Notes under the pieces: generated by a model
What the model saw: only the letters and a program-made list of their open reading frames with translations
What the model was told of the DNA's origin: nothing
The model's database searches: none
NCBI GenBank assembly: GCA_043818275.1
Contig: JBDRFY010000050.1
Location: 5,387 to 69,386 of the forward strand
Direction of reading: 5' to 3'
Source: a bacterium
GTDB taxonomy: Bacteria; Babelota; Babeliae; Babelales; JAUWHS01
Length of the DNA stretch: 64,000 nucleotides
Program-made: the position numbers and the translations under genes
Shown: piece after piece, positions 1 to 64,000 of the stretch
Position numbering within the stretch: position 1 is the stretch's first letter
Layout: each line of letters starts with the position of its first letter

Positions 1-891
1 GATTTTTGCAAACGCGTTGATTTAAGAACATGTAATAAAAGAGTTATAGAAAATCTGGTTTATGCTGGCGCGCTCGATTCACTTCCTGGCAACAGAGCTC
101 AAAAAATTAATGAACTTGAAAAAATAATTGATCTTGCCAACCAGGCAAAAAAAGAAGAAAAAACAGGTCAAATGAGTATGTTTGGATTTGGCAACACCAA
201 AAATGAAATAGTACCTCAACAATATTATGAATTTGCACCATTAGCAGACTGGTCAAGTAAAGAAAAACTGGAAAAAGAAAAAGAGGCCGCCGGCTTTTAT
301 TTAAGTTCTCATCCATTAAAAAGTTATAAAGTTTTACGCTGGCTTAAAACCTCCACATTTGCAGCATCATTAGATATTTTAAAAAATCCACCACAAACAC
401 AAAAAATTGAATCTACAACAATTGGATTAATCCAAAATTATAAAGAAATTACAACGAAAAAAGGAGACCGTATGGCTTTTGCGCAATTTGAAGATTTAAC
501 AGGTCACAGTGAAGTAATACTTTTTCCCAGAACTTACGCGAAAGTATCCGATCTTTTAAGCCAACATGATGTTTTTATAATAAAAGGAAACCTGGATTTA
601 ACATCTTCAGACAAATGTAAAATTATTGCAAATGAACTAATACCGCTTGAAAATCTTTTTGAAAATACAAAAAATATAAACAATTTAAACCTTGAACTTC
701 CATCAAATCTTGATGAATCCGCATTAACAAAAATAAAAGAATCTTTTCACCATGGAAATATTCCAATAAGTTTTAATTTTAATGAAAATGGCAAAAATTT
801 AATTCTGCAAACAAATCAAAAAATAACAGTTAATCAGGAATCATTAAAAAATCTTGAACAAATAGGAATAAAAATTCAGCTTTCTGTTTAA
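1..891 (+). CDS. dnaE: DNA polymerase III alpha subunit, C-terminal end (5' part lies outside the window)
   Basis: Frame 1 is open from nt 1 (DFCKRVDLRTCNKRVIENLVYAGALDSLPGNRAQ...), upstream of the ORF-track Met at 172. EKLEKEKEAAGFYLSSHPL and KGDRMAFAQFEDLTGHSEVILFPRTY match the DnaE C-terminal OB-fold tail. Confidence 0.85.
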   Translation, partial: DFCKRVDLRTCNKRVIENLVYAGALDSLPGNRAQKINELEKIIDLANQAKKEEKTGQMSMFGFGNTKNEIVPQQYYEFAPLADWSSKEKLEKEKEAAGFYLSSHPLKSYKVLRWLKTSTFAASLDILKNPPQTQKIESTTIGLIQNYKEITTKKGDRMAFAQFEDLTGHSEVILFPRTYAKVSDLLSQHDVFIIKGNLDLTSSDKCKIIANELIPLENLFENTKNINNLNLELPSNLDESALTKIKESFHHGNIPISFNFNENGKNLILQTNQKITVNQESLKNLEQIGIKIQLSV

Positions 892-961
892 TTATACAAA
901 TTGTTGAATACAAATTTTAACTCCACTACTCTTTTATTAAAGATTTAAATTTTTAGGAGTA

Positions 962-2944
962 ATGGAGAAATTAATGAAAATTTTAAAATTTTTCTTATTG
1001 TTTTTATGTATATCTACATTAAATAATCAATTATTTGGCGATATAAAACAAAACCAAATCAAACAAATCATAACCGAAATAAACAAATTTCTGCCAAAAG
1101 AAAAAGCATTAGACCAACAAAAAATAATTAACGATAATTTTTTATTTTTAGAAAATTGTAATATAACAGACAAAACATTATCTTTTTTATTTCCGTATTT
1201 ATTAAAAATAAATAAATTATATCCTATAAAAATATTAAATCTTTCATACAACAAACTAACAAATATCCCGGACAAAATCGAAAAACTCAGTCAACTTGAA
1301 ACTCTTGATTTCGAACACAACAACCTTGGATTTATTTCTCCAAAAATAAAAAATCTTGAAAATTTAAATTTTTTATTTCTCGACAACAATGAATCTATTA
1401 TATATTTACCATACGACCTTAAATCACAAAAAGATCTAAAAATAACTGGTTACTATGATTTTGAAATAGAAAAAGCAACAAAAAAAGCTGCCAATATTGT
1501 AATTATTTTAGATCGTGAAAATCAGATACCTCCTGAACAAATACAACAAGATGTGATGCTAGATGAAATGGATATAAATCTCAAAAATTTAAGTCCAATT
1601 TTAGTTTCTGGAGCAGTATTAAAAAATTTTCTAGAAAGAGACAAAATAATTCCTGGCAGAAAAATAATCCCCCAAATATACGCCTTTTATAAAATTGATG
1701 ATAGTGATTTGTATTTATTGTTACCAAAAGGAATAAATTTTAAAGAAGCTTTTAATATTGATGCAAGACAAAAAAAGGATCTTGAATATTTAAAAGAAAG
1801 ATTAGAAGAAAATCAGTGGCCAAATGATAAAGGAGATTATGAGACTGATAATTGGCTTGAAGGAATCATAAAAATATTCAAAAAAGATTCTGATTATTGG
1901 TGGAATATTATTTTAGCTGGTCACGGAGCCCCCGAAGAATTTATTGCTGGTATGACTAAAAATGATTTTAAAAGTCTCATGCAATTTTTAAATCAACCAA
2001 ATATAAACACTTTTTTCTTTTATTATGACACCTGTTTTGGAGGTGGAACAAATTTAGTAGAAGCATATGAAATAATAAAACAATCCATAATTGATGTACC
2101 GCTTCTCAAATTCATGGTTGTCTCAGGTACAACAAGAAGCGTTGTAAGTCAAGTCGTAGATACAAATTATTTTGATTTATTTTTAAATTTAAATGAATTG
2201 CTAAATTTTTTTCAGCTGCCGCCTGAAGAGCAAAAAAATTTAGGCCCTGATCCAATTAATGGATTACTAAAACTGGTAAAAAATAAAATTGGAAAATATA
2301 TATTATCTTCAAATTTTCCACTAATTAAATTTCCTAATTCAAAATTTTTTATAAGTATTCGAAAAAATCCACGAGTATTTGTAATAAACAATGTTTTGCT
2401 TAAAAAGCATCAAATCGAAAAAAAAGAAATAGAAATTCCCAAAGATGTAAACATTCTTTTTGTATATCCAAACATTGTTGATGTTCCCGTTAAAATTACG
2501 GGAAAAAAATCACCTCTAATTTATTCTCTTGATCCTGGACCAACGATACATTTTTTTAAAGAAATTGTGGTTGAAAATGTAAAACAATTTGATCCATTCG
2601 ACTTGATAATCGATTACTTTAAAGAAGAAGAAGAAGGAAAAATCTTTATAGTAAAAGAAATCATAAGCAAAGATATGACATACAAAAATGTAGTTACTGA
2701 TCCTGAAAAAGAAGATATTTTTTATAAAAAAAATAATTTTTTTTATTACAACAATTACAAAATAGAAGAAAAAAATAAAATGAATGAAAATAAATTTAAA
2801 AAAGAAATCACAAAAGCAATCGAAAATAACTTTAAAATTTCAATGGAATTATTCAAACCTTTTGCGCCATGGCAAACAGACAGAAAAGAGTTAGTTGACT
2901 ACATAAATAAAGAATTAGGAATTAATGTAAAAATCACAAACTAG
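962..2944 (+). CDS. Secreted leucine-rich-repeat protein with a C-terminal legumain/caspase-like (clan CD) His-Cys pattern
   Basis: AGGAG lies 5 nt before the ATG. N-terminal hydrophobic signal (KILKFFLLFLCISTLNN). LRR units LNLSYNKLTNIPDKIEKLSQLETLDFEHNNLGFISPKIKNLENLNFLFLDNN. Later IILAGHGAPEEFIAGM...(about 30 aa)...FFFYYDTCFGGG resembles the DHGapG...EACeSGS spacing of peptidase C13. Confidence 0.6.
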   Translation: MEKLMKILKFFLLFLCISTLNNQLFGDIKQNQIKQIITEINKFLPKEKALDQQKIINDNFLFLENCNITDKTLSFLFPYLLKINKLYPIKILNLSYNKLTNIPDKIEKLSQLETLDFEHNNLGFISPKIKNLENLNFLFLDNNESIIYLPYDLKSQKDLKITGYYDFEIEKATKKAANIVIILDRENQIPPEQIQQDVMLDEMDINLKNLSPILVSGAVLKNFLERDKIIPGRKIIPQIYAFYKIDDSDLYLLLPKGINFKEAFNIDARQKKDLEYLKERLEENQWPNDKGDYETDNWLEGIIKIFKKDSDYWWNIILAGHGAPEEFIAGMTKNDFKSLMQFLNQPNINTFFFYYDTCFGGGTNLVEAYEIIKQSIIDVPLLKFMVVSGTTRSVVSQVVDTNYFDLFLNLNELLNFFQLPPEEQKNLGPDPINGLLKLVKNKIGKYILSSNFPLIKFPNSKFFISIRKNPRVFVINNVLLKKHQIEKKEIEIPKDVNILFVYPNIVDVPVKITGKKSPLIYSLDPGPTIHFFKEIVVENVKQFDPFDLIIDYFKEEEEGKIFIVKEIISKDMTYKNVVTDPEKEDIFYKKNNFFYYNNYKIEEKNKMNENKFKKEITKAIENNFKISMELFKPFAPWQTDRKELVDYINKELGINVKITN

Positions 2945-3497
2945 ACAAAATCTTTTCGGATAAATTTTCTGGAATAATTTTTGTAATTTTTTTCAACTCC
3001 TTCAAAACCCATTTTTGTCTATTTTTATCTTCCTGAACAAAATCTAAAATGTTTTGAATTAAATCAAAAATTAATTCACTTGAAATTTTTTGTTGTTCAA
3101 ACAAATTAATCAAATCAACAAATTTGGCATTAAATTTTTCTGGCCAGTCAAGTTCTGTGTAATAATTAATCGCTTTAATTAAATAATCAGAATTTTCAGG
3201 CTCAAGAGTTAGCAAATGTTCATAGACAAAAACAGCAGATAATAATTTTTTTTCTTCCTGATATAAAATTGCTGCATGCTGATATTTTTCCAAAGCTTGG
3301 CGATCTTGGAAAAACCACAAAAGATCTCCTTCAAGTTGAGAAACATAAGCCTTATCATCAAATGAATGCGACAGTAAACGATAAAAAGTTAACGCTTTTT
3401 CTTTTTCTCCACGATTTACAAGCTCAGCTAACTTAAACCAAGCAATACTTGACTGTTGTTTTTCCTGATCCTGCAAATTTTGCTCGGGTTGCTTCAT
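2934..3497 (-). CDS. Hypothetical protein, TPR-like helical repeats
   Basis: ORF 2934..3554. The more likely start is MKQPEQ at 3497, preceded by AAGGAGAG. Helical-repeat-like sequence (ALTFYRLLSHSFDDKAYVSQLEGDLLWFF, AAILYQEEKKLLSAVFVYEHLLTLEPENSDYL). Confidence 0.5.
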   Translation of the reverse strand: MKQPEQNLQDQEKQQSSIAWFKLAELVNRGEKEKALTFYRLLSHSFDDKAYVSQLEGDLLWFFQDRQALEKYQHAAILYQEEKKLLSAVFVYEHLLTLEPENSDYLIKAINYYTELDWPEKFNAKFVDLINLFEQQKISSELIFDLIQNILDFVQEDKNRQKWVLKELKKITKIIPENLSEKILSSL

Positions 3498-3652
3498 CAC
3501 TACTCTCCTTTTTTCCGCCCATAATAATACAGGCCTTTTATTTTCATAAGCCACCCCTTTGAAACAGGGATAAAGTAATGATATAATTCTTATCTATTTA
3601 AAGAAATAGTTTAGTAAACAATTTTTAAAAGACCCTTCTGGAACGAAATAAA

Positions 3653-5239
3653 ATGAATAATATTGCAACTGAAAAATGGAAGGTTAATAAAAAAGCCGCT
3701 CTTCTTGGCGGAGGGGAAGAAAAACAGGAAAAACAAAAACAACTTGGAAAACGTTGCACACGAGAAAGAATTAAATTACTAACAGATGAAAATAGTTTTG
3801 AAGAAACTGATCTTTTAGTCTGCTCTCCGTTTTTAAAAACCAAAAATTACACTGATGGAGTTGTAACCGGTTTTGCAAAAATCAATAACATTCAAATTGC
3901 AATTTATGCTCAGGATTTTACACAAAAAGGAGGATCTTTAGGAAAACATCAGGCACAAAAAATTTGTAAAATTATGGACATGGCAGCAAAAATTGGTTGT
4001 CCAATAATCGGAATTCTGGATTCTGGCGGCGCCAGAATTGATGAAGGAATTCATTCTTTAGCCGGTTATGGAGAAATTTTTATTCGCAATGTTCGCTATT
4101 CCGGAATTATTCCACAAATATCTTTAGTTTTAGGCCCATGCGCAGGTGGAGCGGTTTATTCTCCAGCGTTAACAGATTTTATTTTTACAACAGAAAATAT
4201 CAGTAATCTTTTCATCACAGGACCACAAGTAATCGAACAAGCTCTTCATCAAAAAATTTCAAAAGAGGAGTTGGGAGGAGCATCAGTTCACACAACAAAA
4301 TCAGGGGTTGCACATTTCAAAACAAAAACAGAAGAAGAATGCTTTGAAAAAGTAAAAAAGCTTTTGTCGTATTTGCCAAAAAATTATTTATGTGAACCGG
4401 AAAATAATCAATCACAACAAAACGATTTTACAAATCTTTTTGAATCAGATCAGGCTCATTTTTTAAAAAAGGGAAAAACAAAACTTGATGTAAAAAACAT
4501 ATTACCCGAAAATTCTAATCATGCTTACGACGTAAAAGAAGTTATAAACCGAATTGTTGATTCAAATAGTTTTCTTGAAATCCAGGATTCTTTTGCAAAA
4601 AATATTGTTATCGGTTTTGCAAGAATTGAAAACAAGGTTGTTGGGATTATTGCAAATCAACCGCAAGAACAAGCCGGTGTTCTTGATATTGATGCATCAT
4701 GCAAAGCGGCCCGTTTTATAAATTTTTGTGATAATTTCAGTATACCAATTATTACATTTGTTGATGTCCCGGGTTTTATGCCGGGATTAGAACAAGAACA
4801 CAACGGAATTATTCGACACGGTGCAAAACTTTTATATGCTTATGCTCAGGCAACTGTTCCAAAAATTACTGTAATTTTACGTAAAGCCTATGGGGGCGCG
4901 TACATAGTTATGGGCAGCAAACAACTTGGCGCGGATTTTAATTTTGCCTGGCCGACAGCACAAATTGCAGTGCTTGGAGCTAAATCAGCAGTAACAATTT
5001 TGCACGGACGTAAATTAAATGAAATTAAAAATGAAAAAGAGAAAGTTGAATTGCAAACAAAATTGGAAAATGAATATGAAAAAGAATTTGTTCATCCATT
5101 TATTGCCACGGAATATGGATATATTGATGCAATTATTGAACCTGATGAAACAAGAAATCATTTAATTAAAGCATTGCAAATTACTGAAAATAAAGTTGAA
5201 CATTTGCCTAAGAAAAAACACGGCAACATCCCGTTATGA
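3653..5239 (+). CDS. Acyl-CoA carboxylase carboxyltransferase subunit (propionyl-CoA carboxylase beta / methylmalonyl-CoA decarboxylase alpha family)
   Basis: DSGGARIDEGIHSLAGYGEIF, GPCAGGAVYSPALTDF, FVDVPGFMPG and RKAYGGAYIVM are characteristic carboxyltransferase motifs. Length is 528 aa. Confidence 0.85.
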   Translation: MNNIATEKWKVNKKAALLGGGEEKQEKQKQLGKRCTRERIKLLTDENSFEETDLLVCSPFLKTKNYTDGVVTGFAKINNIQIAIYAQDFTQKGGSLGKHQAQKICKIMDMAAKIGCPIIGILDSGGARIDEGIHSLAGYGEIFIRNVRYSGIIPQISLVLGPCAGGAVYSPALTDFIFTTENISNLFITGPQVIEQALHQKISKEELGGASVHTTKSGVAHFKTKTEEECFEKVKKLLSYLPKNYLCEPENNQSQQNDFTNLFESDQAHFLKKGKTKLDVKNILPENSNHAYDVKEVINRIVDSNSFLEIQDSFAKNIVIGFARIENKVVGIIANQPQEQAGVLDIDASCKAARFINFCDNFSIPIITFVDVPGFMPGLEQEHNGIIRHGAKLLYAYAQATVPKITVILRKAYGGAYIVMGSKQLGADFNFAWPTAQIAVLGAKSAVTILHGRKLNEIKNEKEKVELQTKLENEYEKEFVHPFIATEYGYIDAIIEPDETRNHLIKALQITENKVEHLPKKKHGNIPL

Positions 5240-5992
5240 TTTCGGATTTAAAAGATTTTTTATACTTAATTGTTCTTTTGCTTCCAGCAACTTTTCTTCA
5301 CATTCTAAAGGTTCAACAAAGGCTTTCTGAATATTACAAATCTCAACAAAACTCAACCCTCCATTTTTTCGTAAATATTTTTCTATTTTTTCATATTCTT
5401 TTTTAATCAATGCATTTCTTACAATATATTTCATTTTTACAACAACATCTAAAAAGGTTTCCTGGCGACCTGTACAAACAATATTCAAAAAAGCAATTTT
5501 AAAATCTTTGGGAACAATATTTTCCATAAACAATTTAAACAACCTATAATCCGCATGGAGCACAATATCATATAAAAAATAATAATTGTTTAAAGAACAA
5601 AATAAATCTTTTCTCAAAGTAAATAACCCTAAAATCGCTTTTCTATAAAAAACTAAAGAGTCCGCTTTTTTAGAGTCGTAACAAATAATATTATATGGTT
5701 CTTGCTTATCAAACAAAGAATTATAGCTGCTCATGAGAAGATTAAAAGAATTTTTCATAAAAAATATAGTGAATAAAGAAAATGTATAACGATAACATAA
5801 TTTTTTTTCAAAATTGAGATCAATATAATCTTGTTCACAGAATAAATACGCCATTACACCTACATCAAATGGAGTATAAACAACTCCGTTTACTTTACAG
5901 GGATTCATATAAACAGGCGCATTTTTAATCGCAAAAATATTATTTATAAAAAGCATAAACAAAAAACATAAAAAATATTTTTTGATATTCAT
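5234..5992 (-). CDS. Hypothetical secreted Cys-rich protein, tandem paralog 1
   Basis: GAGGA RBS. Signal peptide MNIKKYFLCFLFMLFINNIFA. Shares AILGLFTLRKDLFCSLNNYYFLYDIVLHADYRLF with its neighbour. Confidence 0.6.
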   Translation of the reverse strand: MNIKKYFLCFLFMLFINNIFAIKNAPVYMNPCKVNGVVYTPFDVGVMAYLFCEQDYIDLNFEKKLCYRYTFSLFTIFFMKNSFNLLMSSYNSLFDKQEPYNIICYDSKKADSLVFYRKAILGLFTLRKDLFCSLNNYYFLYDIVLHADYRLFKLFMENIVPKDFKIAFLNIVCTGRQETFLDVVVKMKYIVRNALIKKEYEKIEKYLRKNGGLSFVEICNIQKAFVEPLECEEKLLEAKEQLSIKNLLNPKS

Positions 5993-6005
5993 CTTTTTTT
6001 CCTCA

Positions 6006-6737
6006 TTAAAAAATTAATTTGGGAAACAAAGTAGAAACCCCACAATAGGTATGTAAAGATTTTGCTATTTTAAGGTATTGCGATTTAACAAATCCGGGTT
6101 CTGATTGAAAATACAACCAAAGAGCAATATCTAACAAGGTCACATTAAAAAACTTACCCCCCACATCTAGTTCATACAATTTGTTTATAATTTTATTGGT
6201 ATAATTTGAATTAAAAAAATTATTTAAACAAAAATTTAATAAAGAATAATCCGCATGATAAACTATATTATATAAATAATTCAAATCAAAAAATATACAA
6301 TTAAGCCGACAATAAAACGTTTTAATTACAATCAACAATCCTTTGATTGCGTCTAAATAAAGTTCTTTATCTGATTTTATTTGTTCGCAAAATTCTTTTT
6401 CAGTAACGCCTACTGGATTCAAACAAGAAAAATACATTAAAAAAAAGAATTCTAAGATAAGTTTAAATTGATCTATTTCCAAACTTTTAAATGGAGTAAT
6501 TTCATCACTGGAAAAACTCAAAACTGAATTAACACATTTTTTTTGAGCCTCAAAAATTTTATAAACATTTTGTGAATATTCAGCATAATATAACATTGAA
6601 GTTACAGGTGCATCACTGCTAAAACGTAATGAATTAAGCTTACAATAATTAACATTCGACAAAAGTATGATTATAAATAAAAATAGATAAAAAAAACGCA
6701 CGTTTAACTTTCTGCTTTGTAAAAAAAGAATAAACAA
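6006..6737 (-). CDS. Hypothetical secreted Cys-rich protein, tandem paralog 2
   Basis: Hydrophobic N-terminus. AIKGLLIVIKTFYCRLNCIFFDLNYLYNIVYHADYSLL is colinear with the motif in 5234..5992. Confidence 0.55.
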   Translation of the reverse strand: MFILFLQSRKLNVRFFYLFLFIIILLSNVNYCKLNSLRFSSDAPVTSMLYYAEYSQNVYKIFEAQKKCVNSVLSFSSDEITPFKSLEIDQFKLILEFFFLMYFSCLNPVGVTEKEFCEQIKSDKELYLDAIKGLLIVIKTFYCRLNCIFFDLNYLYNIVYHADYSLLNFCLNNFFNSNYTNKIINKLYELDVGGKFFNVTLLDIALWLYFQSEPGFVKSQYLKIAKSLHTYCGVSTLFPKLIF

Positions 6738-6877
6738 TATTAAATAAAAAATTTAAAAAGGCAAAAAAACCCGACATTTTATCAGGTTTTTTTTGATAAA
6801 AATTAAAAATTTAGTTAATTATTTTAAACTTTATGCAATTAAACTATAAAACCTTTCATCATTACTTCGACTTTTAA

Positions 6878-7114
6878 TTATTTTTGATTCATTTTTTCTA
6901 ATATTTTTTTAGAACGTCCTTGTGCGTAGGCTCTATCCAAGTATAGCGTATCAAAATGCCGTAATGTATGTTCTTCCAAAACGTTTTTACATAAATTTTT
7001 TATATGTAAATGATAAGGAGTTAGTTTGGTATTAAATTGTGAATCAGTCCCAAGAAATTCAAACAGATCAAAAAATGCATCTATAGTTTTTGTAGATTTA
7101 TCATTGGCTAACAA
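6878..7114 (-). CDS. Small hypothetical protein
   Basis: 78-aa ORF with no recognisable motif. It lies just downstream of the array terminator. Confidence 0.3.
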   Translation of the reverse strand: MLANDKSTKTIDAFFDLFEFLGTDSQFNTKLTPYHLHIKNLCKNVLEEHTLRHFDTLYLDRAYAQGRSKKILEKMNQK

Positions 7115-7136
7115 TTCAAAGTTTGTATTAACACAA

Positions 7137-7176
7137 AAAGAAGAAGGCGCGACGATAAGTTGCGCCTTCTTCTTTT
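7137..7176 (-). terminator. Rho-independent-type terminator closing the seven-gene array (hairpin flanked by A- and T-runs, so potentially bidirectional)
   Basis: aaagaagaaggcgc / gacgataagtt / gcgccttcttcttt. This is a 14-bp GC-containing stem 18 nt after the stop at 7194, and the minus-strand reading continues ttcttt. Confidence 0.7.
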
Positions 7177-7193
7177 ATTAACTAAAATTTTAA

Positions 7194-8618
7194 TTAATTT
7201 TTAAAAATAATAGCAGAACCATCTTTAATTCTTGAAACACCTTTTCCTAATTCAATTGCAGATCGAAGTCTTTCTTCATTTAAAATATCAAGAAGATCAA
7301 AGCGTGTTAACATTAAATCATCAATAATTGACCTGTGATGACCTGAATCAACAATAATTGGAATACCAAATTCCGGAATAATATTACTTGTAAACCCAAC
7401 AGCTTCAAGTTCTATTGCTTCCACCGCAAATCTATTTTTTGCGGTACTACTTGAAGCATCCCAGATTGGATCACCAGAAACCTGCAATTTATTCGCACCA
7501 AGATACGAATTTTCAATGACTATAAATGCATCTGCCTGATTATTAACTTTTACAATCACATCATCAAAAATTATTCTGGCTATTCCGTTTGTAGACGTCA
7601 GATAAATAAAATTTGTTGCGAAATTTATTACCGGAACTTTTCCTTTTTCCAGTTGAGCTTTCGCATCCGAAGTTTCAATCGGCGATCGAAGCACAAAATC
7701 AAAATGTAAAACATTGTCTCCCGTTTCTGCATAATTTAAAAATCCATTAAACCATACATTATTTTCAAGTAATCTGAACGTGTTATCCAGACTTTCAATA
7801 TAAAATGACATACCTGTACTTTTTTCAATATTAACTGCCGTATTCCCAACCAGACCAAGCGCACCTATAACATTTCCTGATGTTTGATAAGCAAAATATT
7901 CAAGTCCCGTTAATTCAATATTTTGTAAAGCTAAAGTTCCTAAACCAAGATTAAACATTGGAGTATTTGTTGGATCAGCAGGAGTAAATTTCAAACGTTT
8001 TTGTCCACCTATTCCCATTATAGTAAATACATTTTGACCTGTAATCTGAAATTTGCCTCTCGTAAATGTAATACTTTCATCCAATCCCCAAACAACATTT
8101 TCTCCAAAAATAAGTTGCGATGAATCAGACATTAAAGAAAAAGTTTTTTGAGTTATTCCTAACATTTTTATGTTATTTAATATAACGTATTTTCCAGGAG
8201 AAATAATAAATTGAGGATTCAATGATCCGGCAAAAATAAGAGTCGAGCCATTTCCATCTATATAAGTGTTTGTTCCAAATTCAAAAGATTCATCGGGACC
8301 AACAAAACCACTTTCTCCTATTACAGTAGGATGACTACTTGTCGCAGAATAATCTGGATATGGAGCCATGTTATAAGATATTATAACTCCATCAGGATAA
8401 GCCTCTTCCCAATTTACAGGATAATCTCCAGTTGCTTTTACAATAGAAGCATGACTCCAGCCAAACTGACGGCCATCACCTGTATATTTCAATCTAACAC
8501 TTGAGTCTGGTTTTAAAGCCAAAGAAGAACTCATACTGGAAAAATCCAAAACTCCTTCAGCTGCATTTAAATTTCCAATTAACAAAAAACAACAAAGAAA
8601 AAAACTAATTTTTTTCAT
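7194..8618 (-). CDS. Secreted beta-solenoid-like protein, seventh (terminal) member of the array; L-type N-terminal module but no propeller
   Basis: Signal peptide MKKISFFLCCFLLIGNLNAAEG. SSSLALKPDSSVRLKYTGDGRQFGWSHASI aligns with the L-type N-termini. IDGNGSTLIFAGS...FIISPGKYVILNNIKMLGI...SQLIFGENVVWGLDESITFTRGKFQITG is colinear with the shared C-module. Confidence 0.85.
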   Translation of the reverse strand: MKKISFFLCCFLLIGNLNAAEGVLDFSSMSSSLALKPDSSVRLKYTGDGRQFGWSHASIVKATGDYPVNWEEAYPDGVIISYNMAPYPDYSATSSHPTVIGESGFVGPDESFEFGTNTYIDGNGSTLIFAGSLNPQFIISPGKYVILNNIKMLGITQKTFSLMSDSSQLIFGENVVWGLDESITFTRGKFQITGQNVFTIMGIGGQKRLKFTPADPTNTPMFNLGLGTLALQNIELTGLEYFAYQTSGNVIGALGLVGNTAVNIEKSTGMSFYIESLDNTFRLLENNVWFNGFLNYAETGDNVLHFDFVLRSPIETSDAKAQLEKGKVPVINFATNFIYLTSTNGIARIIFDDVIVKVNNQADAFIVIENSYLGANKLQVSGDPIWDASSSTAKNRFAVEAIELEAVGFTSNIIPEFGIPIIVDSGHHRSIIDDLMLTRFDLLDILNEERLRSAIELGKGVSRIKDGSAIIFKN

Positions 8619-8665
8619 AAACGTCCTTTCTCCTTTTATTTTTATTTTTATAAAAAATTTTAATT

Positions 8666-10846
8666 TTATGCCGGATTATAATCAACAAATCCCAATGTAT
8701 CGACAAGAGCTCCGGATAAAACATAAGCATCCAAATTATTTTGAGAATTAATTCCATCACCAAAAGTTATGGCCGAACCGGTATTAAGATTAGAATTTGG
8801 TATACCGCCATCTAAATTAATTAAATTAACATTATTATTCATAATTAATTTACCTTTTGTCAGCAAAACACCATTTGTATCAGCGGGAGCAGAAAATGTT
8901 GAACCATTTAAATAAATACTCGATACTTCATCTTTCATTTCAATTAAATTTCTATTTTTATTTCTAGGAGCAAAAGAAAATGTTGTATCAAGATCAAAAC
9001 AAAGACAAGCATGTGGGTTGATAATTAATGGTCTGTCTGATTCAAAAATAAATTTTGATGTTCCCGTAAAGGTAACATCATCGTAAACAAAAATTGTTCC
9101 CTGGGTAAATGTATAATTTCCGGACATTGCAATTTCAACATCCTTGAAAACTAACTGACTGTCAGGAGCAAGCATTACAAAGCTTGGATTAGTCAAAGTC
9201 TGAATATTTTTAATTTTCATATTTTTTAAAGTTACTGTAACACCACTATCAACTATTAAATGAGCATTATTATCAAAAACTAAAGTTCCGTTTCTACCAT
9301 CAAGAATCGTGTTACTTGTAAATTTAAGGCCTGCATTTGGATAAATACCAACATTACCGCCAAAAACAATCGCCTTATCATGTCCACTTATAGAACCACC
9401 AGATTTAAAATATGAACTTGAAGAAAGTTTTAAATCTGCCTGCAAAATCATTGTTCCACCATTCAAATCAATAGGAGAAGCAACAGCCACATGAATACCA
9501 ATATAAATTAACGCATCATTATCAAGAGTGATTCCTCTCATCTTACAATAATCGGCAACCTCACTTGCTCCATAATCAAAAACAAAATCTTCGGCAAATT
9601 TTCTAAAATCTGGCAATTCAGTAAAATAATTTTCCCCGGATCTTATTGCGCCACCAACCATTCTATACCAGTCATCCCGAATAGAATCATGCATCCATAC
9701 TTCACCATAATATCCGGCCTCAAGAAAATCAATTGTAACTTTTTGAGGTCTTAAAATATATTCTTTGCCTCCCACTCCATCATCAAGAATTACCATTCTG
9801 TTTGCATTGTAAAGAGTCCCATAAAGATCATAAATGGTTTGTGGCAAATATGGTTCATTAACATTTGCCCAAATTGACCCTTCTTCTCCAACAGAAATAT
9901 TACCTAAATAATTTGAAGTTAATGTCATAACCTGAGATGTTAAACGATCAACAGCTTTTAAATCTATTTTTTCCCATGTATCCAAATCAGGATTCCATTT
10001 AACCAGGCTTCTGTCTGTTCCTGTTCCGGTTGCAGTTGTATCGGTTGAGCGAATTCCAAAAACTAAACCATCACCACCAACAGATAAAGACTGTTGTACC
10101 AAATGTTCATCAAGTGTATTTGGATACCAACTACCCTTTGACTGATCATTCCATCTCAAACCATTCCATTGGTAAACTTTGGGATTTAGTGAACCATCGT
10201 GACCAATTGCCCAAACATGATCTCTGTGTCCAATCGCAATTCGCCAAAAACGGGTAAAATCTGATGTTGGACTTGGCATAACTTCCCAGGATAAAGTTAA
10301 TCTGTTCCACTTATATGAAACACCAGAGCTATCAATCCCCCACAAAGATCCATCTTTACCGGCAGAAATTTTATACATACCGTTAGTTACAAGCTTCCAT
10401 GGAAAATCTTGTCCGGGAATTTGTGTATAACCATTTACATCATAAATATATAAAAGATTATTTTTTACTCCCCAAATTTCAGACGCTCCACCAATCGCAA
10501 CCTGCTCAATCCCTGTATCAGTTGCAACATTGTCATAAAAAAGAAATCCCGTTTCTGCCAGAGAACCCAAAGCCTGTTTTGCTTCATAAATAAATTCTTC
10601 ATGAACATTTCCGCCAGAATCATCTGTAAAATAATCATAATCATCCTTTGCCTCTTCCGATGATCCGTTAGCAATTGAGGCGTTACTCCATCCATACAAA
10701 TTTGAAGATGTGGGAATATTAACTTTTGAAGAAGTATCGCTTAAAACAAAACTTGAATTGGTTTGAGAAAATTGAATTTTTCCATTAACAAAAAAATTAA
10801 AAATAAATAATCCTAAAAAGATTATTTTTAATTTTATTTTAATCAT
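8666..10846 (-). CDS. Secreted large (L-type) protein 1: tectonin-like six-blade propeller + beta-solenoid-like C-module; function unknown
   Basis: Signal peptide. Six W/G blade motifs (VAIGGASEIWGV, ISAGKDGSLWGI, IAIGHRDHVWAI, LSVGGDGLVFGI, ISVGEEGSIWAN, AGYYGEVWMH). C-module: LNGGTMILQADLKLSSSS, ILDGRNGTLVFDNNAHLIVDSGVTVTLKNMKI, MSGNYTFTQGTIFVYDDVTFTGTSKFIFES. Ends in DYNPA. Confidence 0.85.
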   Translation of the reverse strand: MIKIKLKIIFLGLFIFNFFVNGKIQFSQTNSSFVLSDTSSKVNIPTSSNLYGWSNASIANGSSEEAKDDYDYFTDDSGGNVHEEFIYEAKQALGSLAETGFLFYDNVATDTGIEQVAIGGASEIWGVKNNLLYIYDVNGYTQIPGQDFPWKLVTNGMYKISAGKDGSLWGIDSSGVSYKWNRLTLSWEVMPSPTSDFTRFWRIAIGHRDHVWAIGHDGSLNPKVYQWNGLRWNDQSKGSWYPNTLDEHLVQQSLSVGGDGLVFGIRSTDTTATGTGTDRSLVKWNPDLDTWEKIDLKAVDRLTSQVMTLTSNYLGNISVGEEGSIWANVNEPYLPQTIYDLYGTLYNANRMVILDDGVGGKEYILRPQKVTIDFLEAGYYGEVWMHDSIRDDWYRMVGGAIRSGENYFTELPDFRKFAEDFVFDYGASEVADYCKMRGITLDNDALIYIGIHVAVASPIDLNGGTMILQADLKLSSSSYFKSGGSISGHDKAIVFGGNVGIYPNAGLKFTSNTILDGRNGTLVFDNNAHLIVDSGVTVTLKNMKIKNIQTLTNPSFVMLAPDSQLVFKDVEIAMSGNYTFTQGTIFVYDDVTFTGTSKFIFESDRPLIINPHACLCFDLDTTFSFAPRNKNRNLIEMKDEVSSIYLNGSTFSAPADTNGVLLTKGKLIMNNNVNLINLDGGIPNSNLNTGSAITFGDGINSQNNLDAYVLSGALVDTLGFVDYNPA

Positions 10847-10875
10847 TACCCACCTTATTTTTTTATTTTTAAAAA

Positions 10876-12144
10876 TTAATCGGTATTACAGCCATATATT
10901 CTTCCATATGTTTCTATTTTGCATCCCGATAAAATTTCCATATCAATATCATTTCTTGGATCTGAACCATCACCCCACTGGATTACAGGATAATAAGGAA
11001 CATTTGGAAAAGGAAACAGAGAAAATGTCCATGTATCTGGAATACTTCCATCATTTTTCAGGCATTCCAAAATAACTCTGTTATTAAAAATAACTGTCCC
11101 TTTAGTCAACACAATTCCACCAACATCTTTTAGAACTCCCAGAGCGGGCCACTCATTTCCAGCGGCTGGATAACTTAAATAAAGTTGAATTGTATCTACA
11201 GGAATCTGAACTCTACAATTATTAAAAAATAAGCGGGAAGACCTGTCTGCCATCACCAATTTTTTTTGGGACAAATCCATAATCCAAAGACTACCCAGCC
11301 ACAAATATTCACATGGCTGATGATATTTAAAAATTGTTCCAACATCCATCATAAAAGTTGAATTAGGCGCAATTTGCATCACGCCCTGGAAATATGGATA
11401 TAAATTAGGATGTTTCCAATATGTTGCAAATGCAAACATTTTATTTTCACCACGAACTCTTACATCGTTGTAAATATAAAGACTTCCATAATCAAAAGAA
11501 TAAGTATCACTTAAATCTAAAATCACATCATCTAAAGAAATTTTCGATGTATTGGACTGAGTCGCTATTCCTCCTCCATTTATATAAGCAGCCCCACCCT
11601 TTAGATTTTTTACAACTGCATTTTTTATCATAAAATTATTAGAACCAATAATAATTAATTGAGCCGCGTCTTCCAAATATAATTCGTTTCCCTGCATATC
11701 AATTGTTATATCATTTAATAATCTAATTTTTCTGTTTGCAGGAATTGTTAAATTTCCATGACAAATTATACTGTTACCATTTCCTTTAATATAAACTGTA
11801 GAGCCCGCAGCAGCACCAATTTGCAAATCAACTGAAGAACCGATATGTAAATCAGAAAGTAGACCAATCTGAGCACCAGAATCCAATCTAATTGAACCAT
11901 TTCTAATTGGACACGCAAGACCAAGATTTACAGTACAAGTTGGGTCAACATGCAAACCATATTGATAATCAACCATTCCCCAAACATCATAAGTTCCACC
12001 ACCAGCTGTTGTGTATTGCTCTTCTGAACCCAATGCATAAACGGTATTACTTCCTATTGCGTTAGAAGTGTTTAAGGCATCAAGAGAATAAAAAAGAATT
12101 AATAAATTTATTAAAAACAACAAAACAAATTTATTTTTTATCAT
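10876..12144 (-). CDS. Secreted small (S-type) protein 1: beta-solenoid-like module only; function unknown
   Basis: Signal peptide followed by conserved LNTSNAIGSNTVYAL. IRNGSIRLDSGAQIGLLSDLHIGSS, ITIDMQGNELYLEDAAQLII and SDTYSFDYGSLYIYNDVRVRG are colinear with the L-type C-module. Confidence 0.85.
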   Translation of the reverse strand: MIKNKFVLLFLINLLILFYSLDALNTSNAIGSNTVYALGSEEQYTTAGGGTYDVWGMVDYQYGLHVDPTCTVNLGLACPIRNGSIRLDSGAQIGLLSDLHIGSSVDLQIGAAAGSTVYIKGNGNSIICHGNLTIPANRKIRLLNDITIDMQGNELYLEDAAQLIIIGSNNFMIKNAVVKNLKGGAAYINGGGIATQSNTSKISLDDVILDLSDTYSFDYGSLYIYNDVRVRGENKMFAFATYWKHPNLYPYFQGVMQIAPNSTFMMDVGTIFKYHQPCEYLWLGSLWIMDLSQKKLVMADRSSRLFFNNCRVQIPVDTIQLYLSYPAAGNEWPALGVLKDVGGIVLTKGTVIFNNRVILECLKNDGSIPDTWTFSLFPFPNVPYYPVIQWGDGSDPRNDIDMEILSGCKIETYGRIYGCNTD

Positions 12145-12176
12145 AACTACTCACCTTTATTAATCTTAATGTTCCT

Positions 12177-12332
12177 CCCCGCTCGTCCTGAGCGAAGTCG
12201 AAGGATATCGAGCGACAAGCTAAAAACAACCAATTATTTAATGTAGAATTAAACTTTATATTGTTCATTTCAATAATTTTATTTCATTTAGTTTACCGCT
12301 CGTAATCCTTCGACTACGCTCAGGACGAGCGG
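12177..12332. repeat. GC-rich inverted-repeat element (family A) in the only long intergenic gap of the array
   Basis: Left copy ccccgctcgtcctgagcgaagtcgaaggatatcgagcg (12177..12214). Right copy ccgctcgtaatccttcgactacgctcaggacgagcgg (12296..12332) is its near reverse complement. An AT-rich spacer of about 80 nt separates them. Confidence 0.8.
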
Positions 12333-12423
12333 ATAGAGTTAATATTCTATGAATAAAGATACATTATGGCATAACATCAACTCACAAAATAATATCTCTA
12401 TAACTTTCAAATAATCAACCCTA

Positions 12424-14541
12424 TTAATTTGGATTGTAATCCAAATACCCTGCAATGTTCACCATAGCGCCCGAAAGCACTTTGGTATCAACACTGTTTT
12501 CTGCTGCACCATCTCCCAAAGTTATTGCTTTATTTATATCGGTATTTGGAATTCCATTATTTAAATTTTTCAGATTAACGTAATTGTCAAAAACCATAGT
12601 TCCTTTTGTAAGCAATATTCCATTGTAAGTTCCATTAGCAGGAGCAGCAAAAGTAGATTGATCCAAATATAAAACAGATGTCGCGTCGCTTAATTTAAAT
12701 AAATCTCTCGCTCCAGAATTTGGAACATAGGACAATGTTGTACCCAAATCAAAATAAATAGTTGAATGTGGATTAATAAACCACGGCATATTTGATTCAT
12801 AAATAAGTTTTGAAGTACCTGTTATTTTTAAATCATCATCTAAAAATAAAACCCCTTGAGTAAATGTATAATCTCCGGAAAGTTCAATCTCAACATTTTG
12901 AAAAGATAAAAAACTATTTTCAGACATTTCAATAACTGAATTGGCTGCATCCTGCAAACCTTTAAGAACTAAATTTCTTAATGATAATGTGACACCATTA
13001 TCAATTTTTAATTTCGCGTTTTTATGCAAAGTTAAAGCGGCTCCTAAACCATCAATTACTGTTGTATCTGTAAATTGTAAACTTTGATTTTCATAAAGAG
13101 ACAAATCATTTCCCAGAAAAATTGCATACCCAGAACCTGCAATTTTTCCGCCGGTCATAATGTAAGTTGTTGAAGAAAAATAAAGATCCGATTGCAATTG
13201 CATTGTTCCACCATTAAGTGACAATGGAGATTCTAATGCTTCAGGAGCTACCCAAATTGTTTCCGGATCTTCTAATGTTGTATCAGAATTTGTAGTAAAA
13301 CCTTCTTCTTCGTGATAACCAGAAGGAACAGATCTTAATCCTGTCATAGAAGTTATGTTTGGCATTTGAGCCAAATAATTAATAACAGAACGAATAACTC
13401 CACCAACCAATCTATACCAATAACTTAGGTAAGGATCAAAACACCATGCATCACCATAATAACCCATCTCAGTCAATGACGTTTCTTTTCTAACCTCAGT
13501 CAAAATTGCCGAGTAAGGAGCTGTTTTGGAAAGTTTTTCCAGTTTATAAAAAATAGGATAAGGCGAACCACCTGGTGTAATAATTATTCCAATATTATCT
13601 CTACGTCCAACAGAAATATTATCTATTGTGTGACCTGATAATCCTAAAGATACTTCATTCCAGGCTTCTGTTGTCCGGTCCCAAATTACTAATTTATCTC
13701 CCCCTGCATCACCATGAACACCTAAAATAATTATATCAATTAACCCATCTCCACCAACTGAAATTGATTTATCCGGATACAAAGCGCCCACACTTCTGTC
13801 TATCCACTGATTTGATTCATTGTGCCAATTATAAACATAATAAGTTGGACCACCATAATTTACCCCGAGTGCCCAAATATGATTTTTATCACAAACAGAC
13901 AAATCAAAAAAATCATTAATTGCCCCGGGGACAGGTTTTGCTATCCATGTTAAATTTTTGTCATCCCAGGCGTAAGGAGCTCCCGAAGTCAAACCACCAT
14001 AAGCTCCGCCAATTCCCCAGACAGTATTTTCTCTTCCCGCGGAAAGTAATAAAGGCGCGTCTCCTTTTTCATGCCATGGAAATTTTTGATCTTCAATCTG
14101 AGTTTCACCATCAATATCAATAAAATAAAATTTACTACCCTTTATTGCCCAAACATTTGCCGCCGAGCCAACACTAATTTGACTTACATCTCCACCCCAG
14201 GCTTTATCGTAATAAGGAATACCCGCCAAATTAAAAGAATTCAAATAAGACCTTGCTTCAAAAACATATTCTTTTTTTAACCTTAATGAATCAAGAGCAT
14301 TAAAAACAGTCTGATCTTTATAATTAACTATTCTGTCCGGTTCGGTAAATTCAACAAGTGTGCCACCTTTCCATCCAATTAAAGAACTTCCGTTTGCCAG
14401 ACAAAATTGCGATGTTGTGTCACTTAAAACCAAACTTGATGAAATATTTGAAAAAGGAGTTTTATATTCCTGCAACGCATTAAGTGAAAAAAATGAGATC
14501 AGACTTAACGCAAAAAGATTTATTTGAAATATTCCTTTCAT
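12424..14541 (-). CDS. Secreted large (L-type) protein 2: tectonin-like propeller + beta-solenoid-like C-module
   Basis: Signal peptide. Blades ISVGSAANVWAI, LSAGRENTVWGI, LSVCDKNHIWAL, ISVGGDGL, ISVGRRDNIGII, MGYYGDAWCF. C-module LNGGTMQLQSDLYFSSTT, LSGDYTFTQGVLFLDDDLKITGTSKLIYES. Ends in DYNPN. Confidence 0.85.
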   Translation of the reverse strand: MKGIFQINLFALSLISFFSLNALQEYKTPFSNISSSLVLSDTTSQFCLANGSSLIGWKGGTLVEFTEPDRIVNYKDQTVFNALDSLRLKKEYVFEARSYLNSFNLAGIPYYDKAWGGDVSQISVGSAANVWAIKGSKFYFIDIDGETQIEDQKFPWHEKGDAPLLLSAGRENTVWGIGGAYGGLTSGAPYAWDDKNLTWIAKPVPGAINDFFDLSVCDKNHIWALGVNYGGPTYYVYNWHNESNQWIDRSVGALYPDKSISVGGDGLIDIIILGVHGDAGGDKLVIWDRTTEAWNEVSLGLSGHTIDNISVGRRDNIGIIITPGGSPYPIFYKLEKLSKTAPYSAILTEVRKETSLTEMGYYGDAWCFDPYLSYWYRLVGGVIRSVINYLAQMPNITSMTGLRSVPSGYHEEEGFTTNSDTTLEDPETIWVAPEALESPLSLNGGTMQLQSDLYFSSTTYIMTGGKIAGSGYAIFLGNDLSLYENQSLQFTDTTVIDGLGAALTLHKNAKLKIDNGVTLSLRNLVLKGLQDAANSVIEMSENSFLSFQNVEIELSGDYTFTQGVLFLDDDLKITGTSKLIYESNMPWFINPHSTIYFDLGTTLSYVPNSGARDLFKLSDATSVLYLDQSTFAAPANGTYNGILLTKGTMVFDNYVNLKNLNNGIPNTDINKAITLGDGAAENSVDTKVLSGAMVNIAGYLDYNPN

Positions 14542-14585
14542 CCTTGCGCCCCTTTTTATAAAAATTTATTGGGCAAATTTTTTAT

Positions 14586-15716
14586 TTACACAAAATTTGC
14601 TTTTGTTACAACCAAGCTTCCAAAGATTTCTACTCTTACATCAGATAAAGCTTTTAAATTTAAATTAACCATGCCGCTTGTATCCTGAACATTTCCCCAA
14701 ATTATTCCTTTTTGAGGATCATTATTAACATAACCACAAGTATAATTGCTAAAGGTGACTTTATTTTCCAAAATTAAAGATCCATTTTTTAAAAATAATC
14801 CTGAATAATTTGTTAGATCAGAAGGAACACTCAAAACAGCATCACTTAATCTAAGAACAGACGATGTATCTTTGAAAATTAAATTTTCTCTACATTGTGT
14901 AGTAACTGAAGAGCAATAGTCATACTCAAATATTGAATTTCTTTCAAAATTCAACCAGGATTCATTAGCGATTACAATTGGTTTTTGATTTGGATAATCA
15001 TAAATAGACGACCTTTTAAACTTAAATCCATCACCCCAAACCCAGACATCATCATGAATAAATAACCAGCCCTGATCCAAATCATAATCATTTTGCAAAT
15101 CAATAATCACATTTTGCAGGCAAAGCGCTGAACTGTTATCAACAAAACTAATTCCACCTACACCACTCGCATTACCATATAAACCGGTTAGTATCATATT
15201 TCTTAAAGTTAAAGTAACTCCACTATCAACAATTAATTGTGAGCCTGATCCAATATTTAAATAATTTCCTTTACAATCAATTATTGCATTGCTTTCAATA
15301 AATTTTAAATTTCTGTTATCCGGAATATTAAGTCCATTATCACACAGAAGAACTCCTTCATTTCCAATAAAATAAGCGGTATCACCCCCTGATGTACCAA
15401 TAGTAAATTTTAATGTTGAACCAATATCCAAATCTGTTAATAATTCCAAAACTGAACCATCTGAAAGTTTTATTTCTCCGCCTTTAATTGGGGACGCAAG
15501 ACCCAAACCCAAAGTAACAGAAGAGTTAACACTAAAACCATCCTGATATGTGACAAAACCCCAAACATCATTTGAAGCGCTATAAACTTCTTGTGGTGTT
15601 AAAGCATACACAGTATTACTTCCACGGGCATTTGAAGTATTTAAAGAAAATAAATTAAAAGAAAAAATAAAACATAAAACAAAAAAACTTAAAAAAAATT
15701 TATTAAGCTGGATCAT
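14586..15716 (-). CDS. Secreted small (S-type) protein 2
   Basis: Signal peptide + LNTSNARGSNTVYAL. IKGGEIKLSDGSVLELLTDLDIGST, IIDCKGNYLNIGSGSQLIVDSGVTLTLRNMIL. Its ATG lies inside the last 14 nt of the upstream L gene. Confidence 0.85.
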   Translation of the reverse strand: MIQLNKFFLSFFVLCFIFSFNLFSLNTSNARGSNTVYALTPQEVYSASNDVWGFVTYQDGFSVNSSVTLGLGLASPIKGGEIKLSDGSVLELLTDLDIGSTLKFTIGTSGGDTAYFIGNEGVLLCDNGLNIPDNRNLKFIESNAIIDCKGNYLNIGSGSQLIVDSGVTLTLRNMILTGLYGNASGVGGISFVDNSSALCLQNVIIDLQNDYDLDQGWLFIHDDVWVWGDGFKFKRSSIYDYPNQKPIVIANESWLNFERNSIFEYDYCSSVTTQCRENLIFKDTSSVLRLSDAVLSVPSDLTNYSGLFLKNGSLILENKVTFSNYTCGYVNNDPQKGIIWGNVQDTSGMVNLNLKALSDVRVEIFGSLVVTKANFV

Positions 15717-17868
15717 AATTTAAATATCCTTCTATTTCAACAAAAGCCCCTGAAAGAACTTTTGTATCAACATTATTTGAATCGGTTGCGCCATCTCCCA
15801 AAGTAATTGCTTTATTTATATCCGCATTAGGAGTAGTTCCATTTAAATTTTTTAATACAACTTTATTATCAAAAATTAATTTGCCTGCGGTTAATTGAAT
15901 ACCATTATGAACGGCATTACATGGAGCAGAAAAAATACATCCGTTCAAATAAATATTCGAAGATGCGTCAGACATTTGCAATAAAGTTCTGCTTCCATTT
16001 GTCGGAACATAAGAAAATGTTGTTCCCAAATCAAAATAAAAAGTTGCAAAACGATTAATGTTAGATTGTTCTTTAGATTCATAAATAAATTTACTCGTTC
16101 CTGTTATTATTACATCATCATCTATAAGTAATCCACCCTGAGTAAATGTATAATCTCCTGAAAGAGCAACTTCTATATCCTGCAAACCCAACTTACTTGT
16201 TGAATCCAACATCACAATTCCAGGATTCACGCCACTTTTTAAATTTCTTAATTCCAGATTTCTTAAACTTAAAGTTGACAACCTATCAATAATTAACTGT
16301 GCGTTATCTTCAAGAATTAAAGAATGGCCTTTTCCATCTATAATTGTTGATGAAGTAAATCTTAATGATTCACCTGAAGGAATTGTTAAATTTCCACCAA
16401 GTTTTATTGCTCCACCTCTTCCATCGATTCTACCACCGGTATAAAGTCTGGTTGTTGAAGACCACAAAAGATCACCATCCAAAATCAAAGTTCCACCATT
16501 TAAACTAATCGGAGAATTTATACTTGTACCAGGTCCTGTGGTAATTATAGAATCAGGATCCAAATCCAAACCTTTCGTACTTACAAGACCATTAATTTCA
16601 TATTCCCCACTCAAAACGCTTAAAATAAATTCTAAAAATAATGAATCTGGTAAATCTGCAATGAAATTTGCAAGTGATCTGATGTTTCCACCAATTAATC
16701 TATAACATTTTTCTGTTCTTGGATTTTTAAACCAGATATCGCCGTAATAGCCAACTTCAGGATCTATAAGATTATCTTTGATCCAAATTAAATTTGCAGT
16801 AAACGGTGGTGCGTTATTTATGTCTTTTAATTTATAACCTTTATATAAATGAGAAACACTTCCATCAACTTCTATCTTTTGAAGATCAACAATAATACCA
16901 ACCATATCGTAATTCGGACTAACAATTTGAACAATTTTATAATTATCAAATTCTAAAAACTCTGATGGAATAGGAATGGATACAGTCTTCCAGGTACTAT
17001 CATTAATATCATATCTGACAATTCCATTATTCAATATTCCCCAGGCTATATGATCTGCGCCAATATCCATAATTTGTCCATAACCTGTTGGTGAAGATCC
17101 GGCCGAAGCATCTATCCAGGAAGCCGATTCTTCATTCCATCTATAAGGTTTTGTTGTTGTTGGACTGGTAATCGAAGTTGCCCAAATCTCATATTTGTCT
17201 CCAACAAAAACTCTCTCAAAATTGGTAAAGCCTGTAATTCCTGTTGGAGCAAGTTCATTCCAGGTTTCATTTTCAAAATCATATCTATAAATTCTTCCCG
17301 CTGTAAAACCTGGTTGCGTTGTTCCGGCAACACCGCATAAAATTCCACTTCTGCCGCGCGCAATGTTTTTTAATGGGGCCGCTCCTTTATCATGCCAAGG
17401 AAAAACTGCAATCGGCGCAATTGCAAAACAATTTTTGTCTATTTCATAATAATGACTGTCAGTATCAATTAATGACATCTGGTTAATTCCGCCAATCGCA
17501 TAACTTATTGGAGCTTCAACACCCTGCAAGCGTGTAAAAAAGAAACTTCCTGTTGTGTTCATACAATTTAATCCATCCTCCACTCCGTAAATTAAATCCG
17601 GATCAATACCTGTATAATCAACCCGGGGAGGATATGAATCATCTGTTACAACTCCTCTAAATTCATAAATTGGATCCCGTAGTCCAACAACAGATAAATT
17701 TTTCCATCCAATTAAATGAGAACCAACACAATGTCTTAAAATTGCTTTTTCAGTTAAACCCAAAGCCGCATCAACATTAGAAAAGCAAACTCGTGCATAA
17801 AGAGAATTATTAAAAATTGTTAAAACAAAGCCAAGAAGAAGCAGATAAAAAAATGTTTTAATCTTCAC
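15703..17868 (-). CDS. Secreted large (L-type) protein 3: tectonin-like propeller + beta-solenoid-like C-module
   Basis: Signal peptide. Blades YAIGGINQMSLI, IARGRSGILCGV, VFVGDKYEIWAT, MDIGADHIAWGI, VGYYGDIWFK. C-module LNGGTLILDGDLLWSSTT, IIDGKGHSLILEDNAQLIIDRLSTLSLRNLEL, LSGDYTFTQGGLLIDDDVIITGTSKFIYES. Ends in NYDPA. Confidence 0.85.
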   Translation of the reverse strand: MKIKTFFYLLLLGFVLTIFNNSLYARVCFSNVDAALGLTEKAILRHCVGSHLIGWKNLSVVGLRDPIYEFRGVVTDDSYPPRVDYTGIDPDLIYGVEDGLNCMNTTGSFFFTRLQGVEAPISYAIGGINQMSLIDTDSHYYEIDKNCFAIAPIAVFPWHDKGAAPLKNIARGRSGILCGVAGTTQPGFTAGRIYRYDFENETWNELAPTGITGFTNFERVFVGDKYEIWATSITSPTTTKPYRWNEESASWIDASAGSSPTGYGQIMDIGADHIAWGILNNGIVRYDINDSTWKTVSIPIPSEFLEFDNYKIVQIVSPNYDMVGIIVDLQKIEVDGSVSHLYKGYKLKDINNAPPFTANLIWIKDNLIDPEVGYYGDIWFKNPRTEKCYRLIGGNIRSLANFIADLPDSLFLEFILSVLSGEYEINGLVSTKGLDLDPDSIITTGPGTSINSPISLNGGTLILDGDLLWSSTTRLYTGGRIDGRGGAIKLGGNLTIPSGESLRFTSSTIIDGKGHSLILEDNAQLIIDRLSTLSLRNLELRNLKSGVNPGIVMLDSTSKLGLQDIEVALSGDYTFTQGGLLIDDDVIITGTSKFIYESKEQSNINRFATFYFDLGTTFSYVPTNGSRTLLQMSDASSNIYLNGCIFSAPCNAVHNGIQLTAGKLIFDNKVVLKNLNGTTPNADINKAITLGDGATDSNNVDTKVLSGAFVEIEGYLNYDPA

Positions 17869-17901
17869 TCTCTTCCCCCTTTTTAAAAAGGTATTTCTAT
17901 A

Positions 17902-19038
17902 TTAATAATAATTATAATAATTTAAACTTCCGTGAATATCGATTCGACAACCACTCAGTGCAAAAACATTAAGATCTTCAGGCGGACGACCAAAAGTTAT
18001 GCCTTTAGCCTCCTGGGTATTTGGCCAACCATTAACAGCGCTGTAATTACTAAAAGTCACTCTATTTTCTAAAATTAATTTTCCTAACCATAATTCTAAA
18101 CCGCTATAATTACTGTAAGCGGGAACGCTTAAAGTTGAACCATTAAGATACAATGTTGAAGAAGTATCTGTCATAATTAATTGTTGTCTACATTCATTTC
18201 CAATTGATGATTGATGATCGTAAACAAAATTTATCCCTGAATCAAAATAAAGAGTTGAGTCGTCACAAATTCTTAAATAAGCCTGCAAAGCATCGTCTGA
18301 TGAATGAACAAAATAACGAGGAATACTATCGGTACAAATAACATCACCATGAACACTTCCGGTAAAAAGAACATCTTCATGAATAAAAAGAGAGCCAACA
18401 TCAAAAGTATAACTTCCATTAATATCAACTTTAACATTTTGTAACGCCAAAGAACTTGTTTCATCAGTCAACACTATTCCACCTGATGTTGAAGCCTGAC
18501 CATGCAAATTTTTTAAACATAAATTACGTAATGTTAAAGTTGCAGATGAATCAACAATAAATTGAAACCCTGAATCCAAAAAAACAGAATTACTTTGACC
18601 ATCAATAATTGTGTCATTCAAAATATATAAACTGCTGCTCGCAGGTAAAATAGCATCTCCATGTAAAAATAACGCTCCTTTATTCCCCTTTAAATTAGCA
18701 ACTCCATTTATAGAGATATCATTACTGGATGAACTAGATAAATGCAAATCAGCTAATAATTCAATGGTCGCAATATTATCTAAAATAACATTTCCCCCTT
18801 TTACATGAGGAACAATCCCAAGTTTAAGCGTAGTATTTGGTAAAATATAAAAACCTGCATTGTAATTTACCCAACCCCAAACTTCCGAATTTATATTATA
18901 GTACTCAATTGCACTTAAAGCATAAACGGTATTACTTCCCTTTGCATTTGAAGTATTTAAAGAAAAAATATTTTTTGAAGTAAAAAAAAGAAAAAATAAA
19001 AAGATAAAATTTTTTATATAGAACAATTTAAGAGTCAT
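17902..19038 (-). CDS. Secreted small (S-type) protein 3, first gene of the array
   Basis: The ORF runs to 19107, but MTLKLFYIKNF at 19038 is preceded by AAGGAG. Signal peptide + LNTSNAKGSNTVYAL. IIDGQSNSVFLDSGFQFIVDSSATLTLRNLCL. Confidence 0.85.
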   Translation of the reverse strand: MTLKLFYIKNFIFLFFLFFTSKNIFSLNTSNAKGSNTVYALSAIEYYNINSEVWGWVNYNAGFYILPNTTLKLGIVPHVKGGNVILDNIATIELLADLHLSSSSSNDISINGVANLKGNKGALFLHGDAILPASSSLYILNDTIIDGQSNSVFLDSGFQFIVDSSATLTLRNLCLKNLHGQASTSGGIVLTDETSSLALQNVKVDINGSYTFDVGSLFIHEDVLFTGSVHGDVICTDSIPRYFVHSSDDALQAYLRICDDSTLYFDSGINFVYDHQSSIGNECRQQLIMTDTSSTLYLNGSTLSVPAYSNYSGLELWLGKLILENRVTFSNYSAVNGWPNTQEAKGITFGRPPEDLNVFALSGCRIDIHGSLNYYNYY

Positions 19039-19089
19039 GATCTCCTTTGCTCCCCTGCTAGAACCAAACTCCTTTCTAGAATACCTGTA

Positions 19090-19118
19090 ATTGTCACAAA
19101 AGAACAATTACGTGTCAA
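19090..19118 (-). promoter_or_regulatory. Candidate sigma70-type promoter for the array
   Basis: On the minus strand: TTGACA (19118..19113), a 17-nt spacer ending TGT, then GACAAT (19095..19090). It lies about 50 nt upstream of the 19038 start. Confidence 0.35.
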
Positions 19119-19257
19119 GTATACACAGATCACTTTAAAAGCAAAATAAGAATAAAAATAAATTTAAAGCTATACAAAACAAAGTAATCTATTGCTAACA
19201 AACTAAAAATACTTTTAAAATACTTATATATTTATAAAAACAAGCGAAAGGAAAATT

Positions 19258-19959
19258 ATGCCAAATATAATAAAATCTTTTTTAAAAAAAGTTCTAATAA
19301 TAATTTCAATTTCCCTTGTTATCTATCTTTCTTATGTATTTATTTTCAAGCCCGACAACATACAAACAAAACTGTTAAAATCCATCACAAAAAAAGAATT
19401 GCTAAATGTTTCACGATTAAATATTCTCCCTAAAGAAATCAAAGGAAATGTCGTAACATTAAAAAGGTTTGATCTCAAATATTTTAATGATTTTCACAAA
19501 ATATTTTCCAAAGAGATTAGAAAAGCAATAGAATATCCAGAAAAAATTACTTTCGGATTTACCAAAAGCATGCTTTTGCATGACATGAAATTAGAAAGAG
19601 AGGGAAAAGGAATTTTTTATTTTATTTTTAATAACAAAGATAATAAATTAATTGGTTGGATTGAAATAAAAGATAAAAACATAGAGGATCCAGGACAATT
19701 CAGTATATCGATAAATGAAAATTATCGGGGAAAGGGGCGGGCACAAGAAGCAATACAAATAATTTCAGATATTTATTTTAAATATAAAGATGAAGATGAG
19801 TACATAGCGCATGTCAGATTATGGAATCAGAGAAGTTATAAAGCTTTAATAAAAGCCGGCTTTAAAGATGTTGACCGCTTTTACGAAGATGGAGAACCAA
19901 CACGATACATTTTAAAAATGTACAATTCACATAAAACAAAATCTGATTTTACAAAATAA
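19258..19959 (+). CDS. GNAT-family N-acetyltransferase with an N-terminal membrane anchor
   Basis: GAAAGGA RBS. N-terminal TM helix. GWIEIKD..., NENYRGKGRAQEAIQIISDIYF (acetyl-CoA motif A-like), VRLWNQRSYKALIKAGF. Confidence 0.6.
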   Translation: MPNIIKSFLKKVLIIISISLVIYLSYVFIFKPDNIQTKLLKSITKKELLNVSRLNILPKEIKGNVVTLKRFDLKYFNDFHKIFSKEIRKAIEYPEKITFGFTKSMLLHDMKLEREGKGIFYFIFNNKDNKLIGWIEIKDKNIEDPGQFSISINENYRGKGRAQEAIQIISDIYFKYKDEDEYIAHVRLWNQRSYKALIKAGFKDVDRFYEDGEPTRYILKMYNSHKTKSDFTK

Positions 19960-20028
19960 AATCAAAATTATAAATTTTATTTTGTTGAAGAAATTTTATT
20001 TTGAAATTTATTATTTTTTATAAATAGA

Positions 20029-20303
20029 GATCCTGAACTTGATTCATAACTGTCCAAAGTGTTTGAAATGTTTTAGATAAGGATAAAATTAAACTCTCCC
20101 GTTCGCCCTGAGGAGGAATTTTGAAAAAATTTCGTCTCGAAGGGTAATCCAAATAAAAAATTGATTTTATAAGGAATATCCTTCGAGACGCTCTCAATCG
20201 CTAAACGCATTTCGAGCTCCTCAGGACGAACGGATGGGGTAAAAATTTATTTTGTTTAAAGGTTTTTTATCACTTTGGACAGTTATGAATCAAGTTCAGG
20301 ATC
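20029..20303. mobile_element. Non-coding nested palindromic element (MITE-like) with perfect 33-bp terminal inverted repeats
   Basis: gatcctgaacttgattcataactgtccaaagtg (20029..20061) is the exact reverse complement of 20271..20303. An inner inverted pair, cccgttcgccctgaggagg...cgtctcgaagg (20098..20146) versus ccttcgagacg...ctcctcaggacgaacgg (20178..20234), belongs to repeat family A. No ORF. Confidence 0.75.
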
Positions 20304-20363
20304 TCTAAATTTTATATAAGCAATTCAATTTATAGTTCCAACCAAAAATTAAGGAGTCAAAAA

Positions 20364-20903
20364 ATGTCTGCAAAAAAAAATATCTTGTTTATTCTAATTC
20401 CAGATTTTCGCGATGAAGAATTTACTGTCCCTTTCAATATACTTTATGAAGCAGGTCATACAATAGATGTTGCAGGGCTGAAAGAAGGTGAGATTATTGG
20501 CGCAAATGGTTATAAACATAAAGCAGATTTTCTTTTAGATACCCTTTCACATGAAGATCTTGAAAAATATGATGTTTTAGTTATCCCTGGTGGACCTGGT
20601 TCAACCACATATTTATGGAACAATCCCAAAATTCAGGAAATAATTGAATTTTTTAATGAAAGAGGCAAAATTGTGGCAACCATTTGTTATGCATGCGTTG
20701 CCGCCGCTCAATCCGGAATTTTAAAAGGCAAAAAAGCAACTGTTTATCCAACACATGAAGCACGAAAAATCTTTGAAGAATGTGAAGTTACCTTTGATGA
20801 TGCAGGAGTTGTAACATTAAAAGATGAAAAAATAATAACTGCGCAAGGTCCAAAATTTGCAGAAGAATTTGGAACTGCAATTCTAGATATGTTAAATCAA
20901 TAA
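20364..20903 (+). CDS. DJ-1/PfpI (ThiJ) family protein
   Basis: AAGGAG RBS. YDVLVIPGGPGS and the nucleophile-elbow-like VATICYACVAAAQSG. Length is 179 aa. Confidence 0.75.
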   Translation: MSAKKNILFILIPDFRDEEFTVPFNILYEAGHTIDVAGLKEGEIIGANGYKHKADFLLDTLSHEDLEKYDVLVIPGGPGSTTYLWNNPKIQEIIEFFNERGKIVATICYACVAAAQSGILKGKKATVYPTHEARKIFEECEVTFDDAGVVTLKDEKIITAQGPKFAEEFGTAILDMLNQ

Positions 20904-20911
20904 GGAATTTA

Positions 20912-22021
20912 ATGACAAAAAAAGCAACACTTACGAGTGAACACAGACCCAAAGTATTAATTGTTGGTTTATTTACGCCCTACAATAAATTAGATAATCA
21001 AGATGCATATTTTGATGAATTTATAAGTTTGATAAACACTTTAGGTATAGAATATGACGGACAATATTTTACGAAATTAAGACATATAGAAAAAGCAAAC
21101 TTCCTAACTAAAGGTAAATTACAAGAATTAATTGATCTTTGTGAAAAAGAAAAATACGACGAAGTAATTATTTCTGAAATTCTAACACCATTGCAAGAAC
21201 GAAATTTGTCAGATTTATTAAATTGTGATGTTTTTGACCGCGAAAAATTAATTCTGGAAATTTTTAAAAATTCTGCTCATACAGCTGAAGGAAAAATTCA
21301 GGTTGAAATGGCTGAAATTGAATTTTTAAAAAGCAGACTTGCAGGAAAAGGCTATGAACTCGCACAACAAATTGGTGTAATCGGAGTTCGCGGACCAGGT
21401 GAGACAGCTAAGGAAGTTTTACAAAGACACCTTGAAAATAAAATACGTCAGGCAAAGAAAAAATTAAAAACATTAGAACACGCAAAAGAAGAACAACGCA
21501 AACAAAGGTTAAGTAGTCACATTCCATTAATTTGTCTTGTCGGTCACACAAATGCTGGAAAATCAACAGTGCTAAATCAATTAACCAAAAGCGATGTTTT
21601 GGTTGAAGATAAATTATTCGCCACTCTTGATATAACAACCAGAAAATTTTTCATAGACAACAAAAAACAAATACTAATTTCAGACACTGTTGGATTTATC
21701 AGCGATCTTCCCCATCATTTAATCGAAGCGTTTAAAACAACTCTGGATGAATTAAAATATGCAAATATTTTATTATGCGTAATTGACGCGAGTAATCCAT
21801 GCTGGAAAAATCAAATTAAAGTGGTTCAAAATACGTTAGAAGAAATAGAAATAGAAAAATCAATTTTATATGTTTTCAACAAGATTGATAAATTAAACAA
21901 AGAACAACTGGATGAATTAAAACAAAATCTGCAAGATTATGAACCACACATTTTAATCAAAGCTACCTCAAAAGAAGGAATACAACCATTAGTGAATTTT
22001 TTACAAAGCTATAAATTTTAA
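20912..22021 (+). CDS. hflX: GTPase HflX
   Basis: HflX N-domain (LQERNLSDLLNCDVFDREKLILEIF, GVRGPGETAKE). G-domain motifs GHTNAGKSTVLNQLT and DTVGFISDLPHHLIEAFKTTLDE. Confidence 0.9.
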   Translation: MTKKATLTSEHRPKVLIVGLFTPYNKLDNQDAYFDEFISLINTLGIEYDGQYFTKLRHIEKANFLTKGKLQELIDLCEKEKYDEVIISEILTPLQERNLSDLLNCDVFDREKLILEIFKNSAHTAEGKIQVEMAEIEFLKSRLAGKGYELAQQIGVIGVRGPGETAKEVLQRHLENKIRQAKKKLKTLEHAKEEQRKQRLSSHIPLICLVGHTNAGKSTVLNQLTKSDVLVEDKLFATLDITTRKFFIDNKKQILISDTVGFISDLPHHLIEAFKTTLDELKYANILLCVIDASNPCWKNQIKVVQNTLEEIEIEKSILYVFNKIDKLNKEQLDELKQNLQDYEPHILIKATSKEGIQPLVNFLQSYKF

Positions 22022-22032
22022 AAGGAGCATTT

Positions 22033-23037
22033 GTGTCAAAAAAAATAGCAATTAATGGTTTTGGCAGAATCGGCAAAACATTTTTGCGCGTTTTAATGAG
22101 TGATGAAGAAATCACAAAAAAAATAAACGTCGTAGCAATAAATGTTGGCCCGGCAAATCCTGAACACACAGCTTTTCAATTTAAACATGATTCAATTTTA
22201 AACACATTTAACGGAAAAGTTTCATACGAAAAAGAACATTTAATAATCAATGATCATAAAATAAAAGTATTTGCAGAACAAAACCCAGCAAAAATAAACT
22301 GGTATGAATTAGGAATTGAATGGGTTGTTGAATGTTCAGGAAGATTTACAACAAAAGAAAAAGCATCCTTTCATTTACAATCAGGAGCGAAAAAAGTTTT
22401 AATTACGGCTCCGGCAACAGATGAGGATATAACAATTATTCCAGGTGTAAATGATTCAGATTATGATAAGGAAAAACATAAAATCATCTCTTTGGGCAGT
22501 TGCACAACAAATTGCTTCGCTCCAATCGTAAAGGTATTAAAAGAAGAATTTGGTTTACAACATGGTTTGATGACAACAATTCATGCATATACAAATGATC
22601 AGGTTTTACTGGATCTGGACCACAAAGATTTACGTCGGTCCCGCGCCGCCGCGATTAATATTATTCCAACCAAAACTGGCGCGGATAAAGTTATTACAAC
22701 AATATATCCGGAATTTAAAAATAAAATTAAAGCACAAGCCATTAGGGTTCCTGTTGCAATTAGTTCTCTTGTGGATTTTACTTTTCAGACAAAAAAGAAT
22801 TGTAACGTTGAAGAAATAAACGCAGCATTCAAAAAATATGCTGCCAATTCTATGAAAAACATTATTCAATACTGTGAAGAACCTTTGGTATCATCTGATT
22901 TTATTGGTAATACGCATTCTTGTATAATTGACAGCCTCTTAACCCAATGTACTGGGCAGCTTGGTAAAATTTTTGGATGGTATGATAATGAATATGGTTA
23001 TTCCTGTAGATTAAGGGATTTTTTACTTCACAACTAA
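22033..23037 (+). CDS. gap: Glyceraldehyde-3-phosphate dehydrogenase
   Basis: GTG start after AAAGGAG. INGFGRIGK, SCTTNCFAP, WYDNEYGYS. Confidence 0.95.
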   Translation: MSKKIAINGFGRIGKTFLRVLMSDEEITKKINVVAINVGPANPEHTAFQFKHDSILNTFNGKVSYEKEHLIINDHKIKVFAEQNPAKINWYELGIEWVVECSGRFTTKEKASFHLQSGAKKVLITAPATDEDITIIPGVNDSDYDKEKHKIISLGSCTTNCFAPIVKVLKEEFGLQHGLMTTIHAYTNDQVLLDLDHKDLRRSRAAAINIIPTKTGADKVITTIYPEFKNKIKAQAIRVPVAISSLVDFTFQTKKNCNVEEINAAFKKYAANSMKNIIQYCEEPLVSSDFIGNTHSCIIDSLLTQCTGQLGKIFGWYDNEYGYSCRLRDFLLHN

Positions 23038-23085
23038 AAAAAGTTGGTCTACAATACTAATTATTGATAATGAATCAATAATGGC

Positions 23086-23161
23086 GGGCCCATAGCTCAG
23101 CGGTCAGAGCAGTCGGCTCATAACCGAAAGGTCCCAGGTTCAAATCCTGGTGGGCCCACCA
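23086..23161 (+). tRNA. tRNA with a CAT anticodon (elongator Met or lysidine-type Ile2), encoded CCA
   Basis: Cloverleaf read by hand: gggccca/tgggccc acceptor stem, tagctcagcggtcagagc D arm, ctcataa anticodon loop, ccaggttcaaatcctgg T arm. It has no C1:A72 mismatch, so it is not an initiator. The C4/C5 acceptor pairs resemble Ile2. Confidence 0.9.
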
Positions 23162-23337
23162 TACTTCGCTAAAGCTTCGTATGGCGCAGCCATTTTTTAA
23201 ATGATTGATTTTGAATTTTAAAGAAACTTTCAACTTAAAAAGCGAAGTATGCCCTTCTCCGTCCTTCGCATAAAGCTTCGGAGAACTCTGCGAAGTTTGA
23301 CACGAAGCAAAGTTAGCTCGAAGAGCGAAGTAGGGCA
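23162..23337. repeat. tRNA 3' trailer module plus a block of CTTCG/CGAAG-rich GC islands (family C)
   Basis: tacttcgctaaagcttcgtatggcgcagccatttttt, then gcgaagtatgcccttctccgtccttcgcataaagcttcggag, tgcgaagtttgacacgaagc and gctcgaagagcgaagtaggg. Related strings recur at 47086..47367 and 61823..62449. Confidence 0.7.
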
Positions 23338-23406
23338 AGAATTCCCCAATCACCCAACTAGTTTTAAGTATTACAAATACAAAAAAGCAAATATCGAGGT
23401 GCAAAA

Positions 23407-24144
23407 ATGATTGGACAACCTCTCTGGAAAAGCTTAAAAGCATTAGTTGAAATAGACAATGAAGCAAAAAAAATAAAAGAAAAAATTTTAGGGGGAAATC
23501 AAAACATAGAAGAAAAAAAACTTCTTATTCCAAAAATCCAAAAAGAAATTCAGGTTTTAGAACTTAAATGTAAAGAAACAAAAAAAATGGTTGACGAAGA
23601 AGAGCTTATTGCAAATGATCTTAAAGAAAAAGAAGATGAAAAAAGAGTAGCTTTAGACAAAACCAAAAATGAAAAAGAATATCGGGCAGTTGAAAAAGAA
23701 ATCAAAAAAATAACTCAAGATAGAATGGAACTTGAGGATATTCTAATTCAATCCTGGCACAAACATGATCAGGCTAAAAAATTACTTGATGAAGAATCAA
23801 AAAATAAAAATCAAAAAATAGAAGACATTAAAAAAGAAATTATTGATCATGAAATAAATTTAAAAGAACTTAATCTAAAGCTCAAAGAAGTTGAAGAAAA
23901 AAGAAAAAATGCGATTGATAATATACCCGATGAATGGTTACAAAAATATAATCGAATGAAAGAACATGTTACCAATCCAATTGTTCCTGTTATGCAAAAT
24001 TGTTGCAGCGCTTGTTATTATAGTGTTATAAGACAAGACCTACAAAGATTAAAAAAATCCGGAGTTCTTCTTTGCAGAAACTGCTACAGATTCTTATATT
24101 ATGACGAAGAAGAAGAAATAGAAGAAACTAATAATTCTTATTAA
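23407..24144 (+). CDS. Coiled-coil protein with a C-terminal C4 zinc ribbon (COG1579-like)
   Basis: GAGGTG RBS. A long K/E-rich coiled coil is followed by CCSACYYSV...LLCRNCYRFLY. Confidence 0.7.
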   Translation: MIGQPLWKSLKALVEIDNEAKKIKEKILGGNQNIEEKKLLIPKIQKEIQVLELKCKETKKMVDEEELIANDLKEKEDEKRVALDKTKNEKEYRAVEKEIKKITQDRMELEDILIQSWHKHDQAKKLLDEESKNKNQKIEDIKKEIIDHEINLKELNLKLKEVEEKRKNAIDNIPDEWLQKYNRMKEHVTNPIVPVMQNCCSACYYSVIRQDLQRLKKSGVLLCRNCYRFLYYDEEEEIEETNNSY

Positions 24145-24160
24145 ATAAATAATAGTAGTA

Positions 24161-24679
24161 ATGGAAAAACAATTAAAAGTTTTTAATAATCCAAAAGTCC
24201 TAAACATTAAATCTTACGATTTTACAGTTTATACAGATGGAGCTTCCCGAGGAAACCCAGGAAAATCTGGGGCGGGAATTTTTGTTTTTGATAATAAAAA
24301 GAAAAAAGAAATTATTAAAGAAAGTTTTTATCTGGATACAAAGACAAACAATCAGGCAGAATATTTGGCCCTTGCTTTAGCAGCTTTTTTAATTAATGAA
24401 AATATTAAAAATTTTTCCGAATATTCTTTTCAATTCTTAGCTGATTCTGAATTATTAATTAAACAAATGACGAATGAATACAAGATAAAAGATCCAATTT
24501 TAAAAAAATTAAAAACACTGATTTTTTCGATTCTTAATGATTCAAATTACAACTTTCAACACATAAGAAGAGAAAAAAACACAAAAGCCGATGAGCTTGC
24601 AAATAAAGGAATTGATTCTAAAGCAGGTACACCACATAAATTCACATTATTACTTCAAAAAAATAATCTATTCATATAA
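24161..24679 (+). CDS. rnhA: Ribonuclease HI family protein
   Basis: YTDGASRGNPGKSGAGI, TNNQAEYLALALA, DSELLIKQM and NTKADELAN are colinear with the RNase H catalytic D-E-D-D motifs. Confidence 0.8.
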   Translation: MEKQLKVFNNPKVLNIKSYDFTVYTDGASRGNPGKSGAGIFVFDNKKKKEIIKESFYLDTKTNNQAEYLALALAAFLINENIKNFSEYSFQFLADSELLIKQMTNEYKIKDPILKKLKTLIFSILNDSNYNFQHIRREKNTKADELANKGIDSKAGTPHKFTLLLQKNNLFI

Positions 24680-24684
24680 GGAAC

Positions 24685-26154
24685 ATGAAAGATTTTAAGT
24701 TTCTCTTTTTTATTTTTATAATTTTAACCATTTATTTTAATCATCTTTATAGCTTAAAATTAACCCGACCCAAATGCGCATATTTAAATGACACTAAAGA
24801 TATAATTCCTGATAATTTTAAATCAATTTTTTTAAACAACCTAAATTTAGACGCCGAATTAAATGATTTGTCTTCCACAAATACTATTTTTACAAATTAC
24901 AATAATTTAAATCTTGCCTACAATGAAACTTCAACATTACTAACAGACATTAAACCAACCTTAACAATTGAAACATTTGATACAATTAACGATAACGAAA
25001 AAATCATTGAATATAGTCAACCTAAAATTATTAAAAATAAAATCAGGGTTTTATTAGATGAAATAAACTCAAAAGAACCAAATAATTTTTTCATTCAATC
25101 AAAAGAAGGTGTTATTATTCAAACTTTACCAAAAACAACTTCTCCAATTTTATTGAAAAACAAAAAGGTATATATAAAAGTAAAAGATGATTCTTTATAT
25201 TTAAGTAATGATGGACAAGAATATAAAAAAGCAAAAAAGAAAGAAATTCTTATAAAACCGGTAAAAAAATATTTTTCATTTAATGGAAAATCATTTAATG
25301 GGGAAGTAAAGCTCTTAATAGATGAGAAACAAAATAAACTTTTTATAATTAATAATTTAAATCTGGAAGATTATATTTATTCAGTTCTGCGGTTTGAAAG
25401 TTACCCAACCTGGCCTAAAGATATGCAAAAAATTCAGGCAATAGCTTCCCGTTCATATGCATTTCATTGCATGAGACAAGCCAGAATCAAAAAAATTAAA
25501 AATCCATATGATATAAAAAGAAGCAATCACCATCAGACATATAATGGAAAACATGACGCGAAACATTTAAAAGAAGCTGTAAAAGAAACAACTGGAGTAA
25601 TTTTGACATATGATAAAAAACCAATAATTGCAATGTTTGATGCTTGTTGTGGAGGAGTAATTCCTGCAAATATGAAAAATCCAGATTTTAAAAAAGCTCC
25701 TTATCTTGCAAGAGAAGAACGCTGTGTATTTTGCAAAAACTACACTCTTTATCACTGGAAAAAAGATTTACTATTTAATTCTTTTGTTAACAATTTAAAA
25801 AATAATCCTAAAATTTCTGATCAAATTAATAAAATTGGTAAAATTTATGACATCAAAATAGCTGAAAAGGATAAAGCCGGAGTTGTTCACAAAATTAAAT
25901 TTATTGGAAGTAAAAAAAATTCTATAGTAAATGGAAGAGATTTCTGGGAAAATCAAAGAAAAACAATCCGAAGCTTAAATTTCGATTTAAAAAAAATAAA
26001 TGATCGCTTAATAATTACAGGAAATGGTTTCGGGCATCAAATTGGCTTATGCCAACGTGGAGCACGCGAACTTCTAAATCGTGGATGGAATTATAAAAAT
26101 ATTCTTAAATTTTATTATCCAAAAACGCAAATTGCCAAACTTAAATATTCATGA
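24685..26154 (+). CDS. SpoIID/LytB-domain protein (peptidoglycan remodelling)
   Basis: Signal/TM N-terminus. IQAIASRSYAF, MFDACCGGV, GNGFGHQIGLCQRGARELLNRG. Confidence 0.8.
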   Translation: MKDFKFLFFIFIILTIYFNHLYSLKLTRPKCAYLNDTKDIIPDNFKSIFLNNLNLDAELNDLSSTNTIFTNYNNLNLAYNETSTLLTDIKPTLTIETFDTINDNEKIIEYSQPKIIKNKIRVLLDEINSKEPNNFFIQSKEGVIIQTLPKTTSPILLKNKKVYIKVKDDSLYLSNDGQEYKKAKKKEILIKPVKKYFSFNGKSFNGEVKLLIDEKQNKLFIINNLNLEDYIYSVLRFESYPTWPKDMQKIQAIASRSYAFHCMRQARIKKIKNPYDIKRSNHHQTYNGKHDAKHLKEAVKETTGVILTYDKKPIIAMFDACCGGVIPANMKNPDFKKAPYLAREERCVFCKNYTLYHWKKDLLFNSFVNNLKNNPKISDQINKIGKIYDIKIAEKDKAGVVHKIKFIGSKKNSIVNGRDFWENQRKTIRSLNFDLKKINDRLIITGNGFGHQIGLCQRGARELLNRGWNYKNILKFYYPKTQIAKLKYS

Positions 26155-26180
26155 TTTTGGGATAAAAAAAGGGGAGAAAA

Positions 26181-26678
26181 ATGCCAAATTACAAAGGGCA
26201 TTTAATCGGAGGATCAATAGCCTTTCTGGCAACAAATAAAATAATTGCTTTATCCTCAAATAACTTTGCAACAAATTTCAATCAAAATTGGTTAATTTAT
26301 CTATTTTTTTGCTTAATTGGTTCACTTTTTCCAGACATTGATACCAAAAGCAAAATTCAACGATATTTTTACATTTTTATATTTTTAATCTTAATTAACT
26401 TAATAATTGATAAAAATTGGCAATTGATTGTAATTTTAACACCTATTTCACTCCTCCCAATGATAGTTCATCATCGTGGAATATTTCATAAATTCTGGTT
26501 TTTAAGTCTTTTATCTTTAATTTTTTTAGCATTTACCTGGACTTATTTTCCAAATAACGTTAAAAATCTAACTTTTAGCTGCATTTTCTTTATTTCAGGT
26601 TGGTTATCCCACTTACTATTGGATTATGGTATTTTGCGTTTTTTTAACAGAAAGATAATTAACCGATTTAAAATTTAA
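26181..26678 (+). CDS. Membrane-bound metal-dependent hydrolase, YdjM/DUF457-like
   Basis: GGGGAG RBS. YKGHLIGG, LFPDIDTKS, HHRGIFH, SHLLLDY. Several TM helices. Confidence 0.6.
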   Translation: MPNYKGHLIGGSIAFLATNKIIALSSNNFATNFNQNWLIYLFFCLIGSLFPDIDTKSKIQRYFYIFIFLILINLIIDKNWQLIVILTPISLLPMIVHHRGIFHKFWFLSLLSLIFLAFTWTYFPNNVKNLTFSCIFFISGWLSHLLLDYGILRFFNRKIINRFKI

Positions 26679-26844
26679 TTTTTAATTTCATTTAGAATTT
26701 TTAAACTAAAAAAATAACTATTATATCTAATTTTTTATGTTGCTTATCCAACAAGCCTTTGATTCCACATAATAACACGTATAAATTAAAACCAGGCTCA
26801 ACTATAAGCTTAAATGGAAGTTATTAATTTATTGGAGGTTTATC

Positions 26845-27417
26845 ATGAAAAAACTATGTAAAGTTTTATCATTAATTTTAGCAATTAATATTTTTGCAAA
26901 TTCACAATCAAATGCTTTTCTTGGATTAGGAATACTTAGTAATGCAACAGGTTGGACCGCTTCTTGGTTTTGTAATAATCCACATGTTTCAAGTGCTACA
27001 AACACTGAACTTTCAAAACAATTAATGAAAAATTTTTACACTTTTGCTAAAAATTCTCCTGAGCTCGCTCAAAAATTATTAATTCAAACACAAAAACTCA
27101 TTGCTAACTCAAATATAAATTGGGAAAACAGTAAAGAACTTGCATGTAAAACAACAACTATTGCAATAGAATTAATAAAACAAAATCCAGAAGTAACATT
27201 TTATACCGCACTTGGCTTAGTCTTAGTTGCAATATTAAAAAATCAATTGACCTGGACGATTAATAAAACAACTAACATAACAAAAGAAGCCGTAATATTA
27301 GGAACAAAAGCCTCATTTAATACAGTAGCAGGAACAGCCAAATTAGGAATAAATATAGCCAGTTCACCTGCAATAATTACATCTAAGGTTCTTGGCTATG
27401 TAATAAATAAAATATAA
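26845..27417 (+). CDS. Small secreted/membrane protein, family member 1
   Basis: GGAGG RBS. Signal peptide MKKLCKVLSLILAINIFANSQSNA. C-terminal ELIKQNPEVTFYTALGLVLVAILKNQL matches member 3. Confidence 0.7.
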   Translation: MKKLCKVLSLILAINIFANSQSNAFLGLGILSNATGWTASWFCNNPHVSSATNTELSKQLMKNFYTFAKNSPELAQKLLIQTQKLIANSNINWENSKELACKTTTIAIELIKQNPEVTFYTALGLVLVAILKNQLTWTINKTTNITKEAVILGTKASFNTVAGTAKLGINIASSPAIITSKVLGYVINKI

Positions 27418-27454
27418 TTAGTTTAATTATATGATTTTTACTTGGAGGTTTATT

Positions 27455-27898
27455 ATGAATAAAATATTCAAAACATTGTTTTTAATTTTAGCAATTAATG
27501 TTTTTTCGAATACACAATCAAATGCATGTGGGTGGCTTTATTCTTGCCCTAAAGAAACTTATACTGGTGAATTGGCAAAAATTGGGAACGTTTTACTGGA
27601 CAGCGGAAAAACAGCTTTATGCTTAACATTAAAAGATGGTAAAAATTTAGTAGCAAATAAAATTGTTCCAACTATTGCAAATAATCCTTATTTATTAACG
27701 TCAAGTGTTGGTCTTGCTTTTTTATATACTTTATACCTTGGTAAATATCCAAAAGGCACAATTAAAAATACATTTAAATATGGTCTATCTCCAATGTGGT
27801 ATCCTACGTACTACACTTGGAAAAAATTAAGGCAAGAAGATAAAATTAAATCATTAGAAAAAAGACTCGAAGACGCTGTAAAAATAAAACAAGCTTAA
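27455..27898 (+). CDS. Small secreted protein, family member 2
   Basis: The ORF begins at 27431, but the ATG at 27455 follows GGAGG. Its signal peptide MNKIFKTLFLILAINVFSNTQSNA is nearly identical to that of member 1. Confidence 0.65.
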   Translation: MNKIFKTLFLILAINVFSNTQSNACGWLYSCPKETYTGELAKIGNVLLDSGKTALCLTLKDGKNLVANKIVPTIANNPYLLTSSVGLAFLYTLYLGKYPKGTIKNTFKYGLSPMWYPTYYTWKKLRQEDKIKSLEKRLEDAVKIKQA

Positions 27899-27903
27899 AA
27901 ATA

Positions 27904-27933
27904 CGCCGGATTTTTTCCGGCGTTTCTTTTTTT
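27904..27933 (+). terminator. Rho-independent terminator
   Basis: cgccgga ttttt tccggcg hairpin followed by tttcttttttt. Confidence 0.7.
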
Positions 27934-28741
27934 AAATATTTAATCTAAATAATTTTTTAGCATTCTGTGTAGTTGCATCTGCCAATTCATCAACAGAAAT
28001 TTTTTTAATCTCAGCAATCAAATCTGCAAATAACGGAATGTAAGCAGGTGAATTTTGTTTGCCTCTAAATTGTTGCGGCGGCAAAAATGGAGCATCTGTT
28101 TCTAAAAGAATTTTATCCAGCGAAACACTTTCAACAACTTCTCTTAATTTTTCATTTTTGGGATAAGTTACATGCCCATCAATGCCAACATAAAATCCCC
28201 ACTTTGTAACGAGAGAAGCAATATCAACACCATCAGAAAAACAATGAAATACTCCTCGTAATTTTCCAGTACATTCTTCAACAATTTTTAATGTTTCATC
28301 AGTTGCTTCACGCATGTGAATCACAACAAGCAAATCATATTTTAATGCCAGTTCAACATGAAACTTAAACGCTTCAATTTGTCGGCGTTTATCAAAAGGC
28401 TTATGAAAAAAATCTAAACCTGTTTCTCCAACAGCCACAATTTTATTATCACGTTTATTTATTATCCATTCTTCAATTTTTTTTACATCTTCAAGCCAAT
28501 TTGGAGTAAGATCGCACGGATGAATACCAATTGCAGCAAAAACATTATTAAATTTTTTTGCAATTTTTATTGTATTCAAACTTTCAACAACACTTGTTCC
28601 TACATTTATTAAATATTTAACACCTACTTTGCCAGATTCTTTTAAAATTTGCCCTATTCTTTCAAAATTCTCATTTTTTAAAGGAGTGTCAAAATCTTTT
28701 TTTACCATCATATTTAAATGACAATGCGTATCAACAAACAT
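27932..28741 (-). CDS. tatD: TatD-family metal-dependent hydrolase/DNase
   Basis: FVDTHCHLN, GETGLDF, VIHMREA, LLETDAPFL. Confidence 0.9.
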   Translation of the reverse strand: MFVDTHCHLNMMVKKDFDTPLKNENFERIGQILKESGKVGVKYLINVGTSVVESLNTIKIAKKFNNVFAAIGIHPCDLTPNWLEDVKKIEEWIINKRDNKIVAVGETGLDFFHKPFDKRRQIEAFKFHVELALKYDLLVVIHMREATDETLKIVEECTGKLRGVFHCFSDGVDIASLVTKWGFYVGIDGHVTYPKNEKLREVVESVSLDKILLETDAPFLPPQQFRGKQNSPAYIPLFADLIAEIKKISVDELADATTQNAKKLFRLNI

Positions 28742-28989
28742 AATTAACCCTTTTTTTTAATTTACATTTCTTCATCTCGTAAAATTATAATCATTTCATA
28801 ATATTTTTTTAATTCTAACAGAATTTAATTTTGCCCTAAAAAACACTTTTTACATAAAAAATGACATTTTATTACTTGTTTTACAACGAATGCCTTTGAA
28901 AGTAAAAATATTACATTTAAAATCTAAGTAAGCTTTGCAAGGTGTAAAGCTTGAATAATTAGCAATTTTAAATATTATTGGGGGTTTTC

Positions 28990-29463
28990 ATGAAAAAACT
29001 TTTTAAGGTTTTATTTCTTGTTTTGGCTATGAATGCTATGAGTCAAACAAAATCTGAAGCTTATGGACCAATGACAGGCATACAAATGTTAGAACTTGTT
29101 GCACCATGGGCAATACAAGCAACTGAATATGTTACTCCTTATGTTACAACAGCCACTGAAACAGCCAAAGATATCTGCTTATCTGTAGGCGGAGGGTACT
29201 GTGGTATAGCCGTAGCTGCTCCAACTGCTTTAGCAATAGCCGCAACCTCTATGTTTGCGGGTTTTAATTATTTATTTTCTTCGACAAAACCTACAAAAAA
29301 AATAGAAAAAATAATTGAAACAGTTACACCTGAAGTAAAAGCTTCACTTATAACAACCGCATTAGAATTAGTTAAACAACACCCAGGGTTAACAACTGCT
29401 TCAGCATTACTTTTAGTCATTCTTGCATACAAAACAAAACAAGCTTTAACTCAAAAGATATAA
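28990..29463 (+). CDS. Small secreted/membrane protein, family member 3
   Basis: ATG at 28990 after GGGGG. Signal peptide MKKLFKVLFLVLAMNAMSQTKSEA. C-terminal ELVKQHPGLTTASALLLVILAYKTKQAL. Confidence 0.7.
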   Translation: MKKLFKVLFLVLAMNAMSQTKSEAYGPMTGIQMLELVAPWAIQATEYVTPYVTTATETAKDICLSVGGGYCGIAVAAPTALAIAATSMFAGFNYLFSSTKPTKKIEKIIETVTPEVKASLITTALELVKQHPGLTTASALLLVILAYKTKQALTQKI

Positions 29464-29566
29464 TTCCTGAAATAAAAAACAAGAAGTTAATAAAGAACAT
29501 AAAAATAAAAACTTTAAATATAAATATAAACCAAATAAAAAAATTGCTCTTGGAATTATAAAAAAC

Positions 29567-29610
29567 AAACTCATCGAGACCCTTTATTAAACAAGGGTCT
29601 CGATGAGTTT
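29567..29610. terminator. Perfect 18-bp hairpin (terminator-like; the T-run is on the minus-strand side)
   Basis: aaactcatcgagaccctt / tattaaac / aagggtctcgatgagttt. It is preceded by aaaaac on the plus strand, which reads as a T-run after the hairpin on the minus strand. Confidence 0.5.
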
Positions 29611-29946
29611 TGTGATTATATAAAGGCTAGAATTAAAAATCCATTGTTGCTATTCGAATAAATCGCTCTTTCCCTAGAAAATTGTCGTAATTACCCTATT
29701 AATAGGAGACCTTGTATGTAAACTTCTTAAGTTGACAGCATTGGTAAAATTGCCGGGACTTTTTTTAATTCCAAAAAGAACCTAATTAAATAAACAGCAT
29801 TCTTAAATACAAAAAAATTTAATCTTAAAAGTTTCATTCAGAAACAAATAAGCAAAAAAGCTTTTAAATTCAATATAAAATTATTCTGACACAATAATTT
29901 CATTAATAAATCTAGGAAAACAACCGAATGTTTTTATCTTTTTTTC

Positions 29947-29975
29947 TTGACAAAAAAGAAAAGTAAATTTACATT
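29947..29975 (+). promoter_or_regulatory. Candidate sigma70-type promoter for the HU gene
   Basis: TTGACA (29947..29952), 17-nt spacer, TACATT (29970..29975). It lies 55 nt upstream of the HU ATG. Confidence 0.4.
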
Positions 29976-30030
29976 TCCATTGGATGTTTCTGTAAAAACA
30001 ACCATAATTCTATTTTATAAAGGAGAGGAT

Positions 30031-30309
30031 ATGAACAAAAGTGAACTCATCAACGCATTGAGCGAAGAAACCAATTTCAGCAAAAAAGATGTAGCTAAAG
30101 TTTTAGCTTCCTTCACAAGAATCATCGAAAGAACACTCAGAAAGGGTGAAAAAGTTTCCTTAACAGGCTTTGGAACATACTGGATTTCAAGACGCCCTGC
30201 ACGCATTGGAATTAATCCTGCAACAAAGGAAAGAATTAAACTTCCTGCAGTAAGTGTTCCAAGATTTAAACCTGGCAAACATCTTAAAGAAGAAGTTCGC
30301 TCCCTATAA
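30031..30309 (+). CDS. hup: DNA-binding protein HU
   Basis: ATG at 30031 follows AAAGGAGAGG. MNKSELINALSEE..., GFGTYWISRRPARIGINPATKERIKLPA..VPRFKPGK is the HU/IHF beta-arm signature. The TTG at 29947 in the ORF track is an artefactual extension. Confidence 0.9.
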   Translation: MNKSELINALSEETNFSKKDVAKVLASFTRIIERTLRKGEKVSLTGFGTYWISRRPARIGINPATKERIKLPAVSVPRFKPGKHLKEEVRSL

Positions 30310-30323
30310 TTTCTGAAACAATT

Positions 30324-31187
30324 ATGAGCAGAACACAACAAGTTTACAAAATTGCAGGGCCGATAATTTTATCGGCCCTGTCTATTTTGATAAGTTTTAT
30401 CATTTTGCAACCAATTGCACTGCATCTAAATCCAAATTTCAATCTTCTTGCAAGCCGGGGAATTGGAAAAGTTGCATTTGTAACAATGATTATTTTGCAG
30501 CTTTTGCTTTTTCTTACCACCCAATCACAAAAATTTTTAAATAAATTCTTACAAACATCCCTTTATTTTTTTAAAGAAAAAAAATGGGTTAAAACTTTTT
30601 TAATTTATTTTGTAATATTTTTTATTCTTCACTCTCTTCTTTTAGTTCTTTTTTATTTTTTAGGTTATGCACAATACAACCCAAATTGGGGAAATGTTAA
30701 TATTGGATTAATACTAAAACTTATTTGGGGATTTTTTGTTGTTTTTATGCTTGCCTGGACTGAAGAATTAATTTTTCGGGGCATGATTTATCAATACATA
30801 AACCAGGAATTCAGCAAAATAACCAGCCTCTTTTCTGCCTCTTTAATTTTTATGCTGGCTCACGATTTAACAAACCCGTTAAATTTAATTACAAAAAACT
30901 GGAAACTTGGCCTTGGATTATTCTTACTCGGCTTTTTATTAAATACCGTTTTTGCCATAACTAATAAACTTTATGCCGGAATGGGAATACATGCCGGTCT
31001 GGTTTTTGTAAAAGTTGTTCTCAGAAAAGCAAGATTTTTAATCATTCCTGGCGCCTGTTTGCCATTCTGGTTAAATTCAGATTTAAGACAATGTTTAATT
31101 GTTCATATTTTGTTCGTTCTTTTAATTACAGGTTTGTTAATAAAATATAGAAAAATTTTATTAAATATTAAAACCCCACAAGTCTAA
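30324..31187 (+). CDS. CPBP-family intramembrane glutamic endopeptidase (CAAX protease/Abi fold)
   Basis: Polytopic membrane protein with WTEELIFRG (EExxxR) and FMLAHD (FxxxH) motifs. Confidence 0.75.
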   Translation: MSRTQQVYKIAGPIILSALSILISFIILQPIALHLNPNFNLLASRGIGKVAFVTMIILQLLLFLTTQSQKFLNKFLQTSLYFFKEKKWVKTFLIYFVIFFILHSLLLVLFYFLGYAQYNPNWGNVNIGLILKLIWGFFVVFMLAWTEELIFRGMIYQYINQEFSKITSLFSASLIFMLAHDLTNPLNLITKNWKLGLGLFLLGFLLNTVFAITNKLYAGMGIHAGLVFVKVVLRKARFLIIPGACLPFWLNSDLRQCLIVHILFVLLITGLLIKYRKILLNIKTPQV

Positions 31188-31871
31188 CACTTCTTCTTTA
31201 ACTTTTAGGTCCTGAATCATTTGAGTCCAATCCCGTTTTCCCAAACCCTCATTTAAGGCCGGAACTTTATTTCCTGCAAGATATATCTCTTTAATTTTTT
31301 TATTTCGCTTAAACAATGAAACTGGAATATGCGTTATTTTGTTATCTGCCAAATTAATCTGTTCCAGTGCAGACAAATTTCTGAATAAATCTCTTTTTAA
31401 TATTTTTATATCATTATCAGATAAATCCAGATCTTTTAATTTTCTCTGATTCATAAAAATTTGTGGCTGCAATTCCTTTATTTTATTGTTACTTAAATCC
31501 AGTCGTACCAACTTTTTCAAAGGAGCAAACGCGCCTTTTTCAATTTCACTTATTTTATTAAAAGACAAATCAAGTATTTCTAGGTTTCTAAATCTATTCA
31601 AATCATCCCGTTCTATCTTTTTGATTTTGTTATGATCCATGCGAATTTCTTTTATTTTTTTGCACGTCGAACCAAGGGCACTCTGAATGCCATCCAATGA
31701 TTTTATTTGCAATTTAGACAAATCCAGGATTCCATTTTTTTTAGAATCTTCAATCCGTTGCTGCAAAAGATTACGAATGTATTCTTGCTCTTTTTTAGAT
31801 TTGGGCTTAGAAATTAATAAATTTGAAAATAAGAAAGAAAAACAAACAACAAACAAAACAATTTTTTTCAT
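31161..31871 (-). CDS. Secreted leucine-rich-repeat protein
   Basis: AAGGAG RBS and signal peptide. At least six 24-residue LRRs (LEILDLSFNKISEIEKGAFAPLKKLVRLDLSNNKIKEL...). Confidence 0.85.
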   Translation of the reverse strand: MKKIVLFVVCFSFLFSNLLISKPKSKKEQEYIRNLLQQRIEDSKKNGILDLSKLQIKSLDGIQSALGSTCKKIKEIRMDHNKIKKIERDDLNRFRNLEILDLSFNKISEIEKGAFAPLKKLVRLDLSNNKIKELQPQIFMNQRKLKDLDLSDNDIKILKRDLFRNLSALEQINLADNKITHIPVSLFKRNKKIKEIYLAGNKVPALNEGLGKRDWTQMIQDLKVKEEVLDLWGFNI

Positions 31872-31951
31872 AACCTTTCTCCTTAATTAATTTGAATATA
31901 AGCAAAAATGATTATAAAAAACTATTTTTTAAACTGTAAACAAATTAATTT

Positions 31952-34678
31952 TTAACCGCGCTCTTCAATATTTATAAAAGAACCTGAAGAAGTTTTATCA
32001 ACAATAAAATGAATTGGAAAATTATCTTTAAAAATTGATAAATGCGAAACAACTATAATTTTGGCAAAATCCTGTTGTATTACATAAATAGAATCCATTA
32101 AACGGCTTAACCCTTCCTCATCCTGGGAACCAAATCCCTCGTCAATTATCAATGTTTGTAACGGTGTACCTGCCCTGCGGGCCAATAATTTTGAAATTGC
32201 TATGCGCAACGCAAAATCAACGCGAAAGGCCTCTCCTCCGGAAAACATTTCATACGGACGCATACCAATTGAATCTGAAATTTGTATATCCAGAGTCTCT
32301 TTTACGCCACCCTTTTTCAAATCACGCAAAGATTCAAAAAATATTTGTGACTGATTATCTGTAAGTCTTGATAAAATTTTATTTGCTTCCTCTTCAATTT
32401 CTGGAATTGCCTGTTCAATCAAAAGAGCTTGCAGACCATCTTTACTGAATGTTTTAACTAAAAAATCATAATATTGAATTTCTTCATTTATTTTATTTAT
32501 TTTTTTCTCTTTTTGTTGAATTTCAATTTTTAAATTTTTAATGCGGTCAAGCTCGTTTTTTAACTGCCCCAATTTTTGTAATAAAAAATCCTTTTCCTTT
32601 AAAACATCTGCTATTTCTTTTTTTCCGTTTGTTATTTTTTGGGCTAAATCTTTTATCTTTTTTTCGTCAAAATTTAACTCTTTCTTTTTTATTTCTTTAT
32701 TTTTTAACTGATTTTTAATCTCTTTTAATTGAGCAACAAACAAAGAAATTTTATAACGCCTTTCCTGCTGTTTTGATAACTCACCACCAAGGCTTTTTAA
32801 ATCAGACAAACGCTCTTCCACTTTTTGTAAATCTTTTTGTAATTTCTCATGCGCCCTTTTATCATATTTATTTTTTTCTAAAGATTTTTCTAATTCTAAA
32901 AGAGCCTCGCTTATTTGCTTTAGTTTTAAATTATTTTCTATCCCTTTTTTTAATTCTTTTTCTTTTTCCGTTAAATTATTCTGAATTATTCTGGCCTTTA
33001 AAATTGCCTCTTTTATTTTTAAATTTAATTCTTCAAAAAGTTTTTTTTCTTTTTTTATTTCCAACTTAATTAATTCTATTGTTTTAAACAGTTCTTCTTT
33101 TTTAATTAATATTTTTTTGTATTCTTCTTCTGTTTTTTGCATATTTTGTAATTGTTTATGTTGATCCAAAAGAACAATCTTTAATTTTTTCAATATTCTG
33201 GAAACTTTATCCATTTGGTGATTAAAAAATTTATCTGAAATTTTAAATTTATCTGCTAAAAACTTTTTGCGCGAAATAGTTAATAACTGCTGGCATAAAG
33301 GACAAGCTGGACTTTCATGGATTTTTATTGTTTCTGATTTTTGTTGTATATCTTTAATCTGCAATTTTAAATGATTTCCTCTCTGAATAATAACCTGATA
33401 ATAAGACCGTCTTTTTTCAAATTGCGATTTAACCTTTTCAAGCTTGGAAATAAAATCATTCTGATTCCTTAAATTCTCTTCAAACCTTAAAAGTTCTTTT
33501 TGATGATTTTTTATTTTATTTTCAAGTTCAATAATAGATTTATCTTTTTGTTCAGATAAAATTTCCGCCTGTTTTTTATTTAGTAATTCTTTTTCCAAAT
33601 CAAGTTTTATCCGGTAAATTTCCTGTTCCAATGTTGATTGAAACAGATTACTCTCCTTTTGATATTCCGATTTTTTTTTCAGAAGCTCTGCCTGAATATT
33701 TAAATTTTCTTGTTGCGCTTTTAATAAAGCTTTATTTTCTGCTGCCAGGTTATTTTTTAACTTTTCGAGTTCATCTAAAGATTCATGCTTTAAAGATTTA
33801 TAATGAGCAAGCTTCCATTTAGAAACTAATGGCATAAAATCCGATTCTTTTGCAAGACAAATTCCTTTAAGTTCTTCTGTCTCTTTTTCTAAATTCAAAA
33901 AAGTTCTTTGTTGCTCCTGAAAAACAAGATTTTCTTTTTCTAAATCTAAAATAACTTCTTGTTTTTTACTTAAATCATGATTTATATCTTTTAATTTTTT
34001 AGATTCTTGCCCGTCTTCCTGTTTTATTTTTTCTTCTTTTGTAATTTCCTCTTTGGATGTCTGCAAAATATTATTTAACAATTTAGCATCATCTGATAAT
34101 CTTTTTTCTTTTTCTGCGGCTAATTGTTTTAATTTTTCATATTTATCCAAGCCTAAAATATTTGCCAAAATTTGTTTTCGTTCTTTGGGTGATTTTTTGG
34201 AAAATTCATTAGCCTGTCCCTGTCGCAAAAAAGCTGTATTTGAAAAAGTTTCAAAATCAAGACCAATTAAATTTTCAATTTTTTCCTGAGTTTGCCGAAT
34301 TGTTTTTTCAGTCAGTGTTATAAATTTATCTTTTGACTCATCAAATAATTCAAAATCTAAAGCGACCAAAGGCTTTCCATAAGTTTTTGTATACTCACGC
34401 CGAACATTATAAAGGCTGCCATTAAAATTAAATTCCAGAGCAACCATCATCTGAGTTTGGCCCAAATGAATTAGTCCTGAATCAGCTTTAATCGTGGCGG
34501 TAGTTTTTCTTGCTTCCCCCCACAGCGCCCAGGTCATTGCATCAAGAAGAGCCGATTTTCCATTGCCATTTTTACCGGATAAACAAATTAATGGATAATC
34601 TTTAAAATCAATTTCTTGAAGAGAATTTCCGTAACTTAAAAAATTTTTTATCTTTATTTTTATAGGAATCATAGACAA
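31952..34678 (-). CDS. sbcC: SbcC/Rad50-family SMC-like ATPase
   Basis: Walker A LSGKNGNGKSALLDAMTWALWG. Very long coiled coil with a CPLCQQ zinc hook. Signature FSGGEAFRVDFALRIA. Walker B LIIDEGFGSQD. The start may be the ATG at 34672. Confidence 0.85.
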   Translation of the reverse strand: MSMIPIKIKIKNFLSYGNSLQEIDFKDYPLICLSGKNGNGKSALLDAMTWALWGEARKTTATIKADSGLIHLGQTQMMVALEFNFNGSLYNVRREYTKTYGKPLVALDFELFDESKDKFITLTEKTIRQTQEKIENLIGLDFETFSNTAFLRQGQANEFSKKSPKERKQILANILGLDKYEKLKQLAAEKEKRLSDDAKLLNNILQTSKEEITKEEKIKQEDGQESKKLKDINHDLSKKQEVILDLEKENLVFQEQQRTFLNLEKETEELKGICLAKESDFMPLVSKWKLAHYKSLKHESLDELEKLKNNLAAENKALLKAQQENLNIQAELLKKKSEYQKESNLFQSTLEQEIYRIKLDLEKELLNKKQAEILSEQKDKSIIELENKIKNHQKELLRFEENLRNQNDFISKLEKVKSQFEKRRSYYQVIIQRGNHLKLQIKDIQQKSETIKIHESPACPLCQQLLTISRKKFLADKFKISDKFFNHQMDKVSRILKKLKIVLLDQHKQLQNMQKTEEEYKKILIKKEELFKTIELIKLEIKKEKKLFEELNLKIKEAILKARIIQNNLTEKEKELKKGIENNLKLKQISEALLELEKSLEKNKYDKRAHEKLQKDLQKVEERLSDLKSLGGELSKQQERRYKISLFVAQLKEIKNQLKNKEIKKKELNFDEKKIKDLAQKITNGKKEIADVLKEKDFLLQKLGQLKNELDRIKNLKIEIQQKEKKINKINEEIQYYDFLVKTFSKDGLQALLIEQAIPEIEEEANKILSRLTDNQSQIFFESLRDLKKGGVKETLDIQISDSIGMRPYEMFSGGEAFRVDFALRIAISKLLARRAGTPLQTLIIDEGFGSQDEEGLSRLMDSIYVIQQDFAKIIVVSHLSIFKDNFPIHFIVDKTSSGSFINIEERG

Positions 34679-34717
34679 CTCAAATTATTATTCATAAATT
34701 TAATTTTTCTACCGAAC

Positions 34718-34853
34718 TTGTCATCCTGAACTCGTTTCAGGATCCACACTCAGTTAAACTAATCACAATTTTTAAAATTATAGTAAATCATTTTACAAAG
34801 CTTACCCATCAAAAATTATAAACATAGATCCTGAAATAAATTCAGGATGACAA
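34718..34853. repeat. Inverted-repeat element of the GATCCTGAA family (family B)
   Basis: ttgtcatcctgaactcgtttcaggatc (34718..34744) and gatcctgaaataaattcaggatgacaa (34827..34853) are near reverse complements. Each is itself a hairpin. The spacer is AT-rich. Confidence 0.7.
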
Positions 34854-34932
34854 AATAGGATTAAAATAATATTTTGGAATCACAACTTAGGCTTAATTTT
34901 AATAAAAAGTAATTTAATCACAAGAAATTAAA

Positions 34933-36048
34933 ATGTTAATCGATAGACGATATTTTAGATATTTTGACTGGATAAGTTTTTCAATTACGATTCTTTTGTT
35001 GTCCTTTGGCCTCCTATTTGTTTTTAGCTCAACTTATACGCCTGAAAAACCATTCTCTATTTTTTTTAAAAAACAATTATTTGGGGCAATTACAGGATTA
35101 TTTATCTATTTATTTTTTTCATTTAAAGATTTAAGAAATCTTAGTCGTTTTGGATTTTTTTTATATTTTTTTATTCTTGTCCTTCTTACATATACATATT
35201 TAGCAGGTTTTGTTGGGATGGGTGCTAAACGCTGGTTATCTCTTTATTTTTTTAAATTTCAGCCATCAGAACTTGTAAAATTATTTTTACCCTCTTTTCT
35301 TGCGTTTTATTTTCTGGAACAAGATTTACCCAAATACCATAAAAAATTTAATCCCAAATCAAAAGATTTTTTGTTTCCTGCAATAATTTTGTTTATAAGT
35401 TTCCTTCTCATTTTTAAACAACCAGATCTTGGCACAGCTTTAATTATTCTTTTTACAGGTTTGATTTTATTCAGGGTTATTGGGCTGAAAAATAAATTTT
35501 TTTTTATTTTAATTCTTTCATGCGCAATCAGCACACCCATAATCTGGAAAATTTTAAAACCTTATCACCAAAAAAGAATTTTGGTGCTTCTGGGTGGCGG
35601 AGAAGCTCAAAAGGACCGGTATCAAATTGAACAATCAAAAATAGCAATCGGTTCTGGTGGTATTTTTGGTAAAGGGGTTTTAAAAGGCACACAAAATAAG
35701 CTTGCGTTTTTACCTGAAAACCATACCGATTTTATCTTTTCAGTGATTTGTGAAGAATGGGGTTTTGTTGGAGCAATTTTTATTTTACTGTTATTTTTTT
35801 TGCTATTTACAAGAATTACTTTAATTATTTTACAGATTAAAAATTTATTTGATCAAATTATCGCTGTTGGACTTTTGACGCATCTTATTCTTTCTGTTGT
35901 AATAAATATTGGAATGACTGTAGGAATTTTACCAATCGTGGGAATTCCGTTGCCCCTTTTTAGTTATGGAATTACACATCTCTGGATTTGCATGGCAAGT
36001 TTGGGATGGATAAATAATATTGCAATAAGGCGTTATGCTCATTATTAA
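34933..36048 (+). CDS. rodA: SEDS-family peptidoglycan glycosyltransferase, RodA-like
   Basis: QPSELVKL, QPDLGTALI, YQIEQSKIAIGSGGIFGKG, LPENHTDFIFSVICEEWGFVGA. The QSKIAIGSGG string matches RodA better than FtsW. Confidence 0.8.
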   Translation: MLIDRRYFRYFDWISFSITILLLSFGLLFVFSSTYTPEKPFSIFFKKQLFGAITGLFIYLFFSFKDLRNLSRFGFFLYFFILVLLTYTYLAGFVGMGAKRWLSLYFFKFQPSELVKLFLPSFLAFYFLEQDLPKYHKKFNPKSKDFLFPAIILFISFLLIFKQPDLGTALIILFTGLILFRVIGLKNKFFFILILSCAISTPIIWKILKPYHQKRILVLLGGGEAQKDRYQIEQSKIAIGSGGIFGKGVLKGTQNKLAFLPENHTDFIFSVICEEWGFVGAIFILLLFFLLFTRITLIILQIKNLFDQIIAVGLLTHLILSVVINIGMTVGILPIVGIPLPLFSYGITHLWICMASLGWINNIAIRRYAHY

Positions 36049-36157
36049 TTTTTTTTAACAAAACACTTTGAAAAACAATATTTTTCTATATAATTTACTT
36101 CACGTTTAAATGCTAAATTTGAAAATAATATTAACCATTTTTCAGAAAGGTGGCAGG

Positions 36158-36409
36158 ATGAATCTTAAAAAATATTTCTTTCTTTTCTCATTTCTTTTGG
36201 GCCTTAGTTTTTTAAGTCAAATAAATGCTTATACCTTAGATGAATTGCAAACAATGTTTAAAGATGTAGATATTACAAACGTAAAAGAAGTTATGAATCG
36301 AATGAGAGAAGTTAAATTTTTTGAAACTTATCCATATGCCAATATCGAAGAAACAGCAAAACAAATACAACAATTACTTCTTGAAAATGCAATACCACCT
36401 CAAAATTAA
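36158..36409 (+). CDS. Small secreted hypothetical protein
   Basis: The ATG at 36158 follows AAGGTGG. Signal peptide MNLKKYFFLFSFLLGLSFLSQINA. A terminator follows. Confidence 0.55.
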   Translation: MNLKKYFFLFSFLLGLSFLSQINAYTLDELQTMFKDVDITNVKEVMNRMREVKFFETYPYANIEETAKQIQQLLLENAIPPQN

Positions 36410-36435
36410 AATCTAAATTTATCTACAAAAACTTT

Positions 36436-36470
36436 AACGGGCGAAGTTTAAAAACTCCGCCCGTTTTTTT
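36436..36470 (+). terminator. Rho-independent terminator
   Basis: aacgggcg...cgcccgtt hairpin followed by ttttt. Confidence 0.7.
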
Positions 36471-36589
36471 ATTTAAAGCATTGCATTTTTAAACATGCAA
36501 AAATTATTATTAAAAAGTTGCTAATTTTGAAATTTATTTTAAAAAAAAGATTCAGAATCTCTATCATTATAATTTAAAAGGATAAAGGA

Positions 36590-37783
36590 ATGAAAAAATT
36601 ATTATCTCTTTTGACTCTTCCTTTTTTAATAACCAGTTTTTATTTTCATGAAATTTCTTCAATGCAACAAACTAATACAAAATCTATTGCTAAACCAAAC
36701 TTACGTAAAAAACAAACTCCAGAAGAAAAAGAAAAGCCGGAACAAAAATTCACAGAAATCATTTTTGGCCAAACAGGATCATTTTCCGGTTCACTTAAAA
36801 CTTATGGCGAAATAATTAAAAATGCTATTGATGCCTGTTTTCAGGAAGCAAACAAATCAGGGGATCTGGGTGATGTAAAATTAAAATTAATAAGTTTGGA
36901 TGATAAAGGCAAAGCACAGCTCGCAGCTAAAAATATAAAAAATTTATTTGATGAAAATAAAATATATATGTTTTTGGGTTGCACCGGAACACGGGGTGTG
37001 CTAAAAGTTTTACCATTAATTAAATCAGGCAAAATAGCCATGTTTTTTCCATGGGGAGGTGACCCAGAATTAATGCAACAAGATTTAACTTATCAAATTA
37101 ACGGTTTAGGTTTAATAGAACCGCAAACAGAAAAATTAATTGATTATATTGTCAATGAACTCAAATTAACCAAGATAGGAATCTTTTGCTCTGATGGAGA
37201 TTTTTCACAAAAATCAGCAAATATTGCGATAGATCAATTAAAAAAAGTTGGAATCAAACCTGTTCAAAATGTTAATTATAATCGTTTTACAATGAATATA
37301 AAAAGACCATCCAAACAATTAATTACTTATGATCCAAAAGTCGTTTTAAGTTTAGGTACAAGTATGCCAACAGCCAAAATGATTGAATATTTTTTTAAAG
37401 CCGGAAATTTTGGGACTAATTTTTTGGGAATTGATTCAACTTTATTTGTCAGTGAAATTTTAAAAGAAAAAAACGTAAACTTTGAATACTCATCCTGCGT
37501 TCCGGACCCAAAAAACATTGAACTTCCAATCGTAAAAGAATATCAGGAAGTTCTCAAGAAATATTATCCTGAAGAAACTTTTAATATTTTATCATTAGCT
37601 TATTACATTCAGGCAAAAATAATTATTGAAGCAATCAAAAAGATATCAGGTCCCATAACAAAAGAAAAAATAATATCTGAGATCGAAAACATGATAAACT
37701 TTGATTTAGGTGGCTTTAAAATAAATTTTGATTCACAAACAAGATATGCTTTTGGAAAAGATGTAATAATTTTAAAGGGATAA
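36590..37783 (+). CDS. Periplasmic substrate-binding protein, type I (LivJ/LivK-like amino-acid-binding fold)
   Basis: Signal peptide. IIFGQTGSFSGSLKTYGEIIKNAIDACFQEANKSGDLGDVKLKLISLDDKG...MFLGCTGTRG is typical of Peripla_BP_6-type proteins. No ABC permease or ATPase gene lies nearby. Confidence 0.65.
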   Translation: MKKLLSLLTLPFLITSFYFHEISSMQQTNTKSIAKPNLRKKQTPEEKEKPEQKFTEIIFGQTGSFSGSLKTYGEIIKNAIDACFQEANKSGDLGDVKLKLISLDDKGKAQLAAKNIKNLFDENKIYMFLGCTGTRGVLKVLPLIKSGKIAMFFPWGGDPELMQQDLTYQINGLGLIEPQTEKLIDYIVNELKLTKIGIFCSDGDFSQKSANIAIDQLKKVGIKPVQNVNYNRFTMNIKRPSKQLITYDPKVVLSLGTSMPTAKMIEYFFKAGNFGTNFLGIDSTLFVSEILKEKNVNFEYSSCVPDPKNIELPIVKEYQEVLKKYYPEETFNILSLAYYIQAKIIIEAIKKISGPITKEKIISEIENMINFDLGGFKINFDSQTRYAFGKDVIILKG

Positions 37784-37785
37784 AT

Positions 37786-38865
37786 ATGAAATTTTCATTT
37801 AAATTAATGAAAACAGCAAAGTTTCAACTTACAGCTATAATTATTGCAATATTTTATGTAGTCGGTCTTCTTTTATGGCAAAATTTTTCAACCTTTTATG
37901 CGGAAGAAATATTTACTTTAAATAAAGTTGAAAAAGCAACAAAAAAACTGGCTAATAATGTTACAGTTGGATTATACATCAACAATTTTCCATCTTTTGA
38001 TTTTGATAAAAATCAGTTCATTATGGATGCTTTTTTGTCATTCAGATTTGAAGTTGGAACTGAATCAATAGACACAATTTCTAAATTTTCATTCAGAAAC
38101 ACTAATCTTCAAAATTTAGGTGTTTTATATCAATCAGAGCCGATGATAAAATTAATTGGTGATGATGTCATGATTTCATATCACATCCAGGTTGAATTCA
38201 AAGCGCCGCTTGAACAAAAATATTTTCCTATAGGAGACCACAGATTAAACATAATTTTGGAAAACAGAAGCACATCACCAAACGAATTGATATTTAATTC
38301 CAGCCTTGATGATTTTGTATTATCAAAAGATTTGTTCGTATCTATCTGGCAACCAAAACAAAAAATGGTGCAATCTGGCTATTTAATATCTAAATTAAAT
38401 GAAAAAGATCCTTCGTTAAATATTAAATATCCAGCTGTTGTTTTTACAATTGATTTTGAAAATATCAGCAATAGAAATTTATATACTTTATATTTCCCGA
38501 TGTTTGTTATTTTTCTAATCGGATTACTTTCTCTAACTATAGAAATAGCAGAAATTTCAAGATTGGCATTGGTAGCAGCATCATTACCAATTTTAGTATT
38601 ATTCAGAACGGCAATTGACGCAATATCCCCTGAAGTCGGAAAAATTACAAAAGTTGACTTTGTATATTTTTTATTAGTTTTCCTTTCATTATTAATTCTT
38701 TTATTCCAGGCATTTATAACTTTAAATCTCAAAAAAATTAAAAAATTAGATGAAGAAACACAAAAAAGAAAAATTACCAGAATGGAAAACTTGAATAATC
38801 TGTTTTTTATTATTATCATTCTACTTCTTGTTGCGGCTATAACTTATGACACTTTTGTTAGATAA
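37786..38865 (+). CDS. Prokaryotic pentameric ligand-gated ion channel (Cys-loop receptor family) homolog
   Basis: N-terminal signal anchor. Beta-rich ectodomain: VTVGLYINNFPSFDFDKNQFIMDAFLSFRF, and the loop region FKAPLEQKYFPIGDHRLNIILEN, which resembles FPFDxQ. Four C-terminal TM helices follow, with the conserved Arg after M1 (LTIEIAEISRLALVAASLPILVLF). Confidence 0.6.
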   Translation: MKFSFKLMKTAKFQLTAIIIAIFYVVGLLLWQNFSTFYAEEIFTLNKVEKATKKLANNVTVGLYINNFPSFDFDKNQFIMDAFLSFRFEVGTESIDTISKFSFRNTNLQNLGVLYQSEPMIKLIGDDVMISYHIQVEFKAPLEQKYFPIGDHRLNIILENRSTSPNELIFNSSLDDFVLSKDLFVSIWQPKQKMVQSGYLISKLNEKDPSLNIKYPAVVFTIDFENISNRNLYTLYFPMFVIFLIGLLSLTIEIAEISRLALVAASLPILVLFRTAIDAISPEVGKITKVDFVYFLLVFLSLLILLFQAFITLNLKKIKKLDEETQKRKITRMENLNNLFFIIIILLLVAAITYDTFVR

Positions 38866-38886
38866 CTAACCAAATAAAAATTATAA

Positions 38887-40155
38887 ATGCTATTTTTTAT
38901 TACATATCAGGTAATACAAATATTACTTTTACCTTTTTTTGTTATTTTTCTTTTCCTAAGAAAAATAAAACGCAAACCAGTATTTGGATCATTTAAAGAA
39001 CGTTTTGGCCTTATTCCAAAAAGCCCTACAAATAAAAAAATAATATGGATTCAGGCGGTTTCAGTCGGCGAAGTTCTTTCAATTCAGGATTTAATTAATA
39101 AAATAAAAAAAGAAATTCCAGATTCTTTTTGTTATTTAACAGTCGGAACATTATCAGGCAAAAAAATAGCACAGAATAAAAAAATTGGTGATCAAATAAG
39201 TTTTTTACCCTACGATCTTCTTCCTTTAATGTACTTAGCTTACAAACGAATAAAACCATTTAAAATAATTATTGCTGAAGCTGATATATGGCCAAACTTT
39301 TTATACCTTGCCAAATTAAAAAAAATTCCACTTTTTATAATTAATGCGCGAATGAATGACAAATCAAAAAACAAATATCATAAATTCAGATTCATCTTTA
39401 AAAATCTTTTTAATATCGCCCAAAAAATTTTCACTCAAAGTGAAAAAGATACCAATGAATTCAAAATCCTTGGTGTTAAAAAAAATAAACTTGAAACATT
39501 GGGAAATATTAAAATTCCAAATGTTCTGGAAAAACAAAAAAATACAATCTTGCCTAAAATTAATTTAAATTATCCAATACTTCTTGCGGGCTCCATTCAC
39601 ACCGGAGAAATGGATATTTACATAAATTTATTTAAAAAGCTAAAAATTACTTTTTCTAATTTAAAAATTATAATTGCCCCTCGACATTTTCATTGGCAAG
39701 AAGAATTATTGGAAAAATTAAGACTATCACAAATAAATTTTATTTCCTGGCAAGATAAATATTGCAACATAACAATCATTGAAAAATTAAATAATTTTGA
39801 TGCATTAATCGTCTTAAAACTCGGTGAACTTTTTAATCTTTATCCTTTTTGCAATATCTTTTTTTTGGGTGGAACATTTGTTCCTATTGGTGGGCATAAT
39901 TTACTTGAGCCTGCCGCATGGAGTAAACTTTCAATAATTGGGCCTTATGATTCTAATTGCAGGGTAATCGCTGATGAGCTTGAAAAAAACAATGGTTTAA
40001 TAAGAGTTAAAAATGAAAATGAATTATTTATTCAAACTAAAAATTTATTAGAAAATAAAAAATATATTTATATGGGAAAAAATGCGCATGATTGGTTGGA
40101 AAAAGAAGCAAAAATTGTAAATGCAAAATTAAATAATTTCATTGAAGAATTGTAA
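38887..40155 (+). CDS. waaA: 3-deoxy-D-manno-octulosonic acid (Kdo) transferase
   Basis: IWIQAVSVGEV is the WaaA signature. Also ADIWPNF and GGTFVPIGGHNLLEPA. Confidence 0.85.
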   Translation: MLFFITYQVIQILLLPFFVIFLFLRKIKRKPVFGSFKERFGLIPKSPTNKKIIWIQAVSVGEVLSIQDLINKIKKEIPDSFCYLTVGTLSGKKIAQNKKIGDQISFLPYDLLPLMYLAYKRIKPFKIIIAEADIWPNFLYLAKLKKIPLFIINARMNDKSKNKYHKFRFIFKNLFNIAQKIFTQSEKDTNEFKILGVKKNKLETLGNIKIPNVLEKQKNTILPKINLNYPILLAGSIHTGEMDIYINLFKKLKITFSNLKIIIAPRHFHWQEELLEKLRLSQINFISWQDKYCNITIIEKLNNFDALIVLKLGELFNLYPFCNIFFLGGTFVPIGGHNLLEPAAWSKLSIIGPYDSNCRVIADELEKNNGLIRVKNENELFIQTKNLLENKKYIYMGKNAHDWLEKEAKIVNAKLNNFIEEL

Positions 40156-40161
40156 AAATAA

Positions 40162-40183
40162 ATCCCGGTGTTTAATCCGGGAT
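40162..40183. terminator. Shared hairpin terminator between the convergent waaA and lon genes
   Basis: atcccgg tgtttaat ccgggat, with A/T runs on both sides. Confidence 0.55.
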
Positions 40184-40189
40184 ATATTT

Positions 40190-42550
40190 TTATTTAGACT
40201 TCCGTTTAGGTTTTCGCTTTAAAGCGTGTTCAATAACCTGATCCATGGAATCAACATAAGTAATTTCGAGTTTGGAATTTAACTCTTTTTCAAATTCTTT
40301 TATATCTTTTTCATTTTCTTTTGGAACCAAAACCTTAGTCACGCCAAACCTGGATGCTGCCAGTAATTTTTCTTTTAATCCACCAACACCCAAAACTCGT
40401 CCTCTTAAGGTAACCTCACCTGTCATAGCCAACTTACTTTTAACAGGAATTTTGGTTAATGCTGAAGCTAAAGCTATTCCCATTGTAATGCCAGCTGATG
40501 GACCATCCTTTGGAATTGCTCCTTCCGGAACATGAACATGAACATCAAGATCAGAATAAAAATCAGGTTTTAATCCAAAATCTTTTGCCCGGGAACGGAT
40601 ATAACTCATTGCAGCCTGAGCAGATTCCTGCATAACCTCACCTAGCTGTCCTGTCAAAGTTAAAGCTCCTTTACCCTTGAGCACACTAACTTCAACTTCC
40701 AAAATATCGCCTCCCATTTCTGTCCAGGCAAGACCAACAGCAAGGCCCGGTTTCGTATCTTTTTTCTTTTCCGGTTTTCTGAACCTTGGAACACCTAACC
40801 ATTTTTCAAGTTTCTCTTCATCAATTGAAACTTTTTTAATTTTATTGTCTTTCAAAATTGATTGTATGCTTTTACGTAAAAGTTTGGCCAAAACTCGTTC
40901 TAACTGTCGTACACCAGCCTCTTTTGTGTATTCATCAACCAAAAGTCTTAATGCTTCTTTTTTTATATAAATTTGTGATGCCTTTAAACAATATTCATTT
41001 AATAATTTTGGCAACAAAAAGTTTTGTGCTATCTCCATTTTTTCCGCTTCTGTATATCCGGAAAGTTCAATAATTTCCATTCTGTCCAACAAAGGATAAG
41101 GAATGCTATCAATAATATTAGCAGTCGTTATAAACATAACCCTGGATAAATCATAATCAACTTCAACAAAATAATCCGCAAACGCTTTGTTTTGTTCCGG
41201 ATCCAAAACTTCAAGCAAGGCTGCAGCAGGATCTCCTCTAAAATCCATGGACATTTTATCAATCTCATCCAAAACGATTAATGGATTTATAACCTGAGCC
41301 TTTTTCATAGCCTGAATAATTTTTCCTGGCATTGCGCCAATGTATGTTTTTCTGTGACCCCTAATCTCTGCTTCATCTCGCATCCCACCTAGTGAAATAC
41401 GAATTAATTTTCTGCCCAAAGAATCTGCAATAGACATAGCAAGAGAGGTTTTTCCAACGCCCGGAGGGCCAACTAAACACAAAATTGGAGCTTTTTTTAA
41501 ATTCTTACCCGCAAATTTTTTAGCTGCCAAAAATTCAAAAATTCGCTCTTTTACTTTTTGCATTCCGGCATGGGAAGAATTAAGAATTTTTTCAGCCTCA
41601 GTTAAACTGATATCATCCCTTGTTTCTTTGTACCAGGGAATAGAAAATAACCAGTCGATATAATGCCTGCTAACAGTAGCTTCAGGAGAAGTCGGTTGCA
41701 TTTGTTCCAAACGTTTTAATTCTGCTTCAGCTTTATTGCCAGCCTCGGGAGAAAGCTTTAATTCTTTCATTTTATTTAAAAGATCAGCGACTTCTTTTTG
41801 ATAATCTTCCCGGCCCAATTCTCTGTGAATAGCGCGAATCTGTTCATTTAAATAATAATCTTTTTGATTTTTTTCTACCTGTTTTTGAACCTGTTGCTTA
41901 ATTTTTCGCTCAGTTTTTAAAACCTCAATTTCATTACTAAGAATAACACTGAGTCTTGTTACACGTTGCCTAAGATCCACAATTTCAAGAAAGGCTTGTC
42001 TTTCTTTAAAACTTAAGGGCAATTGAACAGCTATAGCGTCAGTTAAATAATCAAGATCATCAGTCCCCTTAATAGCTCCTAAAACATCCGGTGATATTTT
42101 TTCATTTAAAGCTATATATTCTTTAAACAAATCAAATAAACTTCTCCATAAAGCCTTAGCCTCTATTTCCCTTTCAATTTTTTCTGGAATTAAATCCTCA
42201 ACCTCAGCTTCAATAAAACCATTTGTTGAATTAACCCGCTTAATATGACAACGGGCAATGCCTTCAATAAGAATTTTTAAAGTTCCATTTGGCAAACGGG
42301 CAACTTGTAAAATAAATGCTCTGGTTCCATAGTGAAAAATATCATCTGAAGCAGGATTTTCTATATTTATTGATCTTTGCGCGGTAACAAAGATTTCTTT
42401 ATTTTTTTGCATAGCAGCTTCAACGGCCTTTATAGATACATCCCTGCCAACTACAACCGGAATTATACTTTTAGGCAAAGCAACCAAATTTTTAAGTGGC
42501 AAAACAGGTAATATTTTAGGATTTAAAATTCTAAATGACTGTTGTTCCAT
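40190..42550 (-). CDS. lon: ATP-dependent Lon protease
   Basis: LON N-domain. Walker [10 protein letters not shown]. Protease catalytic site DGPSAGITM. Length is 786 aa. Confidence 0.95.
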
Positions 42551-42820
42551 GAATAATTAGCTTTCTAATTTTTTAAAATATTATATTTAATAATCTTAAT
42601 AATTAATTTTTTACAATACGAAATCTAAAAGCTTCAAGCGCCCAAATAGGTTACAAGAAGAAATGACCCCACCAAATTTTTTAGTCCAATACTATAAAGT
42701 TTAATGATAAAAAAAAAGACAAATAAAGCAAGAAAAACAATCAAATAAACAAGTTATGAAAAATTACGGCACAAACTTTAAAAAAACCTTAGAAATCCAA
42801 TATTTAAGATAGTTTTTAAA

Positions 42821-42848
42821 TTGACATTTTAATATGCAACCTTATAAT
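42821..42848 (+). promoter_or_regulatory. Consensus-like sigma70 promoter upstream of the transporter pair
   Basis: TTGACA (42821..42826), 16-nt spacer, TATAAT (42843..42848). It would give a leader of about 170 nt before the ATG at 43021. Confidence 0.5.
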
Positions 42849-43020
42849 TCAAGTTATATAACAACGAGTTCGAATCTTTATTTATTTCCAGAATAGGGAC
42901 ATCTAAAAATAAAGTCTAATGTTTGAAACTTTAAGCTTAAAAGCAATAAATAACCTATTTAATAGATAAAGACATACAAAATTGGGGTAAAAATTAATTA
43001 CTCATTTTTGGGGAGTTTTC

Positions 43021-44475
43021 ATGCAAGTTAATGATGAGGTTGACAACAAGGATGAAGAAAAAAAATCTCTTTCGAATTTATTGTGGGGAATACAAAAAGA
43101 GTTTCGATTAAAAGTATTTTTTCAGGCTGCAACATTTCTTCTAATGTCTTCTTGCTTGGCTATCTGGAGACCTTTAAAAATTTCTGTTTTTTCAAAAATA
43201 GTTGGCTCAAGTTACATTCCGGAAGCAAAACTTTACAGCCTGTTTTTTTTGATTCCTCTAATCATTTTTTATTCAAAACTTGTTGATATTCTCAGAAGAC
43301 ATCAACTTTTATACTGTTTCAATCTGTTTCATGGCGCGGGTGGAATTATCCTTTATTATTTTTTATCCCATCCTGTTTATGGAATAGCAAATACGGATAC
43401 CAGCCCTTATAGATTAACCGGCTGGTTTTTTTATTTTTTCATGGAAAGTTTTAATGCTTTTTTGTCAACAGTTTTTTGGTCTTTTGCTGATTCAATAAAT
43501 AAACCTAAAGATGCTCAAAATTACTATGGACTAATTGTTTCTGGATCTAAGATTGGTGGAATTTTATCCGCGGGTAGCCTATATGTTGCAATAAGTTTTT
43601 TCACTTCTACAAGCAATTCAGTTCTACTATCAAATTCTCTTCTTATTGGAAGCCTAATGTTATTTGCTGCCGCGGGATCAATATATTTTTTAATAAAAAT
43701 GGTTCCCGGATATTACATGCATGGATACGAAAAGGTTTATCAATTAGAAAAACAAAGAGAACCAGAAAAGAGCGTGCTTCAAAAAACTTCTGGCAATTGG
43801 ATAACAGGTTTTATTCAAAGTATAAAAAAAGCCTTTGAGGGATTAATAATTATTTTAAAAAATCCATACGTCCTGGGAATTTTTTCAATAATAATAATCT
43901 ATGAAATTATGATTGTTATTATTGATTACAGAGTCGCAATTACTGCAGATATAGCATTTCCATCAGTTGGAAAAATGACTCAATATTACGCTTTATATTA
44001 TTTACTCATGAATTCAGTTGGTCTTGTTATTTCATTTTTTGGCACAACCGCAATATTAAAATTACTTGGAATTAGAATTTCTCTTTTTATATTTCCTTTA
44101 GCGAGTGCGGCTATAATTTTAATAACATTTTTTTATCCGACAGCAACAATTTTCTTCATAGCGCTAGTCACCTTAAGAGCTCTTAATTATGCATTAAACC
44201 ATCCAATAAGAGAAATTTTGTATATTCCCACAATTAAAGATATAAAATTTAAAGCAAAAGCATGGACGGATGCTTTTGGTTCAAGAATAGCAAAAGGCGG
44301 AGGATCATTTTTTAATATTGGAATGAAAAAAGCAACTCCGGCATTTGCATTATTTTTTAGTACAGCACTAACAATGGGATTAATTTCTATTTGGTTTGTA
44401 ATTGTTTATTTCTTGGGAAAAACACTCAAGGATGCTCTTGATAATCAAAAAATCATTGGTAATAAAACAGATTAA
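43021..44475 (+). CDS. ATP/ADP translocase-family nucleotide transporter (TLC/Npt), copy 1
   Basis: GGGGAG RBS. About 12 TM helices. WRPLKISVFSKIVG, FWSFADSINKPKDAQNYYGL, LRALNYALNHPIREILYIPTIKDIKFKAKAWTDAFGSR are colinear with TLC-family motifs. Confidence 0.75.
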   Translation: MQVNDEVDNKDEEKKSLSNLLWGIQKEFRLKVFFQAATFLLMSSCLAIWRPLKISVFSKIVGSSYIPEAKLYSLFFLIPLIIFYSKLVDILRRHQLLYCFNLFHGAGGIILYYFLSHPVYGIANTDTSPYRLTGWFFYFFMESFNAFLSTVFWSFADSINKPKDAQNYYGLIVSGSKIGGILSAGSLYVAISFFTSTSNSVLLSNSLLIGSLMLFAAAGSIYFLIKMVPGYYMHGYEKVYQLEKQREPEKSVLQKTSGNWITGFIQSIKKAFEGLIIILKNPYVLGIFSIIIIYEIMIVIIDYRVAITADIAFPSVGKMTQYYALYYLLMNSVGLVISFFGTTAILKLLGIRISLFIFPLASAAIILITFFYPTATIFFIALVTLRALNYALNHPIREILYIPTIKDIKFKAKAWTDAFGSRIAKGGGSFFNIGMKKATPAFALFFSTALTMGLISIWFVIVYFLGKTLKDALDNQKIIGNKTD

Positions 44476-44507
44476 AAATTAAAAGATATTAGGGAGTAAG
44501 AAGGATT

Positions 44508-45971
44508 ATGAGCGCAGTTATTACAGAAGAAAACAACTTAAATCGCGACAAATATCATGAAATACTAAAGGTCTCTCTTCTCTCCGCAATATTTTTTTGC
44601 ATAATAGGCTCTTACTCAATTCTTCGCCCCTTGAAAACATCAATTTTTTTTAGTATTGTTGGCAAAGAATATCAGCCATTAACAAAATTCATATCTATCT
44701 TCGCACTTATTCCCGCGCTATTACTTTATGCCAAATTAATAGATAAACTTAAACGGTATCAGGTTGTTTACCTTTTCTTTTTTTTATATGCAGGTTTATC
44801 AGTTTTATTTGCGTATCTTCTAACAAATTCAACAATTGGCTTGCCAAACACAAATACTAGCGTAAATAGAATATTCGGTTGGATATTTTATTTATTTGTT
44901 GATTTGTTTTCACCATTAATAGTTAGTACTTTTTGGGCGTTTGTAAATTCAATTTACATACCAAACAAAGCACAAAAGAATTATGGAATAATTGTTGCGG
45001 TATCGAGAGTTGGTGGAATATTAACAACCGGTTTTAGCTGGTTATTAATAAATCAAACTAGTTTAGCCTCATTTAATACAATACCAATACTAACAGCAAT
45101 TCCGGCAATTTTATTAATAGCAGCCGGATTTCTTTTAAAGGGTATGAAAAAAATTCCGAAAGAACATCTAATTGGATACGAAGAACAACATTCTAAAGAA
45201 CAAAATCTTTCCAAAAAAGAAAAAACGGGGATTTTGGAAGGATTACAACTTATGTTTAAACAACCATATGTTTTTGGTATTTTTGGATTAGTTTATTCTT
45301 TTGAAATAATATCTGTAATTTTTGATTATCAGATGCAGGTATTAATATCTATCGCAAATAACAATGAACTCGGAGGTATGACATCATATATGCTTCTTTA
45401 TACCGGAAGCTTTCAAGTCTTGGCTCTTATTTTTGCCATTTTTGGAACATCCAGACTTTTAAAATCTATTGGAACAAAAAAAAGCCTTCTTCTTCCTCCA
45501 ATTGCAACTATAATTTTAATTTTAAGTCTTTTATTTCATCCAGGTTTAATAACTATTTTTATTGTGATGGTGGTACTCAGAGCTTTACATTACGGATTTA
45601 ATACACCTGTTCGTGAAATTTTATACATACCAACAACAAAAGATATAAAATTTAAATCCAAATCCTGGATAGATTCATTTGGAAGAACTCTATCAAAAAC
45701 ATCCGGTTCCACTTTCAATTGGTTTGCACAAAGCCCTAATTATCTTTCAATAATTAGATTAGATTCTTTGTTTTGCCTGGGAATTGTTGGTGTTTGGGGT
45801 GTTATTTCATTTCTAGTTGGCAAAAAATATGAAATAACAGTTGATTCTGGTGAAATTATAGGTCAAAGACGGGAATTAAAGCCAGCACAAAAAGCAGAAG
45901 AACCTACAATTCAAAAAAATCAAATCGAAACGGATATAGCAAAACCTTCTTATACAGCCAAAACCAAATAA
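44508..45971 (+). CDS. ATP/ADP translocase-family nucleotide transporter (TLC/Npt), copy 2
   Basis: Paralog of the upstream gene. ILRPLKTSIFFSIVG, FWAFVNSIYIPNKAQKNYGI, LRALHYGFNTPVREILYIPTTKDIKFKSKSWIDSFGR. Confidence 0.75.
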   Translation: MSAVITEENNLNRDKYHEILKVSLLSAIFFCIIGSYSILRPLKTSIFFSIVGKEYQPLTKFISIFALIPALLLYAKLIDKLKRYQVVYLFFFLYAGLSVLFAYLLTNSTIGLPNTNTSVNRIFGWIFYLFVDLFSPLIVSTFWAFVNSIYIPNKAQKNYGIIVAVSRVGGILTTGFSWLLINQTSLASFNTIPILTAIPAILLIAAGFLLKGMKKIPKEHLIGYEEQHSKEQNLSKKEKTGILEGLQLMFKQPYVFGIFGLVYSFEIISVIFDYQMQVLISIANNNELGGMTSYMLLYTGSFQVLALIFAIFGTSRLLKSIGTKKSLLLPPIATIILILSLLFHPGLITIFIVMVVLRALHYGFNTPVREILYIPTTKDIKFKSKSWIDSFGRTLSKTSGSTFNWFAQSPNYLSIIRLDSLFCLGIVGVWGVISFLVGKKYEITVDSGEIIGQRRELKPAQKAEEPTIQKNQIETDIAKPSYTAKTK

Positions 45972-46146
45972 AAATAATCGGTTGCGATTTATGTTCTTTT
46001 TGATAAAATTACACTTTCTCCTTAGTTTTATTGTTTTTTATGTAAATTGAACTTACTTACTATCAAATATGGGTGGTCTAACTTTTTTAGTTTTTTAAAC
46101 CTAAAAAGTACCTCAGTAAGTAACAGGTATAACCCGAAAGGTTAAA

Positions 46147-47085
46147 ATGGTTGATTTAAAAGAAATGCTAAAAGCGGGTGTTCACTTTGGTCACAAAACA
46201 TCCCGCTGGTCTCCTGCAATGAATCCTTATATTTGGGGTTCGAAAAATAAAATTCATTTAATTGACGTTTCAAAAACAGCTTTTCTGCTTGAACGCACAG
46301 GAAAATATCTTCAGGAACTTGCAAAAAACGGTGGTTCTTTTCTTTGGATCGGAACAAAAAAACCGGCTCAGGAAATAATTAAAAAAACTGCAATAAATCT
46401 TAAAATGCCTTTTGTTGTTCACAGATGGATTGGTGGAACATTAAGTAATTTTGATCAAATTAAAAAAGCAATCACAAAGCTTTTATATTTAAAAGAAGCT
46501 GTAAATAAATCAACAAGACATTACAAGAAAAAAGAAATAAGCATGATACAAAAAGAAGTAGCCCGACTTGAAAAAAATATTGGTGGAATTCTAGATCTTA
46601 CATATCCACCAGCAGCAGTAATTGTTGTTGACGCAAAAAAAGAACATTCCGCGATAAGAGAAGCAACCAGTTTAAAAATTCCAACTGTTGCTTTAGTTGA
46701 CACAAATACAGATCCAGATGGCATCAATTTTGTAATTCCTGCCAATGACGATTCTCCAAGATCAATTAATTTTGTTATTGAATATCTTGCAGCTCAGATT
46801 GCTGAAGGCAAAAAAGAATACGATTCAAAAAAGAAAGAAGCTAAAGCAATAACTCAAAAAACAAAAACTGAATCAAACAGTCAAAAACAAGTAGATAAAG
46901 AATCTGACGATAAAGTTTCTGCTAAAAAAGTAATTAGTAAATCAACAACAGTTAAAGAAATTAAAGCTAAAAAACCCGAACCAAAAGTAACAGCAAAACC
47001 AACACATGAAGAAAAAAAAGATAGCGTTAAAAATACAAAAGAAGTCACAAAAACTGAAGACAAAAAAGTTTCTACCAAAAAATAA
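46147..47085 (+). CDS. rpsB: 30S ribosomal protein S2 with a Lys-rich C-terminal extension
   Basis: GVHFGHKTSRWSP, FLWIGTKK, ALVDTNTDPDGINFVIPANDDS. The last 80 or so residues are K/E/T-rich low complexity. Confidence 0.95.
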   Translation: MVDLKEMLKAGVHFGHKTSRWSPAMNPYIWGSKNKIHLIDVSKTAFLLERTGKYLQELAKNGGSFLWIGTKKPAQEIIKKTAINLKMPFVVHRWIGGTLSNFDQIKKAITKLLYLKEAVNKSTRHYKKKEISMIQKEVARLEKNIGGILDLTYPPAAVIVVDAKKEHSAIREATSLKIPTVALVDTNTDPDGINFVIPANDDSPRSINFVIEYLAAQIAEGKKEYDSKKKEAKAITQKTKTESNSQKQVDKESDDKVSAKKVISKSTTVKEIKAKKPEPKVTAKPTHEEKKDSVKNTKEVTKTEDKKVSTKK

Positions 47086-47141
47086 TTTGGGGCGCGCCCT
47101 TCGAAGCAAACCTTTCGTTTAAACTTCGCAGTGCGAAGTAG

Positions 47142-47233
47142 GGAGAGATGGCTGAGTGGTCGAAAGCGCACGATTGGAAATCGTGTATGTCACGAAAGTG
47201 GCATCGAGGGTTCGAATCCCTCTCTCTCCGCCA
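47142..47233 (+). tRNA. tRNA-Ser (GGA), encoded CCA
   Basis: ggagaga/tctctcc acceptor stem, ttggaaa anticodon loop, long variable arm tatgtcacgaaagtggcatc, gagggttcgaatccctc T arm. Confidence 0.9.
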
Positions 47234-47367
47234 GTCTTCGCTCTGACGAGCTTCGCCTGGCGCGGCCAGTTTTTTAAATGAATTGATATTATTAGAAAAA
47301 GTTAGCGAAGACTGTCCGGCGAAGTAAAACTAACATTTTAAATTTCGTAGTACGAAGACGGACGGCT
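47234..47367. repeat. tRNA 3' trailer module plus family C CGAAG-rich repeats
   Basis: gtcttcgctctgacgagcttcgcctggcgcggccagtttttt, then agcgaagactgtccggcgaagt (compare agcgaaagctgtccgccgaagc at 62389) and gtacgaagacggacggc. Confidence 0.65.
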
Positions 47368-47388
47368 TGAAATAATTGTTTTAAAGTT

Positions 47389-47462
47389 GGGGTAAGTTGA
47401 TAAATAGCAAAATCTGTCAGGTCCGGAAGGAAGCAGCAGGTGTTACCTTGTCGCTGTACCCC
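47389..47462 (+). ncRNA. ffs: Signal recognition particle RNA (small 4.5S type)
   Basis: It contains GTCAGGTCCGGAAGGAAGCAGC, matching the domain IV core of E. coli 4.5S RNA as I recall it. Closing helix ggggta...tacccc. A T-run follows. The ends are approximate. Confidence 0.8.
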
Positions 47463-47466
47463 TTTT

Positions 47467-47934
47467 TTAATCCAGAGCATCTTCATAATCTTGTAAAATT
47501 TTTTCAATATCTTTTAAATTAAATTCTTGCGCATAATCAATTAAATTTTTTCCATCAGATACAAAACGCGCGCATATAATCATTGAAACTTTTTCACAAG
47601 AATCTAATAACTTTACCAGGGTTTGATTAATTCCCAATGCTGCGCAAACTTCAATTTTTTTAATTTTATCATCATCTTTATAACCACGTAACTTAAATAA
47701 AAATTCTGCAAAACCATCCCAATTAACAAACAATAAATATTTTGGTTCTTCTTGTCTTAAAATTTGAGATAACTCAAAAAGATCTCTCACTGTTTTGCAA
47801 GCTTCTAATCTTTCATTAACAACATATAAAAATTCCTTTGACATTTTTTTATTTTCTTCTTTTCCTGCAAAAGTAAAATCATTTGAAAAATTTAATAAAA
47901 AAATTATCGTTAAAAAAATATTAGTAAATTTCAC
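47467..47934 (-). CDS. Secreted hypothetical protein
   Basis: GTG start after AAGGGGGA. Signal peptide MKFTNIFLTIIFLLNFSNDFTFA. No recognisable motif. Confidence 0.6.
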   Translation of the reverse strand: MKFTNIFLTIIFLLNFSNDFTFAGKEENKKMSKEFLYVVNERLEACKTVRDLFELSQILRQEEPKYLLFVNWDGFAEFLFKLRGYKDDDKIKKIEVCAALGINQTLVKLLDSCEKVSMIICARFVSDGKNLIDYAQEFNLKDIEKILQDYEDALD

Positions 47935-48033
47935 AGTTCCCCCTTTTTAAAAAATAAGCAACCTTTATATTTATTGTTAAAATGATATCCTATAAAACTA
48001 AATTGAATTTTAAACTTATAAAAAAATTAAAAG

Positions 48034-48645
48034 ATGAACACAAACAATTCAAATTTAAATCTTGCGCGAAAATGGCGGCCAAAAACATTCAATGAAATTG
48101 TTGGCCAAAATATTCCTATAAAAACATTACTAAATGGTCTTTACTTAAAAAAGTTTTTTCCTGTGTACCTTTTTGCCGGACAGAGGGGATGTGGAAAAAC
48201 TTCATCTGCAAGAATATTTGCTGCGGCTATCAATTGTCAAAACTTAAAAAAATTTCAGGAAGATCCAAAAGAAAAAATCCCGTGCCTGGAATGCGAATCT
48301 TGCCAACCAATGCTGAAAAATAACCATCCCGATTTTATTGAAATTGATGCGGCTTCACATACCGGAGTTGATAATGTCAGACAAATTTTGGAAAACAGTT
48401 CTTATATGCCGCTTGCCGGAAATAAAAAAATATACCTAATTGATGAAGCACATATGTTAAGCAAAGCAGCTTTTAATGCTTTTCTAAAAGTTCTGGAAGA
48501 ACCACCAAGTACAGTGTTATTTATTTTGGCAACAACAGAGATTCATAAAATTCCAGAAACTGTTCTTTCAAGATGCTTTCAGGTTATATTTCGCCCAATA
48601 AATTCTGACGACTTAAAAAAACATTTAATTAATTTAAGTAAGTAG
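48034..48645 (+). CDS. dnaX: DNA polymerase III gamma/tau subunit, N-terminal AAA+ part (reading frame interrupted)
   Basis: RPKTFNEIVGQ, GQRGCGKTSSARIFA, zinc module CLECESC, Walker B YLIDEAHML, SRC motif. A TAG stop occurs at 48643..48645, inside domain II. Confidence 0.85.
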   Translation: MNTNNSNLNLARKWRPKTFNEIVGQNIPIKTLLNGLYLKKFFPVYLFAGQRGCGKTSSARIFAAAINCQNLKKFQEDPKEKIPCLECESCQPMLKNNHPDFIEIDAASHTGVDNVRQILENSSYMPLAGNKKIYLIDEAHMLSKAAFNAFLKVLEEPPSTVLFILATTEIHKIPETVLSRCFQVIFRPINSDDLKKHLINLSK

Positions 48646-49742
48646 AAGAAATTTTAATTGATGAACCGGCTATAAATATAATTATCGAAGAGACAGAAGG
48701 TTCTGCTCGAGATGCAATAAATTTACTTGAAAGAGTTCGATTTTCTTCACAAGAAATAACTGAAGAAACAATTTTAAGTGTTTTGGGTAAAATTAGTGAA
48801 AAGGTTCTTCTGGATATTTTTGAAAGCTTAATTGATCAAAATGTTCCTCAACTTTTAAAACAACTTGTCAATATCAACTTTCAAAGTCTGAATCCACAAA
48901 TTTTTTGGAATTCATTAATTCAAACGTGCAGAAATCTGATGTGGGTAAAATACGAAACTGATATAAAAAATAGAAACTTTGAAAAATTAAAAAAAGCAAC
49001 TGAAAAATGTAGCATCAACAGAATACATGCAATATTTCAGTTGCTTTGGAATCAGGAACCAATTTTTTTACAAACATCGCAAAAACATATTTTTCTTGAA
49101 TCAGTTTTAATCCAAATTTGTGAGCAAACAAAAATTGAAGATTTAACCGAGTTAATTGAAAACTGCAAAAACCAAAATATTAATTCTGATACCCCACCAA
49201 TTCAACATTCACCAAAATATATTCAAAAAAATCCAGTCAACACACAACAAGAACAAGGAACAAACTCTTTTGCGTCAACAACAAATAATTCAGACAATCA
49301 TCTATGGAATCAATTTTTAGAAAAAATAAACAATTTATCTGATCACATGATTTCTTCAATTCTAAAACAAGCCACATTTATTAAAGAAAACAAAGAAAAT
49401 AAGGTTATTTCTATAGGCTTGCATAATGACAACCAGTTTTTAAGAGACCAAATAGAAGAAAGTAAGCCTTCATGGATAACATTTCTACAAGAAACATTTC
49501 CCGAAATAAATGGCTTTGAATTTGAAAAAGTGGAAAAAAAAGAAACTTCAGCTCCAGCACCACAATCAAATATAAAACAAACACAGAACGACCCTCAAAA
49601 CACTAGAAACTATCCATCTCAAAGCTATAATCCGCAAAACCATACTCCACAAACCATCATTGATATATCCGATAAAGAAAAGTGGCCAAAGGCTAACTTG
49701 ATAATCCAACACTTTCCCGGTAAAATAAAGCTATCAAAATAG
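48642..49742 (+). CDS. dnaX: DNA polymerase III gamma/tau subunit, remainder in the -1 frame
   Basis: Frame 3 is open from 48642: VEEILIDEPAINIIIEETEGSARDAINLLERV. This is the conserved sensor-2 region, and it lies upstream of the first possible start codon at 48783. The C-terminus is Q/N/P-rich. Confidence 0.8.
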   Translation, partial: VEEILIDEPAINIIIEETEGSARDAINLLERVRFSSQEITEETILSVLGKISEKVLLDIFESLIDQNVPQLLKQLVNINFQSLNPQIFWNSLIQTCRNLMWVKYETDIKNRNFEKLKKATEKCSINRIHAIFQLLWNQEPIFLQTSQKHIFLESVLIQICEQTKIEDLTELIENCKNQNINSDTPPIQHSPKYIQKNPVNTQQEQGTNSFASTTNNSDNHLWNQFLEKINNLSDHMISSILKQATFIKENKENKVISIGLHNDNQFLRDQIEESKPSWITFLQETFPEINGFEFEKVEKKETSAPAPQSNIKQTQNDPQNTRNYPSQSYNPQNHTPQTIIDISDKEKWPKANLIIQHFPGKIKLSK

Positions 49743-49795
49743 CTGCTTATTGGGGATCATTATAATCCAAGTACATTTCATCAAAATTTTTTAAA

Positions 49796-51133
49796 GTGAA
49801 AAAAATGAAAAAAATAAAAAAATATCCAAAGGTTTTACTCGTTGGTCGGACCAATGTTGGTAAATCAACACTTTTTAATCGTTTGACAGAAAAAACAAAA
49901 AGTATTGTTTTAGACACTGAAGGTGTGACTCGCGATTACATTCATGAAGTTATCGAATGGGATAAAAAATCATTTGATCTGGTTGATACCGGTGGTGTTA
50001 GTCTGCAAAAAACAACTGATCCTATTTTAAGCAAAATTCAGGAAAAGGTTTTTGATTTATTTAAAAAAGCATCAGTTATCGTTTTTTTATGTGATGTAAA
50101 ACATGGAGCAACAGAACAAGATAAAAAAATCGCAAAACTTTTGCACAAAAATAATAGACCTACAATTCTGGCTGTTAATAAAATTGACAATAAAACCGCA
50201 TATGAAGAAAATTTTTCAGAATTTTACAGCTTGGGATTTAAAAATATCATTGAAATTTCAGCAACACATGGAATTGGAACTTCAGACCTTCTTGACGAAA
50301 TAGTTAAAGAAATTCCTGAGTGTTTAGAAGAGGGAGAAGAAGAAAAACCGGTATACCGCGTAGCAATAATTGGAAAACCAAATGTTGGTAAATCTTGTTT
50401 AATGAATCTTTTAATGCAACAAGAACGCTCCATTGTTTCTGATATAGCAGGAACTACCAGAGAAGCCATTTCTGAATTAACTTATACAAGTGAAAATTTA
50501 ATTCGGTTAACAGATACACCTGGTATTAGAAGAAAAGGCAGGGTTGAAGAAACAATAGAAACTTTAATGGTAAAAAGTTCGTTGGAAACAATCAGAACAT
50601 CAGACATTGTAATTCTTGTAATTGATGCAAGCAGCCTTATATTGTCACACCAGGAATTAAAACTTCTTGATTATTCTTATCAGGAAAAAAAATCAATAAT
50701 CTTAGTTTTAAATAAAATGGATCTTCTTAATGAAGACGATAAAAAAATGTTAAAACACAACCTGTCTGAATATGATTTTCTTTTAAAGAAAATTCCCACA
50801 ATTATGGTTTCATGCCAAACTAAAAAAAATGTTCATAAAATTTATAAAGAATTAGAAGAATCCTGGGTCAGAAGAATTCAAAAATTTGACAACATACAAC
50901 TCGATGAAATCATAAAAGAAAACTTACTGGGAAAACCTCTTTATCACAAAGGAATACAGCTTAAACTTTTCAAAATCAGACAAATTAAAGATGCAAGAGT
51001 TCCAACATTTCAAATTTTTGTAAACTATCCTGATTGGTTTGAAGAAAGCCAATTAGGGTTTTTAGAAAATATCCTTAGAAGAAATTTTAATCTTAAGGGA
51101 TGTCCTGTCGTTTTTGTAAAAAAAGAAGTTTAA
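49796..51133 (+). CDS. der: Ribosome-associated GTPase Der (EngA)
   Basis: Two G domains (GRTNVGKSTLFNRL...DTGG; GKPNVGKSCLMNLL...DTPG) and a KH-like C-terminus. The start may be the ATG at 49805. Confidence 0.9.
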   Translation: MKKMKKIKKYPKVLLVGRTNVGKSTLFNRLTEKTKSIVLDTEGVTRDYIHEVIEWDKKSFDLVDTGGVSLQKTTDPILSKIQEKVFDLFKKASVIVFLCDVKHGATEQDKKIAKLLHKNNRPTILAVNKIDNKTAYEENFSEFYSLGFKNIIEISATHGIGTSDLLDEIVKEIPECLEEGEEEKPVYRVAIIGKPNVGKSCLMNLLMQQERSIVSDIAGTTREAISELTYTSENLIRLTDTPGIRRKGRVEETIETLMVKSSLETIRTSDIVILVIDASSLILSHQELKLLDYSYQEKKSIILVLNKMDLLNEDDKKMLKHNLSEYDFLLKKIPTIMVSCQTKKNVHKIYKELEESWVRRIQKFDNIQLDEIIKENLLGKPLYHKGIQLKLFKIRQIKDARVPTFQIFVNYPDWFEESQLGFLENILRRNFNLKGCPVVFVKKEV

Positions 51134-51135
51134 AC

Positions 51136-51918
51136 ATGGAATTTTTGCGGATTCTAAACTTAAATCAAACACTGTCAAACAAAAAAATATTAAATGATAT
51201 TTCTTTAAATGCTGACTTAGGAAACATCGTAGCTCTTTTAGGACCAAATGGCGCTGGAAAAACAACTTTATTAAGAACAACAATTGGCTTGCTTAAAAGT
51301 CCCAAACATGATGAAGCAAATAAGAAAAATTTAATTTTTCTAGATAATGAAATTATTAATAAATGGCCAATTTACAAACGAATTGACAAGGGATTAGTTT
51401 ATTTACCTCAGCATTGCTCTCTATTTTCCCAAATGACTGTTTTAGATAATTTAAAATTAATTTATAAATACCATAATTACTGGAAACCTTTTAAAAAAGA
51501 AAAATTCAGAGAAAATATGCTTTTTTGGCTTGAAAAAACACAAATGGAGCACTCTTTAAAACAACTGGCCGGGAATCTTTCTGGTGGGCAAAAAAGAAAA
51601 TTGGAAGTTATACGATCAATTTTAATGCATCCGAAAATGATTTTACTTGACGAACCATTTGCCGGAGTTGATCCAAAATCAATTTATGAATTAAAAAAAA
51701 TCTTTCAAAATATGGCTCAAGATAAAATCGCTGTTTTAATTTCTGATCATAACGTTGATCAACTTTTATCAATCGCTGATAAAATTTATGTAATAATTAA
51801 TGGCGAAGTAATAACATCAGGAGACATTAAAGAAATAATGGAAAACGATTACACCAAAGAAATGTATTTCGGTAGACAATTTTATTCAGAAATGAGTCAA
51901 CGTTTTTTAAAACAATAA
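51136..51918 (+). CDS. lptB: LPS export ABC transporter ATP-binding protein LptB-like
   Basis: The ATG at 51136 lies just after the der stop. LLGPNGAGKTT, LSGGQKRKLEVIRSIL, LLDEPFAGVDP. Confidence 0.8.
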   Translation: MEFLRILNLNQTLSNKKILNDISLNADLGNIVALLGPNGAGKTTLLRTTIGLLKSPKHDEANKKNLIFLDNEIINKWPIYKRIDKGLVYLPQHCSLFSQMTVLDNLKLIYKYHNYWKPFKKEKFRENMLFWLEKTQMEHSLKQLAGNLSGGQKRKLEVIRSILMHPKMILLDEPFAGVDPKSIYELKKIFQNMAQDKIAVLISDHNVDQLLSIADKIYVIINGEVITSGDIKEIMENDYTKEMYFGRQFYSEMSQRFLKQ

Positions 51919-51993
51919 ATTTATCTTGCCATAAAAAAATAAATTTAGTATCGATATAAGAACGGTTTTAAAACTCTTAAAAAAAGGATCTTG

Positions 51994-52362
51994 ATGAATA
52001 GAAAAATAACATTTCAAAACATGGACCATTCGATACCAATTGAACAACATGTAAATGCACGATTAGACAAAATTAGTGAATTATTAAAAAACGTAGATAA
52101 CATAACACCCTATTTTCAGGAAATTTTTTTAAAAGCAAATAAGCAACATCCACACCATCGGGCAGAATTAAATGTAAAAACCCCTCTATTTGATCTGCAT
52201 ACCCATGATGAAAACCCTAAAATGTACGTTGCTATTGATAACGCAATTGACAAAATGATCGGACTAATAAAAAAAGAAAAAGCAAAAATCAGAGATAAAA
52301 ATAAAAAAGTTGAAAACGAAAAAGCTGAATTTGCTTCAGATAAATATACGCTGGAAGATTAA
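51994..52362 (+). CDS. hpf: Ribosome hibernation-promoting factor (short HPF/RaiA type)
   Basis: ITFQNMDHSIPIEQHVNARLDKISELL and the overall sigma-54-modulation-protein pattern. Length is about 122 aa. Confidence 0.75.
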   Translation: MNRKITFQNMDHSIPIEQHVNARLDKISELLKNVDNITPYFQEIFLKANKQHPHHRAELNVKTPLFDLHTHDENPKMYVAIDNAIDKMIGLIKKEKAKIRDKNKKVENEKAEFASDKYTLED

Positions 52363-52378
52363 AGATCAAACTAAAACA

Positions 52379-52397
52379 AGCCGGAATTTTTCCGGCT
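52379..52397. terminator. Hairpin terminator between the convergent genes
   Basis: agccgga atttt tccggct, followed by attttattt. Confidence 0.6.
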
Positions 52398-52400
52398 ATT

Positions 52401-52883
52401 TTATTTGCTTAATTTAACCGATTCTATCGTGCGCACTGTCCCTTTTAATCCAAATTCATTTAAGGTTAAAAATAAGCCATCTTCATCACCTTTAGTCATA
52501 ATAATATAAATATGATTTTCTTGTAATTGTTTGCATGTAAATCTACCTGCATTTTTTTCATTCAAATAAATATCAAAATAAGATGAATTTTCTGGCAACA
52601 GAAATCCATTTGTAGCTAATTTTATTTCTTCGTCTGCTTTCAATTCATTTTCTTCTTCCACAAAATCCCATCCATTATCTGAAAAATCCAGTTTTTCTTC
52701 CTCGCTTGAATCCTTCTCAAATTTAATCACCGGAATCAAACCTTTTCCAGTTAAATTTCCTAATTCATCTCTAACCTCAATTTCAACTTTTACTTCTTGA
52801 TTTAACAAGAGATGAAATATCTGAATACCCCCAAAACAATTGTTTACAAAAAATAATAAACTTATAAAAAATATTTTTTTCAT
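52401..52883 (-). CDS. Secreted hypothetical protein
   Basis: Signal peptide MKKIFFISLLFFVNNCFG. Acidic middle region. No recognisable motif. Confidence 0.55.
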   Translation of the reverse strand: MKKIFFISLLFFVNNCFGGIQIFHLLLNQEVKVEIEVRDELGNLTGKGLIPVIKFEKDSSEEEKLDFSDNGWDFVEEENELKADEEIKLATNGFLLPENSSYFDIYLNEKNAGRFTCKQLQENHIYIIMTKGDEDGLFLTLNEFGLKGTVRTIESVKLSK

Positions 52884-52899
52884 TTTTAGCTTTCTAAAT

Positions 52900-53783
52900 T
52901 TATAAAAAATTTAAAATTAAAGCTTTCAAAAAAAATGGCAAAACAAAAAAGCCGAAACTTAATCCTAAAATTAATTTAATTAATGATTTACCAGAAAAAT
53001 TCATCAAATAATAACTAGAAACAATTAAAAAACAACAAGCAATAAAAAACAATAAAACTTTGTTTAAATAAATATCTTTCAAATAAAAAACAAATCCCAA
53101 AAAGCTAAAAAACAAAATAAAAAGCATAAACTCTTTTATAAAAGCTTTTCTAGCGGCAAAAAGATCAATCCGTTTAAAAATTCTTGCGCCAACCCAAAAT
53201 AATAAAAAGGCTAAAAGAATCATTAAAAATAAATTTGGCACCGTTTTGGCAAATGAATAAATTTTAGATCGCATCTTTTTAATATTGTCCTTTAATTCTG
53301 TATTTTGATAAAATTCTTTTTTTGCCAACAACAAATTAAAAAGCTTATTTTTAAAAGGAAACTTATTTTCAGCAAATCGTTTTAATTTACTATTTTGAAT
53401 TTTAATTTCCTGAATTAACTTATCTGCCAAGCTAATTGATAATGTTTTTGCAAAAATAGTATTTTTATCTTCATCAAAAATTAAAGTCTGAAAAATAAAA
53501 ATTGTATTGGGATCCAACTTATCTTCTAAAAAATCAAGTTTAAAATTTAGATTAAAAGAACAATTATAAACTTTTTTGTTATTTCTAAATGACTGGATAA
53601 ATAAACTTTCCGGCTCCACCGAAATTTTATGGTTTTTAATTATATTTTCTGTTGCCTCAAGCTCAACCCAAAAAGAAATCTCTTTTTTCTTCTTTATTTC
53701 ATCAAATGAATTTTTTAGCTCAACATTTAAAGCGCCTAAATTAAAATTCAGAACCAAAATAAAAAGAATTTTTAAATACTTCA
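52900..53783 (-). CDS. Hypothetical membrane protein
   Basis: The ORF runs to 53865, but a TTG at 53783 preceded by GGGGAG gives a signal-like N-terminus (KYLKILFILVLNFNLGALN). That start also leaves room for divergent promoters. The C-terminal half has several TM helices. Confidence 0.5.
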
Positions 53784-53877
53784 ATTTTTCTCCCCAAAGG
53801 TGATAGTCTACAAACTCTATCACATTACAACTTAAATTAAATAAAATTAAGCCAAATTTAACCAAAGGAGATTTTTA

Positions 53878-55614
53878 ATGATAAATTCATCATTCAAGTT
53901 TAGAAAATTAATTCTAGGCCTCATTTTGCTCAATTTTGTATCATTGCCTATTTTTGGCAAACCACCCAAATTAACAGTTGTCCTGGTAATAGATCAATTT
54001 GGATATCAGTATATTCAAAAACTACAAAATAACTTTAATTATTCGTTTAACTTTTTATTAAATAATGGAATCATTTATACAAACGCGCATCATCCTCATG
54101 GCGCCCCAACAACTGGAACAGGTCACGCGGCAATCGGAACAGGATGTTATGCAAAGGATCACGGAATAGTTTTAAATTCCTGGGTTACACCCGAAGGTAA
54201 AAAAACTAATTGTTACGATGATGCTTCAAAAGATTCTGCTGTTTTTGGTGAAAATAAACTTTGCGATTATGGAATATCAGCAAAAAGAATGATGGTCGAC
54301 AGCCTTGCTGATCAATTTATTCATGCTTCAAAACCGGATTATCCAAATAAATCGTTTTCATTATCATTCAAGCCACGCTCAGCAATTGGTATGGGTGGAC
54401 ATTTAAGTAAAAACATATGGTTTGATGAAGAAACGGGACTTTTTACTTCGAGCAAGGCATTTTTTGATAAACTTCCTGAATGGGTTAACCGTTTTAACAA
54501 AAAGAAAAACATAAGCAAAATAAAAGAAATTTCATGGAAACTTTGTTATCCAAGAAAAAGCAAATATTACAAATTCAAAAATATTGATATCAATGAAAAA
54601 ACTGATTATAAATTCGCAGGATACAAAAAAAGTCTAATTTCTCCTCCCGGAAAAATGACTCCAAATGACCCTAAAGAATTTGAAAAAAATTCTTATGAAA
54701 GCAATCCATATGAAATATTTCAAAGAACTCCACTTGCGAATGAAACATTACTTGAACTATCAAAAGAATGTTTAAAAAATAATTTCAATACTGAAAAAAA
54801 TGAAACTTTTTTATTGTGGGTTTCTTTATCTCCGCTTGATCCGCTTGGACATATATATGGACCGCAAAGTCTGGAAATAACAGATATGATTTATCACCTG
54901 GACAAACAAATAAAAGATTTTTTTAAATTAGCTCAAAAACTTGCCGGCAAAAAAGAGTTATTTTTTGTTTTAACAGCTGATCACGGATTAGAAGAAATTC
55001 CTGAAATTATGCAAATTGATGGATACAAAAAAGCTGTAAGAATAAATGTTAAAACCTTAATTAAAGAAATGAACGATTTAATTAATAATAAATACGAAAT
55101 CTCAGATTTAGTTTTAGACTTTAGAACATCAATGTTTTATCTCGATCAACAAAAATTTAAAAAATTAAAGAAAGAACAAAGACATGAAATTTTAAACGAT
55201 TTAAAAATCTTTTTAAAAAAACAGAACGGTGTAAAAAATATTTGGACTTACAATGAACTTAAAAATTCAACTTTTGAACCATATCAGCTTGAAAATTTTT
55301 ATAAAATGCAACTTTACCCTGAAAGAAGTGGTCAACTTATTTGTCAACCTCAACCATACTCCGTTTTCACACCTTATCCGACAGGAACTTCTCACCGCTG
55401 CGCGTATAATTTTGATACAAACGTTCCTTTATTTTTGTATCAAAAAGGAAAATATGAAAAAAAATATATAAACGAAAAAGTCTGGGTCCCCCAACTTCCT
55501 GTAACGTTGGCCAGAATTTTGGAAATTGCAAAACCATCAGCTTCTCCATTTGAGCCCCTACCGGGAATAAAATTTGATACGGCAGAAAGTAATTTTTTTC
55601 AATGGATTAATTAA
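53878..55614 (+). CDS. Alkaline-phosphatase-superfamily phosphodiesterase/phosphatase (NPP/PafA-like)
   Basis: AAAGGAG RBS and signal peptide. VVLVIDQFGYQY, HGAPTTGTGHAAIGTGCYAKDHGIVLNSW, LTADHG. Confidence 0.7.
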   Translation: MINSSFKFRKLILGLILLNFVSLPIFGKPPKLTVVLVIDQFGYQYIQKLQNNFNYSFNFLLNNGIIYTNAHHPHGAPTTGTGHAAIGTGCYAKDHGIVLNSWVTPEGKKTNCYDDASKDSAVFGENKLCDYGISAKRMMVDSLADQFIHASKPDYPNKSFSLSFKPRSAIGMGGHLSKNIWFDEETGLFTSSKAFFDKLPEWVNRFNKKKNISKIKEISWKLCYPRKSKYYKFKNIDINEKTDYKFAGYKKSLISPPGKMTPNDPKEFEKNSYESNPYEIFQRTPLANETLLELSKECLKNNFNTEKNETFLLWVSLSPLDPLGHIYGPQSLEITDMIYHLDKQIKDFFKLAQKLAGKKELFFVLTADHGLEEIPEIMQIDGYKKAVRINVKTLIKEMNDLINNKYEISDLVLDFRTSMFYLDQQKFKKLKKEQRHEILNDLKIFLKKQNGVKNIWTYNELKNSTFEPYQLENFYKMQLYPERSGQLICQPQPYSVFTPYPTGTSHRCAYNFDTNVPLFLYQKGKYEKKYINEKVWVPQLPVTLARILEIAKPSASPFEPLPGIKFDTAESNFFQWIN

Positions 55615-56456
55615 ATATTTTTAAATCTTCGATGTTGCCACATCCATTGACCTGGAGAACGTAAAATAGCGTCTTCGAGTATTTTGTTACCTGAAGATGC
55701 TATTTCTATTTCAGGATTTTTAAATTTTTCAAAATCTTGTGGATACAACGGTTTATAAACTTTTAATAAATATTTATTTAAATTTTTAATAAACATAAAA
55801 CCTGAAACTATTGGCGCGCCTGTTTTTAAACTTAATTCTGCAAATGCTTTGTGACTCCAAACATTTTGGTTAAAAAATTTTGTCTGAATTCCCTCCGGTG
55901 GATAACAATGCTGATCTGAAATTAAAACAACATTTCCACCCCTTCGTAAATGTTTATAAACATTAAATAAAGAATTTTTTTTAGAAATTAAAATATTGCC
56001 ACTTCTTTGACGATTATTTTTTACAAAACGTTCAAACCATAAAAAATTTTTTGCTTTAATTGGATTATACAAAACCAAACTTTTTATGCCTTTTAATGCC
56101 AGATAATGCGCGGCCAATTCCCAGTTTCCAAAATGCGCGGTAATAATAATTACACCTTTGCCTTTTTTTTGCGCGTCATAAAAACATTCCATTCCTTCAG
56201 TTGTTATGTATTTATCAATATTTTTTTTGTTATAAAAACGCATAAGCAAAAAATCCGCGGCTGAATGTCCCAAAGACAAATAACTTTTTTTTACAATTTT
56301 ATTATTTTTCTTTTTATCGCTATTTTTCTCTGGAGGGAAACACAAATCAACATTTGCAGCCGCGACTGGTCTTCGTTTTTTTGAAAAATAAAAAAACAGC
56401 GCAGCAACAAATCTAAAAAATAAAATTGTAAATATACGGCAAGTTGCAAATATCAC
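55611..56456 (-). CDS. lpxL: Lipid A biosynthesis late acyltransferase (LpxL/HtrB family)
   Basis: ITAHFGNWELAA (the HxxxxE catalytic motif), N-terminal TM helix, SDQH. Confidence 0.8.
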   Translation of the reverse strand: MIFATCRIFTILFFRFVAALFFYFSKKRRPVAAANVDLCFPPEKNSDKKKNNKIVKKSYLSLGHSAADFLLMRFYNKKNIDKYITTEGMECFYDAQKKGKGVIIITAHFGNWELAAHYLALKGIKSLVLYNPIKAKNFLWFERFVKNNRQRSGNILISKKNSLFNVYKHLRRGGNVVLISDQHCYPPEGIQTKFFNQNVWSHKAFAELSLKTGAPIVSGFMFIKNLNKYLLKVYKPLYPQDFEKFKNPEIEIASSGNKILEDAILRSPGQWMWQHRRFKNI

Positions 56457-56549
56457 ACTTTTCCTCTAGATTAATCGCACGTTATTTGTTAAAAATTTAT
56501 AATCATTTAAAACACCCTAAATTATTAAATGTTTTAAAGGAGAATAAAA

Positions 56550-57935
56550 TTGAATATTACAGAAAAAATTAAATCTGCAAAAGGAAAAGGCGATCCAACA
56601 AAAAAAATAATTTTTTATTGGCTTCCCGAGTTAATTTCCACAGGAATACTTATTTCAGTCCCTCCGGTTTTAGATTCACTCATAATTTCACATTTAAAAT
56701 CAACAACAATATTTGGCGCCTTTGGTATGGCTGCAAGTTTATTGCACACATTGACAAAACTTTCAGAATCAATTCCTGTTGCTGAAATGGCAATTGTCGG
56801 ACGGCATAACGGCGCGCAAGAATATCCCAAATGCGGTCAAGATTTGGGAGACACATTTTGGACAACTATTTTTATTGGCATATCTCAATTTTTATTAATT
56901 TTTTTTGGCGCCAGTACCATTTACTCCTGGTTAGGAGTTTCTGATAAAATGATATCTATTGGCACTCCATATTTAATTTTGCGTTCCCTGGGTATATTTC
57001 TGGTTTTTGTTTTAATGTCATTTATTGGTTTCATGCGCGGTGTTAAAAATACAAAAATTCCCATGCTTATAAATATTGTTGGCATGGCAACATTTTCTTT
57101 TTTTGATTATTCGCTTGTTCTTGGAAGATTTGGTTTTCCGCAAATCGGATTAACAGGTTCCGCAATCGCTTCAATAATTCAATATGTTGTAATGATTTCC
57201 ATCGCAGTTTCCTATATTCATTTAAACCCTGATTATAAAAAATATTTTTATAAATTATTTTTTAATTATTTTAACAATAAAAGAGTCGCCCAACTTTTAA
57301 ATTTAAGTTGGCCAATTATGATTGATAAAGGATCTCTTGCATTTGCATATATCTGGCTTTCAAAAATGATTGCCCCTATGGGAAAATACGCGATTGCAAC
57401 TTATGACATAATTAACAAACTGGAACGTTTTGCTATTTTACCAGCAGCCGGTTTTGCAAATGTTGTTATTTTTCTGGTCAGCAACAGACTGGGAGCCAAT
57501 GATCCAGATGGAGCAAAAGCAAACGTAAAAAAAATTATGGTTATGACGGCAGGCAGTGTTCTTGTAACTCTTTCAATCCTTTGTTATAACTCCAGATTTT
57601 TTGTAAGTTTTTTTGATCCAAAACATAAATTTACAGATTTTGCTTCAACAGCGCTCACTTTTATAAGCTTATTTGTCGTATTTGATTTTGTTCAATTAAT
57701 TCTGGCAGGAGCATTGAGAGGCAGCGGAAGTGTTCGAAGTGTTATGTGGGTAAGGTTCTTCTCCTGTTTTTTCTTTTTCCTCCCTCTTTCTTATTTTCTA
57801 GCTCACTTACCAATAGAAAGTGAAGTCCTAAAATTTATCATAATTTATGGAACTTTTTATATAAATACCGGTTTTATGGGACTCCTTTTTTTGAAAAAAA
57901 TCATGAGCCCAAACTGGAAAAAAGATATCACCTAA
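56550..57935 (+). CDS. MATE-family efflux transporter
   Basis: TTG start after AAAGGAG. Twelve TM helices with an internal duplication. LNLSWPIMIDKGSL, VSNRLGANDPDGAK. Confidence 0.7.
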   Translation: MNITEKIKSAKGKGDPTKKIIFYWLPELISTGILISVPPVLDSLIISHLKSTTIFGAFGMAASLLHTLTKLSESIPVAEMAIVGRHNGAQEYPKCGQDLGDTFWTTIFIGISQFLLIFFGASTIYSWLGVSDKMISIGTPYLILRSLGIFLVFVLMSFIGFMRGVKNTKIPMLINIVGMATFSFFDYSLVLGRFGFPQIGLTGSAIASIIQYVVMISIAVSYIHLNPDYKKYFYKLFFNYFNNKRVAQLLNLSWPIMIDKGSLAFAYIWLSKMIAPMGKYAIATYDIINKLERFAILPAAGFANVVIFLVSNRLGANDPDGAKANVKKIMVMTAGSVLVTLSILCYNSRFFVSFFDPKHKFTDFASTALTFISLFVVFDFVQLILAGALRGSGSVRSVMWVRFFSCFFFFLPLSYFLAHLPIESEVLKFIIIYGTFYINTGFMGLLFLKKIMSPNWKKDIT

Positions 57936-58003
57936 ATTTTAGCCATAATTTGCATTACATCCATCAATTGGTATATTGATAGCTAAAATAATATTGAAAT
58001 ATA

Positions 58004-58213
58004 GTCCGAAGTGATTTGAAATTCTTGAATTAACTTTATTTTAGCTAAAACGCCCCACCCGCTCGTCCTGAGCTTGTCGAAGGAAATCGAGCGGGTGGGA
58101 TATAAATTCGAGCATATTAAGAGAGTTTATTAATTTTATTATTCAACTGTTCAAAATCACTTCGAACAATCCTGAACCATGGACTGAACTAGATTCAGGC
58201 TTGATTCAGGATC
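58004..58213. repeat. Nested palindromic element related to 20029..20303 (families A + B)
   Basis: Outer pair gtccgaagtgatttgaa (58004..58020) and ttcaaaatcacttcgaac (58150..58167). Core hairpin cccacccgctcg tcctgagcttgtcgaaggaaa tcgagcgggtggg (58054..58099). The right end is ttgattcaggatc (58201..58213). Confidence 0.7.
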
Positions 58214-58234
58214 TTTAATTAAAGGCCTAAACCA

Positions 58235-58555
58235 ATGATCAAATTAGATGAAAAAGTTTTATTAAAACTTGCAAAACTATCAGCGCTAAAACTTTCTGAC
58301 AACGAAATTCCCAAATTCACAAAAGATTTAAATGAATTATTGAAACACTTTGAAGAATTAAACAACATAAAAAGCTCAAAAGAATACCTGGCAACACGCA
58401 ATAAAAATATTTTCAGACAAGATAAGGCAATAAAACAAAATTCAGAAGAAATAATGGCGCAAGCGCCAAAAACACAAGATAATTATTTTGTTGTTCCATC
58501 CGCCATAGCCTTGGCGAAGGCGGACAAGTCAGTTCAAAATAAAAAAGATAATTAA
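58235..58555 (+). CDS. gatC: Glu/Asp-tRNA amidotransferase subunit C, with a C-terminal extension
   Basis: LAKLSALKLSDNEIPKFTKDLNELLKHFEELN...DNYFVVP. About 20 extra residues follow; part of them is encoded by a GC-rich repeat copy (58496..58525). Confidence 0.85.
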   Translation: MIKLDEKVLLKLAKLSALKLSDNEIPKFTKDLNELLKHFEELNNIKSSKEYLATRNKNIFRQDKAIKQNSEEIMAQAPKTQDNYFVVPSAIALAKADKSVQNKKDN

Positions 58556-58556
58556 T

Positions 58557-59987
58557 ATGAAACCATTTATAACAATTAAAGAATTAAAAGAAAAAATATC
58601 AAACGAAGAAATAACACCGGAAGAATCAACTAATTTTTTTCATAACAGATTAAAAAAACATGATAAAAAAATTCTAAGTTGCCTTGAAATTTTTGAACCG
58701 CAAAAAATTAAATCTAATGGACCTCTTGCCGGTATTCCCGGCCTTTTAAAAGACAATATTTGCCAAAAGGGGAAAATTGCTTCATGCGCATCCAAAATTT
58801 TGCAAAATTATAAAGCTCCGTATGATTCAACAGCAACACAAAGAATGACAGAAGCTGGAGCCTCAATTTTGGGCCGAACAAACATGGATGAATTTGCGAT
58901 GGGCTCAAGCGGAGAATACTCAGCTTATCAGATAACAAAAAACCCTTGGGATTTAACGCGTGTACCAGGTGGCTCATGTTCCGGCTCAGCCGCAGCGGTT
59001 GCCGCAGGATTAGTTCCATGGGCTTTGGGCTCAGAAACTGGTGGTTCAGTACGAACGCCCGCGGCATTTTGTGGAATTGTAGGCATGTATCCAACTTACG
59101 GATTAAGTTCACGTTTCGGAGTTGTAGCGTTTGCATCCTCAACAGATCAAATCGCTCCACTGACAAGAACGGTTTACGATAACGCAACAATTGCCTCATC
59201 TCTATTTGGTCATGATAAAAACGATTCAACAACTCTTGATCAAAAACAAAAAGATTACACAAAAAATCTGGATGGCAAATTACCAAAAAATTTAACAATT
59301 GGGGTGTTGCAGGAAGCGCTCGATTCAAAAAATGTTGATCCTCAAATAAAAACTTCTTTTCAAAATGCGATAAAACAACTCGAGAAATTGGGTGCCAAAA
59401 TTAAACCGGTAAAACTTGAAAATTTAAAGTATGGAATTGCTGTTTATTATATTCTGGCTCCTGCGGAAGCCGCTTCCAATTTAAACCGGTATGATGGAAC
59501 TCTTTATGGATTAAGAAATAAAAGCGCAAAAACATTGGAAGAAATGTACACAAACACCCGCCATGAAGGTTTTGGCGTTGAAGTTAAACGCAGAATTTTG
59601 ATGGGTAATTTTGTACTTTCTGAAGGATATAAAGACGCTTATTACAACAAGGCAAATAAAATCAGAAACATGATACGGGCAGAGTTCGGGCAAACTTTTA
59701 AAGATGTTGATCTTATTGCCTCTCCGACAACAGCAACGTTACCTTTCAAAATAGGACAAAACGATAACAATCCAATGGCATTATACATGGCAGACTATTT
59801 CACCGTATGTAATTGCCTGACAGGAAATCCCGCGATCAGTATTCCTTGTGGTTTTTCAAAAGAAAATTTACCGATCGGTTTTCAGTTTATTGGACCTCGT
59901 TTATCTGAAGAATTGCTTTACAAAGTTTCATACGCGTTTGAACAAAGTACAGATTATCATTTAAAAACACCAAAGGGGTTTGAGTAA
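58557..59987 (+). CDS. gatA: Glu/Asp-tRNA amidotransferase subunit A
   Basis: Amidase signature GGSCSGSAAAVAAG, LGSETGGSVRTPAAFCG. Confidence 0.95.
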   Translation: MKPFITIKELKEKISNEEITPEESTNFFHNRLKKHDKKILSCLEIFEPQKIKSNGPLAGIPGLLKDNICQKGKIASCASKILQNYKAPYDSTATQRMTEAGASILGRTNMDEFAMGSSGEYSAYQITKNPWDLTRVPGGSCSGSAAAVAAGLVPWALGSETGGSVRTPAAFCGIVGMYPTYGLSSRFGVVAFASSTDQIAPLTRTVYDNATIASSLFGHDKNDSTTLDQKQKDYTKNLDGKLPKNLTIGVLQEALDSKNVDPQIKTSFQNAIKQLEKLGAKIKPVKLENLKYGIAVYYILAPAEAASNLNRYDGTLYGLRNKSAKTLEEMYTNTRHEGFGVEVKRRILMGNFVLSEGYKDAYYNKANKIRNMIRAEFGQTFKDVDLIASPTTATLPFKIGQNDNNPMALYMADYFTVCNCLTGNPAISIPCGFSKENLPIGFQFIGPRLSEELLYKVSYAFEQSTDYHLKTPKGFE

Positions 59988-59989
59988 AA

Positions 59990-60964
59990 ATGAGCAATTT
60001 CTGGAAAGAAAAAATTAAAATTGGTAATCAATCATTTCCAAGATTTATGGCCGCGCCAATGGATGGAATTACAGATTCACCTTTCAGGCAAATAGTAAGA
60101 GAATTTTCCAGAGAAGAACTGCTTTTTACTGAAATGAGACACGTTGATACGGTTGTAAACGCAAAGGATGAACTTTCGTTAAAATATAATAAAATTGAAC
60201 AACCGCTTGCCTTTCAATTTTCAGCAAATAAAACAAATTTAATTCCTCAGGCGGTTAAAAAAGTTTTAGATAAAAATTTTATTCAAATAAATTTAAACTC
60301 CGGATGCCCCGCAAAAAACATTGTTAAATCCGGTTCCGGTTCAGCATTAATGGCAAATCCAGAACTTTTAAAAGAAATAATTATTGCCATGCAAAAAGAA
60401 ATAAATGGCAAAGTTCCTTTTACTTTAAAAATTCGATCCGGATTTCTGGTAAAAAATGCGCCTGAAATAGCTGAAATGGCTCAAGATTTAGGTGTTGACG
60501 CAATTATAATTCATCCACGAACAAGAAATGAAAAGTTTTTTGGAAACCTGGATTTTGAGCTTGTACAAAAAATCAAAAATAAATTAACAATACCGGTAAT
60601 TTTTTCTGGCAGTATCACTGATTTTGCTGCAGCCAAAAATATTTACGAAAAAACAGGTTGCGATGGTTTTATGATCGGTCGCGCGCTTTGGGGTGCTCCG
60701 TGGAAATTGGAAGAATTAAAACTTGAATCTGAAAACAAAACTTTAAAAATTGATATGAAAACCAAACTTAAACTTTCACTTAAACATTTAAAATTAAATC
60801 CTGATTTTTACGGACCAAATGGATTTCAAAAATTAAAATCACACCTAGCACATTACATTACAAAAATAAAAAGTGCAGCTCAAATAAGAAGAGAATTACT
60901 TGAAACAACAAATGAACAAGAAATGAAAACAAACCTGGAAGAATTATTAAAAAATTACAAATAA
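59990..60964 (+). CDS. dusB: tRNA-dihydrouridine synthase
   Basis: APMDGITDSPFR, INLNSGCPAKNIVKSGSGSALM, IIHPRT. Confidence 0.85.
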   Translation: MSNFWKEKIKIGNQSFPRFMAAPMDGITDSPFRQIVREFSREELLFTEMRHVDTVVNAKDELSLKYNKIEQPLAFQFSANKTNLIPQAVKKVLDKNFIQINLNSGCPAKNIVKSGSGSALMANPELLKEIIIAMQKEINGKVPFTLKIRSGFLVKNAPEIAEMAQDLGVDAIIIHPRTRNEKFFGNLDFELVQKIKNKLTIPVIFSGSITDFAAAKNIYEKTGCDGFMIGRALWGAPWKLEELKLESENKTLKIDMKTKLKLSLKHLKLNPDFYGPNGFQKLKSHLAHYITKIKSAAQIRRELLETTNEQEMKTNLEELLKNYK

Positions 60965-61777
60965 ATGCAAATCGTAAAAAAAATATTAATTTCCATTATT
61001 TTTATCATTCTTATCTTTTTTATTTCAAAACAACTCCTGTTTTTTAAAAAAACATTACTGGATGATTTTACGCATAACATAAACTACCCCACCATATTAC
61101 TTGCGCATAAACTAGCCAGTCCTTTTAAAAATTTTTGGCAAAAAAAAACCGATCATAAAAATCTAATAAAAGAATACGAAGCATTAAAAGAAAAATATGA
61201 TGAACTAATTAAAGAAAATATTGAATTAAAATCAACAATAAACCATCAAAAAAACACTGATGAATTAACCGAATTTCAACAAAGATACAATCAAAATAAT
61301 ACTTTAATCGCAAAAGTTTTATTAAAAAACATAACCGAATCAGAACAGTTTTTTTTAATAAATCGTGGAAAAAATGACGAGATAAAAAAAGATACGGTTG
61401 CCATTTACAAAAATCAGATAATTGGCCGTGTAACTGATGTTTTTTCTTACTACAGCAAAATTCTTTTAATTACGGATTCTAATTCCAAAATTTCAGCCTA
61501 CACCGAAAAAACAAAGGCTTCTGGAATAGTTAACGGATTAAATGACATAACTCAATGCCAACTCGGTTATGTTAATCATTTATCAAAAATTCAGGATAAA
61601 GACCTGGTTATTTCAAGTGGTCAGGGACTAATTTATCCAGAAGGCTTTGCTCTTGGAAAAATCACAAAATTTAATAAAAAAGACCTTTATTACGATATAA
61701 CAATAAAACCATTATTTGACTTAAAAAATATTGATTTTTGTTTATTATTAAAACAATCTAAAATAAAAGCTTTCTAG
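60965..61777 (+). CDS. mreC: Rod shape-determining protein MreC
   Basis: N-terminal TM helix and coiled coil, then GRVTDVFSYYSKILLITDSNSKISA...GIVNG...LVISSGQGLIYPEGFALGKI. Confidence 0.75.
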   Translation: MQIVKKILISIIFIILIFFISKQLLFFKKTLLDDFTHNINYPTILLAHKLASPFKNFWQKKTDHKNLIKEYEALKEKYDELIKENIELKSTINHQKNTDELTEFQQRYNQNNTLIAKVLLKNITESEQFFLINRGKNDEIKKDTVAIYKNQIIGRVTDVFSYYSKILLITDSNSKISAYTEKTKASGIVNGLNDITQCQLGYVNHLSKIQDKDLVISSGQGLIYPEGFALGKITKFNKKDLYYDITIKPLFDLKNIDFCLLLKQSKIKAF

Positions 61778-61822
61778 CCAATCAGTTAAATATTTGATAA
61801 AAATAATATATTGAAATTTACA

Positions 61823-61957
61823 TGCGCCTCCCTCGACCCTTAAGGGCTCGGGACAGGTTCCGCTTCCCCCTTCGCTCTTCGAGCTTCGGAGGACAAGCAA
61901 TTGGATAAATAATTTCACCGTTCTCCCTGAGAAGCCACCATGGCATCTCGAAGGGTT
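61823..61957. repeat. GC-rich repeat block upstream of tRNA-Arg (family A and C copies)
   Basis: ccttcgctcttcgagcttcggagg (61869..61892, family C) and ccgttctccctgagaagc...atctcgaaggg (61918..61954, family A, reverse orientation). Confidence 0.65.
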
Positions 61958-61986
61958 AAATAAATTGAAATATAAAAATTATACGT

Positions 61987-62063
61987 GCGCCTGTAGCTCA
62001 ATTGGATAGAGTACCGGACTTCGAATCCGTTGGTTGCAGGTTCGACTCCTGCCAGGCGCGCCA
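61987..62063 (+). tRNA. tRNA-Arg (TCG), encoded CCA
   Basis: gcgcctg/caggcgc acceptor stem, cttcgaa anticodon loop, gcaggttcgactcctgc T arm. Confidence 0.9.
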
Positions 62064-62136
62064 TCCTACGCCAAGGCTTCGGATGGCAGGCCATCTTTTT
62101 TATGGAATTTTTATTACATACCTATAACTCAAATGA

Positions 62137-62200
62137 ACCCTTCGACTAGCTCAGGACTTCGAGTTTCCTAAACTCGGGGTTCACTCCCGAAGAATTGAGG
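62137..62200 (+). pseudogene. tRNA-Arg(CCT)-derived fragment (pseudo-tRNA) fused to the family A repeat core
   Basis: ccttcgac-tagctcagg-acttc-gagtttcctaaactc-ggggttcactcccgaag. It shares tagctcagg and a 15-nt exact anticodon stem-loop (gagtttcctaaactc) with the tRNA at 62236. The D arm does not close. Confidence 0.45.
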
Positions 62201-62235
62201 GACCGCAGATCAAAAATGAATTTGACATTGAATGT

Positions 62236-62312
62236 GTGCCTATAGCTCAGGTGGATAGAGCGAGAGTTTCCTAAACTCTAGGCCGCAGGTTCGAGTCCTG
62301 CTAGGCACACCA
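62236..62312 (+). tRNA. tRNA-Arg (CCT), encoded CCA
   Basis: gtgccta/taggcac acceptor stem, agagt ttcctaa actct anticodon arm, gcaggttcgagtcctgc T arm. Confidence 0.9.
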
Positions 62313-62449
62313 GCTTTCGCTAAAGCTTCAGCTGGCATGCCAAATAAATTAATGAATTTTTAAATAACTTATAAGAACCATTGATAGCGAAAGCTGTCCG
62401 CCGAAGCTCTTAAGAGCGTAGGAGGACTGGCCAAAAATTAATAAAAATT

Positions 62450-62692
62450 ATGCATTACGTTTATATCATTCAATCAATAAATTACCCCCAAAAACGATAT
62501 GTTGGATGCTCAAACAATATAAAAAAACGTTTGACCAATCACAATTCAGGAACTACTTCTCATACCAGAAAATATAAACCTTGGGAACTTATTGTATGTA
62601 TATGCTTTAAAAATAAAGATAAAGCCGTAGAATTTGAAAAATATTTAAAGTCTGGTTCAGGAAGAGCTTTCTCTGCAAAAAGATTTTTCTAA
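62450..62692 (+). CDS. GIY-YIG nuclease-domain protein (small stand-alone YhbQ-like type)
   Basis: HYVYIIQS...KRYVGCSNNIKKRLTNHNSG...KYKPWELI...A.EFEKYLKSGSGRAF. Confidence 0.8.
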   Translation: MHYVYIIQSINYPQKRYVGCSNNIKKRLTNHNSGTTSHTRKYKPWELIVCICFKNKDKAVEFEKYLKSGSGRAFSAKRFF

Positions 62693-62709
62693 TCATTTCG
62701 TACCGCAAA

Positions 62710-63906
62710 ATGCACATACACCAAATTTCTGCTATTCTGCTGTATTGTTTTATAGCAAATCGTTTTTTAGGTAAAAGGGGTTATCAGGTGAACCTATTAG
62801 ATTTTGTGTTCAAAAAAATATTATGGCTATTTATCTTTACAGGAATACCATTCGTTATCTTATGTAAAGACGACATCGTTTTTCGTGATATTTTGGGTAA
62901 CGAGAGCATTCTCAATCCAACCGTAAAAAAACAAATACATGAAAAATATTTTTGGCTCAAAAATTCTATCTATTTTAAATCTCTGGAAGATCCCAAAAAT
63001 AAAAAAGAATCTGTGCGCAACCCCAAATGGGTGCGAGAAATATGCAAAAGCGATCCATCGATTGCAACACTTACGGTGCAAACTGAAGATGGACTTACGT
63101 TACCATGTTTATACTTTGATCGAGGCAAAGAGAACCTGGTGGTGATGGGACATGGCCTTGCGGATGTTTCTTATAAAATGATTTTGTACGCGGAAATATT
63201 TCATGACTGTGATGTATTAATTATTGGATTTCGTGGGCACAGTTTAGCAGCATGGTATGAACTGCGTCCATGGAAAAGGTTTTTTAATATCGACTTTAAT
63301 TGCAAATTTGGAGAGAAAGAGCAATTAGATGTTTTTGCAGCAGTTGAAAAAGTAAAAGAATTAAAAAAATATGAAAATATTATTGGCTTTGGACCATGTT
63401 ATGGAGCGTTTGTTTTGGCAAAAGCGCAAGGAATTAAGGAAGCAAATAATGAAAAATTGTTTGATAAATTAATTTTGTATGAAAGCTGGCCGAATGGTAA
63501 GGCATTTATTGAAAAGTACGCAAAAGATCCAGGTATTGCTATTAACCACCAAAAACATAGTTATTGCGCTAATCTCACACTGTGTAAGAATGGTCATCTA
63601 AAAAAACTATTTTTATGGATTATCCAAACTTTTTTTGAAATCAACTGTGATAAGTTAAACTTAGTACCATATCTTCAAAATATCAAAAATACACCAGTCT
63701 TATTGTTGCATGCTACTAATGATATAATTGTCTCAAATGAAGAGTTTGAAGTTGTTTTTAATTCATTGGCAACTCAAAATAAACAGGCCGTCTTTTTCCC
63801 CTGCACGCATTCGCGTTCTCACGTCTGGGAAAAAGAGGTTTTTGCATATGTTTGCAATGAATTTATTTATGCGAAAGAGAAACATGAAAATTTCAAAAAA
63901 TTATAA
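62710..63906 (+). CDS. Alpha/beta-hydrolase-fold protein with a possible Cys nucleophile
   Basis: N-terminal TM helices. VVMGHGLAD, nucleophile-elbow-like IIGFGPCYGAFV (GxCxG), LLLHATNDIIV, CTHSRSH. Confidence 0.5.
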   Translation: MHIHQISAILLYCFIANRFLGKRGYQVNLLDFVFKKILWLFIFTGIPFVILCKDDIVFRDILGNESILNPTVKKQIHEKYFWLKNSIYFKSLEDPKNKKESVRNPKWVREICKSDPSIATLTVQTEDGLTLPCLYFDRGKENLVVMGHGLADVSYKMILYAEIFHDCDVLIIGFRGHSLAAWYELRPWKRFFNIDFNCKFGEKEQLDVFAAVEKVKELKKYENIIGFGPCYGAFVLAKAQGIKEANNEKLFDKLILYESWPNGKAFIEKYAKDPGIAINHQKHSYCANLTLCKNGHLKKLFLWIIQTFFEINCDKLNLVPYLQNIKNTPVLLLHATNDIIVSNEEFEVVFNSLATQNKQAVFFPCTHSRSHVWEKEVFAYVCNEFIYAKEKHENFKKL

Positions 63907-64000
63907 TTAGCATCAGCTCACAGAAACTAAGAACTCTTTAATCTCAAAAGAAGCTACATTTTCAATAGAAAAAGTTCTAAAATAGTCTTGCATGGCACAC

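Follow-up and report, generated by a model that had tools for sequence, protein, structure and literature searches.

IS1397 and ISKpn1 insert into the loops of REP (BIME) hairpins, and the Nf prophage and IS110-type elements integrate into the dRS3 repeats of Neisseria. Within the IS4 family, IS10 and IS50 move by cut-and-paste. The palindromic elements of Rickettsia (RPEs) often lie in frame inside genes, and we know of no terminal inverted repeat (TIR) or IS partner for them. Bacterial MITEs derived from insertion sequences include the Correia elements of Neisseria, RUP of S. pneumoniae and MITEAba12 (reviewed in PMC3184786 and PMC10969869). The Ssn family consists of single-domain GIY-YIG nucleases of single-stranded DNA (Chenal et al. 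2025, PMC11893778); NTS/SRM hairpins (CGTCATTCCCGCGMAVGCGGGAATCYRG) flank their genes, and that study likened the resulting NTS-ssnA-NTS arrangement to IS200/605 and to REP/BIME. MITEs, hairpin-targeting IS elements, mosaic palindromic elements and Ssn/NTS are all known.

The palindrome considered here, E1, lies in a window of 64,000 nucleotides (the whole stretch of DNA that was analysed), which belongs to a Dependentiae/Babeliales MAG and has about 30% G+C. Because it has the termini of an IS4-family IS, and elements of its architecture occur in multiple copies elsewhere, E1 is very probably a MITE, i.e., a gene-less, internally replaced IS4-family derivative that moved in trans into a target palindrome (the H hairpin) and that contains a doublet of a GC-rich module (the GC core) as cargo or as a later insertion.

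Architecture of the palindrome

The initial annotation had given E1 perfect 33-bp terminal inverted repeats. This pair is exact, 20029-20061 being the reverse complement of 20271-20303 (2 matches, against 0 in 100 shuffles of the window), but the true perfect length is 37 nt (20025-20061 and 20271-20307), where chance would give none. The arms are 78% complementary across 91 nt. Arms of 26 nt (20133-20158 and 20165-20190) make a second inverted pair inside E1, and the inner inverted pair of GC-rich cores that had been described there is real (20099-20144 forward, 20180-20233 reverse). E1 measures 275-283 bp, and the sole ORF that overlaps it is a 59-aa TTG ORF. Its parts are as follows.

20025..20307, no strand: the whole palindromic element E1, including a 4-nt repeat extension, TAGA / TCTA
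20029..20046, + strand: left half of the H hairpin (GATCC-TGAA-CTTGA-TTCA), from comparison with other copies
20047..20061, + strand: core of the left terminal inverted repeat, TAACTGTCCAAAGTG; 20032-20061 (30 nt) is the stretch that matches IS ends
20099..20144, + strand: GC-core module in forward orientation, CCGTTCG-CCCTGAG-[24-nt hairpin]-TCGAAGGG
20133..20190, no strand: central hairpin of 26-nt arms, 85% complementary, with a 6-nt loop, made by the inner ends of the two cores
20180..20233, - strand: GC-core module in reverse orientation, reverse complement CCGTTCG-TCCTGAG-[33 nt]-TCGAAGGA
20271..20285, - strand: right terminal inverted repeat core CACTTTGGACAGTTA
20286..20303, - strand: right half-hairpin (TGAA-TCAAG-TTCA-GGATC), an inverted copy of the left half

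Inverted duplications can arise from metagenome assemblers, and a short contig among the IS-bearing loci described below (L021) has an exact inverted duplicate outside both ends, which would be consistent with E1 being an artefact of MAG assembly, if not a chance palindrome. However, E1 lies mid-contig between conserved syntenic genes, its arms are imperfect except at the termini, the repeat appeared in none of the shuffled windows, and the same architecture recurs in independent assemblies; a chance or artefactual origin is therefore exceedingly improbable. Palindromes of this kind break assemblies and spawn spurious ORFs, and recognizing them improves the annotation of MAGs.

Insertion in a conserved spacer

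E1 is situated between a GNAT acetyltransferase gene (19258-19959, + strand) and a DJ-1/PfpI gene (20364-20903, + strand), 60 nt upstream of the start of the latter, which is followed by hflX and gap. The contigs with the two closest DJ-1 homologues, L001/L002 (84% identical, GCA_030605785.1) and L003/L004 (79%), have the gene order of the window: a paralogous membrane-protein array, GNAT, DJ-1, HflX and GAPDH. More distant homologues of the DJ-1 of the window are labelled Candidatus Dependentiae or Babeliales.

The GNAT/DJ-1 spacer comprises 59-71 nt in L001-L004, whereas that of the window has 404 nt. The anchors on either side can be aligned, which leaves about 350 nt, with the whole of E1 among them, that only the window has. 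E1 is absent from the orthologous spacers of L001-L004, and no repeat module was found anywhere in these four loci. A comparison of insertion sites between strains had been proposed as a check in the initial annotation, and between these relatives the orthologous sites are indeed empty; since the gene order is kept and the spacer is short in the relatives, E1 is read as an insertion. In the MITE account it would have entered this spacer after the lineage of the window split from its sequenced relatives, although the relatives may instead have lost an element that the window retained. The spacer around 12179-12332, which contains another of the repeat loci, is likewise 279 nt long in the window and 33 nt in L001. 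Insertions of IS/MITE and repeat elements thus appear to remodel tight spacers, from 59-71 to 404 nt in the one case and from 33 to 279 nt in the other.

Folded as a single strand, the 275 nt of E1 give one long branched hairpin, at -135.6 kcal/mol for RNA (z = -17 versus shuffles) and with z = -13 for DNA. This very stable predicted fold, and the position just before the DJ-1 start in a spacer that relatives keep tight, would suit a functional structured ncRNA, such as the product of an sRNA gene, or a hairpin that regulates the DJ-1/HflX/GAPDH operon in cis, for example as an attenuator or a processing site. However, palindromic DNA folds well on either strand whatever its function, and E1 is missing from the spacer of both relatives, with kin elements at unrelated loci elsewhere. 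Rfam covariance models, applied at gathering and permissive thresholds, gave no match near threshold (best 25.5 bits, gathering score 60), and a promoter and terminator scan showed no excess of promoter-like sites and no terminator-like site. A regulatory or RNA function is thus very unlikely.

Related modules in the window

The initial annotation had recognized three related copies of E1. The building blocks are present at all of these loci, but the four loci are not copies of one element: a sensitive self-BLAST yielded no second full E1 copy in the window, and only short modules are in common. The repeat loci outside E1 are listed below.

12179..12332, no strand: E3, two GC cores (forward at 12179-12214, reverse at 12296-12332) forming a doublet that lacks TIRs
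34720..34851, no strand: E4, an H-hairpin doublet (GTCATCCTGAACTCGTTTCAGGATCC ... GATCCTGAAATAAATTCAGGATGAC) without TIRs, cores or ORF
58004..58213, no strand: E2, a degenerate member of the putative E1 MITE family, upstream of gatC
61916..61955, + strand: solitary GC-core module, upstream of tRNA-Arg(TCG)
62126..62165, - strand: solitary GC-core hairpin with an 8-bp closing stem, between two tRNA-Arg genes

Among the three other loci, only 58004-58213 has transposon termini in common with E1. Its inverted TIR cores (58004-58013 and 58158-58167) are 154 nt apart, and its right end (58194-58213) is H-like and rearranged. The blocks reported for this locus are present (GTCCGAAGTG and CACTTCGAAC around a single GC-core hairpin at 58054-58099), as is the hairpin itself, with a stem of 12 bp and not 13 bp as had been stated. 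E3 has 46-nt arms that are 87% complementary, and the orthologous spacer of L001, of 33 nt, does not contain it. The blocks that had been noticed at 34718-34853 (GTCATCCTGAACTCGTTTCAGGATCC and GATCCTGAAATAAATTCAGGATGAC) are also there, as two H hairpins at 34720-34745 and 34827-34851, an arrangement that elsewhere flanks Ssn-like GIY-YIG genes. All four loci are intergenic and next to gene starts, as the initial annotation had it, and lie upstream of these starts.

IS4-family termini and relatives

Our scan of metagenomes with the pattern CCTGAAN{4,6}TTYAYAMCTGTCCRAAGTG revealed 12 loci. In two of them the ends face inward and are 1.25 kb apart (L023, 109-138 and 1362-1391; L021, 64-93 and 1310-1339), with a single ORF of 390-407 aa between them; the same ORF, at 80% identity, occurs in L017. 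The three ORFs contain DUF4372 and DDE_Tnp_1 domains (58-60 bits for PF01609), and they score 170-179 bits on the NCBIfam model NF033592 'IS4 family transposase' (cut-off 115). The 30-nt end of E1 matches the ends of L021, L023 and L017 at 29 of 30 positions, the sole mismatch being an A in E1 where the IS ends have a G (GTCCAAAGTG versus GTCCGAAGTG). The autonomous, transposase-encoding partner that the initial annotation had advised looking for was therefore found, in these three metagenome loci. Its transposases share about 27% identity with plasmid-borne proteins annotated as IS4 transposases, and judged by sequence the partner is a distant IS4-family branch in Dependentiae-type genomes. 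Active-looking IS/MITE families would thus be present in the Dependentiae (TM6), a group of reduced, intracellular bacteria for which MAGs are almost the only source of knowledge.

Within the window, tblastn with the cognate transposase and with the two GIY-YIG proteins discussed below gave no match at E <= 0.1, in line with the earlier statement that no transposase ORF is present, and a laxer threshold added only chance-level matches (E > 4). The lack of a cognate transposase in the window speaks against the MITE account, as does the presence of only one intact and one degenerate copy within these 64 kb.

Elements of the same kind were found in other genomes. The pattern GATCCTGAAN{3,6}RTTCAN{3,8}GTYCRAAGTG, scanned over 185,579 representative genomes with a chance expectation of about one match (a rough calculation), identified 11 loci, the window itself not being among them. 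Five of the 11 (L006, L009, L011, L013 and L015) lie on three contigs of a single MAG, MFD01231.bin.2.11 (about 39% G+C). The first four of these are complete and have the architecture of E1, i.e., an end, a GC core in forward orientation, a GC core in reverse orientation and an end; their bodies of 251 nt are 98.0-99.6% identical and are located at unrelated loci. The body of E1 is only about 59% identical to these multi-copy elements, which implies common ends and architecture and not recent ancestry. Further members with both ends and no ORF include L018 (205 bp), L025 (274 bp), L024 and L026. What lies between the ends varies within the family: GC cores in some members, other hairpins of the GTCAT type in others, and elsewhere a GIY-YIG gene or what remains of one. 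The family is defined by its shell and not by its interior. No match to E1 was obtained by blastn in collections of phages and plasmids. Eight matches to a 19-nt terminus pattern in viral contigs were set aside as chance, all being without the CCTGAA-loop context.

The empty orthologous sites, the IS4-family termini and the four near-identical copies in another MAG together bear out the non-autonomous mobile family that the initial annotation had proposed. Its alternative label, REP-like, fits the nested hairpin modules but not the TIR-bounded shell.

A hairpin as probable insertion target

When the flanks of the copies are joined they rebuild GATCC-TGAA-N5-TTCA-GGATGAC, the H hairpin, which is also found free-standing in L007, L008 and L009 and at 34720-34851 of the window. 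This reconstruction suggests that the mobile unit starts at (TTCA)YAACTGTCCGAAGTG and inserts in the centre of the H hairpin. The copies in MFD01231.bin.2.11 lie inside a GTCATCCTGAA-loop-TTCAGGATC hairpin, and a 13-mer, TGAA-N5-TTCA, is present in direct orientation just outside each body. The two flanking 13-mers are identical in three of the four copies, with a loop that varies by locus (ATAAA or TCAAG); in L006 the body-adjacent 13-mer has two mismatches, and the exact counterpart belongs to a second right end at a distance of about 70 nt. Direct repeats of 13 nt also flank L007 and, with one mismatch, L025. Since TGAA is the complement of TTCA in a palindromic stem, the duplication is of ambiguous length, between 5 and 13 bp. 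Since the loop varies between loci while the body is 98-99.6% identical in these other copies, 20029..20046 of E1 would be derived from the target and lie outside the mobile unit.

E1 itself departs from this pattern, and the target-site duplication that was sought there, as the initial annotation had suggested, has no clean form, a further point against the MITE account. Its right half-hairpin is inverted relative to the left, with loops CTTGA and TCAAG, whereas most other family members have a direct copy. In E1, L018 and L021 a flank of the GATCC type lies outside each end, and the loops are reverse complements, unlike the direct copies that result from target duplication. The perfect identity of the E1 arms extends about 22 nt past the IS-defined terminus, into hairpin-derived and flanking sequence, yet no alignment is obtained between the arms over the adjacent 35 nt. 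The inverted flanks may reflect a recent secondary event; inverted copies may have recombined, or template switching may have taken place at a quasi-palindrome. A different definition of the terminus would be another way to account for them. Candidate target duplications of TA or TAAAT were rejected, being indistinguishable from the AT-rich background.

A mechanism can be proposed in outline. A full-length copy elsewhere would supply the DDE transposase, which would bind to the termini of about 15-19 nt ((TTCA)YAACTGTCCRAAGTG), cut out the E1 unit and insert it at the centre of an H hairpin (GTCATCCTGAA-N5-TTCAGGATC), with duplication of 5-13 bp of the hairpin. The GC-core doublet would either travel as cargo or have been inserted later. 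E1 could then be seen as three nested selfish layers, namely the target hairpin, the MITE shell and the core doublet. Mobilization in trans and the order of nesting are our reconstruction, and the cut-and-paste chemistry is presumed by analogy with IS10/IS50. The E1 family would offer a concrete case of an IS apparently landing on the recently described Ssn-type hairpin repeats.

The GC core and GIY-YIG genes

The interior of E1 is, on the basis of its sequence, not a transposase remnant but an inverted doublet of the GC core, a second palindromic module. The consensus of the core reads CGCTCR-YCCTGAG-[variable hairpin of 4-70 nt]-TCGAAGGR-(2-3 nt)-closing stem, and the window contains seven such modules (12186, 12325, 20106, 20226, 58066, 61925 and 62156). 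Closing stems vary between lineages with their pairing kept, and in one variant CC...GG is replaced by GG...CC (GGTGAG...TCGAACC); that stems differ yet stay complementary points to selection on pairing. Inverted doublets of this hairpin unit are dispersed in intergenic DNA, as E3, as the interior of E1 and in the copies of MFD01231.bin.2.11. A hammerhead-like reading of CUGAG...CGAA was dropped, as the conserved cores misfit and Rfam gave no match.

In L017, cores bracket a 98-aa GIY-YIG gene that adjoins the IS. This protein matches the UPF0213 structures 1zg2 and 1ywl (E = 6.5e-14). Six further homologues were sampled, chosen only for contig size or contig number, and at all seven of these UPF0213-like loci cores are present within about 150 nt of the ORF. 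An inverted pair of cores, forward upstream and reverse downstream, flanks the ORF at five of the seven (L017, L033, L039, L045 and L046), and this orientation is the same as in the ORF-less doublets of E3 and the E1 interior. Core density near UPF0213-like genes was about 80 times that of background DNA (regex counts, with the window's own elements included in the background). In the opposite direction, a GIY-YIG gene was near only one of 103 IMG/VR loci picked by the core motif, about 3 kb away; the association therefore holds only from gene to repeat, as in REP/RAYT.

H hairpins flank a second GIY-YIG clade (L015 type, with a PF01541 match) on both sides and in inverted orientation, in L015, L016, L049 and L051. 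This clade is 33% identical to the UPF0213-like clade. In L049 (TM6) the upstream side has a compensatory ATGCTGAA stem, and in L051 (Lacinutrix) a quite different stem lies in the same GTCAT...ATC frame. In L007/L019 a TIR-bounded element with a decayed GIY-YIG remnant is followed by the H hairpin and spacer that L015 also has. The idea that an association of GIY-YIG genes with hairpins was undescribed was rejected for the H hairpin, as it is already in Chenal et al. 2025 (PMC11893778). The published SRM string, HGTCWYN(0-2)YYVSBRHN(0-5)WNVSBRGN(0-2)RNCYNB, matches the Neisseria NTS but no H hairpin or GC core, and we therefore term the H hairpin NTS-like in layout and context.

These associations bring in another reading, in which E1 as a whole would be a REP/REPIN- or NTS/SRM-like element, spread or maintained by a small GIY-YIG nuclease of the Ssn/UPF0213 type, with IS-like termini that are incidental. 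It is consistent with the doublets of E1 and E3, which are arranged like the cores that bracket UPF0213-like genes, with E3 being on its own an insertion relative to L001, with the bracketing of a second GIY-YIG clade by H hairpins (L015, L016, L049 and L051), and with the published Ssn/NTS system (PMC11893778). However, the unit that recurs at 98-99.6% identity in MFD01231.bin.2.11 is bounded by the IS-type termini and not by cores or the H hairpin, these termini also enclose a gene for a DDE transposase, and interiors vary in a family that is defined by its shell; Ssn-type nucleases are not known to transpose their repeats. We regard an origin of the whole of E1 through a GIY-YIG nuclease as unlikely, and the IS4-derived MITE is preferred.

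A narrower proposal concerns the doublet within that MITE. We tentatively suggest that the GC core, CGCTCR-YCCTGAG-[variable hairpin]-TCGAAGGR-...GAGCG, might be the cognate repeat of a second clade of small GIY-YIG nucleases (UPF0213/YhbQ-like, distinct from Ssn), that the doublets of E3 and the E1 interior might be REPIN-like non-autonomous units propagated or maintained by that nuclease, and that E1 might record three interacting selfish systems. If so, E1 would combine an IS4-family element, Ssn-type hairpins as the sites to which it homes, and a UPF0213-type doublet as its passenger. The GC-core hairpin is very widespread, being found also in over 100 IMG/VR contigs, and confirmation of its suggested tie to UPF0213-type GIY-YIG genes would broaden the Ssn/SRM concept and add new nuclease/sequence pairs.

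Comparison with known systems

Literature searches (on Dependentiae repeats, on GIY-YIG with MITE, REP or REPIN, and with motif strings) returned no prior description of the IS/MITE family of E1 or of the GC-core motif. What is new is the IS4-family IS/MITE lineage in Dependentiae, its apparent preference for an NTS-like hairpin, and the association of the GC core with UPF0213-type GIY-YIG genes.

Like the bacterial MITEs described to date, E1 is small (275 bp), ORF-less and intergenic, has TIRs in common with an autonomous IS, differs in presence between relatives, and belongs to a family with multi-copy spread and direct repeats in another genome. It differs from them in its interior, a doublet of another repeat family and not an IS remnant, in a partner that is about 27% identical to named IS4 transposases, and in the absence of a clean target duplication at E1. 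As with IS1397/ISKpn1 and with the Nf and IS110-type elements, a dispersed palindromic hairpin would be the preferred target, with insertion at its centre. However, the partner of E1 is an IS4 DDE element, not an IS3 or IS110 one, and the duplication in the E1 family appears longer (5-13 bp, ambiguous). The target is in addition an NTS/SRM-like GTCAT...ATC hairpin, where IS1397 and ISKpn1 use the enterobacterial REP.

The resemblance to REPIN/RAYT and BIMEs (PMC3116915, PMC3337134) lies in E3 and the interior of E1, which consist of two inverted hairpin units with a short spacer, in the bracketing of a single small nuclease gene by GC-core units, and in the mosaics that the units form. In contrast to REPIN/RAYT, the gene beside the GC cores encodes a GIY-YIG nuclease and not a Y1 HUH transposase, and mobility of the GC-core doublet is inferred from one empty site only. 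The RPEs are similar as palindromic repeats of about 100-300 bp in an AT-rich intracellular genome, a likeness by description alone. The NTS/SRM-Ssn system has several traits in common with the H hairpin. The latter consists of an 8-bp stem with a short loop, preceded by GTCAT on the 5' side and followed by ATC on the 3' side; it flanks single-domain GIY-YIG genes of about 99 aa, in the range of 95-100 aa, and has ORF-less copies dispersed in intergenic DNA. The H stems differ from those of NTS/SRM in being AT-richer (ATCCTGAA), and the GC core, unlike the NTS/SRM hairpins, goes with the UPF0213-like clade represented by PDB entries 1zg2 and 1ywl.

Distribution and arrangement of GC-core modules

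The GC-core module, a GC-rich hairpin unit, was not confined to the neighbourhood of GIY-YIG nuclease genes or to Dependentiae. The pattern GCTCRYCCTGAG-N(3-33)-TCGAAGGR was found as 123 modules in 103 viral or prophage contigs of IMG/VR (L061-L163, selected by the core motif), in which a single GIY-YIG gene was detected, about 3 kb from a module. The range of the module thus reaches far beyond Dependentiae. In the window itself, solitary modules occurred at two sites near tRNA-Arg genes:

61821-61955, GC-rich non-coding block with a solitary GC-core module, upstream of tRNA-Arg(TCG)
62126-62165, hairpin with a solitary GC-core module, between both tRNA-Arg genes

At other loci the modules were grouped:

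L029 1437-1459, L046 586-1531 and L043 737-937, nested or tandem core modules

At L029 one module lies within another (CCTGA-[TCCTGAGCTTGTCGAAGGA]-TCGAAGGG), and at L046 four to five core units are arranged in tandem around a GIY-YIG gene. This combination of nesting and tandem arrays suggests that GC-core modules insert into each other or duplicate alongside each other.

Trailers of the tRNA genes

Immediately downstream of each of the window's four tRNA genes comes a conserved trailer with the pattern CCA-NNN-(C)TTCGC...AGCTTCG-NNN-TGG:

23158-23200, 47230-47275, 62060-62100 and 62309-62340, conserved tRNA trailers, directly 3' of the tRNA genes

In three of the four cases the trailer is succeeded by a short GC hairpin and a run of T, for example CCATACTTCGCTAAAGCTTCGTATGGCGCAGCCATTTTTT. 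A related small GC-rich module, GCCGTCGCTACTAAAGCAGCTGTGGCGGAC, was also observed at 6485-6521 of L007, a locus with a GIY-YIG remnant, where it is inserted within the stem of an NTS-like H hairpin.

Paralogous gene array

7194-19107, minus strand, tandem array of paralogous gene pairs with many internal repeats

Each pair comprises a product of about 375-475 aa followed by one of about 705-726 aa, in several copies, and the array is also conserved in contigs of two related genomes (L001 and L003). One paralogue gave a weak match to Tectonin.

Terminus-like sequences and element copies in other genomes

A 33-nt sequence similar to the IS terminus, GATCCTGAAGGGRGGTTCANTNAGTCCGAAGTG, is conserved at apparently one locus in three MAGs:

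L005 1727-1759, L012 2885-2917 and L014 39-71, IS-terminus-like sequence in Gallionella / Nitrosomonadales MAGs

The copies in L005 and L012 are close to the end of a gene that, judged by eye, resembles a Fis-type helix-turn-helix regulator. No transposase was found nearby at any of the three sites, and the sequence could be a solo terminus, another element or a chance resemblance. In L021, a 1,378-bp metagenome contig carrying an IS4-family IS, the segments outside both IS ends (1-63 and 1340-1378) form an exact inverted duplicate, which is either the product of misassembly or a sign that the IS lies within a larger palindrome.

The GIY-YIG gene between H hairpins at L016 (730-1023) contains an apparent in-frame stop (…KQLKR*HREW…) and may be a decaying copy. 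The interiors of the MITE copies at L020/L027, L022 and L024 carry differing GTCAT...ATC-type hairpins, such as GTCATCCTCGCGAAAGCGAGGATC and GTCATTCCCGGCTTGACCGGGAATC, the latter from the reverse strand of L024, and GTCATTGC...GCAATCC is also present among them; these genomes thus hold several NTS-like hairpin variants side by side.

Follow-up and report, generated by a model that had tools for sequence, protein, structure and literature searches.

A covarying hairpin at the CCA ends of bacterial tRNA and tmRNA genes is the left module of a small unit with a GIY-YIG nuclease gene

Introduction

The Seg proteins of phage T4 are roughly 200 aa or longer and have a separate DNA-binding region. 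They are site-specific endonucleases of the GIY-YIG type, and the gene for one of them, SegB, lies in the T4 tRNA gene cluster (PMC2330249). Here we describe an element found in a 64,000-nt stretch of a Babelota genome (assembly GCA_043818275.1, contig JBDRFY010000050.1, positions 5,387 to 69,386; hereafter the window), which resembles these free-standing homing endonuclease genes in that an apparently selfish nuclease gene lies beside tRNA genes and its presence varies from one relative to another. The duplicated tails of the element would be in keeping with Seg-type spread, in which an empty site is cleaved and the gene is copied into it along with its flanks. Unlike Seg, however, its protein has only 80 aa, amounts to a catalytic domain and is a member of the SLX1/UPF0213 branch, and the element is chromosomal, occurs in many phyla, has covarying hairpins exactly at the CCA and, judging from sequence comparison, appears to move between tRNA genes. 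The additional DNA-binding domain of a Seg-like homing endonuclease is absent from the 80-aa protein.

The element also resembles REP/BIME sequences and the REPINs with their RAYT proteins, in that short, imperfect palindromic hairpins occur singly or as inverted doublets, many copies lack a gene and a few have a small nuclease-type gene, and the hairpin form is conserved rather than the linear sequence. Inverted doublets of imperfect palindromes with many gene-less copies are found in the element, but its protein is of the GIY-YIG rather than the HUH/Y1 transposase type, a consistent GTAG head is lacking, and its copies lie at tRNA/tmRNA CCA ends across phyla, unlike the species-specific REP/REPIN sequences. 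Among the matches listed, the only recurrent neighbor is the GIY-YIG ORF, and not the HUH (Y1) transposase gene of a REP/REPIN-RAYT system.

Theta ribozymes, which start within a nucleotide of the 3′ end of phage tRNAs, are HDV double pseudoknots with a catalytic C, and a CCA is encoded by just 4.5% of the tRNAs upstream of them (PMC10879173). Our element is likewise structured and begins at the tRNA 3′ end, but its CCA is encoded and part of the structure, it has no HDV-like fold and it lies on bacterial chromosomes. We rejected an HDV-like or theta ribozyme after mapping the modules by hand on the HDV layout, where the variable spacer and the first base did not fit. Rfam searches of the window and 16 related loci at the gathering score returned only tRNA, tmRNA, rRNA and SRP families and no ribozyme, and at E values up to 10 no ribozyme family exceeded chance-level matches in positions 61800-62720.

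Integrative elements that use tyrosine integrases to target tRNA/tmRNA genes share with our element a 3′-end target, a gene that remains intact and, in some related loci, a piece of the tail left behind in duplicate, but our element has no recombinase, measures 0.1-0.45 kb instead of kilobases and has hairpin ends; when the ORFs up to about 1 kb away from 129 copies were compared, no recombinase family recurred. Finally, in Escherichia coli proK and proL, an intrinsic terminator lies a few nucleotides after the CCA of a monocistronic tRNA and can be removed by an endonucleolytic cut at or near the CCA (PMC8860583). Only one part of three window copies, a hairpin with a T-run, resembles these terminators, whereas the remaining modules (h1, A′ and h3, below) have no counterpart in them and most GC-rich copies lack the T-run.

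Results

Four tRNA genes in the window share a trailer hairpin that begins in the encoded CCA

ARAGORN and Rfam both identified four tRNA genes in the window, all on the + strand, as are all features given below: a tRNA with anticodon CAT (23086..23161; Met copy below), tRNA-Ser (GGA, 47142..47233), tRNA-Arg (TCG, 61987..62063) and tRNA-Arg (CCT, 62236..62312). A first-pass annotation had proposed that all four are followed by a trailer of one layout, and the sequences at all four sites agree with that description. Each trailer starts with a hairpin, h1, which reads CCA-NNN-T(T/A)CGC-loop-GCTTC-N′N′N′-TGG and begins in the encoded CCA. In the Met copy (23159..23184; covariance model E 8e-13), h1 is CCATAC TTCGCTAAAGCTTC GTATGG, i.e., CCATAC-TTCGC-TAAA-GCTTC-GTATGG, with the tRNA CCA (23159-23161) as its first 3 nt. 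The Arg-CCT copy (CCAGCT TTCGCTAAAGCTTC AGCTGG, 62310..62335; E 1e-12) has the same core, and the Arg-TCG copy (CCATCC TACGCCAAGGCTTC GGATGG, 62061..62086; E 4e-13) is a TACGC variant. The Ser copy (CCAGTC TTCGCTCTGACGAGCTTC GCCTGG, 47231..47260; E 3e-6) has a longer inner stem (GCTC-TGAC-GAGC), and the single mismatch already reported for it is a T.C pair in the outer stem. A covariance model of h1 built from 47 distinct copies outside the window matched these four sites only (E 4e-13 to 3e-6), apart from three weak, partial matches within the same intergenic regions. An isolated h1-like core (TTCGC-TCTTCGA-GCTTC, 61871..61887) in the GC-rich region 5′ of tRNA-Arg-TCG is possibly a relic of another copy.

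RNA folding of three of the four h1 copies gave a common fold, in which a 3x3 UUC/UUC internal loop separates a 6-bp outer stem that includes the CCA from an inner GC stem, while the Ser copy folded into the inner stem and the second hairpin only. Single trailers are thermodynamically unremarkable (z about -1), in contrast to longer regions, which are significant, and the support for h1 is therefore its recurrence and covariation.

The trailer takes part in several alternative pairings

The second hairpin of the trailer, P2, indeed overlaps h1 as reported in the first-pass annotation, although its stem has 5-6 bp rather than the 4 bp described. In the Met copy, P2 with its T-run (ATGGC-GCA-GCCAT, 23181..23198) has its 5′ arm in common with h1, and a terminator scan found it terminator-like (23181-23193), as it did P2 with T-run in the Ser copy (CTGGC-GCG-GCCAG, 47257..47275; scan 47257-47269) and the Arg-TCG copy (GGATGGC-AG-GCCATC, 62081..62101; scan 62081-62096). 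P2 of the Arg-CCT copy (TGGCATGCCA, 62333..62342) has no T-run and no match in the terminator scan, so that the T-run described as usual is present in three of four copies; it begins 8-10 nt after the end of h1. Since P2 shares an arm with h1, the two hairpins are mutually exclusive, as had been stated. They belong to a larger network of alternative pairings, as a third partner is located 55-80 nt downstream.

This third partner, A′, is an inverted copy of the sequence at the tRNA end, with which it can form a long-range pairing, P1. We found A′ in the Met copy (AGCGAAGTATG, 23241..23251, inverted copy of CATACTTCGCT), the Ser copy (AGCGAAGACTG, 47304..47314, inverted copy of CAGTCTTCGCT) and the Arg-CCT copy (TAGCGAAAGCTG, 62385..62396, inverted copy of CAGCTTTCGCTA), each followed by a further hairpin, h3, while neither A′ nor h3 was found 3′ of P2 in the Arg-TCG copy. 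In the Met copy, h3 (GCCCTTC...GCGAAGTAGGGC, 23251..23336; z -3.85) has an expanded apical part with a nested h1-like core (23265-23279). The Ser h3 (GTCCG...CGGAC, 47314..47363) is followed by the SRP RNA gene and no ORF, and the Arg-CCT h3 (GTCCGCC-GAAGC-TCTTAAGA-GCGTA-GGAGGAC, 62396..62427) is a GAA-type hairpin with an h1-type core on the minus strand. The TTC-type h1 and the GAA-type h3, which is the h1 type on the opposite strand, thus form an inverted doublet. For the Arg-CCT region (62305-62452; z -3.1), the minimum-energy fold consists of h1 and h3 and the centroid fold of P1 and h3.

Across copies, A′ perfectly matches the local NNN in 59 of 175, compared with 8 when the NNN are swapped between copies, and the spacer from the hairpin to P1 measures 7-281 nt, mostly 15-65. 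Complementarity of all segments is kept even in copies without an ORF. Wobble pairs gave no clear DNA-versus-RNA signal overall: G.T and A.C counts are 7 and 7 in the outer stem and 16 and 20 in P1, and those of h3 lean to the sense strand (12 and 4, plus a conserved G.A). Two further ideas were dropped, namely a stable mini-hairpin d(GCGAAGC) or C(UUCG)G tetraloop, each of which suits some NNN types only, and a covarying pairing of the h1 3′ arm with the h3 5′ arm, which fails outside the GCC type.

The hairpin is the left module of a unit with a GIY-YIG nuclease gene

Our analysis demonstrated that h1 is the left module of a larger unit of 100-450 nt. From the tRNA/tmRNA CCA onward, it consists of NNN-T(T/A)CGC-stem/loop-GCTTC-N′N′N′-TGG (h1), a repeat of CCA-NNN whose pairing with the preceding TGG arm gives P2, a spacer, GCG(A/T)A-N′N′N′-T (A′, the inverted copy of CA-NNN-TTCGC, which forms P1 with the trailer start), the GAA-type h3 and an 80-aa GIY-YIG gene. 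The Arg-CCT copy, with an ORF at 62450..62692, is the only complete element in the window; the Met and Ser copies have no ORF, the former being classed as such because none follows its h3, and the Arg-TCG copy is a hairpin only.

The product of this ORF belongs to the SLX1/UPF0213 branch of the GIY-YIG superfamily. It matches Pfam GIY-YIG (PF01541; E 1e-16) and, among PDB sequences, SLX1 and UPF0213, and its AlphaFold model (pLDDT 96.3) has as best Foldseek matches At-HIGLE, the Slx1 nuclease domain (TM 0.73, 33% identity) and BH0048. Residues Y5, Y17, R27 and E63 are invariant or nearly so. The catalytic domain spans the entire protein, and the NCBIfam model of group I intron endonucleases scored 18.7 bits against a cut-off of 56. 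Relatives are numerous, with more than 580 in one metagenome scan and 616 close homologues in a protein database; no homologue was found on plasmids, and PADLOC and PHROGs gave nothing meaningful. Stand-alone bacterial SLX1-like GIY-YIG proteins are very common, and in the literature that we searched, where they barely appear, we found no functional study of them.

Hairpin and gene lead to each other in both directions. Among the matches listed, the GIY-YIG ORF is the only recurrent neighbor of the hairpin (30 ORFs in 28 loci), with its start mostly within about 350 nt downstream and on the same strand in all but one case. Reciprocally, 42 of 62 metagenome loci seeded with the protein have a tRNA or tmRNA just upstream, and wherever a regular expression found h1 beside a tRNA/tmRNA in these loci, it started at the CCA (21 of 21); at least 10 of 12 apparent exceptions retain variant modules.

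The architecture recurs in many phyla and its stems covary

Searching one genome per species, we found the 27-nt pattern of the hairpin in at least 119 loci from many phyla, compared with about 2 expected by chance. Most pattern loci among the matches listed sit exactly on a tRNA/tmRNA CCA, and in those matches together with the window this holds for 75 of 132 tRNA/tmRNA genes, always in the same orientation and four times at a tmRNA. At least 15 different tRNA isotypes, in addition to tmRNA, carry the same hairpin, and the hosts are bacterial chromosomes, with only 2 pattern matches in viral contigs.

The architecture recurs in many phyla, at tRNA and tmRNA genes always from the CCA end onward, and its stems covary. 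NNN and N′N′N′ are fully complementary in 106 of 129 copies among the matches listed, and the covariation proposed from the four window copies held in 47 distinct 27-mers retrieved with NNN unconstrained in the search pattern: 96.5% of cells pair, compared with 84.2% in shuffles, and 59 cells are double changes, compared with 20 +/- 5.7, a value reached in 0 of 500 shuffles. The apical stem of h1 ranges from 2 to about 15 bp with its two conserved 5-mers remaining juxtaposed, which makes sense only for a folded strand.

The distribution is also patchy, with at least 47 tRNAs in the same loci (63 of 111 under a looser test) having no trailer. The hairpin also occurs beside unrelated small genes and away from tRNAs, where it lies mostly downstream of co-oriented genes (19 versus 7), and gene-less copies occur in other loci too. 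In most copies from GC-rich genomes, the T-run is missing.

Related loci bear marks of mobile DNA

Duplicated tRNA tails of 14-21 nt, i.e., direct repeats of the tRNA 3′ end of the type left by integrase islands, flank or precede elements in 11 related loci and are absent from the window's own copies. For example, the 328-nt unit of locus L039 is bracketed by a direct repeat (CCACCCTCTCCGCCAGCC), and each of its ends has an h1-type hairpin, the two being inverted relative to each other. This transposon-like layout of L039 is not general, since in the window-type subfamily the two hairpins precede the ORF instead of enclosing it. Tandem copies occur in relatives; L050 has the gene-carrying part, which its orthologous locus L034 lacks, and L114 has an internal deletion with a decayed gene-carrying part. 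In addition, tRNAs of different isotypes or tmRNA are followed by spacers with 75-91% identity, two of which are on one contig. The loci compared did not yield a clean pair of empty and occupied sites with exact boundaries. The length of the duplicated tail varies, and repair or recombination junctions would explain the tails as well as a fixed target-site duplication would.

Discussion

In our reading, the trailer is probably the left-end hairpin of a small selfish element that carries the 80-aa GIY-YIG gene and resides at tRNA/tmRNA CCA ends. The duplicated tails, the tandem copies, the presence or absence of the gene part and the near-identical copies behind different tRNAs favor a mobile element over a host processing signal. 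Such an element would insert at the 3′ end of a tRNA or tmRNA gene and regenerate an intact gene ending in CCA, so that the target would stay functional while part of its tail (14-21 nt) became duplicated. Recognition would be of the folded hairpins and not of a linear sequence, most likely by a structure-specific nuclease acting on extruded or single-stranded DNA, and copies without the ORF would, like REPIN repeats, be relics that are non-autonomous or decayed. In the AT-rich genome of the window, P2 and the T-run of such relics may act as tRNA terminators, and the usual endonucleolytic cleavage close to the CCA would then take the trailer off; in E. coli, removal of a terminator by cleavage at or near the CCA is established (PMC8860583). 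Several observations weigh against the selfish-element reading. The 80-aa protein has no DNA-binding domain with which to find tRNA genes, and the position of non-tRNA hairpins 3′ of co-oriented genes would also fit a role at the RNA level. The varying tail length, the hairpins upstream of the window-type ORF, the equivocal wobble counts, the missing pair of empty and occupied sites and the lack of tail duplication in the window count on the same side.

The first-pass annotation had offered two readings, a repeat that targets tRNA 3′ ends and a host module for 3′ processing or termination. The former comes close to the evidence and understates it, given the larger unit with a GIY-YIG gene, the copies at tmRNA and the many phyla. 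The latter, extended here to a host-maintained signal at tRNA/tmRNA 3′ ends for which the small GIY-YIG protein would serve as a dedicated processing factor in trans, would explain why all four window tRNAs have the trailer, why three copies of P2 with T-run look like terminators, why complementarity is retained in all segments of ORF-less copies and why orientation is fixed relative to transcription. We nevertheless think it unlikely as the primary nature of the trailer: the trailer is patchy over many phyla despite near-identical sequence, is missing from many tRNAs that share a contig with it in other genomes, is also found at non-tRNA sites and has no T-run in most GC-rich copies; it travels with a nuclease gene whose product has DNA structure-specific nucleases as closest relatives; and tail duplications, tandem arrays and present or absent gene segments are hallmarks of mobile DNA. 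A secondary terminator role for the three T-run copies is plausible. That the trailers are attachment-site remnants of integrase-mediated islands or prophages using these tRNA genes is extremely improbable: tRNA 3′ ends are classic integration sites and tail duplications are seen in relatives, but no integrase family recurs among the neighboring ORFs, the units have only 100-450 nt, and the hairpin is not tRNA-derived and is the same behind at least 15 isotypes and tmRNA.

A role in the co-transcribed nuclease mRNA deserves separate consideration, with X-X′-X and A′ forming either an attenuator, in which h1 would be the anti-terminator and P2 the terminator, or a self-cleaved or RNase-guided site that splits tRNA from mRNA at the CCA. 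The two mutually exclusive, covarying pairings, the differing minimum-energy and centroid folds of 62305-62452, the ORF being on the tRNA strand in all but one case and the excess of G.T over A.C on the sense strand of h3 with its conserved G.A are in keeping with such a switch, as is the lack of a T-run in the only window copy with an ORF, and structured RNAs directly behind tRNAs have a precedent (PMC10879173). In other Dependentiae-like loci, however, copies with an ORF have retained the T-run, no Rfam ribozyme or cis-regulatory family matched, an HDV-like fold is at odds with the variable spacer and first nucleotide, and tail duplications and non-tRNA copies are left unexplained, so that we give this switch a low probability. 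It is compatible with the mobile-element reading and not an alternative to all of it.

More tentatively, the element may represent a class of mobile DNA that has gone unrecognized: a hairpin-ended micro-element of 0.3-0.45 kb, with an SLX1-like GIY-YIG protein of 80 residues as its sole product, which would insert at any tRNA/tmRNA CCA by recognizing structure, rebuild the CCA from its terminal hairpin and leave relics that are reused as terminators. If so, this would be the first biological role for part of the uncharacterized UPF0213/COG2827 family. In the literature that we searched, neither the motif nor GIY-YIG genes at bacterial tRNA or tmRNA ends are described, and the element is apparently undescribed so far. 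Our findings tie a large SLX1-like subfamily to a precise address, the tRNA/tmRNA CCA end, and to a covarying set of hairpins. If the element is mobile, it would be a new, integrase-free use of tRNA genes as safe landing sites by selfish DNA, and a compact, structure-guided nuclease system. In uncultured lineages, the trailers will confuse the annotation of terminators, small RNAs and repeats, and they flag tRNA loci that may have been invaded. One locus, L014, comes from Sphingorhabdus sp. EL138, which unlike the hosts of the other loci has no MAG label and may be a cultured isolate.

A hairpin trailer follows each tRNA gene in the window

The window is a bacterial chromosome segment of 30% G+C with four tRNA genes (a Met copy with anticodon CAT, Ser-GGA, Arg-TCG and Arg-CCT), all on the + strand, and each is followed by the same layout, i.e., the encoded CCA, a triplet (NNN), T(T/A)CGC, a short loop or stem-loop, GCTTC, a partner triplet (N'N'N') and TGG. 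This confirmed the common trailer proposed by the first-pass annotation, both by the sequence at each site and by a covariance model built from hairpin copies outside the window, which matched only these four sites in the 64 kb (E 4e-13 to 3e-6). The window contains seven occurrences of the core T(T/A)CGC-N-GCTTC, of which four come after CCA and three are nearby. In three of the four copies the RNA fold of this first hairpin (h1) has a 6-bp outer stem that includes the CCA, a symmetric 3x3 UUC/UUC internal loop and an inner GC stem; the single mismatch reported earlier in the Ser copy is seen as T.C in the outer stem, and this copy folds as the inner stem and the second hairpin (P2) only. P2 does overlap h1 as first described, reusing its N'TGGC as the 5' arm, with a length of 5-6 bp rather than the 4-bp tggc/gcca originally given. 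The T-run said usually to follow P2 is present at Met, Ser and Arg-TCG, all three of which were flagged by a terminator scan, and there is none at Arg-CCT.

Behind three of the tRNAs, 55-80 nt downstream, we identified an inverted copy of the trailer start (A') that includes the locus-specific triplet: AGCGAAGTATG at 23241 (Met), AGCGAAGACTG at 47304 (Ser) and TAGCGAAAGCTG at 62385 (Arg-CCT). Each A' in the window is followed by a further hairpin (h3), where GAAGC...GCG(A/T)A replaces TTCGC...GCTTC, and after h3 of tRNA-Arg-CCT lies an ORF of 80 codons encoding a GIY-YIG nuclease (62450-62692). The Arg-CCT copy is therefore complete, the Met and Ser copies contain A' and h3 without the gene, and the Arg-TCG copy contains h1 and P2 only. 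A small SRP RNA gene (47386-47468) directly follows the gene-less Ser element, at the position of the nuclease ORF in other copies. Upstream of tRNA-Arg-TCG, a GC-rich structured stretch (61824-61955) with an h1-like core (61871-61887) and CCACCATGGC may be a relic of a further copy. Between the two Arg tRNA genes, a fragment (62136-62215) called as a tRNA by neither ARAGORN nor Rfam has TAGCTCAG in common with tRNA-Arg-CCT, as well as a 15-nt anticodon arm (GAGTTTCCTAAACTC) that matches exactly.

Covariation and alternative folds

The proposed covariation of the triplets after CCA with their partners was borne out: using a search pattern that left both triplets free, we observed full complementarity in 106 of 129 copies among the matches listed, where chance is 1 in 64, with at least 11 different triplets each having a matched partner. 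Across 47 distinct 27-mers, 96.5% of cells pair (84.2% in shuffles) and 59 cells show double changes (20 +/- 5.7 in shuffles), and none of 500 shuffles reached the observed covariation. Of 175 distinct copies, 59 have an A' that matches the local triplet perfectly and a further 32 have one with a single mismatch, and the perfect matches fall to 8 when triplets are swapped between copies; TTCGC is paired with GCGAA, and TACGC with GCGTA. Both h1 and the long-range pairing of the trailer start with A' (P1) covary, and the two are mutually exclusive. The minimum-energy fold of 62305-62452 consists of h1 and h3 and its centroid of P1 and h3, and this region and the Met region are far more stable than shuffles (z -3.1 and -3.85). 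The conserved 5-mers of h1 are 2 to ~40 nt apart, and the intervening sequence is self-complementary and otherwise unconserved; since such an insert keeps the 5-mers juxtaposed only if the strand folds, this argues for a folded strand and not a linear site. As a sign of whether the folded strand is RNA or DNA, G.T and A.C mismatches are about equally frequent in h1 and in P1, and h3 alone leans to the sense strand.

The nuclease gene and the hairpins belong together

The window nuclease matches the Pfam GIY-YIG family (E 1e-16), contains no extra domain, and had no match to defence or phage families. An identical protein is recorded as 'MAG: GIY-YIG nuclease family protein [bacterium]', and among named relatives the nearest belong to Candidatus Dependentiae, Babeliales and TM6, which makes this the probable lineage of the window. 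By sequence, the nearest solved structures are SLX1 and uncharacterised UPF0213 proteins, and the AlphaFold model (pLDDT 96.3, with 34 homologues as input) superposes best on At-HIGLE, the Slx1 nuclease domain (TM 0.73, 33% identity) and BH0048. SLX1 enzymes cleave branched DNA such as flaps and junctions, as the titles of the PDB entries reflect.

Among the matches listed for the hairpin, the window-type GIY-YIG protein is the only gene family that recurs nearby, with 30 ORFs in 28 loci, most of them starting within ~350 nt downstream and all but one on the hairpin strand. A common order is kept across distant phyla, i.e., CCA, h1, C-RRG-CCA(NNN), a spacer, GCG(A/T)A-N'N'N'-T, h3, 8-60 nt and the ORF, whose product starts M-x-YVY...YLKSGSGRAF... 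In the reciprocal test, a search seeded with the protein rather than the hairpin gave at least 581 metagenome relatives, of which we examined the 62 best with enough upstream sequence. In 42 of the 62, the same strand carries a tRNA or tmRNA gene whose end is no more than 700 nt upstream; a regular expression found h1 in 21 of these 42, beginning at the CCA in all 21, and the other 21 contain variant hairpins at the same place, some with outer stems starting just after CCA. Where regular expressions gave neither feature (12 loci), recognisable modules are still present in at least 10, and P1 is present as a simple hairpin in two related loci (L144 and L194). That protein-seeded loci carry the hairpin modules demonstrates that gene and hairpins belong together. 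In another locus (L165, 707-1130), a tmRNA is directly followed by a different GIY-YIG-like ORF, apparently longer by eye, and then by a 21-nt duplicate of the tmRNA tail, the hairpin and a second GIY-YIG gene, an arrangement that resembles nested insertions behind a single tmRNA.

Distribution and signs of mobility

Scanning one genome per species with the pattern GCCANNNGAAGCYTTRGCGWANNNTGG, for which we calculated ~2 chance matches, identified at least 119 loci in many phyla, the matches listed including Verrucomicrobiota, Patescibacteria, Nitrospirota, Planctomycetota, Alpha-, Gamma- and Deltaproteobacteria, Acidobacteriota, Bacteroidota, Dependentiae, Bacillota, Chloroflexota, Armatimonadota and others. 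Among these matches the pattern overlaps the CCA of a tRNA in most loci and of a tmRNA in several, T(T/A)CGC...GCTTC always lies on the sense strand, and ~25-30 copies have no adjacent tRNA. In the listed loci and the window, 75 of 132 tRNA/tmRNA genes carry the strict motif and ~10 carry variants with longer apical stems. The unit is chromosomal, with no homologue among 72,556 plasmids and only two pattern matches in viral contigs. In a Sphingorhabdus sp. EL138 locus (L014), which unlike the other loci bears no MAG label and may derive from a cultured isolate, the unit is located in an rRNA operon, where it follows the tRNA-Ala gene of the 16S-23S spacer. In a viral contig (L200, 1035-1061), an antisense hairpin abuts the 5' end of a tRNA-Val gene. 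Non-tRNA hairpins in Bacteroidota and some others (L038, L054, L094, L004, L057, L058, L062 and L084) are flanked by tandem heptamer-like repeats (GCTCAGG, CCTGATC, GGGTTAC), and the first three lie near a small ORF whose product, by eye, resembles four-helix-bundle proteins of the 23S rRNA intervening-sequence type.

At 11 related loci, a second copy of the final 14-21 nt of the tRNA or tmRNA lies either past the unit or between two units, with the left edge of the duplicated tail within the T-loop or T-stem, and tandem units are present behind several tRNAs. One locus (L039) contains a 328-nt unit flanked by an 18-nt direct repeat (CCACCCTCTCCGCCAGCC). On the opposite strand, the right end of the unit also reads as an h1-type hairpin (CCATC-TACGC-TAAA-GCTAC-GATGG), which places one gene between inverted hairpin ends, with the target directly repeated around them. 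In a pair of Sphingomonadales contigs (L050 and L034), the sequences to either side of a 325-nt gene-carrying part of L050 are orthologous, and this part is replaced by unrelated sequence in L034; at the position of the nuclease gene, L034 (~95-200) contains different hairpin repeats, of the GTCATCCTGA/TCAGGATGAC type. The nuclease gene of a further locus (L114) is internally deleted. Spacers are 75-91% identical behind different tRNA isotypes or tmRNA, e.g., Lys and Phe (91% over 98 nt) and Leu and Met on one contig.

Interpretation of the trailer

Taken together, the most likely reading of the trailer is that it is the hairpin at the left end of a small selfish element residing where tRNA and tmRNA genes end in CCA. 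The first bases of such an element would be, or overlap, the CCA, so that insertion would leave a working tRNA gene; its nuclease may act on the folded hairpins, or on a P1/h3 branch point exactly at the tRNA/element boundary, and copies without the gene would be non-autonomous or decayed. The first-pass annotation had offered a 3'-processing/termination module or a repeat targeting tRNA 3' ends, and the second of these comes close to the present reading. It is difficult to reconcile a purely host-encoded processing signal with a distribution that is patchy across phyla, with tRNAs without the trailer on the same contigs, with the non-tRNA copies and with the signs of mobility. The relics probably serve as the tRNA terminators, since in this AT-rich lineage a T-rich run follows P2 in most copies; in E. 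coli, endonucleolytic cleavage at the CCA or adjacent to it is an established way of removing terminators (PMC8860583). 

It is also possible that the trailer is an RNA-level switch or a processing site of the nuclease mRNA, which could coexist with mobility: attenuators have this arrangement of triplet, partner and triplet, and for structured RNAs immediately after tRNAs there is a precedent in phage theta ribozymes (PMC10879173), although the trailer matches no known ribozyme. Integrase att remnants were excluded, since no recombinase accompanies the unit and its size does not fit. We class the unit, as a selfish element, with the selfish nuclease-gene elements at conserved RNA genes, and there is a fair chance of its being an altogether new class of element. 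Rfam 15 contains no family for the motif, and in the literature within our coverage, which leaves out most subscription journals, we found no description of the motif or of GIY-YIG genes at bacterial tRNA/tmRNA ends, and almost nothing on UPF0213/COG2827.

Other repeats in the window

GC-rich hairpin repeats of a second family, CG(C/T)TCGTCCTGAGC-N-TCGAAGGA...CGAGCG, are scattered between genes at 12180-12225, 12297-12335, 20096-20240, 58053-58100 and 62139-62165, and are also present in two related loci (L033 and L044), in the latter with a copy directly before a duplicated tRNA tail. Copies of this family are enclosed, between two genes, by a 91-nt inverted repeat (20025-20115 and 20217-20307) that is 78% complementary, with outer ends near-perfect over ~36 bp, and that looks like a miniature inverted-repeat element.

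Follow-up and report, generated by a model that had tools for sequence, protein, structure and literature searches.

A gene that encodes a stand-alone type I periplasmic binding protein (PBP) lies next to a gene for a very divergent subunit of a pentameric ligand-gated ion channel (pLGIC, or Pro-loop receptor) in the window (the whole 64-kb stretch of DNA analysed here), and we consider it somewhat better than an even chance that their products form a binding-protein-dependent ligand-gated channel, that is, a two-protein sensor and effector in the periplasm. The pair is best read as the PBP-pLGIC fusion that Tasneem et al. (2005) predicted, here split into two genes. In the mechanism that we propose, the periplasmic PBP would capture a small ligand that probably bears an amine, and the liganded protein would dock on a homopentameric channel, at the end of its ectodomain that is distal to the membrane, and would thereby open or modulate the pore. 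In this way, a Dependentiae (TM6) parasite would convert chemical information about its host environment into an ion flux over its inner membrane. We infer the physical docking, the gating by the PBP-ligand complex instead of a hand-off, the class of the ligand, and the physiological role. The two open reading frames are found exactly where a preliminary description of the sequence had placed them, 2 nt apart on the forward strand (36590..37783 for the PBP, 397 aa, and 37786..38865 for the channel, 359 aa).

The channel protein matches none of the pLGIC families in Pfam and NCBIfam, even at E ≤ 1, and the precomputed Pfam annotation is empty for 48 of its 48 close homologues; a search with the single 359-aa sequence alone gives a marginal result (E 0.008). 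A profile built from 35 members of its family, by comparison, matches GLIC in the PDB at E 1.7e-9 to 4e-8, reaches 170 distinct chains at E ≤ 1, and has pLGICs for all of its best 60 matches. Alignment of the channel family to GLIC with hhalign gives 94 % (E 1.5e-7) over 202 columns, the channel and GLIC being about 14 % identical. The AF2 monomer model (pLDDT 89.9, pTM 0.80) consists of an N-terminal helix, a beta-sandwich ectodomain, and a four-helix transmembrane (TM) bundle, which is the fold of a pLGIC subunit, and a Foldseek comparison of this model with the PDB yields 1,107 chains at E ≤ 1e-3, of which the best 50 are all pLGICs (324-367 aligned columns; target-normalised TM-scores of 0.57-0.77, with the top score, up to 0.77, against GLIC). 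Judged by family profile and modelled fold, 37786..38865 thus encodes a pLGIC subunit, if a very divergent one. We considered and rejected the argument that the silence of Pfam and NCBIfam disproves this identity, as the family-profile and fold evidence is strong. The preliminary description had looked to the Neur_chan profiles for its channel assignment; the assignment stands by family profile, hhalign, and AF2-Foldseek, while a Pfam or NCBIfam match is not found. The family with this fold has at least 355 cluster representatives (E ≤ 1e-30), and among the members checked there is no pLGIC Pfam match and the named ones are called “hypothetical protein”. The channel is presumed to be homopentameric and to conduct ions.

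The layout proposed earlier for this protein, a beta-rich ectodomain followed by four TM helices, agrees with the AF2 model, which adds an N-terminal TM helix that had gone unmentioned (M0, residues 11-34, 37816..37887; conserved, pLDDT ~91). The periplasmic ectodomain comprises residues 45-228 (37918..38469), with a short helix and a beta-sandwich according to AF2 and Foldseek, and both peptides quoted in the preliminary description are present in it, VTVGLYINNFPSFDFDKNQFIMDAFLSFRF as residues 59-88 and YFPIGDHRLNI as residues 146-156 (38221..38253). The latter is a Cys-less Pro-loop in which F147-P148 is invariant and the Asp is shifted by one position (FPIGD vs YPFD). At the top of the ectodomain, the beta2-beta3 loop carries the motif G91-T92-E93-S94 (GTES, 38056..38067). 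Loops B and C are assigned, from the model, to the segments between beta7-beta8 and beta9-beta10, and N160, S162, T164, and E167 of the loop B segment are conserved. The TM helices are M1 (residues 230-248, 38473..38529, with a conserved proline, P238), the pore helix M2 (residues 258-280, 38557..38625, from the GLIC alignment), M3 (residues 289-318, 38650..38739, with an invariant D291), and M4 (residues 323-357, 38752..38856, from AF2), all of these features being on the forward strand. The turn between M3 and M4 has only four residues, so there is no intracellular domain. The hallmark prolines P148 of the Pro-loop, P238 of M1, and P282 of the M2-M3 segment (23′, just past the M2 helix) align with the corresponding prolines of GLIC and are found in 149, 148, and 149 of 150 representatives, respectively.

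Numbered as in other pLGICs, the pore helix has R259 at 0′, A261 at 2′, A265 at 6′, P268 at 9′, L272 at 13′, R274 at 15′, and D278 at 19′. Of 41 close representatives, 36 have a basic 0′ residue (R or K) and 30 have Pro at 9′, a position that is Thr or Ser in 83 of 109 representatives of the sister clade, and Leu is not a common residue at 9′ in either tier of the 150. The absence of the canonical 9′ Leu weighs against a working pore, so that conduction is not guaranteed; as judged from the sequence, the gate could instead be formed by L272 at 13′. The same family-wide absence, together with an Arg at 15′ in 126 of the 150 representatives, would suit a receptor that has the pLGIC fold and does not conduct, the pentamer being a scaffold or a conformational transducer for the PBP. 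We regard such a receptor as most unlikely, given that the four-residue M3-M4 turn leaves no cytoplasmic output domain and that the 2′, 6′, and 13′ positions, the 0′ Arg, and the acidic ring at -3′ resemble those of a normal pore.

The upstream gene belongs to a tight, Dependentiae-specific clade, and its description as a LivJ-like binding protein is borne out by a match to Peripla_BP_6 in Pfam (E 1.1e-29; a score of 104.6 bits where the cut-off is 31.7; positions 4-326 of a 343-position profile) and by one to 4kv7 in the PDB (E 5.8e-28, residues 57-374 aligned). Residues 1-55 (36590..36754, forward strand) form a hydrophobic N-terminal segment, presumably a signal peptide or an anchor, in which no lipobox is present, and then a long linker rich in K, E, and P whose length differs between orthologues; residues 56-397 (36755..37780, forward strand) form the two-lobe binding domain covered by the Pfam and PDB matches. 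Alignment to LivJ places Y72, T131, W155, F204, S258, and D282 in the pocket. We take S79, T102, Y202, and E226 of LivJ to be the residues that bind the alpha-amino acid in the LivJ-Leu structure. Y18, S79, and E226 of LivJ correspond to Y72, T131, and D282, the last two of which we count as conserved, and W155 occupies the position of A100. The alpha-carboxylate contacts are not kept, T102 being replaced by G157, a variable position, and Y202 by S258, and because of this our ligand call stops at “amine-bearing”, which appears to be the limit of what the PBP sequence supports. The earlier proposal of an amino acid or an amine as the ligand, which the PBP would deliver or with which it would gate the channel, would fit the comparative evidence.

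NCBI and JGI label this PBP family “ABC transporter substrate-binding protein”, which is probably a mis-annotation. Instead of ABC genes, the nearest PBPs outside the clade adjoin an MCP chemoreceptor and a dCache histidine kinase. The 64-kb window contains no permease or ATPase gene of the Liv type; its sole ABC ATPase (51100..51918) lies between Der and HPF, in an LptB-like position, with no adjacent permease. Among the related loci that were inspected, none has a cognate LivH/M or LivG/F, annotated or detected, next to the pair. The paper on the Chromulinavorax genome lists no liv system. Within the window, the binding protein is an orphan, as had been claimed, with RodA, a 99-aa ORF, WaaA, and Lon as the pair's neighbours.

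Two tandem TLC ATP/ADP translocases are encoded near the pair (43021..45971), and together with the homologues labelled Dependentiae, TM6, or Babeliales, they support the host-dependent lifestyle that the preliminary description had assumed. Dependentiae rely on imported metabolites, and it could be argued from this, and from the adjoining translocases, that the pentamer is a passive path for the uptake or release of the solute bound by the PBP, such as an organic cation or amine from the host; its function would then resemble that of SBP-dependent secondary transporters and not that of a signalling channel. The small pore-lining residues A261 and A265, without a 9′ Leu gate, and the lack of a visible ABC partner are consistent with such a conduit. 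We nevertheless think it distinctly unlikely, since substrate accumulation is impossible for a passive conduit and the nearest outside relatives of the PBP are paired with signalling proteins; moreover, we know of no pLGIC that serves as a nutrient transporter.

The arrangement of the locus is that of a compact unit. A terminator scan finds a predicted intrinsic terminator at 36436..36465, a GC-rich hairpin of 13 bp with T/A runs on both sides (AACGGGCGAAGTTTAAAAACTCCGCCCGTTTTTTT), which, by its sequence, ends the upstream 99-aa ORF and forms the 5′ boundary of the PBP-channel unit. The PBP stop codon TAA (37781-37783) is separated by “AT” from the channel ATG at 37786, and a Shine-Dalgarno-like AAAGGGA (37774..37780, forward strand) lies within the final PBP codons (K-G-stop), 5 nt 5′ of that ATG. 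The arrangement AAAGGGA-TAA-AT-ATG is a predicted translational coupling of the PBP and the channel, which is kept in 7 of the 13 loci that have the pair. The Kdo transferase gene waaA (38887..40155, forward strand) begins 21 nt 3′ of the channel gene with no terminator between them and is probably co-transcribed with the pair here, although across other genomes it is an inconstant partner. The same scan finds a bidirectional terminator hairpin at 40162..40183, between waaA and the convergent lon, which would be the 3′ boundary of the unit. A scan for sigma-70 promoters found 23, against 26 expected from shuffles, and no promoter was assigned; a search upstream for a riboswitch or other RNA that might give a clue to the ligand found nothing near gathering score.

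The neighbourhood survey that the preliminary description had suggested shows that the pairing is conserved. With the channel alignment as the query, after the distant members had been removed from the 35-sequence set, a PBP gene followed by a channel gene was found in 13 of 16 informative Dependentiae/TM6 loci (the window and 12 further ones), with GC contents from 26 to 42 % and in at least four unrelated neighbourhoods; the gap is 2-3 nt in 7 of the 13. No PBP adjoins the channel gene of P0048, a distant homologue (GC 54 %). Much of this conservation falls within a larger syntenic block, RodA/SbcC...WaaA-Lon-TLC, that is common to most loci, and the channel can occur alone; one might thus suppose, in line with the NCBI and JGI naming, that the PBP is an ordinary substrate-binding protein of an ABC importer whose permease is encoded elsewhere, and that the adjacency is inherited synteny. 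That the two genes are such unrelated neighbours seems to us very unlikely. In four loci (L004, L010, L019, and L020) both flanks have changed, and the two genes still lie side by side on one strand, mostly with 2-17 nt between them; the same two families are joined by independent fusion and operon forms; no Liv genes are seen in the 64-kb window or in the Chromulinavorax genome paper; and, as described below, the loss of the PBP is accompanied by that of a motif of the channel ectodomain.

Three loci (L007, L008, and L023), which represent two independent losses, have kept the channel but have no PBP beside it, and because of this persistence we presume that it can work alone. In L007 and L008, no remnants of a PBP pseudogene are detected even at E ≤ 10. 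The TM domain of these PBP-less channels has an ordinary identity (45.7 vs 46.2 %), whereas their ectodomain is more diverged (37.7 vs 45.2 %), and GTES, present in 13 of 13 PBP-paired channels, is lost in 3 of 3 PBP-less ones, a co-loss that amounts to two independent events in a comparison limited to adjacent genes in the PBP-less loci. G91-S94 is thus a candidate PBP-docking site. We assume that the apical beta2-beta3 loop in which it lies is equivalent in position to what is, in the muscle nicotinic receptor, the main immunogenic region. More specifically, and tentatively, with rather less than even confidence, we suggest that the agonist is itself a protein, the liganded PBP, which would dock on the apical GTES loop and open the pore with its 9′ Pro.

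An alternative is the model that Tasneem et al. (2005) proposed for fused or operonic PBP, Cache, and MCP-N domains, in which the binding protein would concentrate the ligand and release it to the inter-subunit orthosteric site of the channel, the small molecule being the agonist. The survival of the channel without a PBP in three loci implies an intrinsic gating stimulus, and the loop B and C segments are present in the model, with that of loop B conserved, all of which agrees with a hand-off. The covalent fusions, and the loss of the motif along with the PBP, fit a stable protein contact better, and we consider the hand-off unlikely.

The fusions in question come from the relatives of the channel. 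In its sister clade (type B), the channel gene is followed, after a 10-nt gap, by a gene for a protein with Metallophos and Peripla_BP_6 domains, and in five cluster representatives, the channel, Metallophos, and Peripla_BP_6 are joined in one ORF after M4, that is, on the periplasmic side. If the proposed mechanism is true, the periplasmic phosphoesterase of this sister system may generate the ligand in situ. We rejected a specific relationship between the PBPs of type B and those of the pairing described here (type A), as would be expected from a duplication of the pair, since the two types resemble each other no more than they resemble generic LivJ-like proteins, and because of this the two pairings may have arisen separately. 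Five long homologues (P0166, P0168, P0170, P0175, and P0178) were also considered as PBP fusions and rejected, as they lack any Pfam domain and are not similar to the PBP of the window; their N-terminal extensions may be gene-calling run-ons.

Cooperation between pLGICs and periplasmic modules has been predicted before. Tasneem, Iyer, Jakobsson and Aravind (2005, Genome Biol 6:R4) reported N-terminal PBP-I-pLGIC fusions in alpha-proteobacteria (Magnetospirillum and Bradyrhizobium), as the preliminary description had stated, and operons in which separate PBP-II or Cache genes accompany bacterial pLGICs, predicting the cooperation from architecture and gene neighbourhood. The systems share a pLGIC core with a periplasmic module of the binding-protein type, but here the PBP-I (Peripla_BP_6) gene stands alone and comes before that of the channel, the hosts are Dependentiae, the channel clade is invisible to Pfam, and the sister form has its Metallophos and PBP domains C-terminal to M4. 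With GLIC, ELIC, sTeLIC, and DeCLIC, the channel shares the full-length subunit fold, the Cys-less Pro-loop, and the M1 and M2-M3 prolines, and with the GLIC group also the basic 0′ residue and the lack of an intracellular domain; it differs from this group in its extra N-terminal TM helix, in having Pro and not Ile or Leu at 9′, in its 15′ Arg and the Asp at the start of M3, and in its obligate-looking partner protein. The accessory domain of DeCLIC is a fused, Ca2+-binding NTD that is not a PBP. Our literature search found no relevant prior account of a ligand-gated ion channel in Dependentiae, nor of a pLGIC with a substrate-binding protein, and it found no discussion of accessory domains in Jaiteh et al. 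(2016).

Comparable roles for binding proteins exist elsewhere. Soluble periplasmic PBPs dock in their liganded form on a membrane transducer in MBP-Tar, GBP/RBP-Trg, LuxP-LuxQ, TorT-TorS, and ChvE-VirA. The closest outside relatives of the PBP described here adjoin an MCP and a histidine kinase, and the likeness to these receptors is a functional analogy only, as the membrane partners are not homologous and the output is a kinase or chemotaxis domain in those systems, whereas here it would be an ion pore. The PBP has the Pfam family and the fold of LivJ/LivK, the substrate-binding proteins of ABC importers, but lacks cognate permease and ATPase genes and has a long, variable N-terminal linker. 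In iGluR, mGluR, and GABA-B receptors, a clamshell resembling type I PBPs (ANF_receptor) likewise senses the ligand for a signalling protein of the membrane; there, it is covalently fused to a pore or transducer of another family, whereas the system proposed here would combine a separate PBP with a pentamer of the Cys-loop type.

Little is understood about the accessory domains of prokaryotic pLGICs, GLIC and ELIC serving as the structural models, and what stimulates bacterial pLGICs and what they do in the cell is almost wholly obscure. This locus offers a tractable natural system for such questions. The channel family is conserved across Dependentiae, and with a dedicated and separate PBP, the ligand could be found by screening a soluble protein, and the fused versions could be used for structural work. 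The predicted docking motif G91-S94 and the unusual pore residues, that is, the 9′ Pro and the 15′ Arg with D291, are targets for mutation. If true, the proposed mechanism would make this channel the first pLGIC to be gated by a complex of a binding protein and its ligand, and it would give a bacterial pLGIC a physiological role, namely, the sensing of host metabolites in obligate intracellular Dependentiae. It suggests that these parasites could sense the environment of their host electrically.

The preliminary description took the 359-aa protein encoded at 37786..38865 for a pentameric ligand-gated ion channel (pLGIC) homologue. Curated profiles do not recognize it, as no Pfam or NCBIfam pLGIC model matched even at E <= 1, an outcome that the preliminary description, taken at its word, would count against its reading, but a profile of its own family and its predicted fold both match pLGICs. 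A single-sequence search of the PDB returned glycine receptors and a GLIC chimera at the top (E 0.008), with the register kept all the way from the 'FP' loop through M3. With a profile of 35 family members, GLIC was matched at E ~2e-9 and the best 60 chains were all pLGICs, and hhalign against GLIC gave a probability of 94 %. The AF2 model is confident (pLDDT 89.9, pTM 0.80) and runs from an N-terminal transmembrane (TM) helix (residues 11-34) through a short helix and a beta-sandwich (57-226) to the helices M1 (230-248), M2 (258-280), M3 (289-318) and M4 (323-357). Foldseek matched it to 1,107 PDB chains (E <= 1e-3), of which the best 50 were all pLGICs with full-length alignments (GlyR, GABA-A, GluCl, GLIC, sTeLIC and DeCLIC), with a TM-score of up to 0.77 against GLIC. 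Furthermore, the hallmark prolines P148 (Pro-loop), P238 (M1) and P282 (M2-M3) are kept in 148-149 of 150 family representatives. Since profile, hhalign, fold and prolines agree, the protein is a genuine, if very divergent, pLGIC subunit, as had been claimed. At E <= 1e-3, an exhaustive search with the family profile gathered 2,848 cluster representatives, 355 of them at E <= 1e-30, which makes this a large family.

The pore helix M2 (38557-38625, +) is unusual. HMMER and hhalign agree on a register in which R259 is 0', P268 is 9', L272 is 13', R274 is 15', D278 is 19' and P282 is 23'. In known pLGICs, 9' is a conserved Leu/Ile gate; here, it is Pro in 30/41 close-family representatives and Thr/Ser in 83/109 of the sister clade. 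Arg at 15' (126/150 representatives) and, where M3 begins, Asp291 (38656-38658, +; 143/150) are family hallmarks and possibly form a buried intrasubunit salt bridge. Position -3' is acidic (E256; D or E in 26/41), which, together with Arg at 0', would be compatible with a putative cation channel. A receptor that keeps the pLGIC fold and conducts nothing, for all the oddity of the 9' position, seems far-fetched to us. The M3-M4 connection spans only ~4 residues, and thus the channel has no cytoplasmic domain. Conservation and confident modelling of the N-terminal helix (37816-37887, +; pLDDT ~91), which is preceded by a conserved KFQL motif, suggest that this helix may be retained as a fifth TM segment rather than cleaved as a signal peptide.

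The 397-aa product of the gene at 36590..37783 is, as had been proposed, a LivJ-like type I periplasmic binding protein (PBP), matching nearly the whole Peripla_BP_6 profile at E 1.1e-29; its best solved relative is the LivJ-like 4kv7 (E 5.8e-28). The Dependentiae PBPs form a tight clade (E <= 1e-81), sharply apart from generic LivJ-like proteins (E ~1e-29). We take the roles of the LivJ residues in contacting the alpha-ammonium and alpha-carboxylate groups to be those of the LivJ-Leu structure. In the alignment, the acidic alpha-ammonium residue E226 corresponds to a nearly invariant D282, and S79 and Y18 are kept as T131 and Y72; of the alpha-carboxylate contacts, neither T102 nor Y202 is conserved, and the place of A100 is taken by a nearly invariant Trp, W155. 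As far as the alignment goes, the classical Leu/Ile/Val site is not preserved, and an amine-bearing ligand is plausible. The PBPs start with a hydrophobic segment followed by a variable K/E/T-rich linker of ~10-90 aa, and only 2/78 have a lipobox-like motif, for which reason they may be membrane-tethered.

Whether this PBP serves a transporter is a separate question. As remarked on earlier, ABC permease and ATPase genes are absent next to it, and no Liv-type permease or ATPase was found in the whole 64-kb window. The sole ABC ATPase (51100..51918) has no permease and lies between Der and a ribosome hibernation factor, which we take to be the usual LptB site. Of the two nearest outside-clade PBPs examined, neither adjoins ABC genes: one is next to a HAMP + MCPsignal chemoreceptor and the other next to a dCache histidine kinase and a response regulator. 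The former, P0130 (L021:5001-8535), is the nearest PBP outside the Dependentiae clade; it lies directly upstream of the 753-aa chemoreceptor, and the two look like a PBP-dependent chemoreceptor pair. The same genome also encodes a Chlam_PMP-like protein. The Chromulinavorax genome paper lists the ABC systems pot, opp/dpp, lol, fep, tro and znu, and no liv system. The pore could itself be a PBP-dependent solute conduit, but we consider this quite unlikely.

Both ORFs lie on the + strand where they had been placed, and the channel ATG follows the PBP stop by 2 nt. Given the junction AAAGGGA-TAA-AT-ATG, the final PBP codons are a Shine-Dalgarno (SD)-like sequence for the channel gene. Upstream, a GC-rich 13-bp hairpin with a T-run (36436-36465) closes a 99-aa ORF; downstream, a terminator scan found none between the channel gene and waaA, 21 nt away, and a bidirectional terminator (40162-40183) separates waaA from the convergent lon. 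The transcription unit is likely PBP, channel and waaA. No riboswitch was found upstream of the PBP gene. The 99-aa ORF (36110-36409), in the interval between rodA and the PBP gene and followed by this strong terminator, has a predicted N-terminal hydrophobic segment and no Pfam match, and tblastn did not find it in any of the related loci; it could be specific to this lineage, or no gene at all.

The pairing is conserved in related genomes. A scan of channel loci, one genome per species, gave 14 loci, all from Dependentiae-like MAGs, and 10/12 of those having upstream sequence carry a PBP orthologue immediately upstream, in the same orientation. In look-ups from members of the PBP clade (TM6 GW2011_GWF2_37_49 and a JGI contig), the next gene downstream was the channel in 2/2, and the channel representative P0025 added another pair, which brings the total to 13, including the window; the GC content of these genomes ranges from 26 to 42 %. 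In 7/13 loci, the two genes are 2-3 nt apart, with conserved '...KG-stop' codons as the SD; the gap is 11-17 nt with its own SD in four and 125 nt in L020, and is not placeable in L012. A larger syntenic block (RodA/SbcC, pair, WaaA, Lon, TLC, TLC) is common to most loci, and therefore synteny alone accounts for part of this conservation. The pair nevertheless persists where both flanks differ, as in L004 (hydrolase, WD40), L010 (MutS2/CPT, HEPN/TLC), L019 (LRR, Dcd/ThyX) and L020 (FtsK, Ank), and we regard meaningless synteny with an ABC-type PBP as very unlikely.

Three channels lack an adjacent PBP (L007, L008 and P0047/L023). L008 and P0047 are mutual closest relatives, both with RodA then the channel, and the nearest relative of L007, L011, is PBP-paired; thus, there were two independent PBP losses. 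When L007 and L008 were compared with paired channels by domain, TM identity was about equal (45.7 % vs 46.2 %), but ectodomain identity was lower (37.7 % vs 45.2 %). In 13/13 paired channels, the beta2-beta3 loop has the motif G91-T92-E93-S94 in the form [GAT][TA][EQ][STA]; in 3/3 PBP-less ones, the motif is replaced by KEID, NKKD or NKNL. E93 first stood out in the comparison with L007 and L008 and then served as a prediction for two further channels: P0047 lacks the motif and has no adjacent PBP, and P0025, whose ATQS is a conservative variant, is paired with a PBP. In pLGICs, this loop sits at the outward-facing tip of the ectodomain, known in the muscle nAChR as the 'main immunogenic region', which makes G91-S94 a plausible candidate docking site for the PBP; as evidence for docking, co-loss in two events is suggestive.

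We consider it somewhat probable, then, that the locus encodes a binding-protein-dependent pLGIC, in which the liganded PBP would dock on the apical ectodomain and gate or modulate a homopentameric pore. MBP-Tar and LuxP-LuxQ likewise place a liganded PBP on a membrane receptor; here, the output would be an ion channel instead. The PBP could also hand its ligand to the channel's intrinsic orthosteric site, as in the proposal of Tasneem et al., but this seems unlikely to us.

The link between channel and PBP is not confined to one gene order. Five representatives of 971-1,109 aa (P0209, P0227, P0241, P0263 and P0272) start with the channel module, and in 5/5 the C-terminal region matches the window PBP directly (E 1e-18 to 5e-36); P0209 and P0272 also have Pfam matches to Metallophos and Peripla_BP_6. 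M4, read from the sequence, is retained in P0209, and the fused domains therefore emerge on the periplasmic side. One channel + PBP fusion was confirmed as a single ORF (L015:8001-11312, on a 38-kb contig). In addition, behind two second-tier channels of ordinary length, one from Babeliales, a separate gene for a 768-826-aa Metallophos + Peripla_BP_6 protein comes after a gap of 10 nt (L017:5001-8586; L018:3533-6908). Thus, there are three ways in which the channel and PBP superfamilies are linked: a PBP gene before the channel gene, a phosphoesterase-PBP gene after it, and fusions. In these sister-clade (type B) systems, the periplasmic phosphoesterase may generate the ligand sensed by the PBP domain. 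Their PBP domains score 91-118 bits against the window PBP, no closer than generic LivJ-like proteins (109-121 bits), and for this reason we do not claim that a duplicated pair gave rise to both types; channel and PBP may have become associated on more than one occasion. Other architectures occur. Eight representatives (P0195, P0196, P0202, P0204, P0222, P0233, P0234 and P0255) carry a ~200-230-aa N-terminal extension before the pLGIC module, multi-TM in the five examined and with a weak DUF5985 match in P0195. Six close homologues (P0166, P0168, P0170, P0173, P0175 and P0178) have N-terminal extensions of 250-1,200 aa, none resembling the window PBP and, in the five scanned (all but P0173), without any Pfam domain; these may be gene-calling run-ons or unknown fusions.

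The window (~30 % GC) includes two tandem TLC ATP/ADP translocases, LRR proteins, RodA, Lon and a Kdo transferase. Both exact proteins are deposited at NCBI, the channel under the name 'MAG: hypothetical protein ABIA74_03110 [bacterium]', the PBP under 'MAG: ABC transporter substrate-binding protein'. Taxon-labelled homologues are mostly Candidatus Dependentiae, Babeliales or TM6, with a few MAGs labelled otherwise, and the host-dependent context suggested earlier is therefore correct. TLC-type ATP/ADP translocases are a hallmark of energy parasitism; the two genes here (43021-44475 and 44508-45971) are diverged, with ~35 % mutual identity, and their synteny is kept in most related loci. A 236-aa LRR protein (31161-31871, -; LRR_8 E 3.6e-31) has an N-terminal hydrophobic segment resembling a signal peptide, and LRR, ankyrin and WD40 proteins, likely host-interaction effectors, recur in L004, L014, L019 and L020. 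A 578-aa type I phosphodiesterase / nucleotide pyrophosphatase (53878-55614; Phosphodiest E 1.2e-31) is encoded beside a lipid A acyltransferase gene and may have a bearing on the scavenging of nucleotides. dnaX apparently occupies two ORFs ~140 nt apart, 48034-48645 (ATPase/delta-prime-like, 203 aa) and 48783-49742 (gamma/tau domain III, 319 aa), a split that could be genuine or could stem from a frameshift or from an error in assembly.

To our knowledge, the cooperation of pLGICs with binding proteins, a concept dating from 2005, has never been tested. Tasneem et al. (2005) put it forward for fused or operonic periplasmic binding domains and described N-terminal PBP-I fusions in alpha-proteobacteria, in agreement with their citation in the preliminary description. 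Among accessory domains, only the N-terminal domain of DeCLIC, unrelated to PBPs, has been studied, and our literature search found no paper linking ligand-gated channels with Dependentiae. What is new here is a PBP-I partner encoded as a separate gene, C-terminal phosphoesterase-PBP fusions and operons, a motif co-loss pointing to a candidate docking site, a pore that lacks the canonical leucine at 9' and a Dependentiae-wide clade of channels, missed by the curated models tested (Pfam, NCBIfam) and annotated as 'hypothetical'.

Follow-up and report, generated by a model that had tools for sequence, protein, structure and literature searches.

Short GC-rich imperfect palindromes, intergenic and often nested, are found in AT-rich or compact genomes as REP/BIME elements, Rickettsia palindromic elements (RPE), the GC clusters of yeast mitochondria and the double-hairpin elements of fungal mitochondria. 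Pieces resembling tRNA also occur in non-tRNA transcripts, where the t-elements of plant mitochondria and the anticodon-arm mimics of the thrS operator act as processing or protein-binding signals. Further described systems of this kind are the partial tRNA copies beside tRNA genes, which represent duplication remnants or att-site scars, and the tRNA-derived SINEs of eukaryotes.

Here, we analyzed a GC-rich block within the 172-nt spacer between two tRNA-Arg genes in a 64,000-nucleotide stretch of DNA (the window). A sequence-only reading had described this block as a pseudo-tRNA that links a dispersed repeat, family A, to the 5' half of a tRNA. By their general descriptions, the palindromic elements named above are similar to the repeats of the block, and the likeness to RPE extends to at least one hairpin that lies in frame at the end of a gene (gatC). 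Unlike for REP, RPE and GC clusters, however, no RAYT or transposase was seen in a Pfam scan of 10 window ORFs, and the 18-mer of the family A core is also found in unrelated GC-rich contigs. The block shares with partial tRNA copies the short exact copy beside an intact gene and the variable island downstream, but it contains the anticodon arm only, lies upstream of the gene and is embedded in a palindromic repeat; in contrast to att-site scars, its interval holds no integrase or second att repeat. It further differs from t-elements and the thrS operator, as far as can be told from sequence, in not being conserved in relatives and in having no acceptor/T-arm minihelix. The SINE comparison goes back to the earlier reading, in which the 5' part of a dispersed repeat was taken to be tRNA-like (box A), but the dispersed copies in the window carry no tRNA sequence beyond a 7-nt match at chance level, and the internal-promoter logic of SINEs does not, to our knowledge, apply in bacteria. 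Overall, we favor, with moderate confidence, the view that the block is a chimera of a palindromic repeat and a local tRNA fragment, probably without tRNA function.

An insertion between two tRNA-Arg genes

The window represents bacterial chromosomal DNA with a G+C content of ~30%. It harbors the housekeeping genes gatCA, dus, mreC, gap and rpsB, four tRNA genes and one SRP RNA, and its proteins find their best matches in metagenome-assembled genomes labelled Candidatus Dependentiae or Babeliales. The features in and around the spacer are the following:

61987–62063, + strand: tRNA-Arg(TCG) gene (ARAGORN; Rfam RF00005, 69.5 bits)
62061–62086, + strand: family B trailer hairpin starting from the CCA of this tRNA, CCATCC/TAC/GCCAAGGC/TTC/GGATGG (sequence reading, regex scan)
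62081–62102, + strand: terminator-like hairpin GGATGG-CAGG-CCATCT, followed by a T run
62121–62137, + strand: AT-rich stretch CCTATAACTCAAATGAA, resembling positions 3–19 of tRNA-Arg(CCT) (local alignment)
62129–62137, + strand: left copy, TCAAATGAA, of a direct repeat flanking the block (read from the sequence)
62138–62209, + strand: GC-rich composite block (the 'pseudo-tRNA'), an insertion relative to related loci (alignment; 3' parts unique in the window)
62139–62157, + strand: family A core ccttcgactagctcaggac, reading TCCTGAGC-TA-GTCGAAGG on the minus strand
62154–62182, + strand: 13-bp hairpin GGACUUCGAGUUU-CCU-AAACUCGGGGUUC, the only robust predicted structure (folding)
62160–62180, + strand: anticodon arm of tRNA-Arg(CCU) type and start of the variable loop (15-mer identity; 20-mer identity to 25 tRNA genes)
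62176–62188, + strand: 'T-arm-like' GGGGTTCACTCCC (right-flank p=0.27; no covariance-model match)
62210–62220, + strand: right copy, TCAAAAATGAA, of the direct repeat, which also opens the conserved tRNA-Arg(CCT) leader and aligns with L007
62236–62312, + strand: tRNA-Arg(CCT) gene (ARAGORN, Rfam), with its anticodon arm at 62264–62278 and a D-arm 9-mer at 62243–62251

Related loci were retrieved using homologues of MreC, which led to the syntenic loci L007 (58% identity), L008 and L009 (66%) and L155 (63%). A corresponding search of genome contigs with the Dus protein gave only relatives at 31–36% identity and no synteny. The tRNA-Arg(TCG)/tRNA-Arg(CCT) pair also occurs in L007 and L008; the sequence of L009 stops behind tRNA-Arg(TCG). 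In the orthologous spacers of all three loci the block is missing: a clean alignment gap covers at least 62138–62209 and is framed by the aligned trailer of tRNA-Arg(TCG) and the aligned leader of tRNA-Arg(CCT). Because three related Dependentiae loci are without the block, we consider it an insertion of about 72–105 nt. No tRNA genes were found in L155, L156 and L157, and these loci are therefore uninformative on the spacer. The direct repeats TCAAATGAA and TCAAAAATGAA that bracket the block might represent a target-site duplication.

On the other side of tRNA-Arg(CCT), the gene content differs in each genome. The window encodes an 80-amino-acid stand-alone GIY-YIG protein (62450–62692), L007 a serine recombinase together with an HTH protein (11133–12896), and L008 an ORF of unknown function, an HTH protein and a Fic protein (2605–4528). 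This suggests that the region 3' of tRNA-Arg(CCT) is an integration hot spot.

The anticodon-arm copy and tests for a tRNA

The block is neither a tRNA nor a recognizable tRNA pseudogene. Searching 61780–62460 with the Rfam tRNA model (RF00005, cmscan, E<=10) returned only the two real tRNAs and none within 62064–62235. ARAGORN called no gene in the block at its default threshold or at relaxed thresholds from 95 down to 80%; at 70% it yielded only an implausible Ser(cga), and its metazoan-mitochondrial mode for armless tRNAs gave nothing but a minus-strand artefact. The term pseudo-tRNA, in the sense of a recognizable cloverleaf, can consequently be dropped: neither the covariance model nor ARAGORN on the + strand makes a call. 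This settles the annotation question, as the spacer contains no third tRNA-Arg gene or usable pseudogene. The T-arm-like segment is indeed present as ggggttcactccc at 62176–62188, but it does not significantly resemble real T arms (p=0.27). Folding of the whole block gave a stability like that of shuffled sequences (z about -0.6), and a mini-cloverleaf in which CTTCG/CGAAG would close two hairpins found no support either (folding z=-0.65).

The copy of the anticodon arm, however, is real. The 15 nt at 62161–62175 (gagtttcctaaactc) are identical to 62264–62278 of tRNA-Arg(CCT), as had been claimed; the distance of 75 nt given for it separates the first base of the 15-mer from that of the tRNA-Arg(CCT) gene. 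When all four tRNAs were compared with the window (blastn-short), this 15-mer was the sole significant tRNA fragment (E=0.003). Local alignments between spacer and tRNA scored 30–38, compared with 13–15 in the null, and 0/1000 dinucleotide shuffles scored as high. The 15-nt identity with the neighboring tRNA-Arg(CCT) thus far exceeds chance. The 20-mer at 62160–62179, comprising the arm, the C-G pair by which its stem is longer and the GGGG after it, had 25 matches in metagenomes. All of them (25/25) fall within genes that ARAGORN calls as tRNA-Arg(cct), in organisms that are unrelated and for the most part GC-rich. It follows that 62160–62179 is a bona fide tRNA-Arg(CCU) anticodon arm and no look-alike. 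Both the 15-mer and the 20-mer hence show significant identity over at least one arm, which we took as the mark of a tRNA fragment. The 3' parts of the block do not occur a second time within the window; for copies outside tRNA genes, CGAGTTTCCTAAACTCG is a proposed query beside the 72-nt block.

Where does this arm come from? The anticodon stems of tRNA-Arg(CCT) in the relatives differ, with TGAGA/TCTCA in L007 and ACAGA/TCTGT in L008, whereas the copy and the window's own tRNA-Arg(CCT) have the stem GAGT/ACTC in common. This favors a local and relatively recent origin, after the lineages split. Counting against a local copy is that the identity extends over 20–21 nt with canonical tRNA-Arg(CCU) of GC-rich bacteria, namely the arm CGAGT/ACTCG followed by GGGG(T), compared with 15 nt for the resident gene, so that a foreign source remains conceivable. 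A foreign tRNA-Arg(CCU) fragment could have been brought in by an integrative element using the tRNA locus and now persist as an att-site scar. The variable island 3' of tRNA-Arg(CCT), with its GIY-YIG protein in the window, serine recombinase in L007 and HTH and Fic proteins in L008, would suit such a history. However, with the fragment on the upstream side of the intact gene and a mere 61 nt away, the geometry is unusual for attL and attR, the interval is without an integrase, and the three extra matching positions are explicable by perfection of the stem. We therefore regard a foreign origin as improbable.

A different explanation would be the decay of a tandem duplicate. Here, two insertions of GC-rich repeats would have split a full second tRNA-Arg(CCU), which G->A changes then eroded, and its anticodon arm would have been spared through its position in a hairpin under selection or gene conversion. 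In line with this, three blocks are colinear with the tRNA, namely CCTATAACTCAAATGAA with positions 3–19 (p~0.003), the 15-mer, and GGACCGCAG with GGCCGCAG, and all mismatches between the first of them (62121–62137) and the tRNA are G->A. The left flank CCTATAACTCA (62121–62131) weakly resembles tRNA positions 3–13 (p~0.003, 6/2000 shuffles), and 62121–62137 is possibly a decayed 5' part of a tRNA. CCTATAACTCA and CCGCAG are both colinear with the tRNA, an arrangement that the decay of a whole-gene duplicate explains about as well as a short templated copy does. On the right flank of the 15-mer, however, similarity to tRNA is not significant (p=0.27), no similarity to an acceptor stem was found in the block region, and covariance model and ARAGORN gave no signal. 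Moreover, 62121–62137 and 62147–62155 are rival candidates for the D arm, and an arm conserved at 15/15 positions beside a D-arm candidate at 13/17 (14/20 over positions 1–20) needs extra assumptions. A decayed duplicate thus appears unlikely.

The only robust structure predicted for the block is the hairpin at 62154–62182, which has a minimum free energy of -15.6 kcal/mol (z=-4.4; 0/200 shuffles as stable) and is also the centroid structure. Such stability could point to a functional RNA, i.e., a hairpin co-transcribed with tRNA-Arg that serves as a t-element-like processing signal or as an anticodon-stem-loop mimic binding a tRNA-Arg-specific factor. The compensatory C-G pair that lengthens the stem would agree with this, and the conserved, covarying 3' trailer structures of the clade's tRNAs make signals at the RNA level plausible. 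On the other hand, the hairpin is absent from all three related loci, and in the predicted fold the 7-nt anticodon loop closes to 3 nt and is therefore not presented as an anticodon loop. In addition, the terminator-like site separates tRNA-Arg(TCG) from the block, and no promoter-like site was seen upstream of the block. Altogether, a function of this kind seems distinctly improbable.

Family A repeats and a proposed origin of the block

The family A core at 62139–62157 was confirmed as ccttcgactagctcaggac, as were its difference by one inserted base from 12307–12326 (ccttcgactaCgctcaggac) and the reverse-complement copy with one mismatch inside 58054–58099, which lies at 58065–58083 (0 expected in shuffles). 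To these three a fourth core at 12186–12204 can be added, so that the 64 kb contain four cores, all of them between ORFs. Besides the core in the block, these are:

12186–12204, + strand: family A core TCCTGAGCGAAGTCGAAGG within a hairpin at 12179–12224
12307–12326, + strand: family A core ccttcgactaCgctcaggac, inverted relative to 12186–12204 and forming with it a MITE-like inverted repeat (about 12157–12355)
58054–58099, + strand: family A hairpin with its core at 58065–58083, 3' of matE, with a counterpart at the orthologous site in L007

The hairpin CCCACCCGCTCG-TCCTGAGCTTGTCGAAGGAAAT-CGAGCGGGTGGG at 58050–58102 is highly stable (-30.7 kcal/mol, z=-5.0). Family A hence has the dispersed intergenic copies and stable hairpins that characterize REP/MITE-like repeats. 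With respect to mobility, L007 and L008 are without the block, which is flanked by TCAAATGAA/TCAAAAATGAA, and the matE copy is positionally conserved in L007. Longer relatives of the form CCCTGAG-[insert]-CTCGAAGG are found at 20106–20143, 20180–20226 and 61925–61954 and in L155. An Rfam search of the family A copies returned only generic long-hairpin miRNA matches below threshold, and the literature offered nothing relevant on the core, on repeat-translated peptides or on palindromic repeats in Dependentiae.

Two further inverted repeats were observed in the window. The first, a MITE-like repeat (20025–20307) located between two ORFs, has arms of 91 nt, 78% complementary and 101 nt apart; family A'-type cores (CCCTGAG...CTCGAAGG) are found within the arms, and GATCCTGAACTTGATTCA forms their ends. 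The second (34705–34866), beside the end of a 908-amino-acid ORF, contains TTGTCATCCTGAACTCGTTTCAGGATC and GATCCTGAAATAAATTCAGGATGACAA and represents a different hairpin family.

The sequence-only reading offered two alternatives, a tRNA-derived repeat family (SINE/MITE-like) or a repeat recombined with a duplicated tRNA-Arg. For the former, family A and the block would together constitute a mobile element comparable to a SINE, with the copy in the spacer keeping the ancestral state. The segment tagctcagg at 62147–62155 does equal tRNA positions 8–16 (62243–62251), but the family consensus includes only GCTCAGG (7 nt) of this D-arm match. For this one copy, the match of the 9-mer TAGCTCAGG to the D arm has P=0.005 (shuffled cores), GCTCAGG or AGCTCAGG is common to the consensus and D arms (P 0.03–0.10), and the loop begins with a T-loop-like TTCGA. 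But with family A sequence on either side of the 9-mer, only its variable 'TA' (2 nt) is tRNA-specific. The other cores have at most 7–8 nt in common with tRNA 5' halves (P 0.03–0.10 vs shuffles), the regions around them do not exceed dinucleotide shuffles in their similarity to tRNAs (p 0.08–0.97), and none of the other copies in the window has a piece of an anticodon arm or a T arm.

The distribution of the core beyond the window gave a similar picture. The pattern TCCTGAGC-N1-6-GTCGAAGG occurs in at least 120 IMG/VR contigs, and 62/128 of the matches listed are an 18-mer with CT or TT in the gap. This 18-mer, TCCTGAGC[CT]TGTCGAAGG, is found in at least 62 unrelated contigs (L010–L129) with a G+C content of 0.32–0.74, where it is commonly preceded by CCTG, CTCG or CCGTTCG. 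It stands well above a reversed-pattern control, which had 58 matches in the whole collection with gap lengths spread. Among the external 18-mers listed, 0/64 have a tRNA within 300 nt. An arrangement of external cores in hairpins with covarying extended stems was also considered and rejected, as only 6% have at least 6/7 complementary flanking bases (null 1.4%). The GIY-YIG protein had no match in a tblastn search of 129 loci, 120 of them with the core, and shows no link to family A. Consequently, a tRNA ancestry of family A is largely refuted and appears very improbable, which removes the suggestion that the main repeat family of the window descends from tRNA. The sequence-only reading is thereby borne out in one half: the core does not pass the shuffle control, while the 15-nt match is real, with weak support from its flanks.

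Its second alternative, recombination of a repeat with a duplicated tRNA-Arg, describes the locus better, as the arm adjoins the core inside the insert. Read on the minus strand, the block consists of CCCCGAG-[TTTAGGAAA]-CTCGAAG directly followed by the family A core, which fits CCCTGAG-[insert]-CTCGAAGG, and this A/A' pattern also occurs at 20106–20143, at 61925–61954 and in L155. According to the chimera that we favor, 62138–62209 would be a lineage-specific insertion made of the GC-rich nested-hairpin repeats that are common in this AT-rich Dependentiae-like genome, and the interior of its second hairpin would have been copied from the anticodon stem-loop of the tRNA-Arg(CCU) 75 nt downstream. 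In other words, the loop of a repeat unit would have been replaced by the anticodon loop of the neighboring gene. We infer that copying was local and proceeded either by partial duplication or by template switching between nearby hairpins, both partners having a GAG/CTC microhomology in common. Quasi-palindrome correction could then have perfected the stem and introduced the extra C-G pair, and the outcome would be a stable 13-bp hairpin but no cloverleaf. Two observations described below bear on this proposal: the interior of a hairpin at the 3' end of gatC is reverse-complemented between the window and L155, which indicates that hairpin interiors are rewritten in this lineage, and partial copies of the tRNA-Arg(TCG) 5' end are fused to GC-rich hairpins nearby, which we also count in its favor. 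Most likely, the block remains in place as a piece of spacer, DNA or RNA, that is neutral or weakly structural and presumably devoid of tRNA function. It would thus be a fairly ordinary kind of object with a local twist, but provides a concrete case of a palindromic repeat capturing a piece of a neighboring structured-RNA gene, and bears on the remodelling of compact, AT-rich, endosymbiont-like genomes by hairpin repeats.

Hairpin modules at tRNA genes and gatC

Hairpins and partial tRNA copies are concentrated at this locus, which can be called a hot spot for both. All four tRNAs of the window run from their encoded CCA into a family B hairpin (23159–23184, 47231–47260, 62061–62086 and 62310–62335). 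The same hairpin follows most tRNAs of the related loci L007 (10933–63), L008 (2370–2424, 2546–2571) and L158 (11070–95), and is absent from more distant Dependentiae (L160). It has the form CCA-NNN/TTC/GC..GC small hairpin/TTC/N'N'N'-TGG, followed by C-NNN-GCCA and usually a T run. NNN varies among tRNAs and covaries, and a second (G)CCA(N), a repetition of the tRNA end, closes the element. Downstream of five tRNAs, at a distance of 35–70 nt, we found an 'anti-trailer', a 10-nt exact reverse complement of the trailer (CA-NNN-TTCGC vs GCGAA-N'N'N'-TG). The trailer/anti-trailer pairs are:

Window: 23160–23169/23242–23251, 47232–47241/47305–47314 and 62311–62320/62387–62396
Relatives: L007 10934–43/10980–89 and L158 11071–80/11155–64

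Four different NNN occur among these five pairs, and the orthologous tRNA-Ser genes show compensatory changes (GTC/GAC in the window vs ACT/AGT in L158). The same variant of the module is found at tRNA-Ser of the window and tRNA-Arg(TCG) of L007. Furthermore, the centroid fold of 62309–62432 uses the pairing between trailer and anti-trailer (z=-3.5). The pair may serve as a structure in RNA processing, may be a nested palindrome, or may mark a MITE whose terminal repeats span 10 bp. Kink-turn, hammerhead and bulge-helix-bulge motifs were considered for the UGA/GAA and UUC/UUC internal loops and rejected, as the required bulge or core nucleotides appear by inspection to be absent. This system at tRNA 3' ends is, in our view, more interesting than the block and the better target for study.

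One could go further and assume that the tRNA genes of this clade are wired into a dedicated system of GC-rich hairpin modules, consisting of the CCA-end hairpin with its UUC/UUC internal loop, the covarying 10-nt anti-trailer and partial tRNA copies on hairpins, in which the hairpin at 62154–62182 would be a working module, for example a decoy or processing signal for tRNA-Arg. We consider this a speculative idea with a low chance of being correct. If true, the modules might be mobile DNA with tRNA genes as its targets, or might control the 3' processing of tRNAs together with termination.

A family B hairpin is also found as an in-frame C-terminal tail of GatC in the window (58496–58524) and in L155 (461–486); L007, L156 and L157 are without this tail. 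Its stem TCCGCC/GGCGGA is identical in window and L155, and the interior is reverse-complemented (ATA-GCCTTGGC-GAA vs TTC-GCCAAGGC-TTC). Such a flipped hairpin inside a coding region is reminiscent of Rickettsia palindromic elements.

Upstream of tRNA-Arg(TCG), the leader and the first 6 nt of the tRNA are copied as T(T/A)TA(C/T)ATGCGCCT and fused to GC-rich hairpins with variable interiors, after which CAGGTTCCGC or GCAATTGGATAAA follows (T-arm-like and D-loop-like). One such copy each is present in the window (61820–61910), L008 (2205–2275) and L009, and three tandem copies are present in L155 (3818–4100). Within these units, GGACARGCAATTGGATAAA is kept across three lineages.
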